NCBI GenBank assembly: GCA_034421015.1
Contig: DAOUKT010000037.1
Span: forward strand, 18,133-82,132
Source of the DNA: Dehalococcoidia bacterium
GTDB taxonomy: Bacteria > Chloroflexota > Dehalococcoidia > Lucifugimonadales > UBA2985
Direction of reading: 5' to 3'
DNA: 64,000 nucleotides
Shown here: in pieces, positions 1 to 64,000 of the stretch
How positions within the stretch are numbered: the stretch's first letter is position 1
Layout of the letters: the number at the start of each line of letters is the position of its first letter
Made by a program: the position numbers and the translations under genes
Notes under the pieces: generated by a model
Told to the model about the DNA's origin: nothing
The model's database searches: none
Seen by the model: only the letters and a program-made list of their open reading frames with translations

Positions 1-441
1 CTCTCTAGGCCTGATCTCGTTGCGGAGCTGGTTCAGGTGCTCCTCGTAGTGGCCGGCCCACATCTCGAAGAGGCTCAGGGGGGAAACCGGCTCGCCGTTA
101 CGCTCTCCACCTCGCTCAAGCTGCTCAGGGGTCAGATCGTTGAGCTGTTCAATGGCGCGGTCTATGTCTCCAAGAGCGTTGTCCCGGACCCGCCTCCAGC
201 CGGCCTCCGGGTCGAATCCACCTCCGCCGAGGTTGGGTTTGTCCTCGTCCAGCAGACGATTGACCATGTTGCGGATGTAGTCGCCGGTGGCGTGGCGCAG
301 CAGGTCTACCATCGACCACTCGGTGCCGCGGTTGCCGATCTCCGCCGTGACGTCCGAGAGGCACATTTCGTAGTCGTTGCGTACGTTGTTCAGTCGCTCC
401 AGCACTGCCTGCTTGGATGATTCAGTTGAGCCCTGGGTCAT
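1..441 (-). CDS. DinB-superfamily (DinB_2-like) protein, 3' end cut by the window edge
   Basis: Absent from the ORF track because it runs off the window. My minus-strand translation from ATG 441..439 (AAGGAGG upstream) is stop-free to nt 1: MTQGSTESSKQAVLERL...EWSMVDLLRHATGDY...MWAGHYEEHLNQLRNEIRPRE. The His-bearing helices are typical of the DinB fold. Confidence 0.55.
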   Translation of the reverse strand, partial: MTQGSTESSKQAVLERLNNVRNDYEMCLSDVTAEIGNRGTEWSMVDLLRHATGDYIRNMVNRLLDEDKPNLGGGGFDPEAGWRRVRDNALGDIDRAIEQLNDLTPEQLERGGERNGEPVSPLSLFEMWAGHYEEHLNQLRNEIRPRE

Positions 442-465
442 GATGCGGCCTCCTTAAAATATAGC

Positions 466-612
466 TGGATTCCCGCGAAGGCGGGAGTGACACTCAGACC
501 ACCTTCTGGATTCCTGCTTTCGCAGGAATGGAACTCAGACCACCCCTGCGAAGGCAGGGGTCTATCCCCGTCCTGATGCCACCCCCTGGATTCCTGCCTG
601 CGCAGGAATGGT
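466..612. repeat. Tandem array of 4 GC-rich palindromic hairpin units (period about 40 nt)
   Basis: Four units: ATTCCCGC-GAAG-GCGGGAGT, ATTCCTGC-TTTC-GCAGGAAT, CCCCTGC-GAAG-GCAGGGG and ATTCCTGC-CTGC-GCAGGAAT. They are joined by a conserved linker, ACTCAGACCACC. Confidence 0.85.
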
Positions 613-622
613 TCCGGTAATT

Positions 623-979
623 TGGTGGAGACGGGGGAGAGTCGAACTCCCCGTCCAAAGAGCTCTCCGCTAGAATGTACTACAGGCTTATCCGGTACTT
701 GCTTCTCGCTCCCAGGGGCCCCTACCGGCGCAGGTCCCTTGGGAACCAGCCGATAGATCTTGGTTCCTCCCTATCGGTGTTGGGAGGAGCAGCACCTCGA
801 CTTTATGGCGCCCATGTCCCGCCTTCGAGGAGAGGAGAGGATGGACGTGGCCTGCCTAGTTAGGCGGCCAGTGCGAGTTTCTTCTCGCCAGTTACTTTTT
901 TGCCGCCTGATTAACGAGGTGGACGGCGCCTCGGCCTGCAATCCTGCGAAGTCACCCCCTGTCGAAACCACGCGTCCCC
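623..979 (-). ncRNA. ssrA: tmRNA (transfer-messenger RNA)
   Basis: The minus strand starts GGGGACGCGTGGTTTCGACAGGGGG and ends GGACGGGGAGTTCGACTCTCCCCCGTCTCCACCA (tRNA-Ala-like acceptor/T-arm plus CCA). An internal tag frame reads GGC GGC AAA AAA GTA ACT GGC GAG AAG AAA CTC GCA CTG GCC GCC TAA, giving ..KKVTGEKKLALAA*. Confidence 0.93.
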
Positions 980-1004
980 ATATACAAGAAACCTCTTAAG
1001 AACG

Positions 1005-1068
1005 TCGTTCCTGCGAAAGCAGGAGCCTCTGGCCTCACACCTTTAGATTCCTGCTTTCGCAGGAATGA
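1005..1068. repeat. Two palindromic hairpin units of the same family, between smpB and ssrA
   Basis: TTCCTGC-GAAA-GCAGGAG at 1008..1025 and ATTCCTGC-TTTC-GCAGGAAT at 1047..1066. Confidence 0.8.
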
Positions 1069-1110
1069 CGAGACTCAGAGAGGTTTCTCGCTCGTATTAT
1101 ACCACAACGC

Positions 1111-1626
1111 CTAGCCCCTGGAAGCCTCGCGCATGGCCCGGCCGATCTCCCTGTCCTGCTCCCGGTCTATGATGGCCTTGCGCTTGTCGTAGAGCCTGCG
1201 GCCCCTGGCCAGGCCCAGGGCAACCTTGGCGACGTGGTCCTTGATGTACACCCGCAAGGGCACCAGGGTCAGGCCCTTCTGGGACGCCGCCCCGGCAAGC
1301 TCCGCAATCTGGCCCTTGTGAAGCAGGAGCTTCCTTGGCCGGGTTGGCTCGTGATTGTGGATGTTCCCTTGGGCGTAGTGGGCAATGTGTGCGTTGTGGA
1401 GCCACATCTCGCCGCCGTCCGCCCGCGCGAAGGCCTGCTGTATGTTCACCCGGCCGTCCCTGATCGACTTGATCTCGGTGCCGGTGAGGACCAGGCCGGC
1501 CTCCACCGTCTCAAGAATGTCGTATTCGTGATAGGCGCGGCGGTTCACGGTCACGGGCCGTGAGGGGTCCTTGGCCTTGGTGGCCTTTGCGCTATTGGTC
1601 TTTTTGGAACGTTTGGATGCGCTCAT
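1111..1626 (-). CDS. smpB: SsrA-binding protein SmpB
   Basis: 171 aa. Contains NRRAYHEYDILETVEAGLVLTGTEIKSIR...WLHNAHIAHY...RPRKLLLHK...LTLVPLRVY. Lies directly upstream of ssrA on the same strand. Confidence 0.95.
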   Translation of the reverse strand: MSASKRSKKTNSAKATKAKDPSRPVTVNRRAYHEYDILETVEAGLVLTGTEIKSIRDGRVNIQQAFARADGGEMWLHNAHIAHYAQGNIHNHEPTRPRKLLLHKGQIAELAGAASQKGLTLVPLRVYIKDHVAKVALGLARGRRLYDKRKAIIDREQDREIGRAMREASRG

Positions 1627-1653
1627 TTCTTAGAAACTGACCTCCGGTCGCAA

Positions 1654-2961
1654 TCAGCGACTCGCGCCCTCAAAGATGGCCTCAAGCTCCTCCAGCGCCC
1701 GTTCAAGCTGCGGGTCGTGGTCGCCGCTGGGGGCCTCCGACACCTCTGCGTCCGGGTCCAGGCCCTCTCCTTCGATAAGGCGTCCGTTGGGAGAGTACCA
1801 GCGACCGGTGGTGAAGTACAACCCGGAGCCGTCGCTGAGGGACTTGGCGAGATTTGCGCTCCCCTTGCCAAAGGTGGTGGTCCCGACCAGCACGGCTCGC
1901 CCACGGTCCTGAAGGGCCGCCGCAAGCACCTCGCTGCCGCTGGCGCTGTTCTCGTTGACCAGCACAACCAGGGGGATATCCAGGGCCAGCCCGTCCTCAT
2001 CCGACTTGAAGTCGTGCCTGTCGCCGTTGCCGTGCACCAGATAAAGCACCAGGTCCTCGTCCAGGAACTCGCTGGCTACGTTGATGGTGGTGTCCAGTGA
2101 GCCGCCCGGGTTGTCCCTCAAGTCCAGGACAATCGACTCAACGTCCTGCTCAATCATCTCCTCCAGGGCCTCTATGAGGAGCTCATCGGTGTTCAGCGCG
2201 AAGGAAGTGATTCGCAGGTGGGCTACGCCATCGGGGAGCATACTCCACTGGACGCTGTCAATGGTTATGGCGTCCCGGACCACGTCTATGGCGGTGGGTT
2301 CTGACCTGCTCTCTCGCTCCACAAGCAGCCTCACCGACGTGCCCTTGGGGCCCCGCACGCGTGAAACCGACTCTATTAGACTCCAGCCATCGGTGCTTAC
2401 GCCGTCCACCTCGATTATGACGTCTCCCGCCATCAGGCCGGCCCTCTCAGCCGGGGCTCCCGGGATTGGCTCCACTATTGTGAGGCGGCCGTTTATCAGG
2501 TCCACGCGAGCGCCTATGCCCTCGAACCTGCCGCGGTTGCTCTCCAGATAGCGGTCAAACTGCTCCGGGTCCAGGTACGCCGTGTACGGGTCGTCCACGA
2601 CGTCGAGCATTGCCTCAATGGCCACTCCGCTCAGCGCAACCGGGTCCAGGGGAGCCAGGCTGACCCGTTCGGCGTCGATCATGGCGTCAATCGCCGCCCG
2701 GCCAAGGGCCGCCGGGTCGATGGTCTCCCTCTCAACAAACTGCTCCGACAGGCTGTTCCACACCTCCACTATGGGCAGGTCACTTGTTTCGGGGTCGGAC
2801 TCGGACAGGCTGAGCCACACGTCCACAACATCGCTTATTTCAGTTGGCGGCACGGGCGTAGGCTCGCCCCGGGCCCCCGACCGACATCCGCCAAGCGCGA
2901 TGACAATTACAAGGGCCAGGAAGAGCAGGGCAGGGGCTATGGGGAACGTTTTGCGACTCAT
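1654..2961 (-). CDS. ctpA: Carboxy-terminal processing protease (S41 family, PDZ domain), probable lipoprotein
   Basis: Contains a PDZ-like AGLMAGDVIIEVDG and the S41 core DLRDNPGGSL...ENSASGSEVLAAALQDRGRAVLVGTTTFGKGS. I placed the start at the internal ATG 2961, giving MSRKTFPIAPALLFLALVIVIALGGC, a signal peptide with a lipobox. Confidence 0.88.
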   Translation of the reverse strand: MSRKTFPIAPALLFLALVIVIALGGCRSGARGEPTPVPPTEISDVVDVWLSLSESDPETSDLPIVEVWNSLSEQFVERETIDPAALGRAAIDAMIDAERVSLAPLDPVALSGVAIEAMLDVVDDPYTAYLDPEQFDRYLESNRGRFEGIGARVDLINGRLTIVEPIPGAPAERAGLMAGDVIIEVDGVSTDGWSLIESVSRVRGPKGTSVRLLVERESRSEPTAIDVVRDAITIDSVQWSMLPDGVAHLRITSFALNTDELLIEALEEMIEQDVESIVLDLRDNPGGSLDTTINVASEFLDEDLVLYLVHGNGDRHDFKSDEDGLALDIPLVVLVNENSASGSEVLAAALQDRGRAVLVGTTTFGKGSANLAKSLSDGSGLYFTTGRWYSPNGRLIEGEGLDPDAEVSEAPSGDHDPQLERALEELEAIFEGASR

Positions 2962-3194
2962 CTTCAGCCTGCGCCAGGGCTTTACTTCAATCTTATCACA
3001 TCCCGCCCGGGGCGTTCCCGTGTAAGAAGCAGCTAGCCAGTCAGGAACTAACAGACCCACATCCGGTCTTTGTCGCGTTTCCCAACGAATCAGGCTATCT
3101 GTCCAACCTGCGCCTTCCGGTACTGATCGTTCCGTTGGGGCGGTCCGTATACTATGCTATACTCCGGCCATCACTACCTACAGGGAGAAAGACA

Positions 3195-3515
3195 ATGGCA
3201 AAATACTTGTTCCAGGCAGACTACACCGCTGAGGGCCTCGCGGGGTTGCAGCGAGAGGGCGGCACTGGCCGCCGCGCAGTGTTCGAGCGAATGTTTGCCG
3301 ATATGGGCGGTACGCTGGAGGCCTTTTACTATGCCTTTGGCGCGGATGACCTGTATATGATTGTGGACTTGCCTGACGACGCCTCGGCAGTGGCCGCGTC
3401 AATGGTGGTATCGGCCGCCGGCGCGATCAGCTTCAAGGCTACGGTCCTGGTCACACCCGAGACGGTAGACGAGGCGACGCGGCGCACCGTGACCTACCGA
3501 CCGCCAGGGTCCTGA
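3195..3515 (+). CDS. GYD-domain protein
   Basis: MAKYLFQADYTAEGLAGL...GGTLEAFYYAFGADDLYMIVDLPDD has the length and motifs of the GYD family. Start moved to ATG 3195, behind GGGAGA. Confidence 0.7.
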   Translation: MAKYLFQADYTAEGLAGLQREGGTGRRAVFERMFADMGGTLEAFYYAFGADDLYMIVDLPDDASAVAASMVVSAAGAISFKATVLVTPETVDEATRRTVTYRPPGS

Positions 3516-3605
3516 GAAAATACAGGCTGCCAGCAACCGGCAAGAGCGGTACAGCCAAGCGATAATGACTGCAACCCAAGGCCGCTTGATTGTGTCGAAT
3601 TTCAC

Positions 3606-3634
3606 TTGCTAAACCACAGGCCCTATGCTATATT
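3606..3634 (+). promoter_or_regulatory. Sigma-70-like promoter of the nuo operon
   Basis: TTGCTA (3606..3611), a 17-nt spacer, then TATATT (3629..3634). TAAGGAG follows before the GTG at 3668. Confidence 0.5.
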
Positions 3635-3667
3635 AGCGCAAGCCTACATTGATTAAGGAGCTAGCCT

Positions 3668-4051
3668 GTGCTTGAGGACTATTTCCGCCAGTATGGGCTC
3701 ATTGCGATATTCACCGCCATAGCGGTGATAATGCCGGCCAGCCTGCTGGTCCTGTCGTGGCTCTTTTCCTTCATACGGGTACGCCCCAACAAGCCGAATC
3801 CCACCAAACTTGAGCCGTATGAGTGCGGCATGGAGATCGTTGGGGAGCGGTGGCCGCGATTCAACTTCCGCTACTACATGTTCGCCCTGCTCTTTGTGGT
3901 CTTTGACGTGGAGACTGTTTTCCTTTACCCCTGGGCAGTGCACTTCAACCAGCTGGGTCTTTTCGCTCTCATAGAGATGCTGGTGTTCGTGCTCATTCTG
4001 GTGGTCGGTTGGGCATACGCCTGGAGGTACAAGGCCCTGGAATGGAGGTAG
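3668..4051 (+). CDS. nuoA: NADH-quinone oxidoreductase subunit A
   Basis: 127 aa with 3 TM segments. Contains [10 protein letters not shown]...[23 protein letters not shown]. Confidence 0.93.
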
Positions 4052-4054
4052 CCA

Positions 4055-4699
4055 ATGACTCAGGAGAGTAGACTGGACCAGTCTGTAGTGCCAATGCATC
4101 CGGACGTTACCGTGCCTCTTCACTCCACTACGTGGGAGATGGACAGGGAGGAGGGAGCGGTAATCAACGATATGAAGGCCACTCACATCGGGCCCTTCGA
4201 GATGGACTACATCCAGGTGCCGCCCGAGCTGGGCCGGGACGTAGTGGTCACCTCCATCGACGCGCTGCTCAACTGGAGCCGCAAGTCATCGCTGTTCCCA
4301 CTCACCTTCGGGCTTGCGTGCTGCGCCTTCGAGATGATTGCCAGCGCAATGTCACGCTTCGACATCTCGCGCTTCGGCATGGAGGCCATGCGCGCCTCGC
4401 CCCGGCAGGCGGACCTGATGATCGTGGCAGGCACGGTTACGTGGAAGATGGCGCCCGCCATTCGCCGCCTCTACGACCAGATGCCTGAGCCGAAATGGGT
4501 CATTTCAATGGGCGTCTGCGCCACAAGCGGCGGCCCCTACTACCAGGCTTACAGCGTGGTGCCCGGGGTCAACCGCATCGTGCCCGTGGACGTGTACGTG
4601 CCCGGCTGCCCTCCGCGCCCGGACGCCCTTCTCTACGGGATCATGCAGCTCCACGAGAAGATCAAGAAGCTGAGCCTTGCGGACAGGTCAAAGGGATAG
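4055..4699 (+). CDS. nuoB: NADH-quinone oxidoreductase subunit B (N-terminally extended)
   Basis: Contains [15 protein letters not shown]...[37 protein letters not shown]...VPGCPPRP. The true start within the ORF is uncertain. Confidence 0.93.
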
Positions 4700-4703
4700 C
4701 CGA

Positions 4704-5156
4704 ATGACGATTGACCTGGCAGGAGTGGATGTCGCCCAGCGGGTGGCGGATGCCGTCCCCGGAGCGGTTGAGGAGTCCGACTCCAGGAACGTCTGGGTCA
4801 GGCCGTCGTCCATCAGAGACGTTTGCAAGTTCCTGAATGAGGACAACGACCTCAATTTCAGCTTCCTGGCAGCCGTGTCCGCCGTTGACTTCATCGACCA
4901 CTTCGAGATGGTCTATCACCTGGTCTCCATAGCCAACAACCACAGGATTGTTCTCAAGTCCAGGATATGGGACCGTGAGAATCCAACTGTGCCGTCCGTC
5001 GTGGACATCTGGGAGGGCGCGAACTTCCAGGAGCGTGAGGTGTACGATCTGATGGGAGTCCGCTTCGAGGGCCACTTCAACCTGAAGCGACTCCTCCTCT
5101 GGGAGGGATTCCCCGGTCATCCCCACAGGAAAGACTACCTGGAGCCGCCGAGGTAA
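4704..5156 (+). CDS. nuoC: NADH-quinone oxidoreductase subunit C
   Basis: Contains the 30-kDa subunit motifs WEGANFQEREVYDLMGVRFEGH...LLLWEGFPGHPHRKDY. Start at ATG 4704, just after the nuoB stop. Confidence 0.9.
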   Translation: MTIDLAGVDVAQRVADAVPGAVEESDSRNVWVRPSSIRDVCKFLNEDNDLNFSFLAAVSAVDFIDHFEMVYHLVSIANNHRIVLKSRIWDRENPTVPSVVDIWEGANFQEREVYDLMGVRFEGHFNLKRLLLWEGFPGHPHRKDYLEPPR

Positions 5157-5165
5157 GAGAGCCAC

Positions 5166-6269
5166 ATGGCGATTCGCACAGAGCCAATCACCATAAATAT
5201 CGGCCCCCAGCACCCCAGCACCCACGGGGTCTTCCGTATGCGCATCACCTTCGACGGCGAGGTGATTCTGGACGTTGAGCCTATATTCGGCTACCTGCAC
5301 AGGGGGTCCGAAAAGCTGGCGGAGGAGCGCACCTATGCCCAGGTGGTGACCCTGACCGACCGGCTGGACTACGTTTCATCCATGTCCAACAACCTGGCCT
5401 ACGTGCTGTCGGCCGAGAAGCTGTCCGGAGTCCAGCCGCCGGAGCGGGCCATGTACCTCCGAGTCATTGCCGCGGAGCTCCAGCGCATCTCCAGCCACCT
5501 TGTGGCAACCGGCTTCTTCCTAAACGACCTGGGCGCGCTGGCCACTCCCCTGATGTACTGCTTCAGGGAGCGGGAGAAGATCTTGGACCTCTTCGAGATG
5601 CTGTGCGGAGCGCGCATCACCCTAAGCTACATGAGGGTTGGCGGAATCTTCCAGGACGCCCCGCCGGAGTTCTGGCCCGCCCTGAGAGATTTCCTGGGCT
5701 ACATGCCCGACTACATCGACGAGTACGAGCGCCTCATTACAGGGAACGAGATTCTCCTCACCCGCACCAAGAACGTCGGCATACTGTCCGGCGAGCAGGC
5801 GATAAACTGCTCGGTCAGCGGCCCCGTGCTCAGGGCCAGCGGCGTCAACTGGGACCTGCGGAAGGCGGACCCTTACGAGATCTACGACCGGGTGGAGTTC
5901 GACGTGCCGGTGGGCACGGTGGGCGACAACTACGACCGCTACCTGATGCGAATTGCGGAGATGCGCCAGTCGCTGCGCATCATTCAGCAGTGCGCGGACC
6001 AGATACCGGAAGGCCCCGTCAAGGCGGACGTGCCGTGGCTCATCCGGCCTCCGGTAGGGGACGCCTTCGCCCACGTGGAAGCGCCCAAGGGCGAGTTGGG
6101 CTTCTACCTGGTCAGCGACGGCACTATCTCTCCGTACCGCTGCAAGATTCGCTCTCCGTCGCTGATCAACCTGACGGCTCTCAAGGATATGCTACTGGGC
6201 TGGAAGCTGGCGGACATGATCGTCACATTCGGCAGCGTTGACATAAACATGGGAGAGGTGGACCGGTAA
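5166..6269 (+). CDS. nuoD: NADH-quinone oxidoreductase subunit D
   Basis: 367 aa. Contains INIGPQHPSTHGVFRM...GYLHRGSEKLAE...RIRSPSLINL...GSVDINMGEVDR. Confidence 0.96.
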   Translation: MAIRTEPITINIGPQHPSTHGVFRMRITFDGEVILDVEPIFGYLHRGSEKLAEERTYAQVVTLTDRLDYVSSMSNNLAYVLSAEKLSGVQPPERAMYLRVIAAELQRISSHLVATGFFLNDLGALATPLMYCFREREKILDLFEMLCGARITLSYMRVGGIFQDAPPEFWPALRDFLGYMPDYIDEYERLITGNEILLTRTKNVGILSGEQAINCSVSGPVLRASGVNWDLRKADPYEIYDRVEFDVPVGTVGDNYDRYLMRIAEMRQSLRIIQQCADQIPEGPVKADVPWLIRPPVGDAFAHVEAPKGELGFYLVSDGTISPYRCKIRSPSLINLTALKDMLLGWKLADMIVTFGSVDINMGEVDR

Positions 6270-7477
6270 TGGGCCCTATCACCTCCGCCAACTCCTTCTA
6301 CAGGAACCTGTACCAGTTCTTCGATGAGCTGATCATCTTTGGAGTGGACCCCGTGCCCAGCTGGCTGGCCTACTTCCTGGCCGGGTTCATCATTGTGTTC
6401 ATTGTCGTGAACGCGGTGGTTATCGTGACTACGCTGGGGACTTGGGTCGAGCGACGGGTCATTGGCCGCATCCAGTCGAGGCTGGGGCCTAACAGGTGGG
6501 GGCCTTGGGGACTCCTCACGCCCGTGGCCGACGCCCTGAAGCTGCTGACCAAGGAGAGCACCAGGCCCGCGGGAGTCGACCCGTGGATTTACAACCTGGC
6601 GCCCCTGGTGTTCATCATGCCCGTTATCCTGGTCTTCGCAGTCATACCCTTCGGCAAGAACACCTACGTGGCAAACCTGAACATAGGCATTCTCTTCATC
6701 ATTGCGGTCACAACCGTTCCCACTTTGGGTATGTTCATGGCCGGCTGGGCTTCCGGCAACAGGTACTCCCTGTTCGGGGCCATGCGCGGCGTTGCCCAGC
6801 TGATCAGCTACGAGGTCCCAATGGTGCTGTCGATAGTTGGCGTGGTGCTGCTGGCCGGCTCCCTGTCGCTGGTGGACATTGTGGAAGCGCAGAAGGTGCC
6901 TTTCATACTCGTGCAGCCCCTGGGCTTCTTCATATTCGCAGTGGCGGCTTCGGCGGAGATGAACCGCTCACCCTTTGACATTGTGGAGGCGGACTCGGAG
7001 CTTGTGGCCGGTTTCCACACCGAGTACAGCGGGATGAAGTGGGGCACTTTCCAGCTGGCGGAGTTCATCGCCCCCTTCGGCACCTCGGCGATAATCGCAA
7101 CCCTCTTCGTGCAGGGATGGGAGGGACCCATCCTGCCGTCCCACCTGTGGTTCTTCATCAAGATGTGCTTCTTCTGGTTCATACTCCTGTGGATCAGGGC
7201 GACTCTTCCCAGGCTGCGGGTGGACCAAATCATGGGGTTCGCATGGAAATTCCTCTTCCCCTTGAGCATAGTGAACCTGTTTGTCACGGCGACACAGGTG
7301 CTGTTATGGCCGGACGCCACCATCGCACAGATGTGGGCAATGGCCGGGATCAACTGGGCAATCGCCATCGGCGCGCTGGTGATTTACTCACGGCTGGCCG
7401 GCGACAAGCTGAGGACCCGGGCGCCACTGGCGCCTGTCCCGCAGAGAGCTCCCAACGCGGCAAGCGAGGTGAGATAA
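6269..7477 (+). CDS. nuoH: NADH-quinone oxidoreductase subunit H
   Basis: 402 aa, polytopic. Contains ERRVIGRIQSRLGPNRWGPWGLLTPVADALKL...AEMNRSPFDIVEADSELVAGFHTEYSGMKW. Its start overlaps the nuoD stop. Confidence 0.96.
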   Translation: MGPITSANSFYRNLYQFFDELIIFGVDPVPSWLAYFLAGFIIVFIVVNAVVIVTTLGTWVERRVIGRIQSRLGPNRWGPWGLLTPVADALKLLTKESTRPAGVDPWIYNLAPLVFIMPVILVFAVIPFGKNTYVANLNIGILFIIAVTTVPTLGMFMAGWASGNRYSLFGAMRGVAQLISYEVPMVLSIVGVVLLAGSLSLVDIVEAQKVPFILVQPLGFFIFAVAASAEMNRSPFDIVEADSELVAGFHTEYSGMKWGTFQLAEFIAPFGTSAIIATLFVQGWEGPILPSHLWFFIKMCFFWFILLWIRATLPRLRVDQIMGFAWKFLFPLSIVNLFVTATQVLLWPDATIAQMWAMAGINWAIAIGALVIYSRLAGDKLRTRAPLAPVPQRAPNAASEVR

Positions 7478-7978
7478 ATGTACGGACTAGGCATCGCAAA
7501 GGGCCTCATGGTGACCCTGAAGAACCTGACCAGAAAGCCGTTCACCATCCAGTACCCGGAGGAGGCCGTCCCACAGGCGCCTCGATTCCGCGGGGAGGAG
7601 TTCGCCTGGTACGAGGAGCGGTGCACCGGGTGCGCGAGCTGCGCGAAATATTGCCCCCTGGGAATCATCAGGATTGTGACCCACCCGGGCGGCCTCAATA
7701 TGCAGGAGGGCCAGTCGTACACTGTCGATACCTTTGACATCGACATAGGCCGGTGCATGTTCTGCGGCCTCTGCGTGGAGGCCTGCCCCTACGACGCCCT
7801 GTTTATGGGCAGCGGCTTCGAGCGCGGCAGGTACAGGCGGGACGACCTGGTTATCGACCTGCACGAGTTGAAAGAAGCGGAAAAGCGCCCCAGCACGTGG
7901 TTCCGCCCACAGCTTGAGTCCAAGAAGTACAATCCCCAGACCGGGCAGCCCCTCTCCTGGGACGAGGTGGGACGCTAG
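7478..7978 (+). CDS. nuoI: NADH-quinone oxidoreductase subunit I (2x[4Fe-4S])
   Basis: Two ferredoxin motifs: CTGCASCAKYCP and CMFCGLCVEACP. Confidence 0.94.
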   Translation: MYGLGIAKGLMVTLKNLTRKPFTIQYPEEAVPQAPRFRGEEFAWYEERCTGCASCAKYCPLGIIRIVTHPGGLNMQEGQSYTVDTFDIDIGRCMFCGLCVEACPYDALFMGSGFERGRYRRDDLVIDLHELKEAEKRPSTWFRPQLESKKYNPQTGQPLSWDEVGR

Positions 7979-8542
7979 ATGCTTCCACTGGACATCGCCT
8001 TCTACTCCATGGCGGCGGTGATGGTAGCCTCCGCTCTGGGCGTGGTGCTCATGAAGGACATCTTCCGAGCAGCGCTCTTCCTGGTGCTCTCCTTCCTGGT
8101 GGTGGCGGGGTTGTTCGTGCTGCTGAACGCGGAGTTCCTGGCGGTGGTGCAGGTGCTCATCTACGTCGGGGCCATCTCGATACTTCTGATATTCGCCATC
8201 ATGCTGACTCGCAACGTCCACGAGGGCAATCCGTCCAATGGATTCGACCATCCCGCTCGAATATTGTCGGGCTTGGTGCTGGCGGCGCTGGTGTTCGTGG
8301 CGGTAACCACGGACTGGAACACCTGGGACAGCCTTGGGCTGAAGGTGCTTCCGGGCGACTCCGCCGAGGACCTGAGTAGCACGGAGCAGGGTGTCCGCGA
8401 CGTATTCGGCAACACAACGCCCGTTATCGCCCGCCTCCTTTTGAGGGAGTACGTGCTCCCCTTTGAGGTGGCGTCCGTGGTGCTTCTGGCGGCGGTGATT
8501 GGCGCGCTCGCCCTGGTGCGAGAGAGGGAGAACGAGGCTTGA
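7979..8542 (+). CDS. nuoJ: NADH-quinone oxidoreductase subunit J
   Basis: 187 aa membrane protein. Contains NAEFLAVVQVLIYVGAISILLIFAIML, and its position in the operon fits. Confidence 0.9.
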   Translation: MLPLDIAFYSMAAVMVASALGVVLMKDIFRAALFLVLSFLVVAGLFVLLNAEFLAVVQVLIYVGAISILLIFAIMLTRNVHEGNPSNGFDHPARILSGLVLAALVFVAVTTDWNTWDSLGLKVLPGDSAEDLSSTEQGVRDVFGNTTPVIARLLLREYVLPFEVASVVLLAAVIGALALVRERENEA

Positions 8543-8934
8543 GCCTGGAAAACCTCCTCATCCTGTCGGCCATTATCTTCAGCATTGGCCTCTACGGTAC
8601 TCTGTCCAAGAGGAACGTGATTGCCGTGCTCATGTCCATTGAGCTTATGTTCAACGCCGTGAATATAGCCGCCATTGCCTTTGCGCGCTACGTCGTGCCC
8701 AGGGGCATCGCAGTGGACCCCGTGGCTGCTGAGAACGAGATAGGCCGGGCGTTGACCGAGGGCGTTAATCTAGGAGAGACGGTGCTGAGCACGCTGCTGA
8801 CGGGGCAGATATTCTCCATCTTCATCATCACAATTGCGGCCGCAGAGGTGGCCCTGGGTCTTGGCATAGTGATAGCCCTGTACCGCAACAGGGAGACCGT
8901 CGACGTGACCAGGGTCAATCTGATGAGGGGTTAG
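8539..8934 (+). CDS. nuoK: NADH-quinone oxidoreductase subunit K with an enlarged TM2-TM3 loop
   Basis: LSKRNVIAVLMSIELMFNAVNIA...GQIFSIFIITIAAAEVALGLGIVIALYR retains both conserved Glu residues. It is 131 aa against the usual roughly 100 aa. Confidence 0.9.
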   Translation: MSLENLLILSAIIFSIGLYGTLSKRNVIAVLMSIELMFNAVNIAAIAFARYVVPRGIAVDPVAAENEIGRALTEGVNLGETVLSTLLTGQIFSIFIITIAAAEVALGLGIVIALYRNRETVDVTRVNLMRG

Positions 8935-8938
8935 AAAC

Positions 8939-9133
8939 ATGTGGGTCGATTTCAAGAAAGCGCCAAACCTGATGATTGCGGAGATGTGGAAGGAGATCCT
9001 CGAAGGAGAGGGCCTGCCTACCCATCTGCTGCCGGAAGGCGATATCCTGTCCTGGGGAGAACGGGTGCCGTTTCGAGTGATGGTTCCCAGGGGCAGGGAG
9101 CACGTTGCCGAGGAGATTCTGCGGAAGCTGTAG
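8939..9133 (+). CDS. Small DUF2007-like (putative signal-transducing, beta-alpha-beta fold) protein embedded in the nuo operon
   Basis: 64 aa: MWVDFKKAPNLMIAEMWKEILEGEGLPTHLLPEGD...FRVMVPRGREHVAEEILRKL. The pattern resembles DUF2007 (xAExxxxxLExxGIP...V.VPxxxxxxAxxIL). The ATG lies 5 nt after the nuoK stop. Confidence 0.5.
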   Translation: MWVDFKKAPNLMIAEMWKEILEGEGLPTHLLPEGDILSWGERVPFRVMVPRGREHVAEEILRKL

Positions 9134-9195
9134 GGGACACCCCATTGCAGTTCGACCGGCAAAAGATAATGTTCAAGGGAGAAGCGTAAGGAACT

Positions 9196-11241
9196 ATGAC
9201 TGAAGCAGCGGCCTGGGCCATTCTCTTTCTGCCTCTGGCCTCTTTTGCAATTATTGCCTTTGTCATCAGGCCCTTCTTCAACCGCTTCCAAGCCCTGAGC
9301 GGCTATGTGACCATTGCGGCCATTGGCGCGGCCTTCGTCCTGTCCGTACAGGCCCTGATCGCCGTCTGGGACGGACATGGCGAGATTGGCTGGGACCCCC
9401 ACTCCTGGATTGTAATTGGAGACATGGAGATTGCCCTCGGCATCCTCATGGACCCCCTCACGGCCGTGCTGCTGGTGGTGATAACCGGCGTGAGCCTGCT
9501 GGTGCAGGTCTACTCCCAGGGGTACATGCACGGGGACCCGGGCTACTCCCGCTACTTCAGCTTCATGTCCCTGTTCACGGCCTCCATGCTGGGGCTGGTG
9601 CTGGCCAGCAACATCATCCAGTTGTACGTATTCTGGGAGCTGGTCGGGCTCTGCTCATACCTGCTCATCGGCTTCTGGTACAACAGGCCATCGGCGGCGG
9701 CCGCGGCCAAGAAGGCGTTCATAGTCACCCGGCTTGGCGACGTGGGCTTCCTCCTGGCAATCCTCTATCTCTTCCACAACAAGGACGCCTTCATATCCCA
9801 GGGCCTCAACCCCTTCGAAATCTCCCACATCAACCTGATAGCCGCCGGCGGCGAGACGATGGCCGGGGCGCAGATCGTTGCGCTGGGCACCGGCGTCGTC
9901 ACCTGGATTGCCCTGGGCATCTTCGCGGGCGCGGTGGGCAAGTCGGCCCAGTTCCCGCTGCACGTGTGGCTCCCGGACGCAATGGAAGGCCCCACGCCGG
10001 TGAGCGCCCTCATTCACGCCGCAACGATGGTTGTCGCAGGCGTGTTCCTGGTGGCCCGTTTCTTCCCGCTCTTCGAGGCTTCAACCACGGCCATGAATAC
10101 GGTGGCGATTATCGGCGGGTTCACCGCTATTTTCGCAGCCAGCATGGGGCTGGTGATGAACGACATCAAGCGGGTGCTGGCCTACTCGACTGTGAGCCAG
10201 CTGGGGTACATGATGCTGGCGCTGGGCGTCGGCGCATACGAGGCCGCCATCTTCCACCTGTTCAATCACGCCTTCTTCAAGGCCCTGCTGTTCCTTGGCT
10301 CCGGCAGCGTGCAGCACGCCTCCGGCACCTTCGACATGCGATTCATGGGAGGCCTCAGAAAGCACATGCCCTGGACCTACGCCACCTTCTTCATCGCCGC
10401 GCTGAGCATCTCCGGCATCTTCCCCCTGGCAGGCTTCTGGAGCAAGGACGAGATCCTGGCAGGGGCCTTCAACCACGGCGGCGAAATCGGCAGCATAGTC
10501 TTCATTCTGGCCATAGTGGCCGCGTTCATGACGTCCTTCTACATGTTCCGCGCCCTGTTCATGACCTTCCACGGGGAGTTCAGGGGCGGCGCGGAGGCTG
10601 AGCACGCCGGGCAGGCATCGGACCACGGCCTGCACCTAGCCGAGCAGGAGAGCCACGAGGGGGAGCACGCCGTGCACCTGAAAGAGTCGCCCCTGGTGAT
10701 GGCAATACCGATGATCATACTTGGCGTCCCGTCAATCGTCTCCGGGTTCCTGGGCAACCCCATCAACGCATCCTGGGGCCTCGGGATTGTCGAGGCGCAC
10801 TGGTTCGCGCACCTCATGGGCTACGTTGACCTGGTCAACGTCGAGCCCGCTGCATTCGATATTACGATTGCTTCCGCGTCCACGGTGGTGGCGCTGGCCG
10901 GCATCGGGCTCGCCTATCTGATGTACCAGAGCCGCGCCGTCAAGCCGGAGGCCGTTGGGTCGGCGCTGAAGCCAGCCTACGTGGCCGCCTCCGACAAGTA
11001 CCACTTCGACCAGGTCTACGAGGACTGGATAACCCGGCGCTCGTTCTACAGGGTGCTGGCCGGAGGCACGGACTGGTTCGACAGGAACATCGTGGACAAG
11101 TTCGTGGAAGCGATAGGTTTCCTGGGCCGCAACCTGGGCCGAGCCGTCGGCGCGCTGGAGACGGGTCAGGTGCAGGCTTACGGAATAGGCATATCCGCGG
11201 GCGTGCTGCTAATCGTCGTGGGATTCCTGATATGGGACTGA
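9196..11241 (+). CDS. nuoL: NADH-quinone oxidoreductase subunit L
   Basis: 681 aa antiporter-like subunit. Contains WELVGLCSYLLIGFWY...KSAQFPLHVWLPDAMEGPTPVSALIHAATMVVAGV, plus a C-terminal lateral-helix region. Confidence 0.96.
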   Translation: MTEAAAWAILFLPLASFAIIAFVIRPFFNRFQALSGYVTIAAIGAAFVLSVQALIAVWDGHGEIGWDPHSWIVIGDMEIALGILMDPLTAVLLVVITGVSLLVQVYSQGYMHGDPGYSRYFSFMSLFTASMLGLVLASNIIQLYVFWELVGLCSYLLIGFWYNRPSAAAAAKKAFIVTRLGDVGFLLAILYLFHNKDAFISQGLNPFEISHINLIAAGGETMAGAQIVALGTGVVTWIALGIFAGAVGKSAQFPLHVWLPDAMEGPTPVSALIHAATMVVAGVFLVARFFPLFEASTTAMNTVAIIGGFTAIFAASMGLVMNDIKRVLAYSTVSQLGYMMLALGVGAYEAAIFHLFNHAFFKALLFLGSGSVQHASGTFDMRFMGGLRKHMPWTYATFFIAALSISGIFPLAGFWSKDEILAGAFNHGGEIGSIVFILAIVAAFMTSFYMFRALFMTFHGEFRGGAEAEHAGQASDHGLHLAEQESHEGEHAVHLKESPLVMAIPMIILGVPSIVSGFLGNPINASWGLGIVEAHWFAHLMGYVDLVNVEPAAFDITIASASTVVALAGIGLAYLMYQSRAVKPEAVGSALKPAYVAASDKYHFDQVYEDWITRRSFYRVLAGGTDWFDRNIVDKFVEAIGFLGRNLGRAVGALETGQVQAYGIGISAGVLLIVVGFLIWD

Positions 11242-11265
11242 AACAAGGTATATTGAGGTAGATTA

Positions 11266-12765
11266 GTGCTCTCTATCCTGGTTTTCCTCCCCCTCGCGGG
11301 GGCGCTGGTCATCCTCCTGCTCAGGCGGGCGGAGCATATCCGCGTGTGGGCCGCGCTGGTCACTATATCGGAGCTGGCCCTTGCGATTGTCGCCTTCGTC
11401 GACTTCCGGTCCAGCGAAGCCGGTAAGAATGGCGGCATGGCGCTTGTGGAGCGGTACGAGGACTGGATCCCCGCCCTCGACATCCAGTACCACCTTGGCG
11501 TGGACGGCCTGAGCATGCCCCTTGTGCTCCTGACTGCACTCCTTGGGATGTGCGCCGTCTTCGCATCCTGGAACGGCATCCAGGACCAGGTGAAAGAGTA
11601 TTTCATGTGGCTGCTGCTCCTGCAGACGGCGGTCATGGGCGTGTTCGTCTCACTGGACCTCATCCTGTTCTTCATCTTCTGGGAGCTTGAGCTTCTGCCC
11701 ATGTACTTCCTCATCTCCAAGTGGGGCAGCGGGCGCAGGCAGTACTCGGCGATGAAGTTCCTGGTCTTCACATTCCTGGGCAGCGCCTTCATGTTCGTCG
11801 GCATCCTCGCGCTCTACTTCTCCGTTGGAACGTTCAACATCGTGGAGCTGCCGGCTGCCGTGGCCGGCGCCCAGCTTCTCCTGCCGGCGGTCTCCATCTT
11901 CGGCCTGCTCTTCATTGCATTCGCGGTCAAGCTGCCCGTCTGGCCCGTCCACACGTGGCTGCCGGACGCCCACACCGACGCCCCCACAGCCGTCAGCGTG
12001 ATGCTGGCCGGAGTCCTCCTTAAGATGGGCGGATACGGCATGATTCGCATAGCGGTGGGCATTCTACCCGCACCGGCCCAGGAGTACGCATGGCTGCTGG
12101 CGACGCTGGCGGTCATAAGCGTGCTGTACGGCGCAATTGTGACCATCAGGCAGACCGACCTCAAGCGGCTCATCGCGTTCAGCAGCATAAGCCACATGGG
12201 ATACGTTCTCCTGGGAATATCGTCCGTCGTGGGCGTGAGCGGCACCGTGTCTCCCGTGGGACTGACCGGAGCGGCCATGCAGATGTTCACCCACGGAACC
12301 ATCACGGGCCTCCTGTTCCTGATGGTGGGTATGGTGTACGAGAAGGCGCACACCCGCCACATCCCGGACATGAGCGGCCTGGCCAACCGGATGCCGCTGA
12401 CGGCGATAGTCTTCGTGCTCGCCGGGCTGGCCTCCCTTGGCCTGCCGGGAACCAGCGGCTTCGTATCCGAGCTCCTGGTCTTCCTTGGCACGTTCGAGGT
12501 GTGGGCGTGGATAACGGCGCTGGCGGTGTTCGGCATCGTCATCACCGCCGGGTACATCCTGTGGACGCTCCAGCGCGTGTTCTTCGGCCCTCAGACCCAA
12601 CGCTTCGCCGACATTGGCGACGCCACGCCTGTGGAGATGATCCCAATGGCGGCCCTGGTAATATCGATAATGGTTGTCGGCGTCTACCCGGCGATATTCA
12701 CGGACCTGTTCCAGATTGGGCTTGAGCCCATAGTCGAGTCACTCCAGCTTCTGGGAGCGCCATGA
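11266..12765 (+). CDS. nuoM: NADH-quinone oxidoreductase subunit M
   Basis: 499 aa. Contains FFIFWELELLPMYFLISKWG...KLPVWPVHTWLPDAHTDAPTAVSVMLAGVLLKMGGYG. Confidence 0.95.
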   Translation: MLSILVFLPLAGALVILLLRRAEHIRVWAALVTISELALAIVAFVDFRSSEAGKNGGMALVERYEDWIPALDIQYHLGVDGLSMPLVLLTALLGMCAVFASWNGIQDQVKEYFMWLLLLQTAVMGVFVSLDLILFFIFWELELLPMYFLISKWGSGRRQYSAMKFLVFTFLGSAFMFVGILALYFSVGTFNIVELPAAVAGAQLLLPAVSIFGLLFIAFAVKLPVWPVHTWLPDAHTDAPTAVSVMLAGVLLKMGGYGMIRIAVGILPAPAQEYAWLLATLAVISVLYGAIVTIRQTDLKRLIAFSSISHMGYVLLGISSVVGVSGTVSPVGLTGAAMQMFTHGTITGLLFLMVGMVYEKAHTRHIPDMSGLANRMPLTAIVFVLAGLASLGLPGTSGFVSELLVFLGTFEVWAWITALAVFGIVITAGYILWTLQRVFFGPQTQRFADIGDATPVEMIPMAALVISIMVVGVYPAIFTDLFQIGLEPIVESLQLLGAP

Positions 12766-12778
12766 AGGTGAACAAAGC

Positions 12779-14266
12779 ATGACCCTCCACGACGTATATC
12801 TCCTTTCACCGGAGCTTTCTCTGGCGGCCGTTGGGCTTGCCATAATCATCCTTGACCTGGTGATAGAGCGAAAGAGCGTGCTTGCGGCCTTGGCCGTGAT
12901 CGGGCTGGTCGTGCCCCTGGCGTTCAGCATCGCTCTCTTCGGCGACCTGAGCGGCGAGCCCAACGAGCAGATGACGGGGATCTTCGGCACCCTGGTTGTG
13001 GACAAGTTCGCCCTGTTCTTCAAGTTCCTGGTGCTGGGCATCCTGGCCCTGGTTATCATGGCTTCCGTCGACTACGTGTCCAAGATGCGCTACTTCCAGG
13101 GCGAATACTACGGCCTGATGGTGTTCTCGGCCGGCGGCATGATGCTCCTGGCCTCGACCACCGAGCTTATCTCAATCTACATTGCCCTGGAGCTGACGGC
13201 GCTGCCCCTTGCCGCTCTCGCCGCCTTCCTGCGGGACTCCCGCTCCAGCGAGGCCGGGATCAAGTTCCTTCTGCTCAGCGCGATGAGCTCCGCTGTGCTC
13301 CTGTACGGCATGGTGCTGACGTTCGGGTTCACGGGAACGACCCAGCTGCCGGAGATATTCGAGAGGCTGGGATCCTCAATTGAGTCCGATGTCTCCTTCG
13401 GCAGCCCGGCGCTGTTCCTGGGCGTGATTCTCATTGTGGCCGGCTTTGGATTCAAGATTTCCTCTGTGCCGTTCCAGATGTGGGTCCCCGACGTCTACGA
13501 AGGCGCGCCCACGCCCATCACGGCCTTCCTGTCCGTGGCCAGCAAGGCGGCGGGCTTCGCCGTCATCCTGCGGGTGTTCTACCTGGCTTTCGGCGAGATC
13601 AGCCTGGACTGGGGCATACTCTTCGCCGCCCTCAGCGCGCTGTCGATGACGGTGGGCAACCTTGTGGCCATAGCCCAGAGCAACATCAAGCGTATGCTGG
13701 CCTACAGCACCATCGCGCAGGCCGGATACCTGATGGTCGGCGTGGCGGCAATTGCCGTCCGGGTGCCGGAGGGGGAGACCCCCATCGGCCCGAGCAGCGT
13801 CCTCTTCTACCTGGGCGCATACGCCGTGACCAACCTGGCGGCCTTCTTCGCCATCATCGCCATCACCACCCGGACCGGCAGCGACCTGATCAGCAGCTTT
13901 GCAGGGATGGGGAAACGAGCGCCCGTTCTCGCCCTGGTGCTTGCCTTCTCTCTGGTCTCACTGACGGGCATCCCACCGACCGCGGGCTTCATGGGCAAGC
14001 TGTACCTCTTCAGCGCCGCCGTCAAGAGCGACCTGGTGTGGCTGGTGGTTGTTGGAGTGGTGAACAGCGTCCTCTCCGCCTACTACTACGTCAAGGTCAT
14101 CCGGACCATGTACATGGAGAAGCCGGAGTCCGAGGAGCCTGTGACGACGACCTACGTGCCGCAGGTCGCGATTTACGCATCCGGAATAGGCATCCTGGCG
14201 CTGGGCATCTTCCCCGGGCCGCTGATCGAGTTTGCGGAAGCTGCAGCCGAAGTCCTGTTCCTGTAG
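12779..14266 (+). CDS. nuoN: NADH-quinone oxidoreductase subunit N
   Basis: 495 aa. Contains KISSVPFQMWVPDVYEGAPTPITAFLSVASKAAGF...KRMLAYSTIAQAGY. Confidence 0.95.
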   Translation: MTLHDVYLLSPELSLAAVGLAIIILDLVIERKSVLAALAVIGLVVPLAFSIALFGDLSGEPNEQMTGIFGTLVVDKFALFFKFLVLGILALVIMASVDYVSKMRYFQGEYYGLMVFSAGGMMLLASTTELISIYIALELTALPLAALAAFLRDSRSSEAGIKFLLLSAMSSAVLLYGMVLTFGFTGTTQLPEIFERLGSSIESDVSFGSPALFLGVILIVAGFGFKISSVPFQMWVPDVYEGAPTPITAFLSVASKAAGFAVILRVFYLAFGEISLDWGILFAALSALSMTVGNLVAIAQSNIKRMLAYSTIAQAGYLMVGVAAIAVRVPEGETPIGPSSVLFYLGAYAVTNLAAFFAIIAITTRTGSDLISSFAGMGKRAPVLALVLAFSLVSLTGIPPTAGFMGKLYLFSAAVKSDLVWLVVVGVVNSVLSAYYYVKVIRTMYMEKPESEEPVTTTYVPQVAIYASGIGILALGIFPGPLIEFAEAAAEVLFL

Positions 14267-14278
14267 ACCTTGGGGTGG

Positions 14279-14764
14279 CTAGCCCTGCACCGACTCACCC
14301 GGTAAAGTCACCTTGGCCAAAAGCTCATCGTGGGAGATGAGCGCAGCGCCCAGGGCTTCAGCAAACCGTCCGGCAACCTCTTCGTCGTCATCTGCGAAGT
14401 GATGGACGTCGTACGGCCCCACCATGACGAAGGGGTACATGGGCTGGTGGCGGTAGCTGTCGTCCCACTGGGCCCGGGAGCCGTGGCTGATCGGTAGAGT
14501 GACAGAGTGTGTGACGTCCATCCTCACGTTGCCCGTCCACTCCTCCTTGACCAGGTGCAAGCGGTTGGACTCGTCCCGGCTGGCGTAGCGGAGCAGTTCG
14601 TGAAGGTTTGCATGCCACTCGAAGTTCTCGCATATATCGCAGCCGTTGATTTTCAGGAAGGGCCTGAAGCTCGTAGTCGCCGTCTGTCTTTCCAGCATAG
14701 GGGCAGGTTCCCTCCGATTGAATGCGTCCTGCCGAAAGCCGACCTGAAGTCGACCCTCAGCCAT
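14279..14764 (-). CDS. Hypothetical protein (no family recognised)
   Basis: 161-aa ORF with AAGGGGA 8 nt before the ATG. Its composition looks coding, and the overlapping plus-strand ORF 14507..14944 is Arg/Pro junk. I recognised no motif. Confidence 0.5.
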   Translation of the reverse strand: MAEGRLQVGFRQDAFNRREPAPMLERQTATTSFRPFLKINGCDICENFEWHANLHELLRYASRDESNRLHLVKEEWTGNVRMDVTHSVTLPISHGSRAQWDDSYRHQPMYPFVMVGPYDVHHFADDDEEVAGRFAEALGAALISHDELLAKVTLPGESVQG

Positions 14765-14837
14765 CTGATCTGTCCCCTTAATTTAGCACTGGGCATTTGG
14801 CGGTGTCCAGTTCGTTTCGTTGACACCCCACAAGCGT

Positions 14838-15004
14838 TGGCTATGGCGCGCGACACCGCTCATCCTGAGCTTGTCGAAGGAAATGAGCGGTGGCAAATAC
14901 GCCTACAGCCTTCCCACTCAAATGGTTCGACAGGCTCACCATGAGCGGGAAGGGAGTTGCGCTACATCCGACGTTGGCATTTACCAACTCGTGTAGAGAA
15001 TATC
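14838..15004. mobile_element. MITE-like two-hairpin element, copy A (left end truncated), flanked by 33-bp direct repeats
   Basis: Core ATGGCGCGCGACACCGCTCATCCTGAGCTTGTCGAAGGAAATGAGCGG...CTCAAATGGTTCGACAGGCTCACCATGAGCGGG...GTGTAGAGAATATC aligns with 36714..36855. It is flanked by GTCCAGTTCGTTTCGTTGACACCCCACA(A/G)GCGT at 14805..14837 and 15005..15037. Confidence 0.7.
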
Positions 15005-15019
15005 GTCCAGTTCGTTTCG

Positions 15020-15048
15020 TTGACACCCCACAGGCGTGATGCTAGACT
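15020..15048 (+). promoter_or_regulatory. Near-consensus sigma-70-like promoter upstream of nadK
   Basis: TTGACA (15020..15025), a 17-nt spacer, then TAGACT (15043..15048). The -35 half is duplicated at 14820..14825 within the 33-bp direct repeat. Confidence 0.55.
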
Positions 15049-15120
15049 GCCCTTGCCGATGCCGGAATCAGTTTATCCCGTACGGACGTACACGACGCCT
15101 TGGCCTGTGAAGGAGCTGCG

Positions 15121-15996
15121 ATGAGTAGCCCAGGGAACATCGGCATTGTATACAATCCCCGCGTGGCCCCGGCGGAGCCCCTCGCCCGGCAGCTGGCGGA
15201 GAGACTTGACTCACTGACACGCACCTGGGTGATTGCAATGGCCGAGGTCGAGGCCGCACAGCTGCCCGCTGACACCTCCCTCATCATCACCGTGGGCGGC
15301 GACGGCACCATTCTCTGGGCGGCGCAGATGGCCGCTCCCAACGGCATACCCATCCTGGGCGTTAACCTGGGAAGGGTTGGCTTTATGACGGAGCTGAAGG
15401 CGGATGAGGCGGTGGACAGGGTAGGGGACTACCTGGACGGCCGGGTGTGGGTGGAGGAGCGCTCCATGCTCCAAGCGAGGCTTTCCCCGGGCGGAGCGTC
15501 CGATGAGACTGAGCAGACGTTCCACGCCCTCAACGACGTGGTCGTGGGGCGAGACACCCTGTCCCGGGTGGTCCATCTTGAGGTCCACATTGACGGGGCG
15601 CTGTTCACCACGTACCGCGCAGACGGCGTAATCGTGGCCACGGCTACGGGCAGCACCGGATACTCCATATCGGCGGGCGGGCCCATTCTGCACCCCCAGT
15701 CCCGGGACCTGCTCATCAACCCGGTAGCCACGCACCTGGGGTTGCACACGCCAATCGTTCTCTCGCCGGACTCCATGGTCGATGTCGCCCTCCGCTCCGA
15801 CTACCAGGCGATGCTCAGCGTCGACGGGCGGATGGACGTGCCTCTGGAGCCGGGTACAGTCGTTCACATAGCCAGGAGCCCGCAAACTGCCACTTTCCTG
15901 CGCTCCGGGCCTCCAAACCAGTTCTACGCCCAACTCACGGAGCGACTCAGCCCTGACTTCCGCTCCACCACGCCGCGGGTAACGTCCTTCACGTAG
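15121..15996 (+). CDS. nadK: NAD(+) kinase
   Basis: Contains GGDGTILWAAQ, NLGRVGFMTE, NDVVV and ATATGSTGYSISAGGPIL. Start at ATG 15121, behind GAAGGAG. Confidence 0.93.
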   Translation: MSSPGNIGIVYNPRVAPAEPLARQLAERLDSLTRTWVIAMAEVEAAQLPADTSLIITVGGDGTILWAAQMAAPNGIPILGVNLGRVGFMTELKADEAVDRVGDYLDGRVWVEERSMLQARLSPGGASDETEQTFHALNDVVVGRDTLSRVVHLEVHIDGALFTTYRADGVIVATATGSTGYSISAGGPILHPQSRDLLINPVATHLGLHTPIVLSPDSMVDVALRSDYQAMLSVDGRMDVPLEPGTVVHIARSPQTATFLRSGPPNQFYAQLTERLSPDFRSTTPRVTSFT

Positions 15997-16004
15997 GAGC
16001 CCAA

Positions 16005-16544
16005 TTGCTGGATGAACCGACCATAGAGAGCCGACGCGTCTACGACGGCCGGATTATCGGCGTCAGGGTGGACACCATCAGCCTGCCAGGCGGCGGGACC
16101 TCCCAGCGGGAGATCGTCGAGCACGGCGCGTCCGTCGTAGTCGTACCCGTGGACGACCAGGGACGCGTGCTCCTGGTGCGGCAGTACCGCAAGCCGCCGG
16201 AGATGGCCCTTCTGGAGGCCCCGGCCGGTGGCCTGGAGGAGGGCGAGTCGCCGGAGGACGGGGTGAGGAGAGAGCTACAAGAGGAGATCGGCTTCATTCC
16301 GGGTCGGATACAGGGCATGGGCGGCTTCTGGATGGCCCCGGGCTTTTGCACGGAGTACATGTACGCCTTCATCGCCACAGACCTCACACAGTCCGCGCTG
16401 CCGCCGGACGAAGACGAGAACATAGAGGTTGAGACAGTCCCCCTGAGCGAGACGCCGGAGCTAATCCGCTCCGGGGAGATACAGGACGCCAAGTCCATTT
16501 CGGCGCTGCTGATGGCGATACACATGTACGCCGATTCATTGTAA
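16005..16544 (+). CDS. Nudix hydrolase (ADP-ribose pyrophosphatase-like)
   Basis: Nudix box GGLEEGESPEDGVRRELQEEIGF, with an NudF-like N-terminus (VYDGRIIGVRVDTISLPGG). Confidence 0.88.
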   Translation: MLDEPTIESRRVYDGRIIGVRVDTISLPGGGTSQREIVEHGASVVVVPVDDQGRVLLVRQYRKPPEMALLEAPAGGLEEGESPEDGVRRELQEEIGFIPGRIQGMGGFWMAPGFCTEYMYAFIATDLTQSALPPDEDENIEVETVPLSETPELIRSGEIQDAKSISALLMAIHMYADSL

Positions 16545-16606
16545 ATTCCTTCACTATCTGGTATATTTAAGGGCGATTTTTCGCAGGAAATGAGGAGGGT
16601 CTAGCT

Positions 16607-18283
16607 ATGCTGGGACACGATGTCCTGGTGATAGGAGCAGGACTGGCGGGCCTCAGGGCTGCTTTGGCCGCCAGCAACAAGGGGGCAGACGTGGCCGTCG
16701 CCACCAAGGTCCATCCCGTTCGCAGCCATTCCAACGCCGCCCAGGGCGGCATCAACGCGGCCCTCACTCACCGCGGCGACAACTGGGAGGAGCACGCCTT
16801 TGAGACGGTCAAGGGCAGCGACTACCTGGGAGACCAGGACGCCATTGAGGTCATGTGCCAGGAGGCCGGACAGGCCATAATCGAACAGGAGCACATGGGC
16901 GTCATCTTCAACCGGGACGAGACGGGCCACCTGGGCACCCGCAACTTCGGAGGCCAGCAGCGGGCCCGGACGTTCTTCGTGGCGGACTTCACGGGCCAGG
17001 CCATGCTCCACGTGATGTACGAGCAGATAATGAAGGCCGGCGTCCGCGTCTACGAGGAGTGGTTCGTCAACTCGCTGGTCATTGAGGACGGGGAGTGCAG
17101 GGGCGCAGTGGCGATGGACATGATGACCGGCCAACTCCACGTCATCAAGGCCAAGGCCGTCATTATGGCGGCGGGCGGCCTGGGGCGCGCCTTCGAGCCG
17201 ACCACCAACGCGCTGATATGCACCGGCGACGGGATGTCGCTGGCCTACCGGGCCGGAGCGCCTCTCATGGACATGGAGATGGTGCAGTACCATCCAACCA
17301 CTCTCAAGAGCAACGGCGTTCTCATCACCGAGGCCGCCAGGGGAGAGGGGGCATACCTCCTCAACTCCAAGGGGGAGCGGTTCATGGAGGGGTACGCTCC
17401 GAACATGCTTGAGCTTGCCTCCCGGGACGTGGTATCGCGGGCGGAGCAGACTGAGATCAACGCCGGAAGGGATATTGACGGCTGCGTCCTGCTGGACCTC
17501 CGGCACCTGGGCCGCCAGAAGATACACGAGCGGCTCCAGTACATCAACGAGGTCTCTATGGACTTCCTGGGCATCGACCTGGCTGAGCAGCCGGTGCCGG
17601 TACGCCCGGGAATGCACTACCAGATGGGCGGAGTCAAGACAGACGTCGACGGCGCGACGGTCGTGCCGGGGCTGTACGCCGCGGGCGAGTGCGCCTGCGT
17701 CAGCGTACACGGCGGCAACCGGCTGGGCGCCAACTCGCTGCTGGACACGATAGTATTCGGGCGCAGGTCCGGAGAGGCCGCGGCGATGTACGCCCAGGAG
17801 ACACCGGACAGAAGCGTGTCGGAAACCCGGCTGTCCGTGGACGAGAATGAAGTCAAGGACCTGCTGTCCCGCGGGGACAACGGCGATACGCCCGCAAAGA
17901 TACGATACGAAATGGGCGTGACGATGAACGAGCACGTGGCCGTCTTTCGCACTGAAGAGGGCATGAAGACGGCCCAGAAGAAGCTTCAGGAGCTGCGGGA
18001 CAGGTACGGCAGGGTCCCCGTGCAGGACAAGGGGAGCGTATTCAACACCAACCTGATCTTCGCTCTGGAGCTTGGCTTCATGCTGGACTGCGCAGAGACA
18101 ATCGCAGTGAGCGCGCTGGAGCGGAAGGAGAGCAGGGGGGCGCACTTCCTGGTGGAGAAGCCTGAGAGGGACGACGAGAACTGGATCAGGCACATATCGG
18201 TGGAGCACTCGGCGGACGGCCCAAAGCTGGGCAACGTGCCCGTGACCATCACCCAGTGGCAACCCCAGGTCAGGTCGTACTAG
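16607..18283 (+). CDS. sdhA: Succinate dehydrogenase/fumarate reductase flavoprotein subunit
   Basis: Contains DVLVIGAGLAGLRAAL, RSHSNAAQGGINAA, QYHPTT, GGNRLGANSLLD and ERKESRGAHF. Confidence 0.96.
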   Translation: MLGHDVLVIGAGLAGLRAALAASNKGADVAVATKVHPVRSHSNAAQGGINAALTHRGDNWEEHAFETVKGSDYLGDQDAIEVMCQEAGQAIIEQEHMGVIFNRDETGHLGTRNFGGQQRARTFFVADFTGQAMLHVMYEQIMKAGVRVYEEWFVNSLVIEDGECRGAVAMDMMTGQLHVIKAKAVIMAAGGLGRAFEPTTNALICTGDGMSLAYRAGAPLMDMEMVQYHPTTLKSNGVLITEAARGEGAYLLNSKGERFMEGYAPNMLELASRDVVSRAEQTEINAGRDIDGCVLLDLRHLGRQKIHERLQYINEVSMDFLGIDLAEQPVPVRPGMHYQMGGVKTDVDGATVVPGLYAAGECACVSVHGGNRLGANSLLDTIVFGRRSGEAAAMYAQETPDRSVSETRLSVDENEVKDLLSRGDNGDTPAKIRYEMGVTMNEHVAVFRTEEGMKTAQKKLQELRDRYGRVPVQDKGSVFNTNLIFALELGFMLDCAETIAVSALERKESRGAHFLVEKPERDDENWIRHISVEHSADGPKLGNVPVTITQWQPQVRSY

Positions 18284-18398
18284 CAGTGCTCTCGATTCGC
18301 CGATACTCCCGCGTCGCTGCCAATCGCAGCAGCCATTTCACATCCAAACCGGAGACTCCCGGGAACGCGAGTCAGTCCCTTCTACAGGAGGACCTGTA

Positions 18399-19346
18399 AT
18401 GGAAGTAACCCTCAAGGTTAGGCGGTTCAACCCCGAGTCGGAGAGCAAGGAGCCCTACTTCCAGGAGTACAACCTGGAGGTGGAGGAGTACGTGACCGTC
18501 CTGGACGCCCTCATCAAGGTGAGGGAGGAGGTGGACGGAAGCCTGGCGCTCAGGTGCTCCTGCCGCGCCGCCATCTGCGGCTCCTGCTCGATGCGCGTCA
18601 ACGGACACGCCAAGCTGGCCTGCAACACCAAGATTGTGGACGTGGCCCCCAAGGACCACAGCGTGACGGTGGAGCCTATGGGCAACCTGCCCGTCGTCAA
18701 GGACCTGGTCACGGACATGAAGCCCTTCTGGGACAGGGTCAGGGCGGTGCAGCCCTGGCTGCAGCCCCAGGGACCGGAGCCTGAGGAGGAGTACGTAGCC
18801 CCCGGCGAGGACATGCTCCACCTGACGGGCGTGATGAGCTGCATCATGTGCGGCGCATGCGCATCCGACTGCACGGTGCTCGAAGTCGACCGCAACTTCC
18901 TTGGGCCAGCGGCTCTGGCAAAGGCGTATCGCTTCGTCGGCGACCCCAGGGACGACGCCGACAAGGAGCGTCTGGACAAGTACAGCCAGTACGGCGGCAT
19001 CTGGGACTGCACTCGCTGCATGGAGTGCGTACAGGTATGCCCCAAGGGCGTTGCGCCCATGGACCGCATCATGGCCCTCAGGGATAAGGCAATGGAGGCC
19101 GGTTTCACCAACAACAACGGGGCGCGCCACACCAAGGGCTTCACCGACCTGGTGAAGCACAGCGGCCGCCTGGACGAGTTGCAGCTGCCTATGAGGACCT
19201 ACAGCATGTTCGACATCCAGGCCATGATAGGGATGATTCCCGTTGGACTGAGGGCGTTCCGCAGGGGCAAGATGCCCAGCCCATTCCACAAGTCCATCCC
19301 GGGCGCTGAGAACGTCAGGCGCATTTTCAAGAAAAGCGGAGAGTGA
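18399..19346 (+). CDS. sdhB: Succinate dehydrogenase/fumarate reductase iron-sulfur subunit (C-terminally extended)
   Basis: Cluster motifs: 2Fe-2S CRAAICGSCSMRVNG...AC, plus CIMCGACASDC and CTRCMECVQVCP. Confidence 0.93.
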   Translation: MEVTLKVRRFNPESESKEPYFQEYNLEVEEYVTVLDALIKVREEVDGSLALRCSCRAAICGSCSMRVNGHAKLACNTKIVDVAPKDHSVTVEPMGNLPVVKDLVTDMKPFWDRVRAVQPWLQPQGPEPEEEYVAPGEDMLHLTGVMSCIMCGACASDCTVLEVDRNFLGPAALAKAYRFVGDPRDDADKERLDKYSQYGGIWDCTRCMECVQVCPKGVAPMDRIMALRDKAMEAGFTNNNGARHTKGFTDLVKHSGRLDELQLPMRTYSMFDIQAMIGMIPVGLRAFRRGKMPSPFHKSIPGAENVRRIFKKSGE

Positions 19347-19349
19347 GAA

Positions 19350-20234
19350 ATGAAGTACGCTTTCTTTCCCGGCTGCGTATCTCGCGGCGGCTGCCCGGAG
19401 CTCTATCCGTCGGCAGTCAGCGTGTGCCAGCGTCTGGGACTTGAGCTGGAGTTGATGGAGGGCGCGGCCTGCACCGGCGCGGGCGTGCTCCAGGAGAAAA
19501 ACCAGAAGCTGGGAGACACCCTCAACGCCCGGACCTTCGCCATGGCGGAGGCTATGGACCTCCCGATAATGACCATCTGCAGCACCTGCCAGGGCACCAT
19601 GGCCCAGGCCCACAAGCGCCTCACCGACGACCCGGAGTACATGGCCGAGATCAACCAGACCCTCGCGGAGGAGGGGCTTGAGTTCAAGAATACGGTGGTG
19701 GTGAAGCACCTGCTGTGGATAATGGTGGAGGACATCGGGCTGGAGAACCTCAAGGGGTACGTGACAAGGCCCCTGCGAGGCATGAAGGTGGCCCCCTTCT
19801 ACGGCTGCTACATCATCCGGCCGACCAACGCCCTGGGCTTCGACGAGCACCCGGAGCGGGAGGACTCGCTGGAGCGCGTCATCGAGACGCTGGGAGCGGA
19901 GGTGGTCGACTTCACGGGCAAGACCAAGTGCTGCGGCTTCCCCATCCTGACCATAAACGAGGCCAACTCCGTCACGATGGTTGCCAACCACACGATGGAC
20001 GCCAAGGACCTGGGCGCAGACGCGATGGTGACTCCCTGCCCGCTGTGCCACCTCAACCTGGACGGCTTCCAGCCCAGGGCTTCCTCGATGAGGAAGACCA
20101 AGATAGACCTGCCGATTCTTCACCTGCCGCAGATGGTCGGACTGGCAATGGGCATGGACCCGAAGTCAATGGGGCTGAACAAGCACATCATATCCACCGG
20201 CAAGATGCTGACCAAGGTGGCCGTGGAGGCGTAG
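19350..20234 (+). CDS. HdrB/SdhE-like cysteine-rich (2x CCG domain) subunit of a type-E succinate:quinone reductase or thiol:fumarate reductase
   Basis: MKYAFFPGCVSRGG...CSTCQG; FYGCYIIRP...KCCGFP...TPCPLCHLNLD. The start lies 4 nt after the sdhB stop. Confidence 0.8.
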   Translation: MKYAFFPGCVSRGGCPELYPSAVSVCQRLGLELELMEGAACTGAGVLQEKNQKLGDTLNARTFAMAEAMDLPIMTICSTCQGTMAQAHKRLTDDPEYMAEINQTLAEEGLEFKNTVVVKHLLWIMVEDIGLENLKGYVTRPLRGMKVAPFYGCYIIRPTNALGFDEHPEREDSLERVIETLGAEVVDFTGKTKCCGFPILTINEANSVTMVANHTMDAKDLGADAMVTPCPLCHLNLDGFQPRASSMRKTKIDLPILHLPQMVGLAMGMDPKSMGLNKHIISTGKMLTKVAVEA

Positions 20235-20263
20235 GGCCAAGCCCGCTAACATCGAACCAATGA

Positions 20264-20297
20264 AGAGGCCCCGTTCCTCAATAGGAACGGGGCCTCT
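20264..20297. terminator. Bidirectional stem-loop between the convergent sdh and fumarase units
   Basis: AGAGGCCCCGTTCC-TCAATA-GGAACGGGGCCTCT, a perfect 14-bp stem. Confidence 0.7.
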
Positions 20298-20310
20298 CTC
20301 ATTACCTTTC

Positions 20311-20381
20311 TACCATTCCTGCGAAGGCAGGAATCCAGAATGCCTAAGGTAGAGAACGGTAGACCCCTGCCTGCGCAGGGG
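20311..20381. repeat. Palindromic hairpin units (same family)
   Basis: ATTCCTGC-GAAG-GCAGGAAT at 20315..20334 and CCCCTGC-CTGC-GCAGGGG at 20364..20381. Confidence 0.8.
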
Positions 20382-20393
20382 TGGCCTTCCGCG

Positions 20394-20960
20394 TTACTCG
20401 GCCTTGGCCGTGACCTCGCGCTTCCACTCCATCTTGCCCTGCTCAAGGAGGTCGTTGCCGTGGGTGTCGTTGACCACGATGACGGGGAAGTCCTCCACCT
20501 CAAGCCTGCGTATGGCCTCCGTGCCCAGGTCGTCGTAGGCGACCACGTCCACCTTCTTGATTGCGCCGGACAGGAATGCGCCGGAGCCGCCAATGGCCCC
20601 GAAGTAGACGGCGTGGTGCTTCACGAAAGCCTCCCGCACCTCTTTGCTCCTGCCACCCTTGCCAATTGCAGCCTTGATCCCAAGCTCCAGCATCCGGGGC
20701 GTGAAGGGGTCCATGCGGTAGGCCGTGGTTGGGCCCGCTGAGCCGATGACGTCGCCGGGGCGCGGCGGCGTGGGGCCGACGTAGTACACAATCTGACCCT
20801 TGAGCTCGAAGGGCGGCTCCTCGCCGTTGTCCACCTGCTCAAGCAGACGCCTGTGGGCCGCGTCCCTGGCCGTGTAGATCACCCCGGTCAGGAGCACCTG
20901 CTCGCCGGCGTTCAGCTCGGCGAGGGCCTCGTCGGTCAGGGGTGTGCTGACTTTCTTCAT
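20394..20960 (-). CDS. Class I (Fe-S) fumarate hydratase, beta subunit (C-terminal domain type)
   Basis: 188 aa: LLTGVIYTARDAAHRRL...GPTPPRPGDVIGSAGPTTAYRMDPF...AIGKGGRS...VYFGAIGGSGA. The neighbouring gene is the alpha subunit. Confidence 0.9.
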   Translation of the reverse strand: MKKVSTPLTDEALAELNAGEQVLLTGVIYTARDAAHRRLLEQVDNGEEPPFELKGQIVYYVGPTPPRPGDVIGSAGPTTAYRMDPFTPRMLELGIKAAIGKGGRSKEVREAFVKHHAVYFGAIGGSGAFLSGAIKKVDVVAYDDLGTEAIRRLEVEDFPVIVVNDTHGNDLLEQGKMEWKREVTAKAE

Positions 20961-20994
20961 TATCTCGTCTCCTCAGAAACCTCTGCCCCCACTT

Positions 20995-21060
20995 TTAGAT
21001 TCCTGCTTCCGCAGGAATGACGGAAAGGGAAGCAGGAATGGCGGGAGGGTAAGCGGGATT
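20995..21060. repeat. Palindromic hairpin unit plus degenerate half-units
   Basis: ATTCCTGC-TTCC-GCAGGAAT at 20999..21018, followed by GCAGGAATGGCGGGAGGGTAAGCGGGATT. Confidence 0.7.
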
Positions 21061-21120
21061 GACTGGTGGGGCAGAAATCAACTGGTAGTGGGATACCGCT
21101 TTGCTTATTCAAGGGTTTCC

Positions 21121-21966
21121 TTAAATCACCGCCGTCTTCTGGCGGGCGCTGTGGCACTGAAGGTTAACGCCTACCGGAAGCGCGGTGATGTGCGTGGGGT
21201 AGGTCTCGATGTTCACGGCCAGGGCCGTCGTCTGGCCGCCCCAGGCTTGGGGACCAATTCCCGTGGCGTTGACGCGCTCCAGAAGCTCCTCCTCCAGCTC
21301 GGCAACCTCCTGGTCGGGGTTGTGCTCGCCGACCTTGCGGAGCAGGGACTTCTTCGCCAGGTACATCACGTACTCCGCGGAGCCCCCAATGCCCACACCG
21401 ACGATCAGGGGAGGGCAGGGGTTGCCGCCGGACTCCTCAATGGCGCGCAGGGTGAAGTCAATCACGCCCTGCTTGCCGTCCCCGGGCCGCAGAATAGCCA
21501 GGCGGCTCATGTTCTCGCAGCCGCCGCCCTTGGGCATCACGGTAATCTTCAGCTGGTCGCCGGGCACTATGTCCGTATGGATAATCGGGGGAGTGTTGTC
21601 GCCGGTGTTGAGGCGGCGGGAGAAGGGCTGACGGACGATGGAGTTCCGCAGGAAGCCGTCCTTGTAGCCGACTCGCACGCCTTCGGCCAGGGCGTCGTTC
21701 AGGTCGCCCCCGGCGATGTGGGCCTCCTGCCCAAGCTCCAGGAACAGCACCGTGGTGCCCGTGTCCTGGCAGAGGGCGATATGTTTCTCCTGGGCGATGT
21801 CGGAGTTCTGGAGGATGATGTCGAGGACGCCCTGGGCCCTGGGAGACTCCTCATCCTGCCGCGCTTTTTTGAGCGCCGTCAGCACGTCCTCCGGCAGGTA
21901 GTAGTTGGCGTCCTGGCACAGGCGCGCCACCGTCTCGGTTATGTCTGATACGTGGATATCCCTCAT
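21121..21966 (-). CDS. Class I (Fe-S) fumarate hydratase, alpha subunit
   Basis: MRDIHVSDITETVARLC...ALCQDTGTTVLFLELG...MPKGGGCENMS...PCPPLIVGVGIGGSAE. Start set at ATG 21966, 4 nt after the mdh stop. Confidence 0.9.
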   Translation of the reverse strand: MRDIHVSDITETVARLCQDANYYLPEDVLTALKKARQDEESPRAQGVLDIILQNSDIAQEKHIALCQDTGTTVLFLELGQEAHIAGGDLNDALAEGVRVGYKDGFLRNSIVRQPFSRRLNTGDNTPPIIHTDIVPGDQLKITVMPKGGGCENMSRLAILRPGDGKQGVIDFTLRAIEESGGNPCPPLIVGVGIGGSAEYVMYLAKKSLLRKVGEHNPDQEVAELEEELLERVNATGIGPQAWGGQTTALAVNIETYPTHITALPVGVNLQCHSARQKTAVI

Positions 21967-21970
21967 TGGA

Positions 21971-22921
21971 CTAGGAACCTCCGGCGGAAGCGGTCCTGCC
22001 GTGCATGACCTCCACAAGCTCCCTGACGGCGCCTGCGGAGTTGTCCAGCGCGGCCCTCTCCTCGGACGAAAGCTGCACCTCGATTATCTCCTCGATGCCC
22101 GCGGAACCCAGCTTGACCGGCACGCCAATGTAGAGGCCGTCTATGCCGTACTCGCCCTGCAGGTAAGCAGCGCAGGGGAGGATTCGCTTCTTGTCCAGGA
22201 TAATGGAGTCCACCATCTGGACCGTGGCGGCAGAGGGCGCGTAGTAGGCGCTTCCGGTCTTCAGCAGGCCGACTATCTCCGCGCCGCCGTCCCTGGTCCT
22301 CTGCACGATTCGCTCCACCGCCTCCTGGGGCATCAGCTTCGAGATTCCGGTGCCTCCGACGGTGGTCGACTCCACCAACGGCACCATCGTATCGCCGTGG
22401 CCTCCCAGCACGTAGGCCTGGATGTCCTCTACGGACGCACTCAGCTCCTGGGCCAGGAAGGTGCGGAAGCGGGCCGTGTCGAGGATACCGGCCATTCCCA
22501 CAACGCGCTCCCGGGGGAAGCGGCTGACTTCAAGACACTGCTGCGCCATGGCGTCCAGGGGATTGGAGACCACGATGATGACGCTGTCCGGCGACTGCTT
22601 CGCCACCTGCTCCGTGACGCCCCCGACAATGTCCATGTTGGTGAAGAGGAGGTCGTCCCTGCTCATGCCCGGCCTGCGGGCCACACCTGCGGTGATTACC
22701 ACCACGTCCGACCCGGCGGTGTCTTCGTAAGAGTTGGTGCCGATTATCTGGCTGTCCGTTCCCAGCACTGGGCCGGACTCCAGCATGTCCAGGGCCTTGC
22801 CCTGGGGCAGCCCCTCTACAATGTCCACCAGGACCACGTCCGCGTAGCCCCGCTCAAATAGACGCTGGGCTGCCGTAGCCCCAACGTTGCCTGCCCCCAC
22901 TACCGTTATCTTCTTGCGCAT
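21971..22921 (-). CDS. mdh: Malate dehydrogenase (LDH-like family)
   Basis: [18 protein letters not shown]...[16 protein letters not shown]...VVSNPLD...[10 protein letters not shown]. Confidence 0.94.
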
Positions 22922-23009
22922 GTAAACTCCATCTCTCCTTTATCTGTGCAAAATGCGACCCAGGCGCCGGATGGGTCCAGCGTCCGGGTCGATTGGTCTA
23001 GTGAGTAGT

Positions 23010-24269
23010 CTAGGAAGACCCCGTGTAGCGGGCCCAGCGATCCTCAAGGTCCGGCTCCTGGATGGTCGACATGAGGTAGTCGCCGAACTCCTTGCCCGTT
23101 GCGCCGGAGCTCCGGCCGGTCATGACCACCTTCCTCTCGTACTGGCCGCACACGTCCAGGGCCTTGTGCAGCTTGCCGCCAAGGTCCGTATAGCCAATGT
23201 GCTCCAGCATCATGGCGGCGGCCCTCAGCACCGAGCTTGGGTCTGCGAACTGCGCCCGGTTCTCCCGCACCATGCGAGGCGCGGAGCCGTGGATCGCCTC
23301 GAACATGGCATACTTCTTGCCGATGTTGGCGCTTCCCGCCGTCCCAACGCCTCCCTGTATCTGGCCGGCCTCGTCCGAGAGTATGTCTCCGTACAGGTTG
23401 GGCAGGGCGATGACCTGGAACTCGTGGCGGCGCTCAAGGTCCAGCAGCTTGGCCGTCATGATGTCGATGTACCAGCCGTCCCACTCGATGTCCGGGTAGC
23501 CGCTTGACACCTCCCTTGCCACATCCAGGAACTTGCCATCGGTGGTCTTGACCACGTTGGCCTTGGTGACCACAGTGACCTTGTTCTTGCCGGTACGCTT
23601 CGCATGGTCAAAGGCCAGCTCAAGGATGCGCTTGGATCCCGGTGTGGTTATGACGCGAAAGTCCATCGCGAGGTCGTCTGTGACGTTGATACCCTGACTG
23701 CCGACGGCGTACATGTCCTCCGTGTTCTCCCGGAAGATGACCCAGTCAATCTTCTCCCTGGGAATCCGCACGGGCCGGACGTTGGCAAAGAGGTCAAGCT
23801 CCTTGCGCATGGCAACGTTGGCGCTTTCGATGTTCGGCCATCCGTCACCCTGCTCCGGCGTATGGGTAGGGCCCTTGAGGGTGACGTGGCACTGCTTGAT
23901 CTCTTCCAGAACGTCGTCCGGAATGGGTTTCAACTTTTCGGCGCGGTTCTCAATGGTCAGCCCCTCAATGGTGCGAAACTCCACCTTGCCGGAGTCGACC
24001 TCTGTGGCCAGCAGGTGCTCCAGGACGCGCTGGGCCTCCGCCACGATGGTGGGGCCAATGCCATCCCCGCCCAGGATGCCAATTATGATCGGCCTGATGC
24101 TTCCGAAATCCGTCCACTCGGCGCCCTCGTTGAGCTGGTCAACGCGCGCCAACTGCCCCTCCAGCACCCTGCCGAAGTGCTCCTTAGCCGCTTCAACTAC
24201 ATCTCTGTTCACCAATTCCGGCCTCCTTTGCCTAGAATCGATTTGTCCGGGAGACGCGGCGATGACCAC
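23010..24269 (-). CDS. icd: Isocitrate dehydrogenase (isocitrate/isopropylmalate DH family), long N-terminal extension
   Basis: LGGDGIGPTIV, LKGPTHTP, SANVAMRKELDLFANVRPVR, NLYGDILSDEAG and EAIHGSAP. The TCA gene context favours IDH. The start within the ORF is uncertain. Confidence 0.75.
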   Translation of the reverse strand: MVIAASPGQIDSRQRRPELVNRDVVEAAKEHFGRVLEGQLARVDQLNEGAEWTDFGSIRPIIIGILGGDGIGPTIVAEAQRVLEHLLATEVDSGKVEFRTIEGLTIENRAEKLKPIPDDVLEEIKQCHVTLKGPTHTPEQGDGWPNIESANVAMRKELDLFANVRPVRIPREKIDWVIFRENTEDMYAVGSQGINVTDDLAMDFRVITTPGSKRILELAFDHAKRTGKNKVTVVTKANVVKTTDGKFLDVAREVSSGYPDIEWDGWYIDIMTAKLLDLERRHEFQVIALPNLYGDILSDEAGQIQGGVGTAGSANIGKKYAMFEAIHGSAPRMVRENRAQFADPSSVLRAAAMMLEHIGYTDLGGKLHKALDVCGQYERKVVMTGRSSGATGKEFGDYLMSTIQEPDLEDRWARYTGSS

Positions 24270-24311
24270 TGGCCAGCCGCCGGTCCCGCCGGACCATTGT
24301 CCGGACTTATT

Positions 24312-26264
24312 CTAGCCTATTACGGCCAGTATGTCGTTCTTTACCACCCTTGCGCCGGGCTGCAACCTCAACTCCTTGACGACGCCGCTCACCGGGGAGG
24401 GAAGGGCGTTCTCCATCTTCATTGCTTCCAGGAACAGCACTGTGGATCCCGCCGTCACCTGCTGGCCCACCTCGACCGCATACCTGAGCAGAATGCCGGG
24501 CATCGGCGCGCGTATGGCCGTCCCACCGACAACTTCCGTGTCAGCAGCCGCTGGCGCGGGCTGAGGGGCAGCGGGCGGCGGAGCCTGGACGGCCTGGGGC
24601 GGCCTTTGGACCGGCGCCGGCGCCGACACGTTGTTGCCGGCGGGCGAGGTCACCCTTGTCCCGTGGCCGTCTGCCATCGGCTCGACCTCTACCTGGTACT
24701 GCTCTCCGCCAACGTAGACCGTAAACGCCCGCGGAGACCCCGCGGGGGCCGCCTGGGCGGGGGCTGCCGCTTCCTCGGAACCCTTCTCCACCAGAAGGCC
24801 CGCCTTGGCCTTGGCAATCAGGTCCACCTCACGGTCAAGGTCCTCCTGAGTCCTGGGCTTAACGTCGTCCGGCACTGGCTCGAGGCCGTACTTCCACTGG
24901 AGGAATCGCAGCCCGGTCACGGGGTACAGGGCGTAGACCAGAACGTCTCCGATGTCTTGGGCAAGGCCGTCGGTCGCCTCCTTTGCCTTCTCCATCTCCG
25001 GCTCAAGGTAGTCTGCGGCCCTTCCAGTAATGGGCTCCTGGCCCCTCTCGTAGTCCTTGAGCACCTGCTGGGCCACGTCGGGGTCGATGGGGGTGGGCGT
25101 GCGGCCGTACAGTCCGTAGACGTAGTCCTTCACCTGGCCGGAGACCATCGCGTAACGCCCGAAGAGGACGTTCTGCACGGCTTGGATGCCGATAATCTGG
25201 CTGGTGGGCGTCACCAGGGGAGGGTAGCCTAGCTCACGGCGCACCGTGGGCAGCTCTTCAAACACCTCGTTGAGGCGATCAAGGGCGTCGGCCTCCCGGA
25301 GCTGGGAACTCAGGTTGCTCGCCATTCCGCCTGGCACCTGGTGGCTCAGCACCGTGGTGTCCACGACGGAAGCCCGGGACGTGTCGAAGTGCTCCCTGTA
25401 CCTGGGAGCAATGGACTCGAAGTACTCCGCCAGCTTGAGCAGATGGTTGAGGTCAAGGCCGGGGTCGCGCTCCGTGCCCATGAGTGTGACGGTCAGGGGC
25501 TCAATGGCCGGCTGGGAGGTCCTCATGGCGAAGGGGGACAGGCATGTGTCCACAATGTCGATCCCGGCTTCAATGGCCTTCAGGAGCGTCATGGAGGCCA
25601 TCCCACTGGTGTAGTGGGTGTGGAGATGGATGGGGATGTTGATCTTCTCCTTGAGGGTACTGATCAACTCATAGGCGTCGTAGGGGGCCAGCAGGCCAGC
25701 CATGTCCTTGATGCAAAGGGTGTCCGCCCCCATGTCCTGGAGGGTCAGGGCCTTGTTGACGAAGTAGTCCAGGTTGAACACCGGCCCGCCCATGCGAGGG
25801 CCCGTCACCGAGTAGCAGATGGCTGCCTGGAAGTGCTTGCCCGTGGCCTTGACCGTCCTGGCGGCGACCTCAAAGTTGCGCTCGTCGTTGACGGCGTCGA
25901 ATATCCTGAAGACGTCTATGCCCACCTCGGCTGCGTGCTCCACAAAGGCCACGACCACGTCGTCGGCGTAGTTCCTGTACCCCACCAGGTTCTGCCCGCG
26001 GAGGAGCATCTGCAGGGGCGTGTTGGGCATGAGGCGCTTGAGCACACGGACGCGCTCCCAGGGGTCCTCCCCCAGAAAACGGGTTGTCACGTCGAATGTT
26101 GCGCCGCCCCAGACCTCTGCGGACCAGAAGCCGGCCTTGTCCATCTCCTCAGCGATGGGCTCCATGTCGGAGGTGCGCATACGGGTGGCCGCAAGGCTCT
26201 GGTGAGCGTCTCGCAGGGTGGTATCGGTGATTTTGAGCGTAGTTTGAGCCTTGCTAGATGTCAT
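24312..26264 (-). CDS. Carboxyltransferase 5S/OadA/PycB-type subunit fused to a C-terminal biotinyl (1.3S-like) domain
   Basis: N-terminus is LKITDTTLRDAHQSL...EVWGGATFD...LLRGQNLVGY (TIM-barrel carboxyltransferase). An Ala/Pro-rich linker follows, and the C-terminus carries the biotin-attachment motif LFLEAMKMEN. Confidence 0.88.
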   Translation of the reverse strand: MTSSKAQTTLKITDTTLRDAHQSLAATRMRTSDMEPIAEEMDKAGFWSAEVWGGATFDVTTRFLGEDPWERVRVLKRLMPNTPLQMLLRGQNLVGYRNYADDVVVAFVEHAAEVGIDVFRIFDAVNDERNFEVAARTVKATGKHFQAAICYSVTGPRMGGPVFNLDYFVNKALTLQDMGADTLCIKDMAGLLAPYDAYELISTLKEKINIPIHLHTHYTSGMASMTLLKAIEAGIDIVDTCLSPFAMRTSQPAIEPLTVTLMGTERDPGLDLNHLLKLAEYFESIAPRYREHFDTSRASVVDTTVLSHQVPGGMASNLSSQLREADALDRLNEVFEELPTVRRELGYPPLVTPTSQIIGIQAVQNVLFGRYAMVSGQVKDYVYGLYGRTPTPIDPDVAQQVLKDYERGQEPITGRAADYLEPEMEKAKEATDGLAQDIGDVLVYALYPVTGLRFLQWKYGLEPVPDDVKPRTQEDLDREVDLIAKAKAGLLVEKGSEEAAAPAQAAPAGSPRAFTVYVGGEQYQVEVEPMADGHGTRVTSPAGNNVSAPAPVQRPPQAVQAPPPAAPQPAPAAADTEVVGGTAIRAPMPGILLRYAVEVGQQVTAGSTVLFLEAMKMENALPSPVSGVVKELRLQPGARVVKNDILAVIG

Positions 26265-26329
26265 CGCTTTCCCATCCGCACCGGTGAGGGGTTGGAGTCG
26301 GTTCCCGCCCCGGAATAGGCCAAGCCAAC

Positions 26330-27895
26330 CTACAGAGGGATGCTGCCGTGCTTCTTGGGCGGCAGCGCATCGCGCTTGTTCTCAAGCATCTCCAGCGCCT
26401 GGATGATCTTGGGGCGCGTCTCGGCGGGATCGATGATGTCGTCAATGAAGCCGCGGCCGGCGGCAACGTAGGGGTTGCTGAACCGGTCACGGTACTCCTC
26501 GGTCAGCTTGTCCCGGGTTGCCTGCTCGTTCTCCGCCTGCTTGATGACGTCCCGGTAGATGATGTTCACTGCGCCGTCGGGGCCCATGACGGCTATCTCC
26601 GCGGAGGGCCAGGCGTAGTTGACGTCGCCCTTCAGGTGCTTGCTGCTCATGACGATGTACGCGCCGCCGTAGGCCTTGCGCGTAAGGACGCTCACCTTGG
26701 GAACAGTGGCCTCGGCATAGGCGTAAAGCAGCTTTGCGCCGTGCAGGATGACGCCGCCCTGCTCCTGGTCGGACCCGGGAAGGAAGCCGGGGACATCCAC
26801 CAGAGTCACCAGGGGAATGTTGAATGCGTCGCAGAAGCGAACGAAGCGCGCCGCCTTGATGGAGGACTTGATGTCCAGGACGCCGGCCATGTGCAGCGGT
26901 TGCTGAGCGATGATGCCCACGGACTTGCCGTTCATCCGGGAGAAGCCCACCATGATGTTCCTGGCGTAGTCCCGGTGCACTTCCATGAACTCGCCCTGGT
27001 CAACGATGCGGCGAATAACGTCCCGCATGTCGTAGGGCTTGTTTGGCTCGTCCGGCACAATGTCCTGAAGATCGTCGTCCGTCCTGTTGACGGGGTCCAT
27101 CAGCGGGAAGAAGGGGGGGTCGTCGCCGTTATTCTGTGGCAGGAAGCTGAGTAGACGCCGCACCTCCTCCAGGCACTCTTCGTCGTTGTCGTAGGCGAAG
27201 TGGGCCACGCCGCTCTGTTCGGAGTGGACCTCCCAGCCGCCAAGCTGCTCGTGGGAGATGTCCTCGCCTGTGGCCGCGCGGATCACGTCCGGCCCGGTGA
27301 TGTACATCTGCCCCGTGCCCTTCACCATGAAGATGAAGTCTGTCAGGGCAGGGGAGTAGACCGCTCCACCGGCGGCCGGCCCCATGATGACGGAAATCTG
27401 CGGTATGACGCCGGAAAGCAGCGTGTTGCGCAGAATGATCTCGCCGAATCCGGCAAGGCTGGCGACACCCTCCTGAATCCTGGCGCCGCCGGAGTCGTTC
27501 AGACCCACGATGGGCGCGCCGTTCTTGACTGCAAGGTCCATGACCTTGCATATCTTCTCGCCCACCACCTCAGATACGGAACCGCCCACTACTGTGAAGT
27601 CGTGGGCGTACACAAAAGTCAGTCTTCCATTTACTTTTCCGTAACCCGTGACCACGGCGTCGCCGGGATGGTGAGTCTCGCCAAGCCCGAAGTCGGTGGC
27701 GCGGTGGGTTACGAATGTGTCCAACTCCTGGAAAGTACCCTTGTCCATGAGTACGTCGATTCGCTCCCGAGCGGTCAGCTTGCCTCGCTCGTGCTGCTGA
27801 TCTATGCGCCGCTGGCCGCCGCCGAGGGCGGATTGCTCACGCAGTTTGCGTAGCTCCTCCAGCTTGTTGTTGGAGGTTGCTCTATCTATAGCCAT
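26330..27895 (-). CDS. Acyl-CoA carboxyltransferase (propionyl-CoA carboxylase beta / methylmalonyl-CoA 12S type)
   Basis: [31 protein letters not shown]...DFTVVGGS...GGARIQEG...[16 protein letters not shown]...AYGGAY. Start at ATG 27895, behind AAGGAG. Confidence 0.9.
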
Positions 27896-28176
27896 GCCTG
27901 CCTGACTCCTTTCCAAAGTGCGGAATCTTGCTTGTGACGCCAAGCACTTTGAGAATGCTATGGTATCAGATTATCCTTCAATACGCAATTTTAGTCCATA
28001 TCTTTTCCGCTAACTATTGGGGCAAGCTATTGTTTCATACGCAATATAGCGTTATTCTCTCTTGGAGCGCGCCGTAATCCCGCCTGCACACCGCATATGA
28101 CCGACAAACTCGTAATCCCGCTCCTCACGCCTTCACCTCAGGCCGCTCCGTTCAGGCCAAACGTAAGGGTGCGCCA

Positions 28177-30090
28177 TTGATGATCTGGATCAGGCGCATC
28201 ATAGCCGTACCCATTGGGATGGTCTTCCTGTGGCTTCTGATTGGCGGTCTGCTCATTGTCCACGTGCAGGGGTCGCTGCTTTCGCCCGATTTCCACAAGG
28301 ACCAGCTGGAGAAGGCGGACGCCTACAACTTCGTCCTTGACGACCTGCCCAAAGCCGCGGTGATGGAGCTTCGCGAGGAGTACCCCGTCAAGACCGGGAC
28401 CGGCCAGGGCGAGGAGACGACGACCGACGTCATGATCCCGGTCATCCTTGAAGAGGCGCCCGATTCCCTTCGAAACGTGGTCCCGCCCGATTGGCTCCAG
28501 GAGCAGGTGGAGCAGGTAATAGACGAGGTAGGTGGATACCTGACCGGCCGGCAGGACGAGTTCTACGTAAGCGTGCCGCTGCGCGACCGGGCCGTCGCAC
28601 TCAGCCAGGAGGTCCGGAGGCTGCTGCCATACGACACTATGTACGACCACGTCATGATCAAGCTGGTGAGACCCGGCATTGACGAGGCGCTTGAGAGCGG
28701 GGACGCTGCGCCCTTCGGAGAGTCCATCACCACCGATGAGGTGGCCGCCTCGCTGGAGAGGACGTTCCCAAAGGACTGGGTGAGCGCTCAGGCGGATGAG
28801 GCAATGGATGAGGTCACGGCGTATCTGGTCGGAGACAAGGACAGCATGACTATCAGGATCGCACTGGAAGAGCGCTCCGACACAGCGCTTGAAGAGGTCA
28901 AGACCCTGCTCAGGAAGGCCGACGATTTTGAAATCGTCTACGAAGGGGTGATCAACCCGGTGCTGGACGACAACGTCCCAGAGGTGGTCTACCTGCCCCT
29001 GGATGTGACTATCACGAGGGAAGAGGTAAAGCAAGCCTTCCTGGACCAGGCGCCCCTGGACTGGCTGAGAGAGCAGGCCGTGGCCATTGTGGACGACGTG
29101 GGGCCGTACTTCATCGGACAGAGAAACGATTTTCGTGTTGTTATTGCCATGGATGAGCGCAAGGACAACGCCGAGAGAGTCATCAGTGGGCTTGCCCAAA
29201 TCAAGGGAGAGGAACTCCTGGATGCGCTCCCCGAGTGCGAGGACTCCGCAGCCGCGCTTCAGGCATTGGACCATCTCCGGACCGTGACTCTGCCCCGGTG
29301 CCTTCCGCCGGGCCTGTCCCAGGGAGACCTGGATGAGTTGCTGGACACGCTGTTCGACAGCGTAGACCTTGATGAACTGCTGCGCGGATTCGGCTACGAG
29401 ATTCCTGACGACATCGTCTACACCCATGAGGAATTTCTCGAGGAGCTTGAGGAAGCCGGCGGCCAGGAGGCCCTTGACGCGCTTGACGGTCTGAGGGAGG
29501 CCTTCAGGGAGGGGTGGACCTATACGGACTCCGACCTGAAAGCGGACCTTATCTCCGGCGGCGACGCTAGCGATGTCCAAACGCTGGAAGACGCGCGGGA
29601 GCTGCTCCGGGACGGTTGGACGTTCACCCACGCCGACCTGCGGCAGAGTGGAGGTGAGGAAGCGGTCTCAGACTTTGACCGCTTCCGGGACGCGCTGACC
29701 CGCTTCCGGCTGGCGCGCATACCGCTATTCCTGATTTGGGTCGCGCTGCTGGCGGCCATTGGGTTCCTGGGAGGCAGGACGTGGTGGAGCAGGCTCGCCT
29801 GGGCCTCCGCGACGCTCAGCATATCCGCCCTGGTGGCGACCATAGCCTACACCGTCGCGCTGGAGGCTGCCATACCGCAGGCATTGGAGGCATGGCGCGA
29901 GGAAGCGTTGAGAGACGGGAATCTCGGGCCAACAGCCGCCTTGCTGGTGGACAAGGCATCCTCCACGGCCGGTATGGTGGCGGATTCCTTCCTTGGCGAC
30001 AGGGTGAGGACCTCCAGCGTAATGCTGCTGGTCCTCGGCCTGGCCTCCCTGCTGACGGCGCTGATTATCCGCAGGCTGACCCTGCGCTGA
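28177..30090 (+). CDS. Large acidic membrane-anchored protein with three 95-aa internal repeats; family unknown
   Basis: It has an N-terminal TM (IIAVPIGMVFLWLLIGGLLIV) and C-terminal TMs (IPLFLIWVALLAAIGFLGG; ISALVATIAYTVAL; VMLLVLGLASLLTALII). The motif (P/K/L)DW(L/V)xxQxxxxxD(E/D)VxxY(L/F)xG recurs at aa 104, 199 and 294. Confidence 0.7.
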   Translation: MMIWIRRIIAVPIGMVFLWLLIGGLLIVHVQGSLLSPDFHKDQLEKADAYNFVLDDLPKAAVMELREEYPVKTGTGQGEETTTDVMIPVILEEAPDSLRNVVPPDWLQEQVEQVIDEVGGYLTGRQDEFYVSVPLRDRAVALSQEVRRLLPYDTMYDHVMIKLVRPGIDEALESGDAAPFGESITTDEVAASLERTFPKDWVSAQADEAMDEVTAYLVGDKDSMTIRIALEERSDTALEEVKTLLRKADDFEIVYEGVINPVLDDNVPEVVYLPLDVTITREEVKQAFLDQAPLDWLREQAVAIVDDVGPYFIGQRNDFRVVIAMDERKDNAERVISGLAQIKGEELLDALPECEDSAAALQALDHLRTVTLPRCLPPGLSQGDLDELLDTLFDSVDLDELLRGFGYEIPDDIVYTHEEFLEELEEAGGQEALDALDGLREAFREGWTYTDSDLKADLISGGDASDVQTLEDARELLRDGWTFTHADLRQSGGEEAVSDFDRFRDALTRFRLARIPLFLIWVALLAAIGFLGGRTWWSRLAWASATLSISALVATIAYTVALEAAIPQALEAWREEALRDGNLGPTAALLVDKASSTAGMVADSFLGDRVRTSSVMLLVLGLASLLTALIIRRLTLR

Positions 30091-30098
30091 GGGCCAGG

Positions 30099-30926
30099 CT
30101 ACTCCTGGTTGCCGGCTCCCCAGTGGCCCGGCCGTCTCGTGCTGGCCCGCCACCTCTGGAGGGTGCGCCAGTTCTTCAGGGCAATGCGCCAGGTGGGAAG
30201 GTCGTAGGGGCGATTGGTGAGGCCGCGCACCCTGTCCATGACCTCTTCGGTAAGAGGGGGGCCGTGCCCGAAGCAGGCCACGTCCGCCTCAAGCTCTCTC
30301 AGCAGATGCAGGGAGGAGTCGAGGGTGCGCCGCTTCCGGCGGTCCCACATAAGCGGCCTGCTGAGCCTGTCGATGTTGTTGATAACGGAGTCTCCAAGGA
30401 AGAGCACCTGGGACTCCTCCTGGGACCTCTCAATGATGGGACAGATGCTGCCCGGAGTGTGTCCCGGCGTATGGATGATGCGCATTCCTCCAAGGATGGG
30501 GAGCACATCGCCGTCATCCACCGTAGCGTCCACAAAGGTGTCGTGGAACTCCCTTCGCACCCTGGAGCGCCCCACGCCTCGCTGCGCCCATCGGTACCAG
30601 ATGGGAGGAGATTCGCCCTCGTCGCCCTTGATGAGAAGCAGCTTGCCGTCGGGCCCCGGCTCCGTCTCGTTCTTGTGTGCCACGACTTGTGCGTTGGTCA
30701 GGTCCTTCAGCTCAGCCGCGCTGCCTGAGTGGTCGAAGTGGAAGTGGGTCACGAGAATCCAGCGGAGGTCGTTGGGGCTTCGTCCTATCTTCCTGATGTA
30801 GTCGACTATGGCCTCCCCGTTGCCGGAGATACCCGTGTCGACCACAGCCATCTGCTCGTCCACCAGCAGCACTGCGTTGCTTCCGTTTACATTTTCAATG
30901 CGATGGACCCCAGGGGTTATCTCCAT
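30099..30926 (-). CDS. MBL-fold metallo-hydrolase
   Basis: Contains VTHFHFDHSG and TPGHTPGS, with a typical N-terminus (VHRIENVNGSNAVLLVD). Confidence 0.88.
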   Translation of the reverse strand: MEITPGVHRIENVNGSNAVLLVDEQMAVVDTGISGNGEAIVDYIRKIGRSPNDLRWILVTHFHFDHSGSAAELKDLTNAQVVAHKNETEPGPDGKLLLIKGDEGESPPIWYRWAQRGVGRSRVRREFHDTFVDATVDDGDVLPILGGMRIIHTPGHTPGSICPIIERSQEESQVLFLGDSVINNIDRLSRPLMWDRRKRRTLDSSLHLLRELEADVACFGHGPPLTEEVMDRVRGLTNRPYDLPTWRIALKNWRTLQRWRASTRRPGHWGAGNQE

Positions 30927-30944
30927 ACTTGAGCGTTCCTTTCT

Positions 30945-32051
30945 TCAGGGCTTCACGTCCCCCAGCGGGATGTTCACGACGCGTCCCGTAGCGGAGGACT
31001 CGCGGACGGCGTCCAGAACCTGCTGGCAGCGATAGCCGTCGTAGAAGTTGGGAGCGGGCGAGACGCCCTCGCGGATGCCGCGGAAGAACTCACGAACCAG
31101 CAGGCGAAAGGGCATGAGGCGGTCGTCCCGGTCGTCTGAGAAGGGTTCCAGCCGCTCCGGGATGGGCAGCTGCGACAGGGCCTCGTCGCCATGCTTGGCT
31201 CCCAGAATAGTCCCGTGGGGCGGCGGGTTGTACCCGTTGCCCGTATGGGGCGTCACCAGAGTGCCGTCCCGCCCGTACATCTCGATGCTGCCGCCCGGCC
31301 CGAAAGAGGCGGTGTTGGCGCCCGTCATGTTGGCCCACCCACCATTCTCGAAGGTCAGGGTGAAGTTGAAGGTGTCGTCCGCGGTGGACTGCACGATGCT
31401 GCCGGAGTCGTCGGTGCGCTCCGGGTAGTGTGTGAACACCCTGCCGGAAGCCGACGTGACCTCGCCAAACCAGTGGCGCAGGCAGTCGATGTAGTGAGAG
31501 CCCAGCGCGCCCAGAAAGCCGCCGCCCAGGTCTGCGTCGTCGCGTTCGGTCATGGGACGGGGCCGAAAGCCGCGCTGGGGGCCGTTTGCGAGCTTCACCA
31601 GGGCCATGTTCAGCGGGCCAAGATAGTCCTCCTCTATAAGCTCCCTGGTGCGCATCCTGCCCGATGCAAAGCGGAACTCGTGTGTGATCATGGCCGTCAC
31701 GCCGGTCTCGCGGGCCTTCTGCAGCATCTCCAGCGCCTGGCCCTGGTTGAGGGCAAAGGGCTTCTCGCAGAGGACGTGCTTGCCGGCGTCCAGGGCCGCC
31801 ATTGTCATGGGGTGATGCAGGTGGACGGGGCTGACGACGCTGACGGCGTCCACGAAGTCCGCTTTCACCATCTCCTCGTAGTCCGTGAAGGCGTGGGGGA
31901 TGCCGAAGCGTTCCGCCGCCTCCTGCGCTCGCTCCGGGCGGCGGGCGCAGACCGCCGTCACCTCGGCCCCCTCCGACTGGAAGCCGGGTATCTGCACCGT
32001 GGTCCCGAAACCCACGCCTATGACTCCGATGCGTACTGGGCTGCTGGTCAT
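30945..32051 (-). CDS. Gfo/Idh/MocA-family NAD(P)-dependent oxidoreductase
   Basis: VRIGVIGVGFGTTVQIPGF...HVLCEKPFAL. Start moved to ATG 32051. Confidence 0.85.
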   Translation of the reverse strand: MTSSPVRIGVIGVGFGTTVQIPGFQSEGAEVTAVCARRPERAQEAAERFGIPHAFTDYEEMVKADFVDAVSVVSPVHLHHPMTMAALDAGKHVLCEKPFALNQGQALEMLQKARETGVTAMITHEFRFASGRMRTRELIEEDYLGPLNMALVKLANGPQRGFRPRPMTERDDADLGGGFLGALGSHYIDCLRHWFGEVTSASGRVFTHYPERTDDSGSIVQSTADDTFNFTLTFENGGWANMTGANTASFGPGGSIEMYGRDGTLVTPHTGNGYNPPPHGTILGAKHGDEALSQLPIPERLEPFSDDRDDRLMPFRLLVREFFRGIREGVSPAPNFYDGYRCQQVLDAVRESSATGRVVNIPLGDVKP

Positions 32052-32115
32052 GGCATCATTCCTTCCGGGGGCATTTGAGATGCCCCTCGGGTCTTCCCAG
32101 GTGAAACGCTGCAAC

Positions 32116-32210
32116 CGTCATTCCCGTGAAAACGGGAATCCAGAGCGATGCAAGTTAAACTAGCTGGCTCCAGTTGACGCGCTCCAGATTCCTGCTTTCG
32201 CAGGAATGAC
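32116..32210. repeat. Two palindromic hairpin units (same family)
   Basis: ATTCCCGT-GAAA-ACGGGAAT at 32120..32139 and ATTCCTGC-TTTC-GCAGGAAT at 32188..32207. Confidence 0.8.
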
Positions 32211-32300
32211 GGTGTGATTGTGTCTGGGCGTGAGTATGGCGAGAGACCAACTGCTTCGAAAGTCACACCGAAATCGCTTGTTCCCATAAATGTCCCCTGC

Positions 32301-32813
32301 CTATCCGGCCGCCGTCGCACCGGCTTTCTCCTGCTCCTGGCGACGCTGCTCCCGTGACGTGATCAGTCGCACAGCCTCTTCAGCCCCCATGCGACCCACC
32401 GGGCCGGATGCGTACATCGCACCCAGGACCACGCCGCCTCGTCCCAGGAGAAACTCCGCCGGCTGAATGTAGCCGCCGCGGTTCTCGTCCCACCATGCGT
32501 CGATGAGGGCGGCGTCCTCACGCGTAGCGCCGTATGCGATGGGGAAGGAGAGTCCCCTGTCGGCCACTCCCTGCGAATCCTCAAGGCCGCTGGTGCTAAC
32601 GGCGTAAACGGTTGCGCCAAGCTCCTCAAACTCCGCCTTGCGCTCCTCCCATGCGGCTAACTGCCGCTGGCAGTAGCTTCACCAGTGGCCCCGGTAAAAG
32701 AGCAGCGCAACGTAGCGGCTGGACATGTCATCAGGAATGGTGACCTTCTCGCCGCTGACCAGATTCAGCGTGATCGATGGGAACCTGTCACCCTGCTGCA
32801 GTTTCTCACCCAT
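32301..32813 (-). CDS. Peroxiredoxin-like (AhpC/TSA, Prx_like2-type) redoxin with in-frame TGA at the CxxC position; candidate selenoprotein (otherwise a pseudogene)
   Basis: ORFs 32679..32861 and 32301..32567 share one frame, interrupted only by TGA 32679..32681. The joined product reads ...YVALLFYRGHW[TGA]SYCQRQLAAWEERKAEFEELGATVYAVSTSG...GLSFPIAYG. AGGAGGAGAC precedes ATG 32813. Confidence 0.7.
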
Positions 32814-32855
32814 GTCTCCTCCTCTATTATTGTAAGAATGCGATAGACCCGGTTC

Positions 32856-32931
32856 TGGCACGCCCGGAGGGATTCGAACCCCCGACCCTCGGTTCCGAAG
32901 ACCGATGCTCTATCCGCTGAGCTACGGGCGC
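32856..32931 (-). tRNA. tRNA-Arg (anticodon TCG), CCA encoded
   Basis: GCGCCCG-TA-GCTC-AGCGGATA-GAGC-A-TCGGT-CTTCGGA-ACCGA-GGGTC-GGGGG-TTCGAAT-CCCTC-CGGGCGT-G-CCA forms a clean cloverleaf. Confidence 0.92.
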
Positions 32932-32977
32932 ATGTGTATGAATTCTAACGCTTTTGGGGCTGGTATGTCATTCAGGG

Positions 32978-33859
32978 CTACTGCCAGTTCAGCCGCAGTC
33001 CCGGCCTCTCCCACTTGAGCGTCGCCACGTGCCCCACTCCCGACAGTGTGATGTACAGCGTACGAAAGTCCTCTCCGCCGAAGCAGCAGTTGGTCACTCG
33101 CTCGTCTCCGACTTCGATTCGCGAGAGGGGCGTTCCGTCGGGCGCGTGTACGGAGACCAACCCTGAGCCGTGGGCGGCGATCAGCAGGTTGCCGGCCTCG
33201 TCGAGGCAGAGGCCGTCCGGCTGGGCCGGCTGCGGGACCGTGGTCAGCAGTACCCTGTTGGGCCAGCCGTTCCGAGGGGCGTAGGCCCGCGCCCCGGCGT
33301 CCACCTGCGCCAGCACGCCCGGACTCTCGATGGGAATGGCCCAGATGCGGCTGGTCAGGGACTCGTTGACATACAGGGTGGATCCGTCCGCGCTGAGCGC
33401 GATGCCGTTGGGAAAGTAGAAGTAGTACTGGAGCTTCTTGACCCCTGTGCCGTCCGCCAGGGCGTAGTAGACGTGGCCGGACTGCACACCCTCACGAGTT
33501 GCATAGGCCGGGTCGGTGAAGTAGAAGCCGCCGTGCGCGTCGAAGACAAGGTCGTTGGGGCCGTGAAAGGGCTGGCCCTCGCAGTCGTTGTACAGGACCT
33601 CGATAACGCTGTCCCGGTCAATCCTCTGGATGTAACCGGGCTCCGCTCCGCCGTTGTTGGCGATGTACAGGTAGCCTTCCGGGCCGTAGGCAGCGCCGTT
33701 GGGCGAGCCGCCAGTCTCGGCGAAGGTGCGCTTGGAGCGGTCCGGGGCTATGGCCGTGATCCTGCCGCCGCCGGTCTCCGTAACGTAAAGCGTGCCGTCC
33801 TTCGACCACACTGGGCCTTCGGGAAACTCCAGACCGTCAGTTAGCGCTTCCGGCGGTAT
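32978..33859 (-). CDS. SMP-30/gluconolactonase/LRE-family beta-propeller hydrolase
   Basis: ...LTDGLEFPEGPVWSKDGTLYVTE...GPNDLVFDAHGGFYFTDP...PNGIALSADGSTLYV...PDGLCLDEAGNL. The conserved N-terminus extends upstream of the track's GTG (33811). The 5' end is tentatively set at ATA 33859, behind AGGAGG. Confidence 0.8.
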   Translation of the reverse strand: MPPEALTDGLEFPEGPVWSKDGTLYVTETGGGRITAIAPDRSKRTFAETGGSPNGAAYGPEGYLYIANNGGAEPGYIQRIDRDSVIEVLYNDCEGQPFHGPNDLVFDAHGGFYFTDPAYATREGVQSGHVYYALADGTGVKKLQYYFYFPNGIALSADGSTLYVNESLTSRIWAIPIESPGVLAQVDAGARAYAPRNGWPNRVLLTTVPQPAQPDGLCLDEAGNLLIAAHGSGLVSVHAPDGTPLSRIEVGDERVTNCCFGGEDFRTLYITLSGVGHVATLKWERPGLRLNWQ

Positions 33860-33916
33860 GGTCCACCTCCTGTATGCTTCTATGCCTCGTAGAACGGGCT
33901 GGCCGCACGCCTCAAG

Positions 33917-34702
33917 TTACCGGCCCTTGTACTGGGCGGCCCTCTTCTCGACGAAGGCCCTGACGCCCTCGGCGTGGTCCTCTGTGTTGCGGAGCATCGC
34001 CTGCCCATAGGACTCGAACTCCTGGGCCTCTTGCAAAGCGCCAATCCGGCTCTTGTAGACGGCCCTCTTGCCCATGCCCATCGCGATGGTCGGGCCGTTG
34101 GCTAGACGCTTGGCGAACTCCAACGCCGTCGGCATCAGCTCTTCGTGAGGCACGACCCTGTTGACAAGCCCGATGCGCGCTGCTTCCTGGGCGTCGATAA
34201 TCTCGCCGGTCCAGATGAGCTCCAGTGCCTTGGGCGCGCCGAGGATGAAGGGCAGGAAGAAGGTGCCTCCGCCGTCGGGCATGTAGCCTCGCCGAATCCA
34301 AAGCGCCCCGAACTGGGCCTGGTCGGAGGCGATCCTTATGTCGCACATGCAGGCGTAGGAGAGACCGATGCCAACGGAGTGGCCGTTGACCGCAGCGATA
34401 ATAGGACGGTCGCAGTTCCAGAACGCCACGGACACCACGTCCTCCGGGTGGCTGCGCCTCCAAGCGGGCCTGGCATCCGGGTTGTTCAGGCTCTCGTTCA
34501 TGCCCTTGACGTCGCCGCCCGCGGAGAAAGCCCGGCCGGCGCCCGTGAGCACAATGGCCCGCACGTCCGGGGTCAGGTTGTCCAGGATGTGGATCATGCT
34601 CTGGGTCATGGCCGCGCTGGAAGCGTTCAGCCTCTCGGGGCGGTTCATGGTAATGATGCCAACTCCGTCTTGCACCTCGTAGAGTACGTCCTGAAGCTCC
34701 AC
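33917..34702 (-). CDS. Enoyl-CoA hydratase/isomerase (crotonase) family
   Basis: GIITMNRPERLNA...LTGAGRAFSAGGDVK...IIAAVNGHSVGIGLS...CDIRIAS. Confidence 0.9.
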   Translation of the reverse strand: MELQDVLYEVQDGVGIITMNRPERLNASSAAMTQSMIHILDNLTPDVRAIVLTGAGRAFSAGGDVKGMNESLNNPDARPAWRRSHPEDVVSVAFWNCDRPIIAAVNGHSVGIGLSYACMCDIRIASDQAQFGALWIRRGYMPDGGGTFFLPFILGAPKALELIWTGEIIDAQEAARIGLVNRVVPHEELMPTALEFAKRLANGPTIAMGMGKRAVYKSRIGALQEAQEFESYGQAMLRNTEDHAEGVRAFVEKRAAQYKGR

Positions 34703-34900
34703 GGATTCACCTCCTCAGCGATGATTGGTTCTCGACAATGAATCAGGAATGTATAGCAGTGTTTCGCAATCTTTGCGCAGGGCCGCACTGCAAGGGCAGA
34801 CAATTGCCAAGCGACCCAATATTAACACGCAACGTGGGACGGCGCAATTCAGGCAGCTGTCTGCGTGTTGCCTTGCCCGCCGAACGCGCTATAATGGGGT

Positions 34901-35485
34901 GTGCTGATTCGAACCGCCATCATCCTGTCCCTGGCTCTTGCGGCGATTCTCATCGCGGCATGCGGCGCAGACCCGGAGCCAACGCCCACACCCACAGAGA
35001 CGCCGACACCTACCCCGGCACCCACCAGCACACCCGCGCCCGAGACGGCCGAGGCGTCTACTCCATCTTCCGAGGAGCGAATGCCCCAGGACAACGATAC
35101 GGTTGAGGTCCACTATCACGGCACCCTGGACAACGGCGAGGTCTTTGACTCGTCCCGGGAGCGTGCGCCCTTCTCCTTTGTGGTTGGAAGCGGACAGGTG
35201 ATATCCGGCTTCGATCAGGCCGTGCGCCAGCTGACGGTGGGCGAGACCATCACCGTGCGCATGGAGCCGGAGGAGGCCTACGGCATGCCACGGGACGAAA
35301 ACGTTGTGGAGGTTCCGCTATCACTGCTCCCGGAAGGATCAGGGGTGGGAGACACCGTAGTCTTCTCCAACGGCGTCCGCGGCGTGATCACGGACATGAC
35401 CGAGGATGACTTCACTGTGGACGCGAACCACCGGCTGGCGGGTGAGGCCCTGACTTTCGAGATAGAGCTCCTGTCAATCAATTAG
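34901..35485 (+). CDS. FKBP-type peptidyl-prolyl isomerase, lipoprotein with a Pro/Thr linker
   Basis: Signal peptide and lipobox LAAILIAAC, then a PEPTPTPTETPTPTPAPTSTPAPE linker, then the FKBP core VEVHYHGTLDNGEVFDSS...FSFVVGSGQVISGFDQAV. Confidence 0.88.
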   Translation: MLIRTAIILSLALAAILIAACGADPEPTPTPTETPTPTPAPTSTPAPETAEASTPSSEERMPQDNDTVEVHYHGTLDNGEVFDSSRERAPFSFVVGSGQVISGFDQAVRQLTVGETITVRMEPEEAYGMPRDENVVEVPLSLLPEGSGVGDTVVFSNGVRGVITDMTEDDFTVDANHRLAGEALTFEIELLSIN

Positions 35486-35549
35486 CGATGAATCGATGGA
35501 ACCAAGAGAAATCAGGCGGACGTTGTATCCGTCAGAATGAGTAGGCGCT

Positions 35550-36662
35550 ATGACAACCCTTGCTACCGACCGGCAGATTGCCGTACTAATCGACTTTGAG
35601 AACGTTGGCCTGAGCTCAATCCAGTGGCTGTTCGACCAGGTCTCCGACGTGGGCCGCATCACGGTGAAGAGGGCCTATGCCGACTGGGCCGATAATCGGA
35701 ACAAGTCCGCGGGGGAGCAGCTCCTCCAGCTTGGAATAGAGCCTATCCACCGGCCCCCGTCCGCGGCGGCGGGCAAGAACTCCAGCGACATCCGGCTGGT
35801 TATCGACGCCGTGGAGCTGTCCTTCCAGTCTCCCATAGACACCTTTGTGATAGCCTCCTCGGACAGCGACTTCGCCCCACTGGTGAGCAAGCTCAGGGCT
35901 TCCGGCAAGGTGGTGATAGGGGCGGGAAGAAGGGAGGCCACGTCGCAGACCCTTGTCATCTCCTGTGACCGCTACCTGTACCTTGACAACGACCAGGTCC
36001 AACCCAAGAAGCCCAGGCGCGGCAGGCCCCCCAAGAGACCGCAACAGCAGCCCGCCAGCGACCTTCTCAGGCGCGCGGTGGAAGCCTCCATGGACGAGCA
36101 CGGCAGGGTTGTGGGAAGCAGGCTGCGCCAGACCATGCAGCGACTTGACCCGGGCTTCAGCTTTCGGAGTCTCGGTCACTCCACCTTCACGAGATACCTG
36201 GAGGCTTCGCCAGAGGTGAAGGTGACGCGACCGGGAGCCTCCGGCGACGTGACCGTCGAGCTGGCGGAACACGCAGCCGCGACGACCACCACTCCTGCGC
36301 CGGCCGCCCCGACGCCAGCCACTGAGCAGCCCGAACAGGCTCTTGCAGCGCAGGCCACCCCGACGCCGGCCACTGAGCAGCCCGAACAGGCTCTTGCAGC
36401 GCCGGAGTCAAATGACCAGACTGCAGAGGAGCCCGAAGACCCGGACGAGTGGGGGCAGAGAATAGACGACATCTGGCAGGTCCGCGCCGGGGAGCCCGGC
36501 GGCCGGATTCCGGGACCCAGGGCGGCTTCGGATGCGGCGCAGGTCCTGGGAGTATCAAAGCTCAGCGTGTCGCCGTACAAGACGCTCCAACGGCTGCTGG
36601 ACTCCAGCGATTACCTCAGCGCGCGGTGGAAGCGGGACCGCAACAACGTAGTCCGGCGATAG
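35550..36662 (+). CDS. NYN-domain (LabA-like) protein with an OST-HTH/LOTUS-like domain
   Basis: IAVLIDFENV...VKRAYADW...GKNSSDIRLVIDAVEL...FVIASSDSDFAPLVSKLRASGKVVIG, then RVVGSRLRQTMQRLDPGFSFRSLGHSTFTRYL. Contains a 17-aa tandem duplication. Confidence 0.8.
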   Translation: MTTLATDRQIAVLIDFENVGLSSIQWLFDQVSDVGRITVKRAYADWADNRNKSAGEQLLQLGIEPIHRPPSAAAGKNSSDIRLVIDAVELSFQSPIDTFVIASSDSDFAPLVSKLRASGKVVIGAGRREATSQTLVISCDRYLYLDNDQVQPKKPRRGRPPKRPQQQPASDLLRRAVEASMDEHGRVVGSRLRQTMQRLDPGFSFRSLGHSTFTRYLEASPEVKVTRPGASGDVTVELAEHAAATTTTPAPAAPTPATEQPEQALAAQATPTPATEQPEQALAAPESNDQTAEEPEDPDEWGQRIDDIWQVRAGEPGGRIPGPRAASDAAQVLGVSKLSVSPYKTLQRLLDSSDYLSARWKRDRNNVVRR

Positions 36663-36688
36663 GGCAGGGAAGCGCGCCGACGGCTAGA

Positions 36689-36855
36689 TCGGTATTCTCT
36701 ACAGGGGGTGGTCATGGCGCGCGACACCGCTCATACTGAGCTCGTCGAAGTAAATGAGCGGTGTCAGTCATGTCCACAGTCCTCCCGCTCAAATGGTTCG
36801 ACAGGCTCACCATGAGCGGGAAAGAAGTGGTATTACCAACACGTATAGAGAATAC
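36689..36855. mobile_element. MITE-like two-hairpin element, copy B (full length, with terminal inverted repeats)
   Basis: (TC)GGTATTCTCTAC at the left end and GTATAGAGAATAC at the right end form imperfect TIRs. GGCTAGA is present on both flanks (36682..36688 and 36856..36862). Internal hairpins are CCGCTCAT...ATGAGCGG and CCCGCTCA...TGAGCGGG. Confidence 0.65.
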
Positions 36856-36857
36856 GG

Positions 36858-38087
36858 CTAGAGCTGGTTCCTGGACGTGGAGAAGGACGTCATCTCCTCG
36901 ATTGCCGGGTAGAAGTTGTCCATGCCGCTCCTGCGCACTCTGCCGTCCTCGCTGACAACGACGTCTCCTGTGTCAACCAGCAACTCAAGGTGGCTCACAA
37001 CCTCCGGCACCGCCGCGTAGAAACCCACACCGGCGAGCTTGCGCGGAGGAAAGAGCTTCTCCGTCACCTTGGACACGGTATCGGCGCCCTCGGACAGGAT
37101 TGCCATCACCTGCTCCAGACGCCGCACGTGGTGGCGGACTATGTCCTGGGCGCGCCGCAGGTTGCGAATGTGAAAGCGGTCGTGGGTGTACAGCCTGTGA
37201 GCGGGGAAGATGGTGGTGTAGTAGTCCAGCTCCAGCACCTTGCCCAGGGACCTGAGATAGCTGGCCAGGCCGTAGCACTCGCCGCTGTCCGCGAACTCCT
37301 CCGGGACAATGCCCACCAGCTCCTGTGGGTAGGCCTGCTTGTACGTCGGGTGTGGGGAAATCTGGGGGAGGATGTGGTCGCCGGAAAACACGACACCGTC
37401 CATGCTGATGCTGATCTCGTCCACCGCGTGGCCCGGCGTGTAGAGGAACCGCATTCCTTCAAACTCCTCGCCGTCCCTTATGCGATGAACGGGCAGGTTC
37501 TCCTCCAGAATCCGGCGTCGACCCCTTGTGTAGCTCTGGACGTAGCCCATCCAGCGGTCGTGGTCCTCCTGGCTCCCCCTGCTGCGATACCAGTTCTCCT
37601 CTCCCTGGCGTGAGTCTCGGATGATCCTGTGCAGTGGCGACTCCTCATTCAGGCCCCCGCTACGGTAGCTGTACGGGATGAAGTGGAAGTACATCTCGTG
37701 GGCCCACAGCTCTGCGCCGCTGGCCGCGAGGAGGTCGTAGAGGTTCCCGTCGTGGTCCTGATGGCCGTGGGTGATGATGACGCGCTTGATGTCGGACAGC
37801 GAGAGGCCCAGCGTCCCCAGGCCGTCCTTGAGCGTATCCAAGGCCCCGTGAGGCCCGGCGTCGATAATGGTCCACCCCTGGCAGTCCGTCAGATATGCCC
37901 ACGTGGGTCCGGTCCTGGAACGGTAGTGGTGGGGCAGGGAGATGACGAATACCTGCCTGCCGCTCTGAAGTGTGAAGGCGGCGACTATGCCGTACCCGCT
38001 CTTCTCGCCCTCTTTCAGAACCCGGATGTCTTCAAGGTAGGGGTTGGCCGACCTGTTCCAGGAAATCGCTTCTGATATCGTTGCCAA
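36858..38087 (-). CDS. MBL-fold metallo-hydrolase (large form)
   Basis: VIITHGHQDHDGN, YTPGHAVDE, 409 aa. Confidence 0.82.
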   Translation of the reverse strand: MATISEAISWNRSANPYLEDIRVLKEGEKSGYGIVAAFTLQSGRQVFVISLPHHYRSRTGPTWAYLTDCQGWTIIDAGPHGALDTLKDGLGTLGLSLSDIKRVIITHGHQDHDGNLYDLLAASGAELWAHEMYFHFIPYSYRSGGLNEESPLHRIIRDSRQGEENWYRSRGSQEDHDRWMGYVQSYTRGRRRILEENLPVHRIRDGEEFEGMRFLYTPGHAVDEISISMDGVVFSGDHILPQISPHPTYKQAYPQELVGIVPEEFADSGECYGLASYLRSLGKVLELDYYTTIFPAHRLYTHDRFHIRNLRRAQDIVRHHVRRLEQVMAILSEGADTVSKVTEKLFPPRKLAGVGFYAAVPEVVSHLELLVDTGDVVVSEDGRVRRSGMDNFYPAIEEMTSFSTSRNQL

Positions 38088-38140
38088 GGTTTAGTCACAC
38101 TCCGTAAGCAATGGGACAAATGCGGGCTGCAGGGTAAATG

Positions 38141-38217
38141 GGTGAGCGGAGGGATTTGAACCCTCGATCTCCAGGGCCACAACCTGGCGCCTTAGACCTA
38201 ACTTGGCCACGCCCACC
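38141..38217 (-). tRNA. tRNA-His (anticodon GTG) with encoded G-1; CCA not fully encoded
   Basis: G-GTGGGCG...CCAGG-TTGTGGC-CCTGG-AGATC-GAGGG-TTCAAAT-CCCTC-CGCTCAC-C. The G-1:C73 pair is characteristic of tRNA-His. Confidence 0.85.
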
Positions 38218-38248
38218 ACGCAGAACCAAAAGCGACGACTATTATACA

Positions 38249-38731
38249 CTACAAGGCAAGCGCCCGACCTGCGCCATGCTCCTTCTGCCGCTCCAGAGTG
38301 AGACGGTATTCAGTTTCCAGGCGCATCCAGACGTGGGCCGGGATTTCCAACGCCCGCTCCAGGTCCAACGCAGTACGCGGGGTGATGGCCTTCCTGCCGA
38401 GGATTATCTCACGGACGGCGCTGACCGGCCTCTGCATACACGCCGCCAATTTGCGTTGGCTCATTTCCCTGATTTTCAGTTCGGCTTTTAGCAACACTCC
38501 CGGGGGGTAAACGGCGTCCGGGTCCTCCGGGTTCCTGGGAGGCATCTTATGCCTGCTCTGTGATATGCGCCAGTACTCCGCCAACACGGGCATAACGTCC
38601 GTTATGGGCTTGGCGCGGGCAAACCAGTCGTCATCCAACTCAAAGTCATCCGGGTCCTCAGCGATTTGCCGGTTGATCTCCTCGTCTTCTTCAGGAGTGG
38701 GCCAAACGGTATCCGGCTTAAGTTTGGGCAT
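38249..38731 (-). CDS. Chimeric antitoxin: BrnA-like N-terminal segment fused to a HigA/XRE-type HTH domain
   Basis: The N-terminus PTPEEDEEINRQIAEDPDDFELDDDWFARAKP is BrnA-like. The C-terminus PGVLLKAELKIREMSQRKLAACMQRPVSAVREIILGRKAITPRTALDLERALEIPAHVWMRLETEY is HigA-like. It overlaps brnT by 14 nt. Confidence 0.75.
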   Translation of the reverse strand: MPKLKPDTVWPTPEEDEEINRQIAEDPDDFELDDDWFARAKPITDVMPVLAEYWRISQSRHKMPPRNPEDPDAVYPPGVLLKAELKIREMSQRKLAACMQRPVSAVREIILGRKAITPRTALDLERALEIPAHVWMRLETEYRLTLERQKEHGAGRALAL

Positions 38732-38978
38732 ATTTGATAATCTCCCTTGTGCTAGCCCTACGCAGGCTGATAATACGTATCCTGTTTTCTCTTCGAGTAA
38801 AGACTACCGTGTAGAGTCTGTCGAAGATGTAACCAGTAGCCATGAAGCGTATCTCTGAATACCGATCACTCCTCTCAATTACAGCCGTGTCCCAGTCGAA
38901 GTGTTCAACAGACGCGAAATCCACGTCGCGTCTTGCCAGGGTATCTTCGCGCTTGGCCTCATCCCACTCGTACTCCAC
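38718..38978 (-). CDS. brnT: BrnT-family (DUF497) type II toxin
   Basis: MEYEWDEAKREDTLARRDVDFASV...RFMATGYIFDRLYTVVFTRRENRIRIISLRRASTRE. Confidence 0.85.
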   Translation of the reverse strand: MEYEWDEAKREDTLARRDVDFASVEHFDWDTAVIERSDRYSEIRFMATGYIFDRLYTVVFTRRENRIRIISLRRASTREIIKYAQT

Positions 38979-39079
38979 AATACAATTCTATTCACTCAGA
39001 CTCAGCTTGTCGATTGCCCATATCAGGTGACATGACCCCTTGCAGCCTGCCACTCTCCTTGCATGGCAGCCAGGAAACC

Positions 39080-40588
39080 TCACCTCTGAGCCAGGGACTC
39101 CGCCAGGTTGATGAGAGTCCGGGTGGGCACTCCCGTTGCGCCCTTGACCTGATACCCGGACTCCTTATCCGACATGAAGGTCCCGGCTATGTCCAGGTGC
39201 ACCCAGGGCGTGTCCTCGCTGAACTCCGCCAGGAACTGCGCCGCAGTTATCGACCCCGCCTTCCTGCCGCCGGTGTTCTTCACGTCGGCAACCAGGCTCT
39301 TGTTCTGCTCCTTGTACTCCTCGTACATGGGCATCTGCCAGATGCGCTCTCCGGACGTCTCTCCGGCCTGCACGACCGCCTGCAACAGGTCCTGGTTGTT
39401 GGTGAAGGCCCCTGAGCAGACATCGCCAAGTGCTGTCACCATAGCGCCGGTGAGCGTAGCCACGTCCACCAGCCTGGTTATGCCCATCCGGCGGGCGTAG
39501 CACAGGGCGTCCGAGAGCACCAGGCGGCCCTCCGCGTCGGTGTTCTCCACCTCAACGGTCTTGCCGCTCATGGTGCGCAGCACGTCGCCCGGCTTCTGCG
39601 CGGAGCCGCTGGGCATGTTCTCGGTGGCCGCGGCAATGGCCGTCACGTTCAGCCTCGGCTTGAGCTGGGCAATGGCTTTCATGGCCGAGACGACGGCGGC
39701 GCCGCCGGACATATCGCCCTTCATATCGCCCATGCCGTCCGCGCCCTTCAGGGAAATGCCGCCGGTGTCGAAGGTAATGCCCTTGCCAAGCAGTCCCAGG
39801 TTGTTGCCGGGATTGTCCGGGTCGCCCTTGTACTCCATCACGATGAACTTGGGAGGCTCGACGCTGCCCCTGGCCACCCCAAGGAGCCCGCCCATGCCAA
39901 GCTCCTCCATCTCCGGTTGGTCAATTACAGTCAGCTCCAGGCCGTGTTCACCGGCAATCTGCGTGGCAATCTCCTCGATGTGGGTAGGCGTCATGTGGTT
40001 GGAAGGCTCGTTGACCATGTCCCGGGCCAGCATTGCCGCCTCCGCAAAGGCCCTTCCTCTGTCCAGCGACTCCTGCATTGACGCGAGCTTCCCTGAGTCA
40101 GACTCGACCACGGCCAACTCATTCAACCCCTTATCTTCATCCCCCTGGCTGCTCATGTGCCTCTTGAAGGTGTAGAGGCCCAGCAGGCTGCCCTCTGCGA
40201 TGGCCTGGGCCGACTCGCCCGCGTCCATCCCTCCGATGCCCGCGCCGTGAAGGATAGTGCCGACCTTCTCGATGCCGGCGCCCCGCAGCCTCCGGCAGAC
40301 GGCTCCCATCACCTGCCGCACAACCTCCGCATTGAAGCGGTCGGCCTTGCCCAGGCCCGCCACCACCACGCGGCCGGGCGGAATCCTGCCCAGGGTGTGA
40401 ATAACGGTGATTTCGCCCTTCTTGCCCTTGATCTCGCCGTCGGCAATGAGCTTTGAAATGGCCCCGTCCAGGGCACTGTCCGCCGCGCCGGTCGCGCCCC
40501 CTGGGGACGTGACTCCCTCAAAGAGGTTCACAACCACTGCGCCAGCGTCGAACTGCGTAATATCGCCTGAAACTGCCTTGATCTCCAT
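39080..40588 (-). CDS. pepA: Leucyl aminopeptidase (M17)
   Basis: GKGITFDTGGISLK...MKGDMSGGAAV...NTDAEGRLVLSDAL...ATLTGA. Confidence 0.95.
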   Translation of the reverse strand: MEIKAVSGDITQFDAGAVVVNLFEGVTSPGGATGAADSALDGAISKLIADGEIKGKKGEITVIHTLGRIPPGRVVVAGLGKADRFNAEVVRQVMGAVCRRLRGAGIEKVGTILHGAGIGGMDAGESAQAIAEGSLLGLYTFKRHMSSQGDEDKGLNELAVVESDSGKLASMQESLDRGRAFAEAAMLARDMVNEPSNHMTPTHIEEIATQIAGEHGLELTVIDQPEMEELGMGGLLGVARGSVEPPKFIVMEYKGDPDNPGNNLGLLGKGITFDTGGISLKGADGMGDMKGDMSGGAAVVSAMKAIAQLKPRLNVTAIAAATENMPSGSAQKPGDVLRTMSGKTVEVENTDAEGRLVLSDALCYARRMGITRLVDVATLTGAMVTALGDVCSGAFTNNQDLLQAVVQAGETSGERIWQMPMYEEYKEQNKSLVADVKNTGGRKAGSITAAQFLAEFSEDTPWVHLDIAGTFMSDKESGYQVKGATGVPTRTLINLAESLAQR

Positions 40589-40621
40589 GTTTCCTTCCTT
40601 TCTAGATAGCGATGAGCCGTC

Positions 40622-41248
40622 TTATACTCTCACCCAACGCTGTATCTCCCGAACAATCTTCTCCACGACGGGCTTGATGTCCCTGGACGTATCGACGGCC
40701 AGGTGATTCCGGCGTATGGGCTCCGCCGATGACGCCATACGGTCGTAGACTGAGCGGCCGGCGGAGGAGTTGTCCTCCGGGTCGGCAGCCCCTTCGTCCC
40801 TCCGACCGAGCCTATGGGCCACCACCTCCGGGGGAGCCTCCATCCGCACCAGGATAAGCCTGGCGTTGGCCCTGTGCGCAATGTTGTAGAGCCGCTCCCT
40901 GTTGGACTCCACAAGGTTTGTGGCGTCCAGCAGGACGGGGATGCGCCTGCACGCCATCTCCTCTATGAGCGCGTGGCAGGCCCTGAACAGCCGGGCGCTC
41001 TCCTCCGCCGAGTAGTCCGGCTCGGGAAACAGGGCGCGCCGCATGACGTCCGTCTCCACAACCGCGATCGGGAAGCGCTCCGCCAGGCGACGGCTGAAGT
41101 ACGACTTTCCGGTCCCCGGCAGACCGCTGACCACAACCAGCACCGCTCGCGGCAGCGGGTCCGGCACCGATGGAAGATGCCACTGCAGCAGGCTTACGTC
41201 GTCTGACAGGAGAGCTTTCTTCATACCACCATAGATGAAGGGGGCCAC
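40622..41248 (-). CDS. P-loop kinase (AAA_33 / zeta-toxin-like fold)
   Basis: Contains Walker A SGLPGTGKS and LLDATN. About 200 aa; the start (ATG 41248 or 41224) is uncertain. Confidence 0.65.
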   Translation of the reverse strand: MAPFIYGGMKKALLSDDVSLLQWHLPSVPDPLPRAVLVVVSGLPGTGKSYFSRRLAERFPIAVVETDVMRRALFPEPDYSAEESARLFRACHALIEEMACRRIPVLLDATNLVESNRERLYNIAHRANARLILVRMEAPPEVVAHRLGRRDEGAADPEDNSSAGRSVYDRMASSAEPIRRNHLAVDTSRDIKPVVEKIVREIQRWVRV

Positions 41249-41416
41249 GATGCGAGAGCGTCCAATGTCGCGCCTTCATTATATTCCCGCGTCCTCGCGC
41301 AGGCAACGAGTGGAGGAGGCGTGGGTATTCCACCCCAACGGAGCATAGATGGTATTCTTGGCGTATATTGGTCATGGCAGCTTTAGAGCGCCGTATCAAG
41401 CCAAAGCTGGAGGATT

Positions 41417-42019
41417 ATGCCAACAAATTTCTATTACGTCTATGCCCTTAAAGATCCCAGGTCATCGCCAGCGAAGCCCTTCTACATCGGGAAAGGCACG
41501 GGCAGTCGAGCCTACGATCATCTGGTCACGCCGGATAGAACGCGAAAATACGCTCGTATTCAAGAGATTACTGCCACAGGCCGCAAGCCCCTGGTAGACA
41601 TTCTGGTTGATAACCTGTCTGAGACTGAAGCACTCCGCATTGAAGCCGAGCTCATCGCAGCATTCGGTACGGAAGAGACGGGCGGCCTGCTTACAAACTC
41701 GGTAGTACCTGCCGGATTGAGTCCAAAGAAGAGCTCCAGTATTGTTGTTCCACAAGGTGCAGTTGAGCAAGCACAACTGGCATTGGCATTGCTTAAAGAA
41801 GCTGTCGAAAAGCTCATTGCCGCCAATCCGGATGGTATAACAAACTCAGAAGTAGCCGGGTGTTTGGGCCTCCGCAGCGATTATCGCGGGAGGCAGAAAG
41901 ACTACCTCTCCTACAGTGTTCTTGGGCTGCTGCTCAGAGAAGGCCGCGTGGCGCGTCGCGAAGGGCGTCCTCCACGGCACATCTCTTCATCTTCTGACCA
42001 TCTAGCGCAAAAGGTGTGA
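41417..42019 (+). CDS. GIY-YIG nuclease-domain protein with a C-terminal winged-helix-like region
   Basis: FYYVYALKD...PFYIGKGTGSRAYDHL...RIQEI...EALRIEAELIAAFG is a GIY-YIG pattern. GGAGG precedes the ATG. By eye it is AT-richer than its neighbours. Confidence 0.65.
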   Translation: MPTNFYYVYALKDPRSSPAKPFYIGKGTGSRAYDHLVTPDRTRKYARIQEITATGRKPLVDILVDNLSETEALRIEAELIAAFGTEETGGLLTNSVVPAGLSPKKSSSIVVPQGAVEQAQLALALLKEAVEKLIAANPDGITNSEVAGCLGLRSDYRGRQKDYLSYSVLGLLLREGRVARREGRPPRHISSSSDHLAQKV

Positions 42020-42039
42020 GGCGGTGTAGGCCGCGCATC

Positions 42040-42909
42040 TCACTCCACTGAGTGGAAGGCGATACCCATAAGCCCCGGGCCCGTGTGGGACCCGATGACC
42101 GGGGTTGTCTCGCTCACCAGCGCCTCAACGCAGTTGAACTCCGAAAGCAGCCTCTGCCTGAGAATCTCTGCGTCGTCCGGGGCGATTGCGTGCATAACAT
42201 TCGCGCGGAACGGCGCGCCGCCCGTGCGCTGGCGGACCAGGGCCAGCAACCGTTCCATAGCCCTCCGCCTGGTCCTGGGACGGTCCAAGGGCCGAACCCC
42301 ACCGTCCCTGAACTCCAGAAGGGGTTTCAGCTTCAGGACGGAGCCTGTGAATGCCGCCATTCCCGGTATCCGGCCCCCCTTCCACAGGTAGTACAGCGTA
42401 TCCAGAAAGGCCAGCAGCTCGACGCCACGCCCCACACGCTGGGCCTCCGCCTTGACCTCGTCCAGGTCAACGCCTCCCGCGGCCGCTCGCGCCGCAGCCA
42501 GCGCCACCAGCCCCTCGGCGGCGGCCGCTGCCTGGGTGTCCACAACCTCGATCCTGGTATCCGGCAAAGACCGCTGGGCCATCTCCGCAGAGGCCAGGGC
42601 CACGTTGTACGTGGCGCTGATGGAGGACAGGACCGTCAGGCACAGAACGCTGTCTGCGATAGACGCGGCGGCAGAGAAGGCCTCCAGGAAGCTGGCGGGA
42701 CTGGGGGCGGAGGTGACGGGTAAATGCTCGCACTTGGGCAGGAGGTTGTAGAACTGGCTGGGTGATATGTCGACGCCGTCGCGGTATGTCTTTCCATCAA
42801 TGGAGAGCTGCATGGGAACAACGTGCAGCTTGAGGTCGTCCACGAGGGCCGGGGGAAGGCAGACTGCGCTATCGACTACCAGGGCTACTTTCGCTTGCAA
42901 GATAAGCAC
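42040..42909 (-). CDS. DegV-family fatty-acid-binding protein
   Basis: VALVVDSAVCLPPALVDDLKLHVVPMQLSIDGKTYRDGVDISPSQFYNLL...TSAPSP...PVIGSHTGPG. Confidence 0.88.
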   Translation of the reverse strand: MLILQAKVALVVDSAVCLPPALVDDLKLHVVPMQLSIDGKTYRDGVDISPSQFYNLLPKCEHLPVTSAPSPASFLEAFSAAASIADSVLCLTVLSSISATYNVALASAEMAQRSLPDTRIEVVDTQAAAAAEGLVALAAARAAAGGVDLDEVKAEAQRVGRGVELLAFLDTLYYLWKGGRIPGMAAFTGSVLKLKPLLEFRDGGVRPLDRPRTRRRAMERLLALVRQRTGGAPFRANVMHAIAPDDAEILRQRLLSEFNCVEALVSETTPVIGSHTGPGLMGIAFHSVE

Positions 42910-42957
42910 CCCATCGCAGAAATGAGGGCCTGTGTCCGTTGAGGTCGGTATCCTGAC

Positions 42958-43950
42958 TTAGCCGGCGCCGGTGGAAGACCGCTCGACGTCCATGGAGTCC
43001 AGCCACTCGTCGTCGCTGGCTATCCTGGACTCCAGCAAGTACGGGCTCAGCAGGAAGGCCACGCAGATCGCCGACATCAGTATGAGGCCGAGAGGGCCGG
43101 CCTCGCTCCTGTAGCTCAAGTAGACCAGCGCGAACACAACGGGAATGGCTATGAGCAGCAGGCCCAGCTTGTACAGCCTCTGCCTGATTCGGCAGAAAGT
43201 GGCCGTGGTGATTGCCAGGGCCAGCAGCCCCATGGCGGTGTAGCCGTCCGTCAACTGGAACTGTTCGGTCTGGTAGGCCAGCATCCCGCCCCGGCCCTGG
43301 AGGAAGACCAGCCACGTGGCAATGAACGGGAAGGGAAGACCCATGAGGGAAGCGAATATCCAGTCGGTCCTGACGACCCGCACCAGCACGGCTGACAAAA
43401 CGGGAATCGCCAGGGGAATGTAGATCAGGATGCCCAGGTACGCCAGGGGATGTAGTGGAAGGGTTCCTTCAGTCACCAGGCTCCACACTCCGGTCACCAG
43501 CGCCATGAAGGCGAAGAACCAGACTGCAACCGGAGCGGCCATGCTGTAGCCAACCCAGGGATACACCCACACCGGCCTTCCGCTCCGCCACGCCCCCACC
43601 GCTATTGCGAGTATGGCGGCGTATCCCAGTGCTATCCAGACCGGGTTTGACCAGAGGTGTAGAGAGAAGTAAAGCGCCGTGAGTATGTGGGGAACGCTTG
43701 CAAGAGCGGCGTCGCCCAGGGACGTGCGGCTGTGGGTGTTGTACATCCCCTCAGCGATGGCGTTGGGGCTGCCCAGTCCCCGCAACGCCTCCTCCATTGA
43801 GGCGTCCTCGGACATACCCTGTTCCTGCAACTCCAGAGCCCTCTCTTCAACGTGGCTCTGGATCTCCCGGAGGATCTCTTTCTCCTTCCGGGGACCCAGA
43901 TGCAGGGATTTCCTGAGGTGTTTAAGATAGACCCTGACTTCAGAGCTCAT
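42958..43950 (-). CDS. Polytopic membrane protein with a DUF1700-like N-terminal domain (PadR partner)
   Basis: N-terminus is YLKHLRKSL...EKEILREIQSHVEE...GMSEDASMEEALRGLGSPNAIAEGMY, followed by multiple TM helices. It sits downstream of padR. Confidence 0.65.
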   Translation of the reverse strand: MSSEVRVYLKHLRKSLHLGPRKEKEILREIQSHVEERALELQEQGMSEDASMEEALRGLGSPNAIAEGMYNTHSRTSLGDAALASVPHILTALYFSLHLWSNPVWIALGYAAILAIAVGAWRSGRPVWVYPWVGYSMAAPVAVWFFAFMALVTGVWSLVTEGTLPLHPLAYLGILIYIPLAIPVLSAVLVRVVRTDWIFASLMGLPFPFIATWLVFLQGRGGMLAYQTEQFQLTDGYTAMGLLALAITTATFCRIRQRLYKLGLLLIAIPVVFALVYLSYRSEAGPLGLILMSAICVAFLLSPYLLESRIASDDEWLDSMDVERSSTGAG

Positions 43951-43969
43951 TGCGGTTGTCCGGTGGTTG

Positions 43970-44305
43970 TTACTGGGATGCGTTAGTCTCGATGATCATG
44001 TTGGCCGCATGGGAGAAGCTCTTCCACTCCTCCAGCAGGCTCTCAAGGAACTTCTGGCCCTTGGCCGTCATGTGATAGTAGCGGCGATTCTGGCCGCTGG
44101 CCGAGGTGCGCCACCTGCCGTCTATCAGCCCATCCTCCTCCAGACGATGCAGAGCGGAGTACAGGGTGCCCTCCTTGAACCGGAAGTACCCGTTGCTCCG
44201 GTTGTCCATCTCCCTCACCATCTGATAGCCGTACATTGGCTCCAAGGCAAGCAGGGAGAGCAACAGCGTCTCGGTGCTCCCTTTCAGTAATTCTCTTCGG
44301 TACAT
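43970..44305 (-). CDS. PadR-family transcriptional regulator
   Basis: LLKGSTETLLLSLLALEPMYGYQMVREM...FRFKEGTLYSALHRLEEDGLIDGRW. Confidence 0.9.
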   Translation of the reverse strand: MYRRELLKGSTETLLLSLLALEPMYGYQMVREMDNRSNGYFRFKEGTLYSALHRLEEDGLIDGRWRTSASGQNRRYYHMTAKGQKFLESLLEEWKSFSHAANMIIETNASQ

Positions 44306-44478
44306 AACTCCCCCATACCTTTACAGGTTGAGGCTATTATTGCCCATACCACTTGTTGGGTCAACCCTTGCGCCGCCTCTGGGCCAATCCCCTTACGTGC
44401 GTGTCATTCGCGTCATCGCCCCTGCATCCCGCCGCGTGCGTGTGATATATTTGAGCAAAGCCGTCACAGCGAGGAGAT

Positions 44479-44973
44479 ATGTTCACCCTAGGCATACTGA
44501 CCAGCAGCGATATGGGTTCCAAGGGGGAGCGAGAGGACACCAGCGGGCAGACCATAAAGGACATACTCACGCCCCTGGGCTTCACCGTCCAGAACTACGA
44601 GATAGTGCCGGACGAGGCCTCTATCATATCCGCCAGACTGACGGAGTGGGCCGATAGCGGGGAGGTGGACCTGATTGTGACCACCGGAGGGACCGGCCTG
44701 GGTCCGAGAGACGTTACCCCTGAAGCCACACAAGCCGTGATTCATCGCCCCGTGCCCGGTATTCCAGAGGCCATGCGCCAGGCCGGCATGACTCAAACCC
44801 CCTTCGCCATGATAAGCCGGGGAATTGCGGGCGCACGCGGCAGCTGCCTGATCATCAACCTGCCGGGAAGCCCCAGAGGGGTCAGGGAGAACCTGGAGGC
44901 GGTGGTGGCAGTCATCCCCCACGCGCTGGAGACTCTCAAAAGGGCCAGGACGGAGACGCACCCAACGCAGTAG
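44479..44973 (+). CDS. MogA/MoaB-family molybdenum cofactor biosynthesis protein
   Basis: GILTSSD...DTSGQTI...[21 protein letters not shown]...PGIPEAMR...INLPGSPRG. Confidence 0.88.
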
Positions 44974-44974
44974 C

Positions 44975-45733
44975 ATGAGCATGGACATCCACATCCTTAC
45001 CCTGTTCCCGGACATGTTCCGGGGGCCGTTCGACGAGAGCATAGTCAAGCGCGCCGTGGAACGCGGCCTGGCGTCCATCCACATCCACAACCTTCGCGAC
45101 TACGCCCTGGACAAGCATCGCGTGGTGGACGACTACCCATTCGGCGGCGGCGGCGGCATGGTCCTCAAGCCGGAGCCCCTCTTCCGCGCCGTAGAGGACT
45201 TGAGGTTGCGAATATCGGAGGCCGGTTCCCCCGAGCGGGCGGCCGAGGCCCTTGTCGTGCTGCTCACGCCCCAAGGCAGGGTGCTGGACCAGGAAGCGGC
45301 CGGCCGTCTGGCAATGAGCCGGGACCTAGTCCTCATCTGCGGCCACTACGAGGGTGTGGACGAACGCGTGAGGGAGCATCTGGTCGACTGCGAGATCAGC
45401 ATCGGGGACTACGTGCTGAGCGGCGGGGAGGTGCCGGCGATGGCGCTGGTGGATGCGATGGTCCGCCTGCTGCCCGGAGCGGTGGGCGACACAGCCTCCA
45501 TCGAGGACGACTCCCACGCGTCGGGCCTTCTCCAGTTCCCCCAGTACACCAGGCCGGCCAAGTTCAGAGACTGGGAGACGCCGCCGGTTCTCCTCTCCGG
45601 AAACCATGAAGAGGTGAGACGCTGGAGGCGGCTGCAAGCCCTGCGCCGTACCCGGCGCCATCGCCCCGACCTGCTGGAGAAGGCGCCCCTCACCCCGGAG
45701 GACATTCGCCTGCTGGAAGAGACGGAGGGCTAG
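44975..45733 (+). CDS. trmD: tRNA (guanine37-N1)-methyltransferase
   Basis: [23 protein letters not shown]...[17 protein letters not shown]...[13 protein letters not shown]...[12 protein letters not shown]. Confidence 0.96.
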
Positions 45734-45736
45734 GGG

Positions 45737-46018
45737 ATGGAGGAACGCATAATGACCAGGCATCCCCAGGGCAAGAGTGGCGTCAACATCAGCAGGCGCA
45801 AGTACGAAACCATGCGGGACGCAATTGTCGACGCGCTGGCCGCCTCCGGGCCAATGACCCACACGGACTTGGTCAAGGATGTGGAGGCCCGGCTGGCGGG
45901 CGAATTTGAGGGGTCCGTAAAGTGGTACCTGGAGACAGTGAAGCTCGACCTTGAAGCCGGTGGAGTCGTCGAGCGCGTGCCCGGCACGAGGCCCCAACGT
46001 CTCCGGCTGTTCTCCTGA
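45737..46018 (+). CDS. Small hypothetical protein
   Basis: 93-aa ORF starting 4 nt after the trmD stop. Its codon usage matches its neighbours. No family recognised. Confidence 0.45.
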   Translation: MEERIMTRHPQGKSGVNISRRKYETMRDAIVDALAASGPMTHTDLVKDVEARLAGEFEGSVKWYLETVKLDLEAGGVVERVPGTRPQRLRLFS

Positions 46019-46073
46019 GCCTCGCGCCCAGGGCTGGCTGGCTGAGGTCTCGCACTGACCAAGGCCATTCGTT

Positions 46074-46110
46074 CCCGCTCATCCTGAGCCAGTCGAAGGA
46101 AATGAGCGGG
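46074..46110. repeat. Solo copy of hairpin 1 of the MITE-like element
   Basis: CCCGCTCAT-CCTGAGCCAGTCGAAGGAA-ATGAGCGGG. Compare 14857..14890 and 36728..36761. Confidence 0.7.
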
Positions 46111-46217
46111 AAGATTAGCTCGCTGGCTATAATCGAAAAGCCCTGTAGCACTGACAACCGCCCATTGACATTTTTCTGAGTTCCAGAATCTGCCCCGGAA
46201 ATTCCCCGAAAAGGGTA

Positions 46218-46246
46218 TTGCATTGGGGAGTTTTGTATGTTAGATT
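46218..46246 (+). promoter_or_regulatory. Sigma-70-like promoter upstream of mraZ
   Basis: TTGCAT (46218..46223), a 17-nt spacer, then TAGATT (46241..46246). A second TTGACA lies at 46165..46170. Confidence 0.45.
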
Positions 46247-46288
46247 TGGTGGCGTCAGGAACAAATAGGCACTAATAGGTGGAATAAG

Positions 46289-46735
46289 GTGCAAAGTGGC
46301 TCGCTTACCTTCTTTGGAGAACAGGAGCACCGGGTGGACCCCCAGGGCCGTATCTCTCTGCCCGCTCGCTACCGTGAAGCCTTCAGGGGAGGCATTGTTC
46401 TCACAAGAGGATACGACCGCTGCGTCGCAGCTTACACGCCATCCAGGTGGGAGGTCATCGCCGGTGAGATGGCCAGCCTCCCAATGAACAGGGCCAGGAA
46501 CAGAAGAATGCGCAGGGTTACATTCACATCCGCATACCAGCTGGAGACCGACAGGCAGGGCCGCGTGCTCCTGCCGGCGTCCCTTAGAAGCTACGCAGAC
46601 ATTGAGGACGAGGTGGTCATCGCCGGTATGGGGGATTTCTTCGAGATCTGGGCCAAGGAAGCGTGGCTCCTTGAGAGCGAGGCGCTGGAACAGGAAGCCT
46701 GGTTCCTTGCCGAGACGACAGAGGATCATTCGTGA
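46289..46735 (+). CDS. mraZ: Transcriptional regulator MraZ
   Basis: FFGEQEHRVDPQGRISLPARYREAF... with a second SpoVT-AbrB half, LETDRQGRVLLPASLRSYA. Confidence 0.92.
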   Translation: MQSGSLTFFGEQEHRVDPQGRISLPARYREAFRGGIVLTRGYDRCVAAYTPSRWEVIAGEMASLPMNRARNRRMRRVTFTSAYQLETDRQGRVLLPASLRSYADIEDEVVIAGMGDFFEIWAKEAWLLESEALEQEAWFLAETTEDHS

Positions 46736-47685
46736 GTACAGCAGTTATGGCATACCATATTCCCGTCATGGTGCAGGAGACGCTTTCCGCCCTTCAGGTG
46801 AAGCCCGGCGGCAGCTACATCGACTGCACGGTTGGAGAGGGTGGACACGCGGCCGCCATACTGGCCGCAGCCGCTCCCGGCGGCAGGCTGCTTGGCCTGG
46901 ACGCGGACGCCGAGGCTCTCAGCACGGCGGAGCAGACGCTGAGGGACCACTGGCAAGGGGCCACCCTGGTGAACCAGAGCTACAGCGACCTGGAGGACGT
47001 GGCCGTCCAGCACGGGTTCAATCCGGTCGACGGCATCCTCTTCGACCTGGGTCTCTCGTCGCTCCAGTTGGAGGGAGAGGGCAGGGGGTTCTCTTTCAGG
47101 CTGGATGAGCCGCTGGACATGCGGTTCGACACGCGGCAGGAGCTGACTGCCTGGCACGTGGTCAACGAGTACTCCGGTGAGGAGCTTACCGGGGTCATCT
47201 CCAGGTACGGGGAGGAGCGCAGGGCCGAGCGCATTGCCAGGGCGATAGCCTACTGCCGGCCCATCTACTCGTCCCTTGATCTGGCCCAGGTGGTGGCCAG
47301 GGCCGTAAGGCGTCCATTCGGCCGGACTCACCCGGCCACGCGGACCTTCCAGGCCATTCGCATGGAGGTCAACAGGGAGCTTGACAATATAGACACCGCG
47401 CTGCACCAGGCCGTGTCTCTCCTCAAGGCAGGAGGGCGGCTGGTCGTCATCAGCTACCACTCCCTTGAGGACCGGCTTGTCAAGCTGTTCCTGAGGTACG
47501 CAGACAGAGATGCAGGAACCATGCATCGCCCAACGTTGCGGATAATTTCCCCCTCCCGCGAGGAGGTAAGGACCAATCCGAGAAGTCGAAGCGCCCGGTT
47601 ACGGGTGGCGGAGCGCAAGTCAGAAGGGGATACCCCTTCTATAGATCCAAGTCCTGGTACGGGGGAAAGGCCACCGGAGTACTAA
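46732..47685 (+). CDS. rsmH: 16S rRNA (cytosine1402-N4)-methyltransferase
   Basis: HIPVMVQETLSAL...YIDCTVGEGGHA...GILFDLGLSSLQL...RGFSF...ISYHSLEDRLVK. Confidence 0.95.
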   Translation: MSTAVMAYHIPVMVQETLSALQVKPGGSYIDCTVGEGGHAAAILAAAAPGGRLLGLDADAEALSTAEQTLRDHWQGATLVNQSYSDLEDVAVQHGFNPVDGILFDLGLSSLQLEGEGRGFSFRLDEPLDMRFDTRQELTAWHVVNEYSGEELTGVISRYGEERRAERIARAIAYCRPIYSSLDLAQVVARAVRRPFGRTHPATRTFQAIRMEVNRELDNIDTALHQAVSLLKAGGRLVVISYHSLEDRLVKLFLRYADRDAGTMHRPTLRIISPSREEVRTNPRSRSARLRVAERKSEGDTPSIDPSPGTGERPPEY

Positions 47686-47815
47686 ATCACGCCCCAACGC
47701 GAGCAGGTGACAGGCGGCCAATTCTCTGCGGTAAACCCTCTATCTCCGAGGCCTTACCCCCAAGACCGGGCGGATCTCTTTTGGGACACCAATAAACCCA
47801 AGGGAGGCGCAAGAC

Positions 47816-49054
47816 ATGAAACACGAGACTGTACATGCGGCGATTGATGTAGGCACATCCAAGGTGTGCACGTTCATCGGCCATTCCAACGGCCTGGACG
47901 ACATGCAAGTCCTTGGTATTGGGCTGGTGCCGTCACGCGGGATGCAGAAGGGGAGCGTCAGCAACATCCCGGACGTTCACCAGGCAATAGAGGCGTCAAT
48001 CCAGAAGGCTGAGCACCAGGCCGGGATAAAGGTCACTTCAGTCAGCGCCAGCATATCCGGGACCCACCTGGGCTATGCAAACTCCAGGGCCGCTCTGGGC
48101 AATCGCAAGTACGAGAGCCCCGTCAGCCCGGACGATCTCAAGCAGATAATGAGGGCCTGCTACACGGACAACAACGGCATGAACTCCAGAATCCTCCACG
48201 TGATTCCAAGGGATTACTCGGTGGACGGCAACTGGGGAATCCGGGACCCAATCGGCATGTTCGCCTCCTCGGTTGAGGTGGAAAGCCACGTGGTTTTGGG
48301 GGACCCGACCTCTATAGACAACCTGGTTGAGGCGTTTCGCAGGACCAAGGTCCGACTCAAGGGCCTGATTATGGGGCCGCTGGCAAGCGCGGAGGCCGTC
48401 CTGTCCGAGGATGAGCGGGAAATGGGCGTTGTCCTCGCAGACATTGGCGGCGGGACAACGGACATTTCCATCTTCATGGAAGGCAGCATCTGGCACACAA
48501 AGGTGGTGCCGGTGGGCGGATTCCAGTTCACCCGGGACATCTCCATTGCCTTCACAACCTTCTTCCAGGCTGCCGAAAACGCCAAGCTACAGTATGGCGA
48601 CGCCATACCCGGATCGGTGGACCCTGATGAGACGGTAACCCTGCCGGGATTCGGCAACGAGGGGGCCACTGAGATCTCCCGGGAGACCCTCTGCCAGGTG
48701 ATCAACGAGCGCATGGACGAGCTCCTTCGCATAGTCCAGCGAGAGGTCAAGCAGTCCGGGTTGTCCGGCGCGCCGCCAGGCGGCCTTGTTCTCACGGGGG
48801 GCACTGCAAAGCTGCCCGGCCTGGAGGAGCTGGCGGCCGACATCTGGCCCGGACCGGTGAGGATTGGTGTGCCCACAGCGTCCGCATGGGTGCCGCAGAA
48901 CCTGGAGGACCCCGCCTTCGCCACAGGGCTTGGACTTCTGCACTGGGACGCCAAGCAGCAGCATGGAGGCGTCAGCAACGGGAACGGCCACTCCAAGCAG
49001 AGCCACCGCGGGAAGCACTGGCTGAGTATCTTCAAGCGAAAATCCCAGGTCTAG
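47816..49054 (+). CDS. ftsA: Cell division protein FtsA
   Basis: AAIDVGTSKVCTFIG...DIGGGTTDISIF... shows the actin-fold motifs. GGAGG precedes the ATG. Confidence 0.94.
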   Translation: MKHETVHAAIDVGTSKVCTFIGHSNGLDDMQVLGIGLVPSRGMQKGSVSNIPDVHQAIEASIQKAEHQAGIKVTSVSASISGTHLGYANSRAALGNRKYESPVSPDDLKQIMRACYTDNNGMNSRILHVIPRDYSVDGNWGIRDPIGMFASSVEVESHVVLGDPTSIDNLVEAFRRTKVRLKGLIMGPLASAEAVLSEDEREMGVVLADIGGGTTDISIFMEGSIWHTKVVPVGGFQFTRDISIAFTTFFQAAENAKLQYGDAIPGSVDPDETVTLPGFGNEGATEISRETLCQVINERMDELLRIVQREVKQSGLSGAPPGGLVLTGGTAKLPGLEELAADIWPGPVRIGVPTASAWVPQNLEDPAFATGLGLLHWDAKQQHGGVSNGNGHSKQSHRGKHWLSIFKRKSQV

Positions 49055-49081
49055 CACACGAACATCAGAGGAGGTCAAGCG

Positions 49082-50164
49082 ATGGCAGGCCAGTCATTCG
49101 AGAACGATGGAATAGCCCGTATCAAGGTTGTTGGAGTAGGCGGTGGGGGGTGCAACGCGGTCTCCCGGATGTTCCGGGAGCGGGTGCAGGGAGTTGAGTA
49201 CGTGGGCGTAAACACCGACTCCCAGGCTCTTATGCGCTCCGAGGTCCCCCTCAGGATCCGCATGGGGGAGAAGCTGACTCGCGGCCTTGGCGTCGGCGGA
49301 AACCCTGAGAAGGGCAAGGAGTCCGCCGAGGAGAGCAGGGAGGAGATTTTCGAAGCCGTCAAGGACTCCGACATGGTATTCGTTGCTGCAGGCATGGGCG
49401 GCGGCACCGGAACGGGAGCCGCGCCGGTGGTGGCCGAGATTGCCAAGGAGGCCGAGGCCCTGACAATTGCAGTCGTCACCAAACCCTTCAGCTTTGAAGG
49501 AAGCAAGCGCAGGAAGCTGGCGGATGAGGGCATAGCGCGTCTGAAGGAGAAGGTGGACACCCTGATCATCATCCCCAACGACAGGCTTTTTGCCGTGTGC
49601 GACGAGACCGTGACCATGGAAAACGCCTTCCGGCTGGCGGATGACGTGCTCCGGCAGGGCGTTCAGTCAATTGCCGAGCTTGTCACTGTGCCCGGCGAGG
49701 TGAACCTGGACTTTGCCGACGTGAAGACGGTTATGAGCAACGCCGGACCTGCGTGGATGGCAATCGGCCGGGGAACCGGTGACAACAAGGCAGTGGAAGC
49801 GGCCAAAGCGGCGGTGAGCAGCGCCCTTCTGGACGTTTCGATTGAGGGCGCCAAGGGAATTCTCTACAACGTGACCGGGGGCACGGACCTGTCACTGCTG
49901 GAAGTGCAGGCCGCAGCGGACGTTATTCGAGACGCGGCAGACCCCGACGCCAATATCTTCTTTGGTATGGTCACGGACATGAAGATGGAGGACGAGGTCA
50001 AAATAACCATAATCGCCACCGGATTCTCATCGGAGGAGCGCGTTCCGGCGAGTGATGAGCAGATCAACCAGCTGATTATGGACGTGATGACCAGTGAGGC
50101 GGAGCTGGACATTCCCCCGTTCCTGAGAAGACAACCCTCCGGCAACCGGAGAACCAGGGTTTAA
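49082..50164 (+). CDS. ftsZ: Cell division protein FtsZ
   Basis: [14 protein letters not shown]...[21 protein letters not shown]...NLDFADV. Confidence 0.97.
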
Positions 50165-50209
50165 GAAGACGCCAACGGCATATTGACCTTTGTCGTTGCC
50201 GGCATTATT

Positions 50210-50237
50210 TCGAGGCCACCTCCTCAGGTGGCCTCGA
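50210..50237 (+). terminator. Stem-loop terminator after ftsZ
   Basis: TCGAGGCCACC-TCCTCA-GGTGGCCTCGA, a perfect 11-bp stem. There is no clear T-tract. Confidence 0.55.
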
Positions 50238-50265
50238 CTCTTGTGAAAAGAGTTTTGTCAAGCCC

Positions 50266-50293
50266 TTGCCATTTCAGCTATGTTGCGTAGAAT
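50266..50293 (+). promoter_or_regulatory. Sigma-70-like promoter upstream of secD
   Basis: TTGCCA (50266..50271), a 16-nt spacer, then TAGAAT (50288..50293). Confidence 0.45.
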
Positions 50294-50318
50294 ATATAGG
50301 ACTCAATTCAAAGGATAG

Positions 50319-52205
50319 TTGATGCGAAGATTTCCACTGAAACGCTTCATCCTGGTCGCCATAATAGTCGCGCTGGCGGCGACCTCGCTTGCTATCCAGG
50401 AGATACGCGTTTCCGGCGCGGGCATCAACTTCGTCCGGGGCTCCGACAGCATCCTGGGCCTGCGGCTTGGCCTTGACCTCGAGGGCGGGAGCCATCTGAT
50501 CTACCAGGCGCTGCCGGAGGACGGAGCCGAGTCGCCAACCGCCGACCAGATGGAAGGCGTCATCCAGACCATCGAGCGCCGCGTGAACGCCTTTGGCGTG
50601 GCAGAGCCCATCATCCAGAGCATGGGCGCAGACCGGGTGCTGGTCCAGCTGCCGGGAGTCGGCACAACAAAGGCGAGGGTCACTTTCCAGCAGGACGTTG
50701 GCGAGCAGTCCGTCCGCGCCGTCCTGGCCGACTTTGACCGCTCAAGCGCGACAATTGAAAGGGAGGACAACCGGAACTACGTGATCGAGCTTCCCTCCCT
50801 CAGGCCACAGGAGTTGGACGCTGAAGGCAACGTGTTAGTGGCCGCCGAAAGGGACCAGATCCGGGAGGCCCTGGAGAGGGCATTCCCGGCATCCACTCTG
50901 TCGCTCCAGTTCTCTGGCCCCGTAGATGTAGATACAATAAGCTCGACGCTGGGCCGGGAGGATGCGTCCGTGACCAGGGAGTCGGACACGTCCTACAACG
51001 TGCAGTTTCCGTCCCTTGAGCCAGCGATTCTGGACGCCGAAGGCAACGTCGTTCGGCCCGCTGAGGGGGCTACCATAATTGCGTCGCTTCGGCAGCAGAT
51101 CCCCTCGCTCACCACCTCAAGCGTTGAAGAACTCTCATTCCTGATCACCGGAGGCGTGGAAGAGGCCAAGAGGCTCATCGGTCAGACGGCCCAGCTGGAA
51201 CTTATGGAGCGGGTCTGTCTCAACGACCCGGAGGACATCACCCAGAGCTGCGATGACCCGGAGTACCACGTGGACACACCCCTCAGCCTGTCAGGTGAAG
51301 ATCTGGTCAGAGCCTACGCCGGGTCCCACCCGTCCCTGGGCATTCCCATAGTGAATATCGAGTTCAACAGCGATGGGGCCACTATTTTCGCCAGGCACAC
51401 CCAGGACATAGCCGGCACGAACAACCGCACGGCCTTCTTCCTGGACGGCGAGCTGCTGATCGACCCCGTTGCGCGACAGGTGATATCCGGGGGGCGCGCC
51501 TTCATCCAAAGCCCCGACTTTACGCCGGAACGCGTGCGGACCATAGCCATTCAGTTGGAGTCCGGTCGTCTTCAGGTGCCGCTGGAGTTGATCCAGGAGC
51601 TTGAGGTGGACGCCACCTTGGGAGAGGACTCCCTGAGAAAGAGCCTCGTTGCAGGGGTCATCGGCCTGGGTATCGTTCTGCTGTTCATGGCCCTCTACTA
51701 CAAGCTGCCCGGTGTGGTGGCCTGCCTGGCCCTCGTCGCGTACGGGATAATTGTCATCTCAATCATCAAGCTGTGGCCCATTACGCTGACCCTGGGCGGA
51801 ATCGCCGCCTTCATCCTCTCACTTGGAATGGCGGTGGACGCCAACATCCTCATATTCGAGCGTATCAAGGAGGAGCTGCGAAGCGGCCGCTCTCTGATGG
51901 CGGCCACTGAGACGGGCTTCAACCGCGCCTGGCCCGCAATCCGGGACAGCAACGTCTCCACCTTCATCACCTGCGCCATACTGTTCTGGTTCGGCAACCG
52001 GCTGGGCACCGGCCTGGTGACTGGCTTTGCTGTGACGCTGTTCATCGGAGTGGGGATCAGCATGTTCTCGGCGCTGACGGTGACCAGGACCCTGCTGAGG
52101 ATAGTAGCAATCACACCACTGGGACGGTTCCTCTCCCTCTACGCGCCGGTGGGAAGAGTCGAAAACGCCCCAAGGCCCGGCTCGCCGCTGGGAGACAGGA
52201 GATAG
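50319..52205 (+). CDS. secD: Protein translocase subunit SecD with a duplicated periplasmic insert
   Basis: LGLDLEGGSHLIYQ...VQLPGV...EEAKRLIGQTAQLEL...LGMAVDANILIFERIKEELR. 628 aa. Confidence 0.93.
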   Translation: MMRRFPLKRFILVAIIVALAATSLAIQEIRVSGAGINFVRGSDSILGLRLGLDLEGGSHLIYQALPEDGAESPTADQMEGVIQTIERRVNAFGVAEPIIQSMGADRVLVQLPGVGTTKARVTFQQDVGEQSVRAVLADFDRSSATIEREDNRNYVIELPSLRPQELDAEGNVLVAAERDQIREALERAFPASTLSLQFSGPVDVDTISSTLGREDASVTRESDTSYNVQFPSLEPAILDAEGNVVRPAEGATIIASLRQQIPSLTTSSVEELSFLITGGVEEAKRLIGQTAQLELMERVCLNDPEDITQSCDDPEYHVDTPLSLSGEDLVRAYAGSHPSLGIPIVNIEFNSDGATIFARHTQDIAGTNNRTAFFLDGELLIDPVARQVISGGRAFIQSPDFTPERVRTIAIQLESGRLQVPLELIQELEVDATLGEDSLRKSLVAGVIGLGIVLLFMALYYKLPGVVACLALVAYGIIVISIIKLWPITLTLGGIAAFILSLGMAVDANILIFERIKEELRSGRSLMAATETGFNRAWPAIRDSNVSTFITCAILFWFGNRLGTGLVTGFAVTLFIGVGISMFSALTVTRTLLRIVAITPLGRFLSLYAPVGRVENAPRPGSPLGDRR

Positions 52206-52211
52206 GCGACC

Positions 52212-53156
52212 TTGGACTTCGTAGGAAAGCGGCACTGGTTATTCCTGGTCTCGTTTGTGGTGGCCGCGGCCAGCGTGGCCTCGCTGGTGGCGCCGGGCGG
52301 CCTCAACACGGGCCTGGAGTTCACCGGCGGGTCCTCCATGACACTGGAGTTCGCAGAGCACGTGGAGCAGGCGGACGTTAGAGCGGAGCTCAGCCGCCTT
52401 GGCCATCCGGAGGCCGTAATCCAGCAACTGGGCGACAGGAGCTACTTCCTGCGCACCAGGCTCCTGGAGGAGTCCGTGGAGGGCCGTCCCTCCGGCAGGG
52501 AGAGAATCGTCAGCGGCCTGGAGGCGAGCCTGGGGACCAGCGTGGAAAGCTCCGATCTGTTCTCGGTATCGCCCAGCATAGCCTCCGAGACGGTCCGCAA
52601 CGCCATAATCATCGTGGTCATCGCCTCCGTAGCCATCATGGTGTACATCACCTGGGCCTTCCGCAGGGTGCCCTCGCCATTCAGGTACGGGCTTTCCGCG
52701 ATTATCGCCCTCATCCACGACGTGGTCGTTGTCCTTGGCGTCTACTCGATTCTGGGACGCATCTTCGGATTCGAGGTTGATGCGCTGTTCATCGCCGGCA
52801 TCCTGACAGTTATCGGCTACAGCGTGAACGACACCATCGTGGTCTTCGACCGCATACGGGAGAACATAATCAGGGGCATTGGACGAGACCTGGGCTCCGC
52901 CATTAACGTCAGCATCCAGGACACCCTGGGCCGCTCCTTCAACACCAGCCTGACGCTGCTGTTTGCGATTCTGGCGCTGCTTCTCTTTGGCGGGCCTACG
53001 ATACGCGACTTCCTGGTGGTGCTGCTGATAGGCGTAATTGTCGGGACGTACAGCTCCATCTGGATAGCCAGCCAGGCGCTGTTCTCGTGGGAGAGCGGCG
53101 ACGCCGGCAAGCTGTTCAGAAGGCTGCCGCTGCCCTTCGGCTCACGGGCAGGGTAG
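52212..53156 (+). CDS. secF: Protein translocase subunit SecF
   Basis: GLEFTGGSSMTLEF...IALIHDVVVVLGVYSI...GYSVNDTIVVFDRIREN. Confidence 0.93.
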   Translation: MDFVGKRHWLFLVSFVVAAASVASLVAPGGLNTGLEFTGGSSMTLEFAEHVEQADVRAELSRLGHPEAVIQQLGDRSYFLRTRLLEESVEGRPSGRERIVSGLEASLGTSVESSDLFSVSPSIASETVRNAIIIVVIASVAIMVYITWAFRRVPSPFRYGLSAIIALIHDVVVVLGVYSILGRIFGFEVDALFIAGILTVIGYSVNDTIVVFDRIRENIIRGIGRDLGSAINVSIQDTLGRSFNTSLTLLFAILALLLFGGPTIRDFLVVLLIGVIVGTYSSIWIASQALFSWESGDAGKLFRRLPLPFGSRAG

Positions 53157-53244
53157 GGGAGTGGTTTCTGTCGGCCCTTGTTGTACAATAGACTCCAGGT
53201 GGGGCCTACGCTTCAAGGACCCGATTTCGAACTAGAAGATTGGA

Positions 53245-53598
53245 ATGCTTCGGCAAGAAACTTACAGACAGCAGAGCAAGGTCTTTCTCGATAGCGCCAG
53301 AGAGTTCCTCCGAGAAGGCAATCTGTATCAGGCGTCAGAGAAGGGTTGGGGCGCTGCCTCTCAAATGGTGAAGGCGCTGGCCGAGCGGCGCGGCTGGGAC
53401 CACAGGCATCACAGCCTGCTCCAGCAGGCAGTGGACTCCCTGGCTGCGGAGACTGGAGACCAGGAGTATTTGCTGCTCTTCAGCAGCGCGGACAGCCTTC
53501 ACAAGAACTTCTACGAAGGAATGATGGCCCAGCCGACTGTAGCCCTGCATCTGGTGCAAGTAACCAGGTTTGTTGAGAAGGTTGAGCAGCGACTTTAG
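53245..53598 (+). CDS. PaREP1-like / HEPN-superfamily small helical protein
   Basis: FLREGNLYQASEKGWGAASQMVKALAERRGW...HHSLLQQAVDSLA...LHKNFYEG matches my recollection of the PaREP1 pattern. By eye it is AT-richer than its neighbours. Confidence 0.55.
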   Translation: MLRQETYRQQSKVFLDSAREFLREGNLYQASEKGWGAASQMVKALAERRGWDHRHHSLLQQAVDSLAAETGDQEYLLLFSSADSLHKNFYEGMMAQPTVALHLVQVTRFVEKVEQRL

Positions 53599-53632
53599 CC
53601 GGACCTGAGAATGGTCTGAACAAGTCCACTCC

Positions 53633-53716
53633 ACTCCCGCGTAGCCTGCCCCGTACTTTGATACGGGGGCGGGAGTCCACACTCCACCCCCTCTGGATTC
53701 CTCCCTGCGCAGGAAT
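53633..53716. repeat. Palindromic hairpin units, including a nested pair
   Basis: ACTCCCGC[...CCCCGTA-CTTTGA-TACGGGG]GCGGGAGT at 53633..53676, and ATTCCTCC-CTGC-GCAGGAAT at 53697..53716. Confidence 0.8.
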
Positions 53717-53741
53717 GGTTGTGACTTGTTCTCAGAGATTT

Positions 53742-54770
53742 CTACGGCTTGATGATTACCCGCCCGAAGGTCTCCTTGTTGAGCATGGCCCTGTAGGCGT
53801 CCACCGCCTCGTCGAAGGAGTAGCTCTGGGACGCGACAGGGCTGATGTGGCCTTGCTGCACCAGGTCTGCCACCTCCCTGAGCTGCTTGCGCGTCGAGCC
53901 GCCCGTGCCCATGATGTGGGCGTCCCTGAATATGATCTCGGCCGGGTTTATCGCAATCTGGCCCGGCCCTATCGCGCCCACAATGACCATCCTGCCAAAC
54001 TGCCCCAGGCTCCGGAAGGAGCTGTTGAACGTCACGCCGGCCACGTTCTCCACCACAACGTCCACGCCTTCGTCTCCGGTCATGGCCATGACCAGCTCAC
54101 TGAAGTCCAGGTCATCGACCAGCAGCACTTCGTCCGCGCCCGCCTCGCTGAGGCGGTCCATCTTCTCCGGCGACGTGGTCACGGCAAAGACCATCGCGCC
54201 CATCGCCTTGGCAATCTGGATGGAGTGGACGCCCAGCCCGCCGCCTGCGCCTGTGACCAGGGCCCGCTCCCCGGCCCGAAGCCCGGCAACGTCCTTGATT
54301 GCATTAAGGGCCACTCCAATGGGGCAGCTGTACAGGCTTGCGCCGTCCAGGTCCGTGCCCTCCGGCAGCGCGACAAGGGCGTTCTGGTGCAGCTTCACGT
54401 ACTCCGACAGCCCCCCGTCTATCCTGTGGCCGATGCCCCGGCCGTTGACGCATCGCTGCTCCATGCCACGCCGGCACTGGTCGCAGTGGGCGCAGGGCTC
54501 CGTGAAGATGGAGGCCACCGGGTCGCCGACCCTGAACCCATCCACCCCATCGCCAACCTGGGCAACCGTGCCGGAAATCTCGTGGCCCAGGACAACCCTC
54601 TCCTTGACCCCCCGGCGCAGCACCCCCTGCATCACAAGCACGTCGTGGTAGCAGAGGCCGCAGGCGTGGACCTTCACCAGCACGTCGCCGGCCTCCAGGG
54701 CCGGGATGTCCCGCTCCTCAATGGCAAGTCGAGGCGTCTCCCCGGGTTCTTCCAGTACAAGGGCTCTCAT
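53742..54770 (-). CDS. Zn-dependent alcohol dehydrogenase (MDR family)
   Basis: MRALVLEEPGE...VKVHACGLCYHD...GHEISGTV...CAHCDQCRRG...VTGAGGGLGVHSIQIAK. Start at ATG 54770, behind GAGGTGA. Confidence 0.9.
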   Translation of the reverse strand: MRALVLEEPGETPRLAIEERDIPALEAGDVLVKVHACGLCYHDVLVMQGVLRRGVKERVVLGHEISGTVAQVGDGVDGFRVGDPVASIFTEPCAHCDQCRRGMEQRCVNGRGIGHRIDGGLSEYVKLHQNALVALPEGTDLDGASLYSCPIGVALNAIKDVAGLRAGERALVTGAGGGLGVHSIQIAKAMGAMVFAVTTSPEKMDRLSEAGADEVLLVDDLDFSELVMAMTGDEGVDVVVENVAGVTFNSSFRSLGQFGRMVIVGAIGPGQIAINPAEIIFRDAHIMGTGGSTRKQLREVADLVQQGHISPVASQSYSFDEAVDAYRAMLNKETFGRVIIKP

Positions 54771-54925
54771 GGCAGCTTTCACCTCGCATTCATCAGCGAA
54801 AAGTCGTTGGTACACCAGCATAGCACATCTCACAGGGCGAAGAGTCGCCGCGCCCTTCGATTCGGGTCGGAGTCGTACTATAATGGGGCCACACTTGGAC
54901 CACCGACCACAAAGAAGGAGGCGCC

Positions 54926-62690: not shown

Positions 62691-63947
62691 TCAGTCGGCT
62701 GCTTCCGAACCCAGAGCCTCCCGCACCAACGCAACCTCATCCGCGCGGCTGCCTGCGCGCCCGTCCAGCCTGGCGCGCTTGAGCATATTCAGCATCTCCC
62801 CGACGGCGGGGCCCTGGGGCACGCCCATCTCCATGAGGTCTCTTCCTCCCAGCGACGGCTTGACGTGGCGCAGCTTGTCCAGGAACAGCGTGAGGTTGGC
62901 CCGGGCAGTCTCGTCCACAACTACCAGGGCAGACGCTTGGACCGCCGCGGGCTCTGAGGCTGACATGGCGTCGAATAGCTGCACTGGGGAAATTTGATCG
63001 TCTGACAGCAAGGGTAGCCTCTCCTTGAGGGCTATGGTGTGACGCACAATCCTGGCCCAACGCGGCGGCAGGCGCAGCCGCCCGATCAGGCTCTCTCCCT
63101 CCGCCGGACTCATGGCGTAGGCCATCGCCCCAAACCACACAATACCGTCGACGCGTCCATTTGCTCTTGAAATTGCGGTTCGCACCGGCTCCCCGGACTT
63201 CGCCAGTGACGGGTGAAGCCCCGCCAGCACGCCCAGCTCGTCGGCGCGCAGGAGAATGCTTGAGGCGCACTCTTCGGCGAGCCAGCGCTGGATCTCCCTG
63301 AACAGCCGGTCGCCGCCGATGGTGTCCAGCATGGGCAGACTGTCCCTGAGCAGGGCATCGGTGTGTTCATCCAGCCGGAAGCCCAGACGCTGCTCGTAGC
63401 GGACGGCCCGCAGGATGCGGGTGGCGTCGTCGGCAAAGCTGCCGTCGTGGAGCACGCGGACCAGCTTTCGTTCCAGGTCGTCAGCGCCGTTGAAGGGGTC
63501 CAGGGGCTGCCCCTTCGCCTCCATATGCAGGGGAACTGCCATTGCGTTGATGGAGAAGTCACGCCGGGCCAGGTCCTCCTCAATCGTGCCGTGGGCAATC
63601 TGCGGGAGGGCGCCGGGCCTGCTGTACCGCTCCGACCGGGCGGTGACCAGGTCAAGGGACACGCCTGCCACCTTCACCTTGGCGGTGGAGAACTGGGAGC
63701 GTGACACCACCTGGCCGGACAGCCGCTTGGCGACGATGGAGGCCATCGTCTCCGCGTCGCCCACCACGACGAGGTCCAGGTCTTCGACGGGCCTGCCCAG
63801 CAGCATGTCCCGGACTGTGCCGCCAACCAGGTACATGGGCACGCGCTCGTCCCGGGCGATGTCGCCCGCCGACTTGAGAAGCTCCATCTGCCCCGGCGGC
63901 AGGCTGGCCTCCAGCAGTTCCATGAAATCCATCGCATTCCTCGCCAT
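62691..63947 (-). CDS. tRNA nucleotidyltransferase / poly(A) polymerase family (probable CCA-adding enzyme)
   Basis: MYLVGGTVRDMLLGRPVEDLDLVVVGD...ERYSRPGALP...RRDFSINAMA...TRILRAVRY. Confidence 0.85.
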   Translation of the reverse strand: MARNAMDFMELLEASLPPGQMELLKSAGDIARDERVPMYLVGGTVRDMLLGRPVEDLDLVVVGDAETMASIVAKRLSGQVVSRSQFSTAKVKVAGVSLDLVTARSERYSRPGALPQIAHGTIEEDLARRDFSINAMAVPLHMEAKGQPLDPFNGADDLERKLVRVLHDGSFADDATRILRAVRYEQRLGFRLDEHTDALLRDSLPMLDTIGGDRLFREIQRWLAEECASSILLRADELGVLAGLHPSLAKSGEPVRTAISRANGRVDGIVWFGAMAYAMSPAEGESLIGRLRLPPRWARIVRHTIALKERLPLLSDDQISPVQLFDAMSASEPAAVQASALVVVDETARANLTLFLDKLRHVKPSLGGRDLMEMGVPQGPAVGEMLNMLKRARLDGRAGSRADEVALVREALGSEAAD

Positions 63948-64000
63948 GACGCCTGCGCCGATTATAGCACGGGGCCGATTGAGGCCCCCGGCCTGCTTTG

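Follow-up and report, generated by a model that had tools for sequence, protein, structure and literature searches.

Background

Prx-like thiol:disulfide oxidoreductases with a selenocysteine (Sec, U) in a UxxC motif (pfam00578) have been known as a selenoprotein family since 2004-2008. They were first found in Geobacter and other Deltaproteobacteria, and were named 'Prx-like protein' in the Sargasso Sea survey and 'Prx-like 1' in the GOS survey; an earlier note on the DNA described here was thus correct in its caveat that Sec-containing Prx-like families are known from marine metagenomes. The RNA signal for Sec insertion can be compared with that of E. coli, whose minimal SECIS is a stem-loop (nt 15-31) that begins 11 nt after the UGA and has G23 and U24 in its loop (PMC8659212). 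The marine Chloroflexota lineage is already listed as selenoprotein-rich: BSepDB, which admits species with at least 2 of SelA, SelB and SelD, lists the genome of one relative of the present bacterium (L048) with 46 selenoprotein genes. A literature search gave no paper combining a selenoprotein with SAR202, and the work of Mukai et al. 2017 on Dehalococcoidia concerns SepRS, not UGA.

The gene and its reading frame

The window, meaning the whole 64-kb stretch of DNA that was analysed, contains two small minus-strand ORFs that are a single 170-codon gene for a peroxiredoxin-like redox protein. Its main features are:

32301..32813, minus strand: complete CDS of the predicted selenoprotein (170 codons and a TAG stop); the product is an AhpC/TSA (Prx-like) protein of Trx fold whose redox motif is U45-S-Y-C48
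32679..32681, minus strand: in-frame TGA, codon 45, the presumed selenocysteine codon (from conservation, Cys alignment and the proxy model)
32670..32672, minus strand: TGC codon of Cys48, the presumed partner (resolving) Cys of UxxC, an invariant Cys in 81/81 sequences
32818..32823, minus strand: Shine-Dalgarno AGGAGG, with 4 nt between it and ATG 32813, by direct reading of the sequence

The earlier note had placed the ORFs 32679..32861 and 32301..32567 in one frame with the TGA alone interrupting it. Translation of the minus strand from 32861 to 32301 confirms this, giving one frame whose sole internal stop is the TGA at 32681..32679 and which ends in TAG (32303..32301). The joined product proposed in that note is matched exactly from ATG 32813 (MGEKLQQGD...FYRGHW-U-SYCQRQL...), and the strong Shine-Dalgarno sequence that it described before this ATG was found as AGGAGG at 32823..32818. 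The start given in the ORF list, GTG 32861, sits within the upstream tRNA-Arg; homologues begin MGEKLQQGD, which places the true start at ATG 32813.

With C written for U, the product matches Pfam PF00578 (AhpC-TSA) with an E value of 2.7e-17 and 63.3 bits (cutoff 26) over residues 8-129, a match that spans the TGA, and Pfam Redoxin likewise matches across it (E 1.8e-09); codon 45 falls inside the AhpC/TSA domain. A six-frame scan of the 64 kb gave just two TGAs with coding potential on both sides, codon 45 and one at 30947, the latter being an ordinary gene junction rather than a second embedded TGA. The gene neighbourhood is kept in the six closest relatives only, and synteny offers no functional clue.

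Conservation of the TGA codon

The TGA is present at codon 45, in the same gene architecture, in 80/80 GTDB species-representative genomes, which are species-level, mostly of Dehalococcoidia / SAR202 type, and 60-87% identical to the window protein. It is also present at codon 45 in 75 of 80 marine metagenome loci, collected in a search that was seeded with Cys-type proteins. The earlier note had considered that close relatives might have TGC at this codon and no conserved hairpin; what they carry is TGA, followed by a conserved RNA element. More distant homologues of the Cys type have Cys at the TGA column (W-C-P-Y-C), exactly where that note had the TGA replacing the nucleophilic Cys of a CxxC motif, and the Sec and Cys forms interleave within the family. 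A codon alignment reveals purifying selection on the protein sequence on both sides of the TGA. The comparative data support the view from which the analysis began, of a candidate UxxC selenoprotein split into two ORFs.

RNA-level constraint after the UGA

Judged from the aligned genes, the RNA downstream of the TGA is under selection that is specific to TGA genes. The region concerned is:

32655..32678, minus strand: suppressed synonymous variation over codons 46-53 (codon entropy, observed vs expected)

Observed codon entropy is 0.28 against an expected 2.04 at R50, 0 against 0.82 at Q51 and 0.29 against 1.77 at A53, while L52 is encoded by TTG or TTA only. The constraint does not extend beyond codons 46-53. 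Outside them, the synonymous sites of invariant residues are free to vary; upstream of the TGA, P12, P27, Y34, R41 and G42 are 100% conserved and use 2-4 codons each. A CAGTT core occurs in 107/109 unique Sec-type genes vs 0/6 Cys-type genes encoding the same residues (Fisher p 1e-8), with Leu52 written TTR in the Sec genes and CTN in the Cys genes; in the one variant gene with TCA (Ser) in place of TGA (L120), the hairpin described below is lost. The folding energy of the wider region of 71 nt is unremarkable for its GC content (z -0.49), and the case therefore rests on comparative data. No Rfam family for SECIS or tRNA-Sec gave a match, either at gathering thresholds or, over 32560..32760, at E <= 10, the matches to mir-647 and fiv_FSE being due to chance.

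Two mutually exclusive hairpins can be drawn in this region, designated A and B:

32653..32667, minus strand: hairpin B, the best-supported SECIS core, a 5-bp stem G-CGGC / GCCG-C that starts 11 nt after the UGA
32642..32681, minus strand: the UGA and the next 37 nt, which form one long interrupted hairpin here, with hairpin B at its apex
32656..32677, minus strand: hairpin A, the hairpin of the earlier note

Hairpin B has the loop AGUUA at 32658..32662, with an invariant G at 32661 and U at 32660. Across the relatives it takes the form CGGC-AGUUR-GCCG, with 95.5% of cells paired, a value reached by 0/500 shuffles. Its pair 15-29 covaries (GC 52, UA 14; in the larger set GC 53, UA 14, CG 13), and its apical 3 pairs are paired in 99/99 sequences of the larger set. 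Where Arg50 is encoded by CGC, the pairing moves to a different register that compensates for it and closes a tetraloop, for example GACGCC-AGUU-GGCGUC. The third position of Ala53 is frozen (GCC in 76/79), and hairpin B is the only helix that explains it. The stem is short, with a lower extension that relatives do not conserve, and hairpin B appears in the MFE structure of 54/81 sequences. In the window, the whole of 32642..32681 folds with a dG of -20.0 kcal/mol (z -3.57), and 0/200 shuffles fold as well.

The SECIS-like hairpin A does fold as the earlier note described, with 9 bp and one bulged U (dG -10.7 kcal/mol, z -2.6), but it lacks the covariation that the comparative data give to hairpin B. 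Across relatives it is 81.9% paired, a value equal to that of shuffles, and no compensatory change was found in it when it was tested as drawn; the compensatory changes that had been suggested as a check of the downstream RNA are present in hairpin B instead. The 5' arm of hairpin A consists of the conserved Tyr-Cys codons, which fix it, and 4 bp of it also form in 3/6 Cys-type genes. The helix under selection is displaced by about 10 nt in the 3' direction and shares sequence with the 3' arm of hairpin A, which is probably an incidental or competing fold. RNAalifold prefers a small ACUGC/GCAGU helix, returning only the 5-bp core of hairpin A, so that the methods do not all agree on which hairpin would bind SelB.

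It is tentatively suggested, at somewhat less than even odds, that the marine Dehalococcoidia / SAR202 clade has a minimal, lineage-typical SECIS, a 5-bp GC stem that begins exactly 11 nt downstream of the UGA and is capped by AGUUR (or by AGUU where the register is shifted). Its sequence would be frozen across more than 100 species and lie outside all Rfam SECIS models. Within the family, an unrelated hairpin would have taken its place on at least one occasion (L087), and genes that changed to Ser or Cys would have lost it. Should SelB in this lineage recognise nothing beyond an xGUx loop on a short stem, these genes would offer a compact and well-sampled set of natural sequences from which to define SelB-SECIS specificity in an aerobic marine phylum rich in selenoproteins.

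Sec machinery and other readings of the codon

A tRNA-Sec was not found in the 64-kb window (by ARAGORN) or in the 80 loci, nor were selA, selB or selD found in either. The G1 motif of EF-Tu/SelB did not occur in the six frames of the window, and NCBIfam models applied to the 20 window ORFs of a size compatible with SelA or SelD returned housekeeping genes only. No second selenoprotein candidate emerged from about 540 kb of window plus flanks; a relaxed scan for redox motifs gave 50 hits, all of them to the target gene. The sole candidate from a strict scan of the loci for coding potential was a radical-SAM gene junction (in L035), which was rejected.

That the Sec machinery was not found within the 64-kb window would suit a SelB-independent read-through, in which the downstream structure helps a near-cognate tRNA (for Trp, Cys or Arg) to decode the UGA at some frequency, giving a WxxC, CxxC or RxxC product without selenium. 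UGA-C is a leaky termination context, and C follows the UGA in most relatives; in the window, however, the base after the UGA is A. A Cys at this column in homologues is what marks Sec/Cys pairs; the geometry of the hairpin and its invariant loop G-U match a SelB-binding SECIS, and the relative with 46 selenoproteins is catalogued as Sec-utilising. Read-through without selenium is for these reasons considered improbable.

Public databases mostly present the locus as a fragment. Records of 113-119 aa make up 99 of the best 120 database matches, the NCBI entries including 'redoxin domain-containing protein' and 'hypothetical protein' of SAR202 bacterium, while other public records put W at the active site where the TGA stands. 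These gene calls of C-terminal fragments in relatives are what would be expected if the locus made two products, an N-terminal peptide of 44 residues and a C-terminal fragment with a start of its own. The fragments of the relatives, though, start at TTG Leu52, inside the hairpin loop, and in the window Leu52 is TTA, which is no start, the next being a GTG 38 codons downstream; a split here would also break the Trx fold within the motif of its active site. Two products are accordingly very improbable.

A pseudogene or a sequencing or assembly error, by which TGC became TGA in a redoxin gene of the Cys type that is dead or was mis-read, needs only a single nucleotide change and might be expected in a window taken from a metagenome assembly, but on the comparative data it is already refuted by the occurrence of the same TGA in independent genomes (80/80) and metagenome loci (75/80), by purifying selection on both sides and by the TGA-specific RNA element that follows.

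TGA serves as an ordinary stop elsewhere in this DNA. It ends 19 of the 64 greedy ORFs in the window, including ctpA, which the earlier note had rightly given as an example; the ORF that can be assigned to the position of its other example, nuoJ, ends in TAG. The genes ctpA, pepA, hisZ and hisD all end in TGA, with family alignments that run to the end of the profile, and 14/81 genes of the redoxin family itself end in TGA. The genome is therefore not recoded, and a genome-wide reassignment of TGA to sense (Trp or Gly, tables 4 and 25), to which JGI gene calls with W at codon 45 (P0001, P0002) might point, is already refuted for the window by these well-aligned terminators, by the single TGA embedded in coding sequence across 64 kb and by locus L081, where the codon is TGA and does not give the JGI product under code 11.

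Proposed decoding and function

The direct observations (one frame with its domain, a conserved TGA, U aligned with Cys, an RNA under selection and a covarying hairpin) are best read together as one live gene for a Prx-like oxidoreductase of about 170 residues, with the active-site UGA at codon 45 decoded as selenocysteine; we put the probability of this reading at about 0.92. The inserted residue is very probably Sec. With the UGA in the ribosomal A site, the hairpin 11 nt downstream would stay folded at the mRNA entrance. Folded in this way, its G-CGGC / GCCG-C stem and AGUUR loop would recruit SelB.GTP.Sec-tRNASec, which would out-compete release factor 2 at the UGA; by analogy with known SECIS elements, hairpin B is the presumed SelB-binding site.

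The protein is predicted to be a cytoplasmic AhpC/TSA protein of thioredoxin fold. A natural Cys homologue (P0010) served as proxy for the window protein in structure modelling, and its model (pLDDT 91.3) has a Prx/BCP fold in which residue 45 caps the N-terminus of helix 46-57. The top PDB matches of this proxy are Bcp4, Prx6 and AhpC (TM 0.75-0.82), the best being 3hjp (TM 0.82, rmsd 2.0 A). The U45-x-x-C48 centre would cap the first helix at its N-terminal end, with Sec as the exposed nucleophile, and Cys48 would resolve by forming a selenenylsulfide with U45, to be re-reduced by a thioredoxin- or glutaredoxin-type system. These catalytic roles of U45 and C48 are presumptive, and the substrates may be disulfides or peroxides.

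The main value of the finding is for annotation, where correct calling restores a full-length UxxC redox enzyme. This enzyme is nearly universal in marine Dehalococcoidia and adds to the picture of the lineage as a heavy user of selenium. The TGA-specific RNA constraint, together with the clean negative control of the Cys-type genes, also makes a worked example for training predictors of SECIS elements and selenoproteins. Knowledge of Sec decoding and of the protein family is unaltered by the gene, whose novelty we rate as low, with high confidence.

Comparison with known systems

The element after the UGA partly resembles the 40-nt fdhF-type SECIS of E. coli. Both lie directly 3' of the UGA, have an upper stem-loop from nt 15 (11 nt after the UGA) and an invariant G-U in the loop, and the first 40 nt here likewise form one interrupted hairpin. 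Hairpin B differs in occupying nt 15-29 with a 5-bp stem, vs 6 bp plus a bulged U17 in E. coli; its 5' arm has no bulged U, and in the window it is an A on the 3' side that bulges. Its loop is a pentaloop AGUUR or a tetraloop AGUU, with the G-U at nt 21-22 (107/109) rather than 23-24.

Among solved structures the best sequence match is ResA / TlpA (PDB 4nmu), at low identity (E 1.3e-5). The W-C-K-P-C of ResA aligns with W-U-S-Y-C here, placing U on the N-terminal nucleophilic Cys of ResA; ResA and TlpA are membrane-anchored or extracytoplasmic, whereas the window protein has no N-terminal hydrophobic segment. The best structural match of the Cys-type proxy model is instead BCP / PrxQ (Sulfolobus Bcp4, PDB 3hjp), in which the peroxidatic position corresponds to Cys48, so that this residue aligns both with the second Cys of the ResA/Trx CxxC and with the peroxidatic Cys of Bcp4. 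The canonical Prx motif PxxxTxxC is absent from the corresponding Y-R-G-H-W-U-S-Y-C, which has Arg41 at the Pro position and U45 at the Thr position; with this Pro and Thr missing, a canonical peroxidase mechanism cannot be assumed. The Sec-containing Prx (TxxU) belong to the same superfamily, share the Pfam domain and are also marine selenoproteins, but there Sec replaces the peroxidatic Cys, while here it lies three residues upstream (UxxC) and the peroxidatic position stays Cys.

The closest system is the UxxC Prx-like family itself, with which the gene shares the Pfam domain and the thioredoxin-like UxxC in place of the TxxU of Prx; in both, Cys homologues are abundant, marine occurrence is common and the UGA is followed by a stem-loop that has a G in its small apical loop. 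By the domain-plus-motif definition of the reviews, it is a genuine, ordinary member of this known selenoprotein family as far as its sequence can tell. The clade described here differs from that family in belonging to aerobic-type marine Dehalococcoidia / SAR202, vs anaerobic Deltaproteobacteria, and in having a strongly conserved SECIS sequence of its own.

Structure of the split gene

The two small minus-strand ORFs that the earlier note joined into one gene, 32679..32861 (60 aa) and 32301..32567 (88 aa), are exactly those in the mechanical ORF list, and translation of 32861..32301 (minus strand) shows only one internal stop.

32813..32301, minus strand, AhpC/TSA (Prx-like) redoxin gene
32681..32679, minus strand, in-frame TGA (codon 45, U45)
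32303..32301, minus strand, terminal stop TAG, from translation
32856..32931, minus strand, tRNA-Arg(TCG) gene

The 170-residue product, with Cys at the TGA, matches Pfam AhpC-TSA (E 2.7e-17) and also Redoxin (E 1.8e-09), in both cases across the TGA. A six-frame scan of the window found just two TGAs with coding potential on either side, this codon and the one at 30947; the latter (30945..30947, minus strand) was rejected as a recoding site, being a junction between the stop of a Gfo/Idh/MocA-type oxidoreductase gene and the start of the next gene, MEITPGVHRIEN, 6 codons on in the same frame. The single frame, the domain lying across the TGA and the six-frame scan together confirm the joined gene as an observation and exclude a chance alignment of ORFs. 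The proposed start, ATG 32813, also stands, with AGGAGG four bases upstream and the same N-terminus, MGEKLQQGD, in full-length relatives; GTG 32861 lies inside the tRNA-Arg gene and was discarded. Synteny of this tRNA gene, which lies 42 nt 5' of the ATG and on its strand, extends to the six closest relatives (loci L006-L009, L012 and L016), and a tRNA-Gln takes its place in another subclade (L002, L010, L013).

The codon at the Sec position in relatives

A protein search returned 698 homologues, and 99 of the best 120 are C-terminal fragments of 113-135 aa with 64-91% identity, the footprint of gene callers, since calling stops at the TGA. The U column is occupied by C, W or S in full-length homologues. 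The W of one JGI call (locus L081) is a TGA read under a TGA=Trp model, and the S of protein P0006 is a genuine TCA codon (L082). In the DNA of 80 loci from GTDB species representatives, nearly all Dehalococcoidia, SAR202 or other Chloroflexota MAGs, with one Entotheonellaceae and one Caldilineales, the choice between TGA and TGC left open by the earlier note falls to TGA at the identical codon in 80/80, within FYRGHW-TGA-xYC-xRQLA. A scan of metagenome contigs, seeded on purpose with Cys-type proteins, gave 80 further loci, with 75 TGA, 2 Cys and 1 Ser gene.

Genome-wide recoding of TGA is ruled out by its use as a normal stop, as had been claimed: it ends ctpA, pepA, hisZ, hisD and other window genes, whose family alignments run to the profile end, and it is the terminal stop in 14 of 81 family genes. 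A pseudogene is likewise excluded, as is a sequencing error, which eighty independent genomes could not share.

TCA, one base from TGA, occurs at this column in two genes (L120:424-460 and L082:203-260). The downstream hairpin is lost in L120, with Leu CTA and Ala53 changed to Ser; in L082, a 755-bp contig, it is still intact, so that the TCA may have arisen recently or may come from a sequencing error.

Selection on protein and RNA

In a codon alignment of 81 genes, L5, Q7, P12, P27, Y34, R41 and G42 are 98-100% conserved and use 2-4 codons each; residues conserved while codons vary indicate in-frame translation of the first 44 codons together with the remainder of the gene. Loss of synonymous variation is limited to codons 46-53.

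Codon use and codon entropy (bits, observed vs. expected) 3' of the TGA
Pro46: 0.61 vs. 1.71
Arg50: CGG 77, CGC 4; 0.28 vs. 2.04
Gln51: CAG 81/81; 0 vs. 0.82
Leu52: TTG 66, TTA 15, CTN never; 0.69 vs. 2.02
Ala53: GCC 76/79; 0.29 vs. 1.77

CTG is dominant in the other Leu columns, and the invariant P118, G127 and R141 elsewhere in the protein have entropies near expectation. The CAGTT core is present in 107/109 unique Sec-type segments vs. 0/6 Cys-type genes (Fisher p 1e-8); the latter encode the same C-P-Y-C-x-R-Q-L residues, with CTC, CTA or CTG at Leu52 in 6/6. The nucleotide freeze is linked to the TGA and not to the protein, because the Cys-type genes and likewise the Ser gene L120 are without the RNA element.

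The downstream hairpin

The earlier note looked for a hairpin in the right place, directly 3' of the TGA, but the helix it drew is probably not the selected one; the helix under selection is probably a second hairpin, about 10 nt further 3', and the two are mutually exclusive.

32667..32653, minus strand, second hairpin (B), alignment columns 15-19 paired with 25-29, loop columns 20-24

The helix originally drawn (32677..32656; columns 5-13 with 17-26) does fold in the window (dG -10.7, z -2.6). Among relatives it is 81.9% paired with no double-sided change, equal to the shuffled control; its 5' arm is built from the conserved Tyr-Cys codons, in which a synonymous change between C and U leaves the pairing with G intact, and half of the Cys-type genes form four of its base pairs as well. 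RNAalifold returned only its 5-bp core, without covariation.

Hairpin B is 95.5% paired, values that 0/500 shuffles reached, with pair 15-29 changing from G-C to U-A in 14 distinct sequences, and it is contained in the MFE fold of 54/81 sequences vs. 15 for the other helix. Pooling gave 99 unique sequences in the pentaloop register, of which 99/99 form the three apical pairs and 85/99 form pair 16-28, while pair 15-29 occurs as three Watson-Crick types (GC 53, UA 14, CG 13). Where Arg50 is CGC, not CGG, the hairpin adopts a tetraloop register, and its 3' side has changed to match, e.g. GACGCC-AGUU-GGCGUC. Hairpin B alone accounts for Ala53 being frozen as GCC.

Counting the U of UGA as nucleotide 1, hairpin B occupies nt 15-29 with an invariant loop G21-U22; in the minimal SECIS of E. 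coli the stem-loop covers nt 15-31, at a distance of 11 nt from the UGA, and SelB contacts loop G23/U24 and the bulged U17 (PMC8659212). In the window hairpin B extends to 8 bp (32670..32649; dG -12.0, z -3.9), and the 40 nt from the UGA form one interrupted hairpin (dG -20.0, z -3.57) whose lower part is not conserved. The Rfam SECIS families gave no match in the region.

SECIS turnover and Sec/Cys exchange

Cys-type P0005/L166 and P0010 are nearer to Sec-type genes than to the remaining genes of the Cys type, and Sec-type L087 (430-470, contig Ga0209515_10190457) falls inside the Cys clade, with 82% identity to Cys-type L167. L087 is without the CAGTT core and has, 24 nt after the UGA, a perfect, textbook-like 7-bp hairpin, CCUGGUA-GGC-UACCAGG, unrelated to hairpin B, which looks like an independent SECIS solution within the same protein family. 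Two other Sec-type loci, L128 and L129 (identical in the segment of ~60 nt after the TGA), show a third arrangement, with Leu52 as CTA, no hairpin B, and a different structure, with a GUA triloop, that begins directly 3' of the UGA. Taken together, these observations indicate that within a single family Sec and Cys have been exchanged repeatedly and SECIS elements have turned over, a pattern that agrees with published views of dynamic Sec evolution.

The protein

Among solved structures ResA (4nmu) is the best sequence match, its W-C-K-P-C aligning with W-U-S-Y-C; the Thr and peroxidatic positions of Bcp4 (3hjp) align to U45 and C48. A model (pLDDT 91.3) of P0010, the nearest of the natural Cys homologues with the same length, served as structural proxy; in it residue 45 caps the N-terminus of helix 46-57, and it superposes on BCP/PrxQ, Prx6 and AhpC structures with TM 0.75-0.82. 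Unlike the canonical Prx signature PxxxTxxC, the window protein is missing the Pro and Thr. Given the Prx-like model, the ResA-type motif alignment and these missing residues, the predicted protein is a thioredoxin-like UxxC motif on a Prx scaffold. By the established chemistry of CxxC/UxxC Trx-fold proteins, Sec would make the nucleophilic attack, with Cys48 as the resolving residue. No N-terminal hydrophobic segment was found in the window protein, so it is presumably cytoplasmic. A Grx-fused pyridine-nucleotide disulfide oxidoreductase lies directly upstream of Cys-type P0052 (L169:1-279) and could be what reduces the family physiologically.

Genomic context and Sec machinery

Gene content marks the window as a housekeeping region (tmRNA, ctpA, an icd-like gene, pepA, rsmH-ftsA-ftsZ, secF, hisZDC, cca), with a probable nuo operon placed by position and ORF sizes. 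Its FtsZ is identical to one encoded on a 187-kb ENA metagenome scaffold, the probable source of the window.

623..979, minus strand, tmRNA gene (ARAGORN; Rfam RF00023, 164.8 bits; tag peptide GEKKLALAA)
20944..22861 and 53658..54929, plus strand, longest ORFs with third-position GC of 0.65-0.67 vs. ~0.8 elsewhere

These two ORFs have no NCBIfam match, and base composition in both regions is normal; they may be shadow ORFs over real genes, or lineage-specific genes. The 64-kb window contains no tRNA-Sec and no SelB-type GTPase motif, selA and selD were absent from the 20 size-compatible window ORFs scanned, and the loci hold no Sec machinery either. No further selenoprotein genes were found in the flanks, so the flanks lend the Sec reading no independent support; one candidate, L035:1-1822 (minus strand), was a false positive, a radical-SAM gene's TGA with the next gene's start six codons later in frame.

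Comparison with known selenoprotein families

We put the probability that the UGA is a Sec codon at about 0.92. The gene is a real selenoprotein gene with the look of an expressed one, and annotation pipelines either split it or mistranslate it: public calls are mis-handled for L081:841-1338 (JGI Ga0643907_0218272, with W at the TGA), P0001, P0002, P0042 and P0077, and at NCBI the gene appears as 116-aa fragments under the names 'redoxin domain-containing protein' and 'hypothetical protein BZY87_04110 [SAR202 cluster bacterium]'. Its main worth lies in annotation and in a clean SECIS-covariation data set. A literature search found no paper combining 'selenoprotein' with 'SAR202'. That Sec-containing Prx-like families were already known from marine metagenomes is borne out by the GOS survey, whose entry 'Prx-like 1, pfam00578, UxxC' lists 225 Sec sequences and 2,740 Cys homologues, and by the reviews' domain-plus-motif definition the window gene is classed as a Prx-like UxxC family member. 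The Dehalococcoidia are already covered by BSepDB (2026), in which a species is entered only if it has two or more of SelA, SelB and SelD, and which assigns 46 selenoprotein genes to 'Dehalococcoidia bacterium 10f4566d-ab44-49ae-b774-fc9f760c6436', the genome of L048, and 49 to Dehalococcoidia UBA1141; these entries are indirect evidence for Sec machinery. The window gene adds a member to a family already known, in a lineage whose richness in selenoproteins has already been catalogued.
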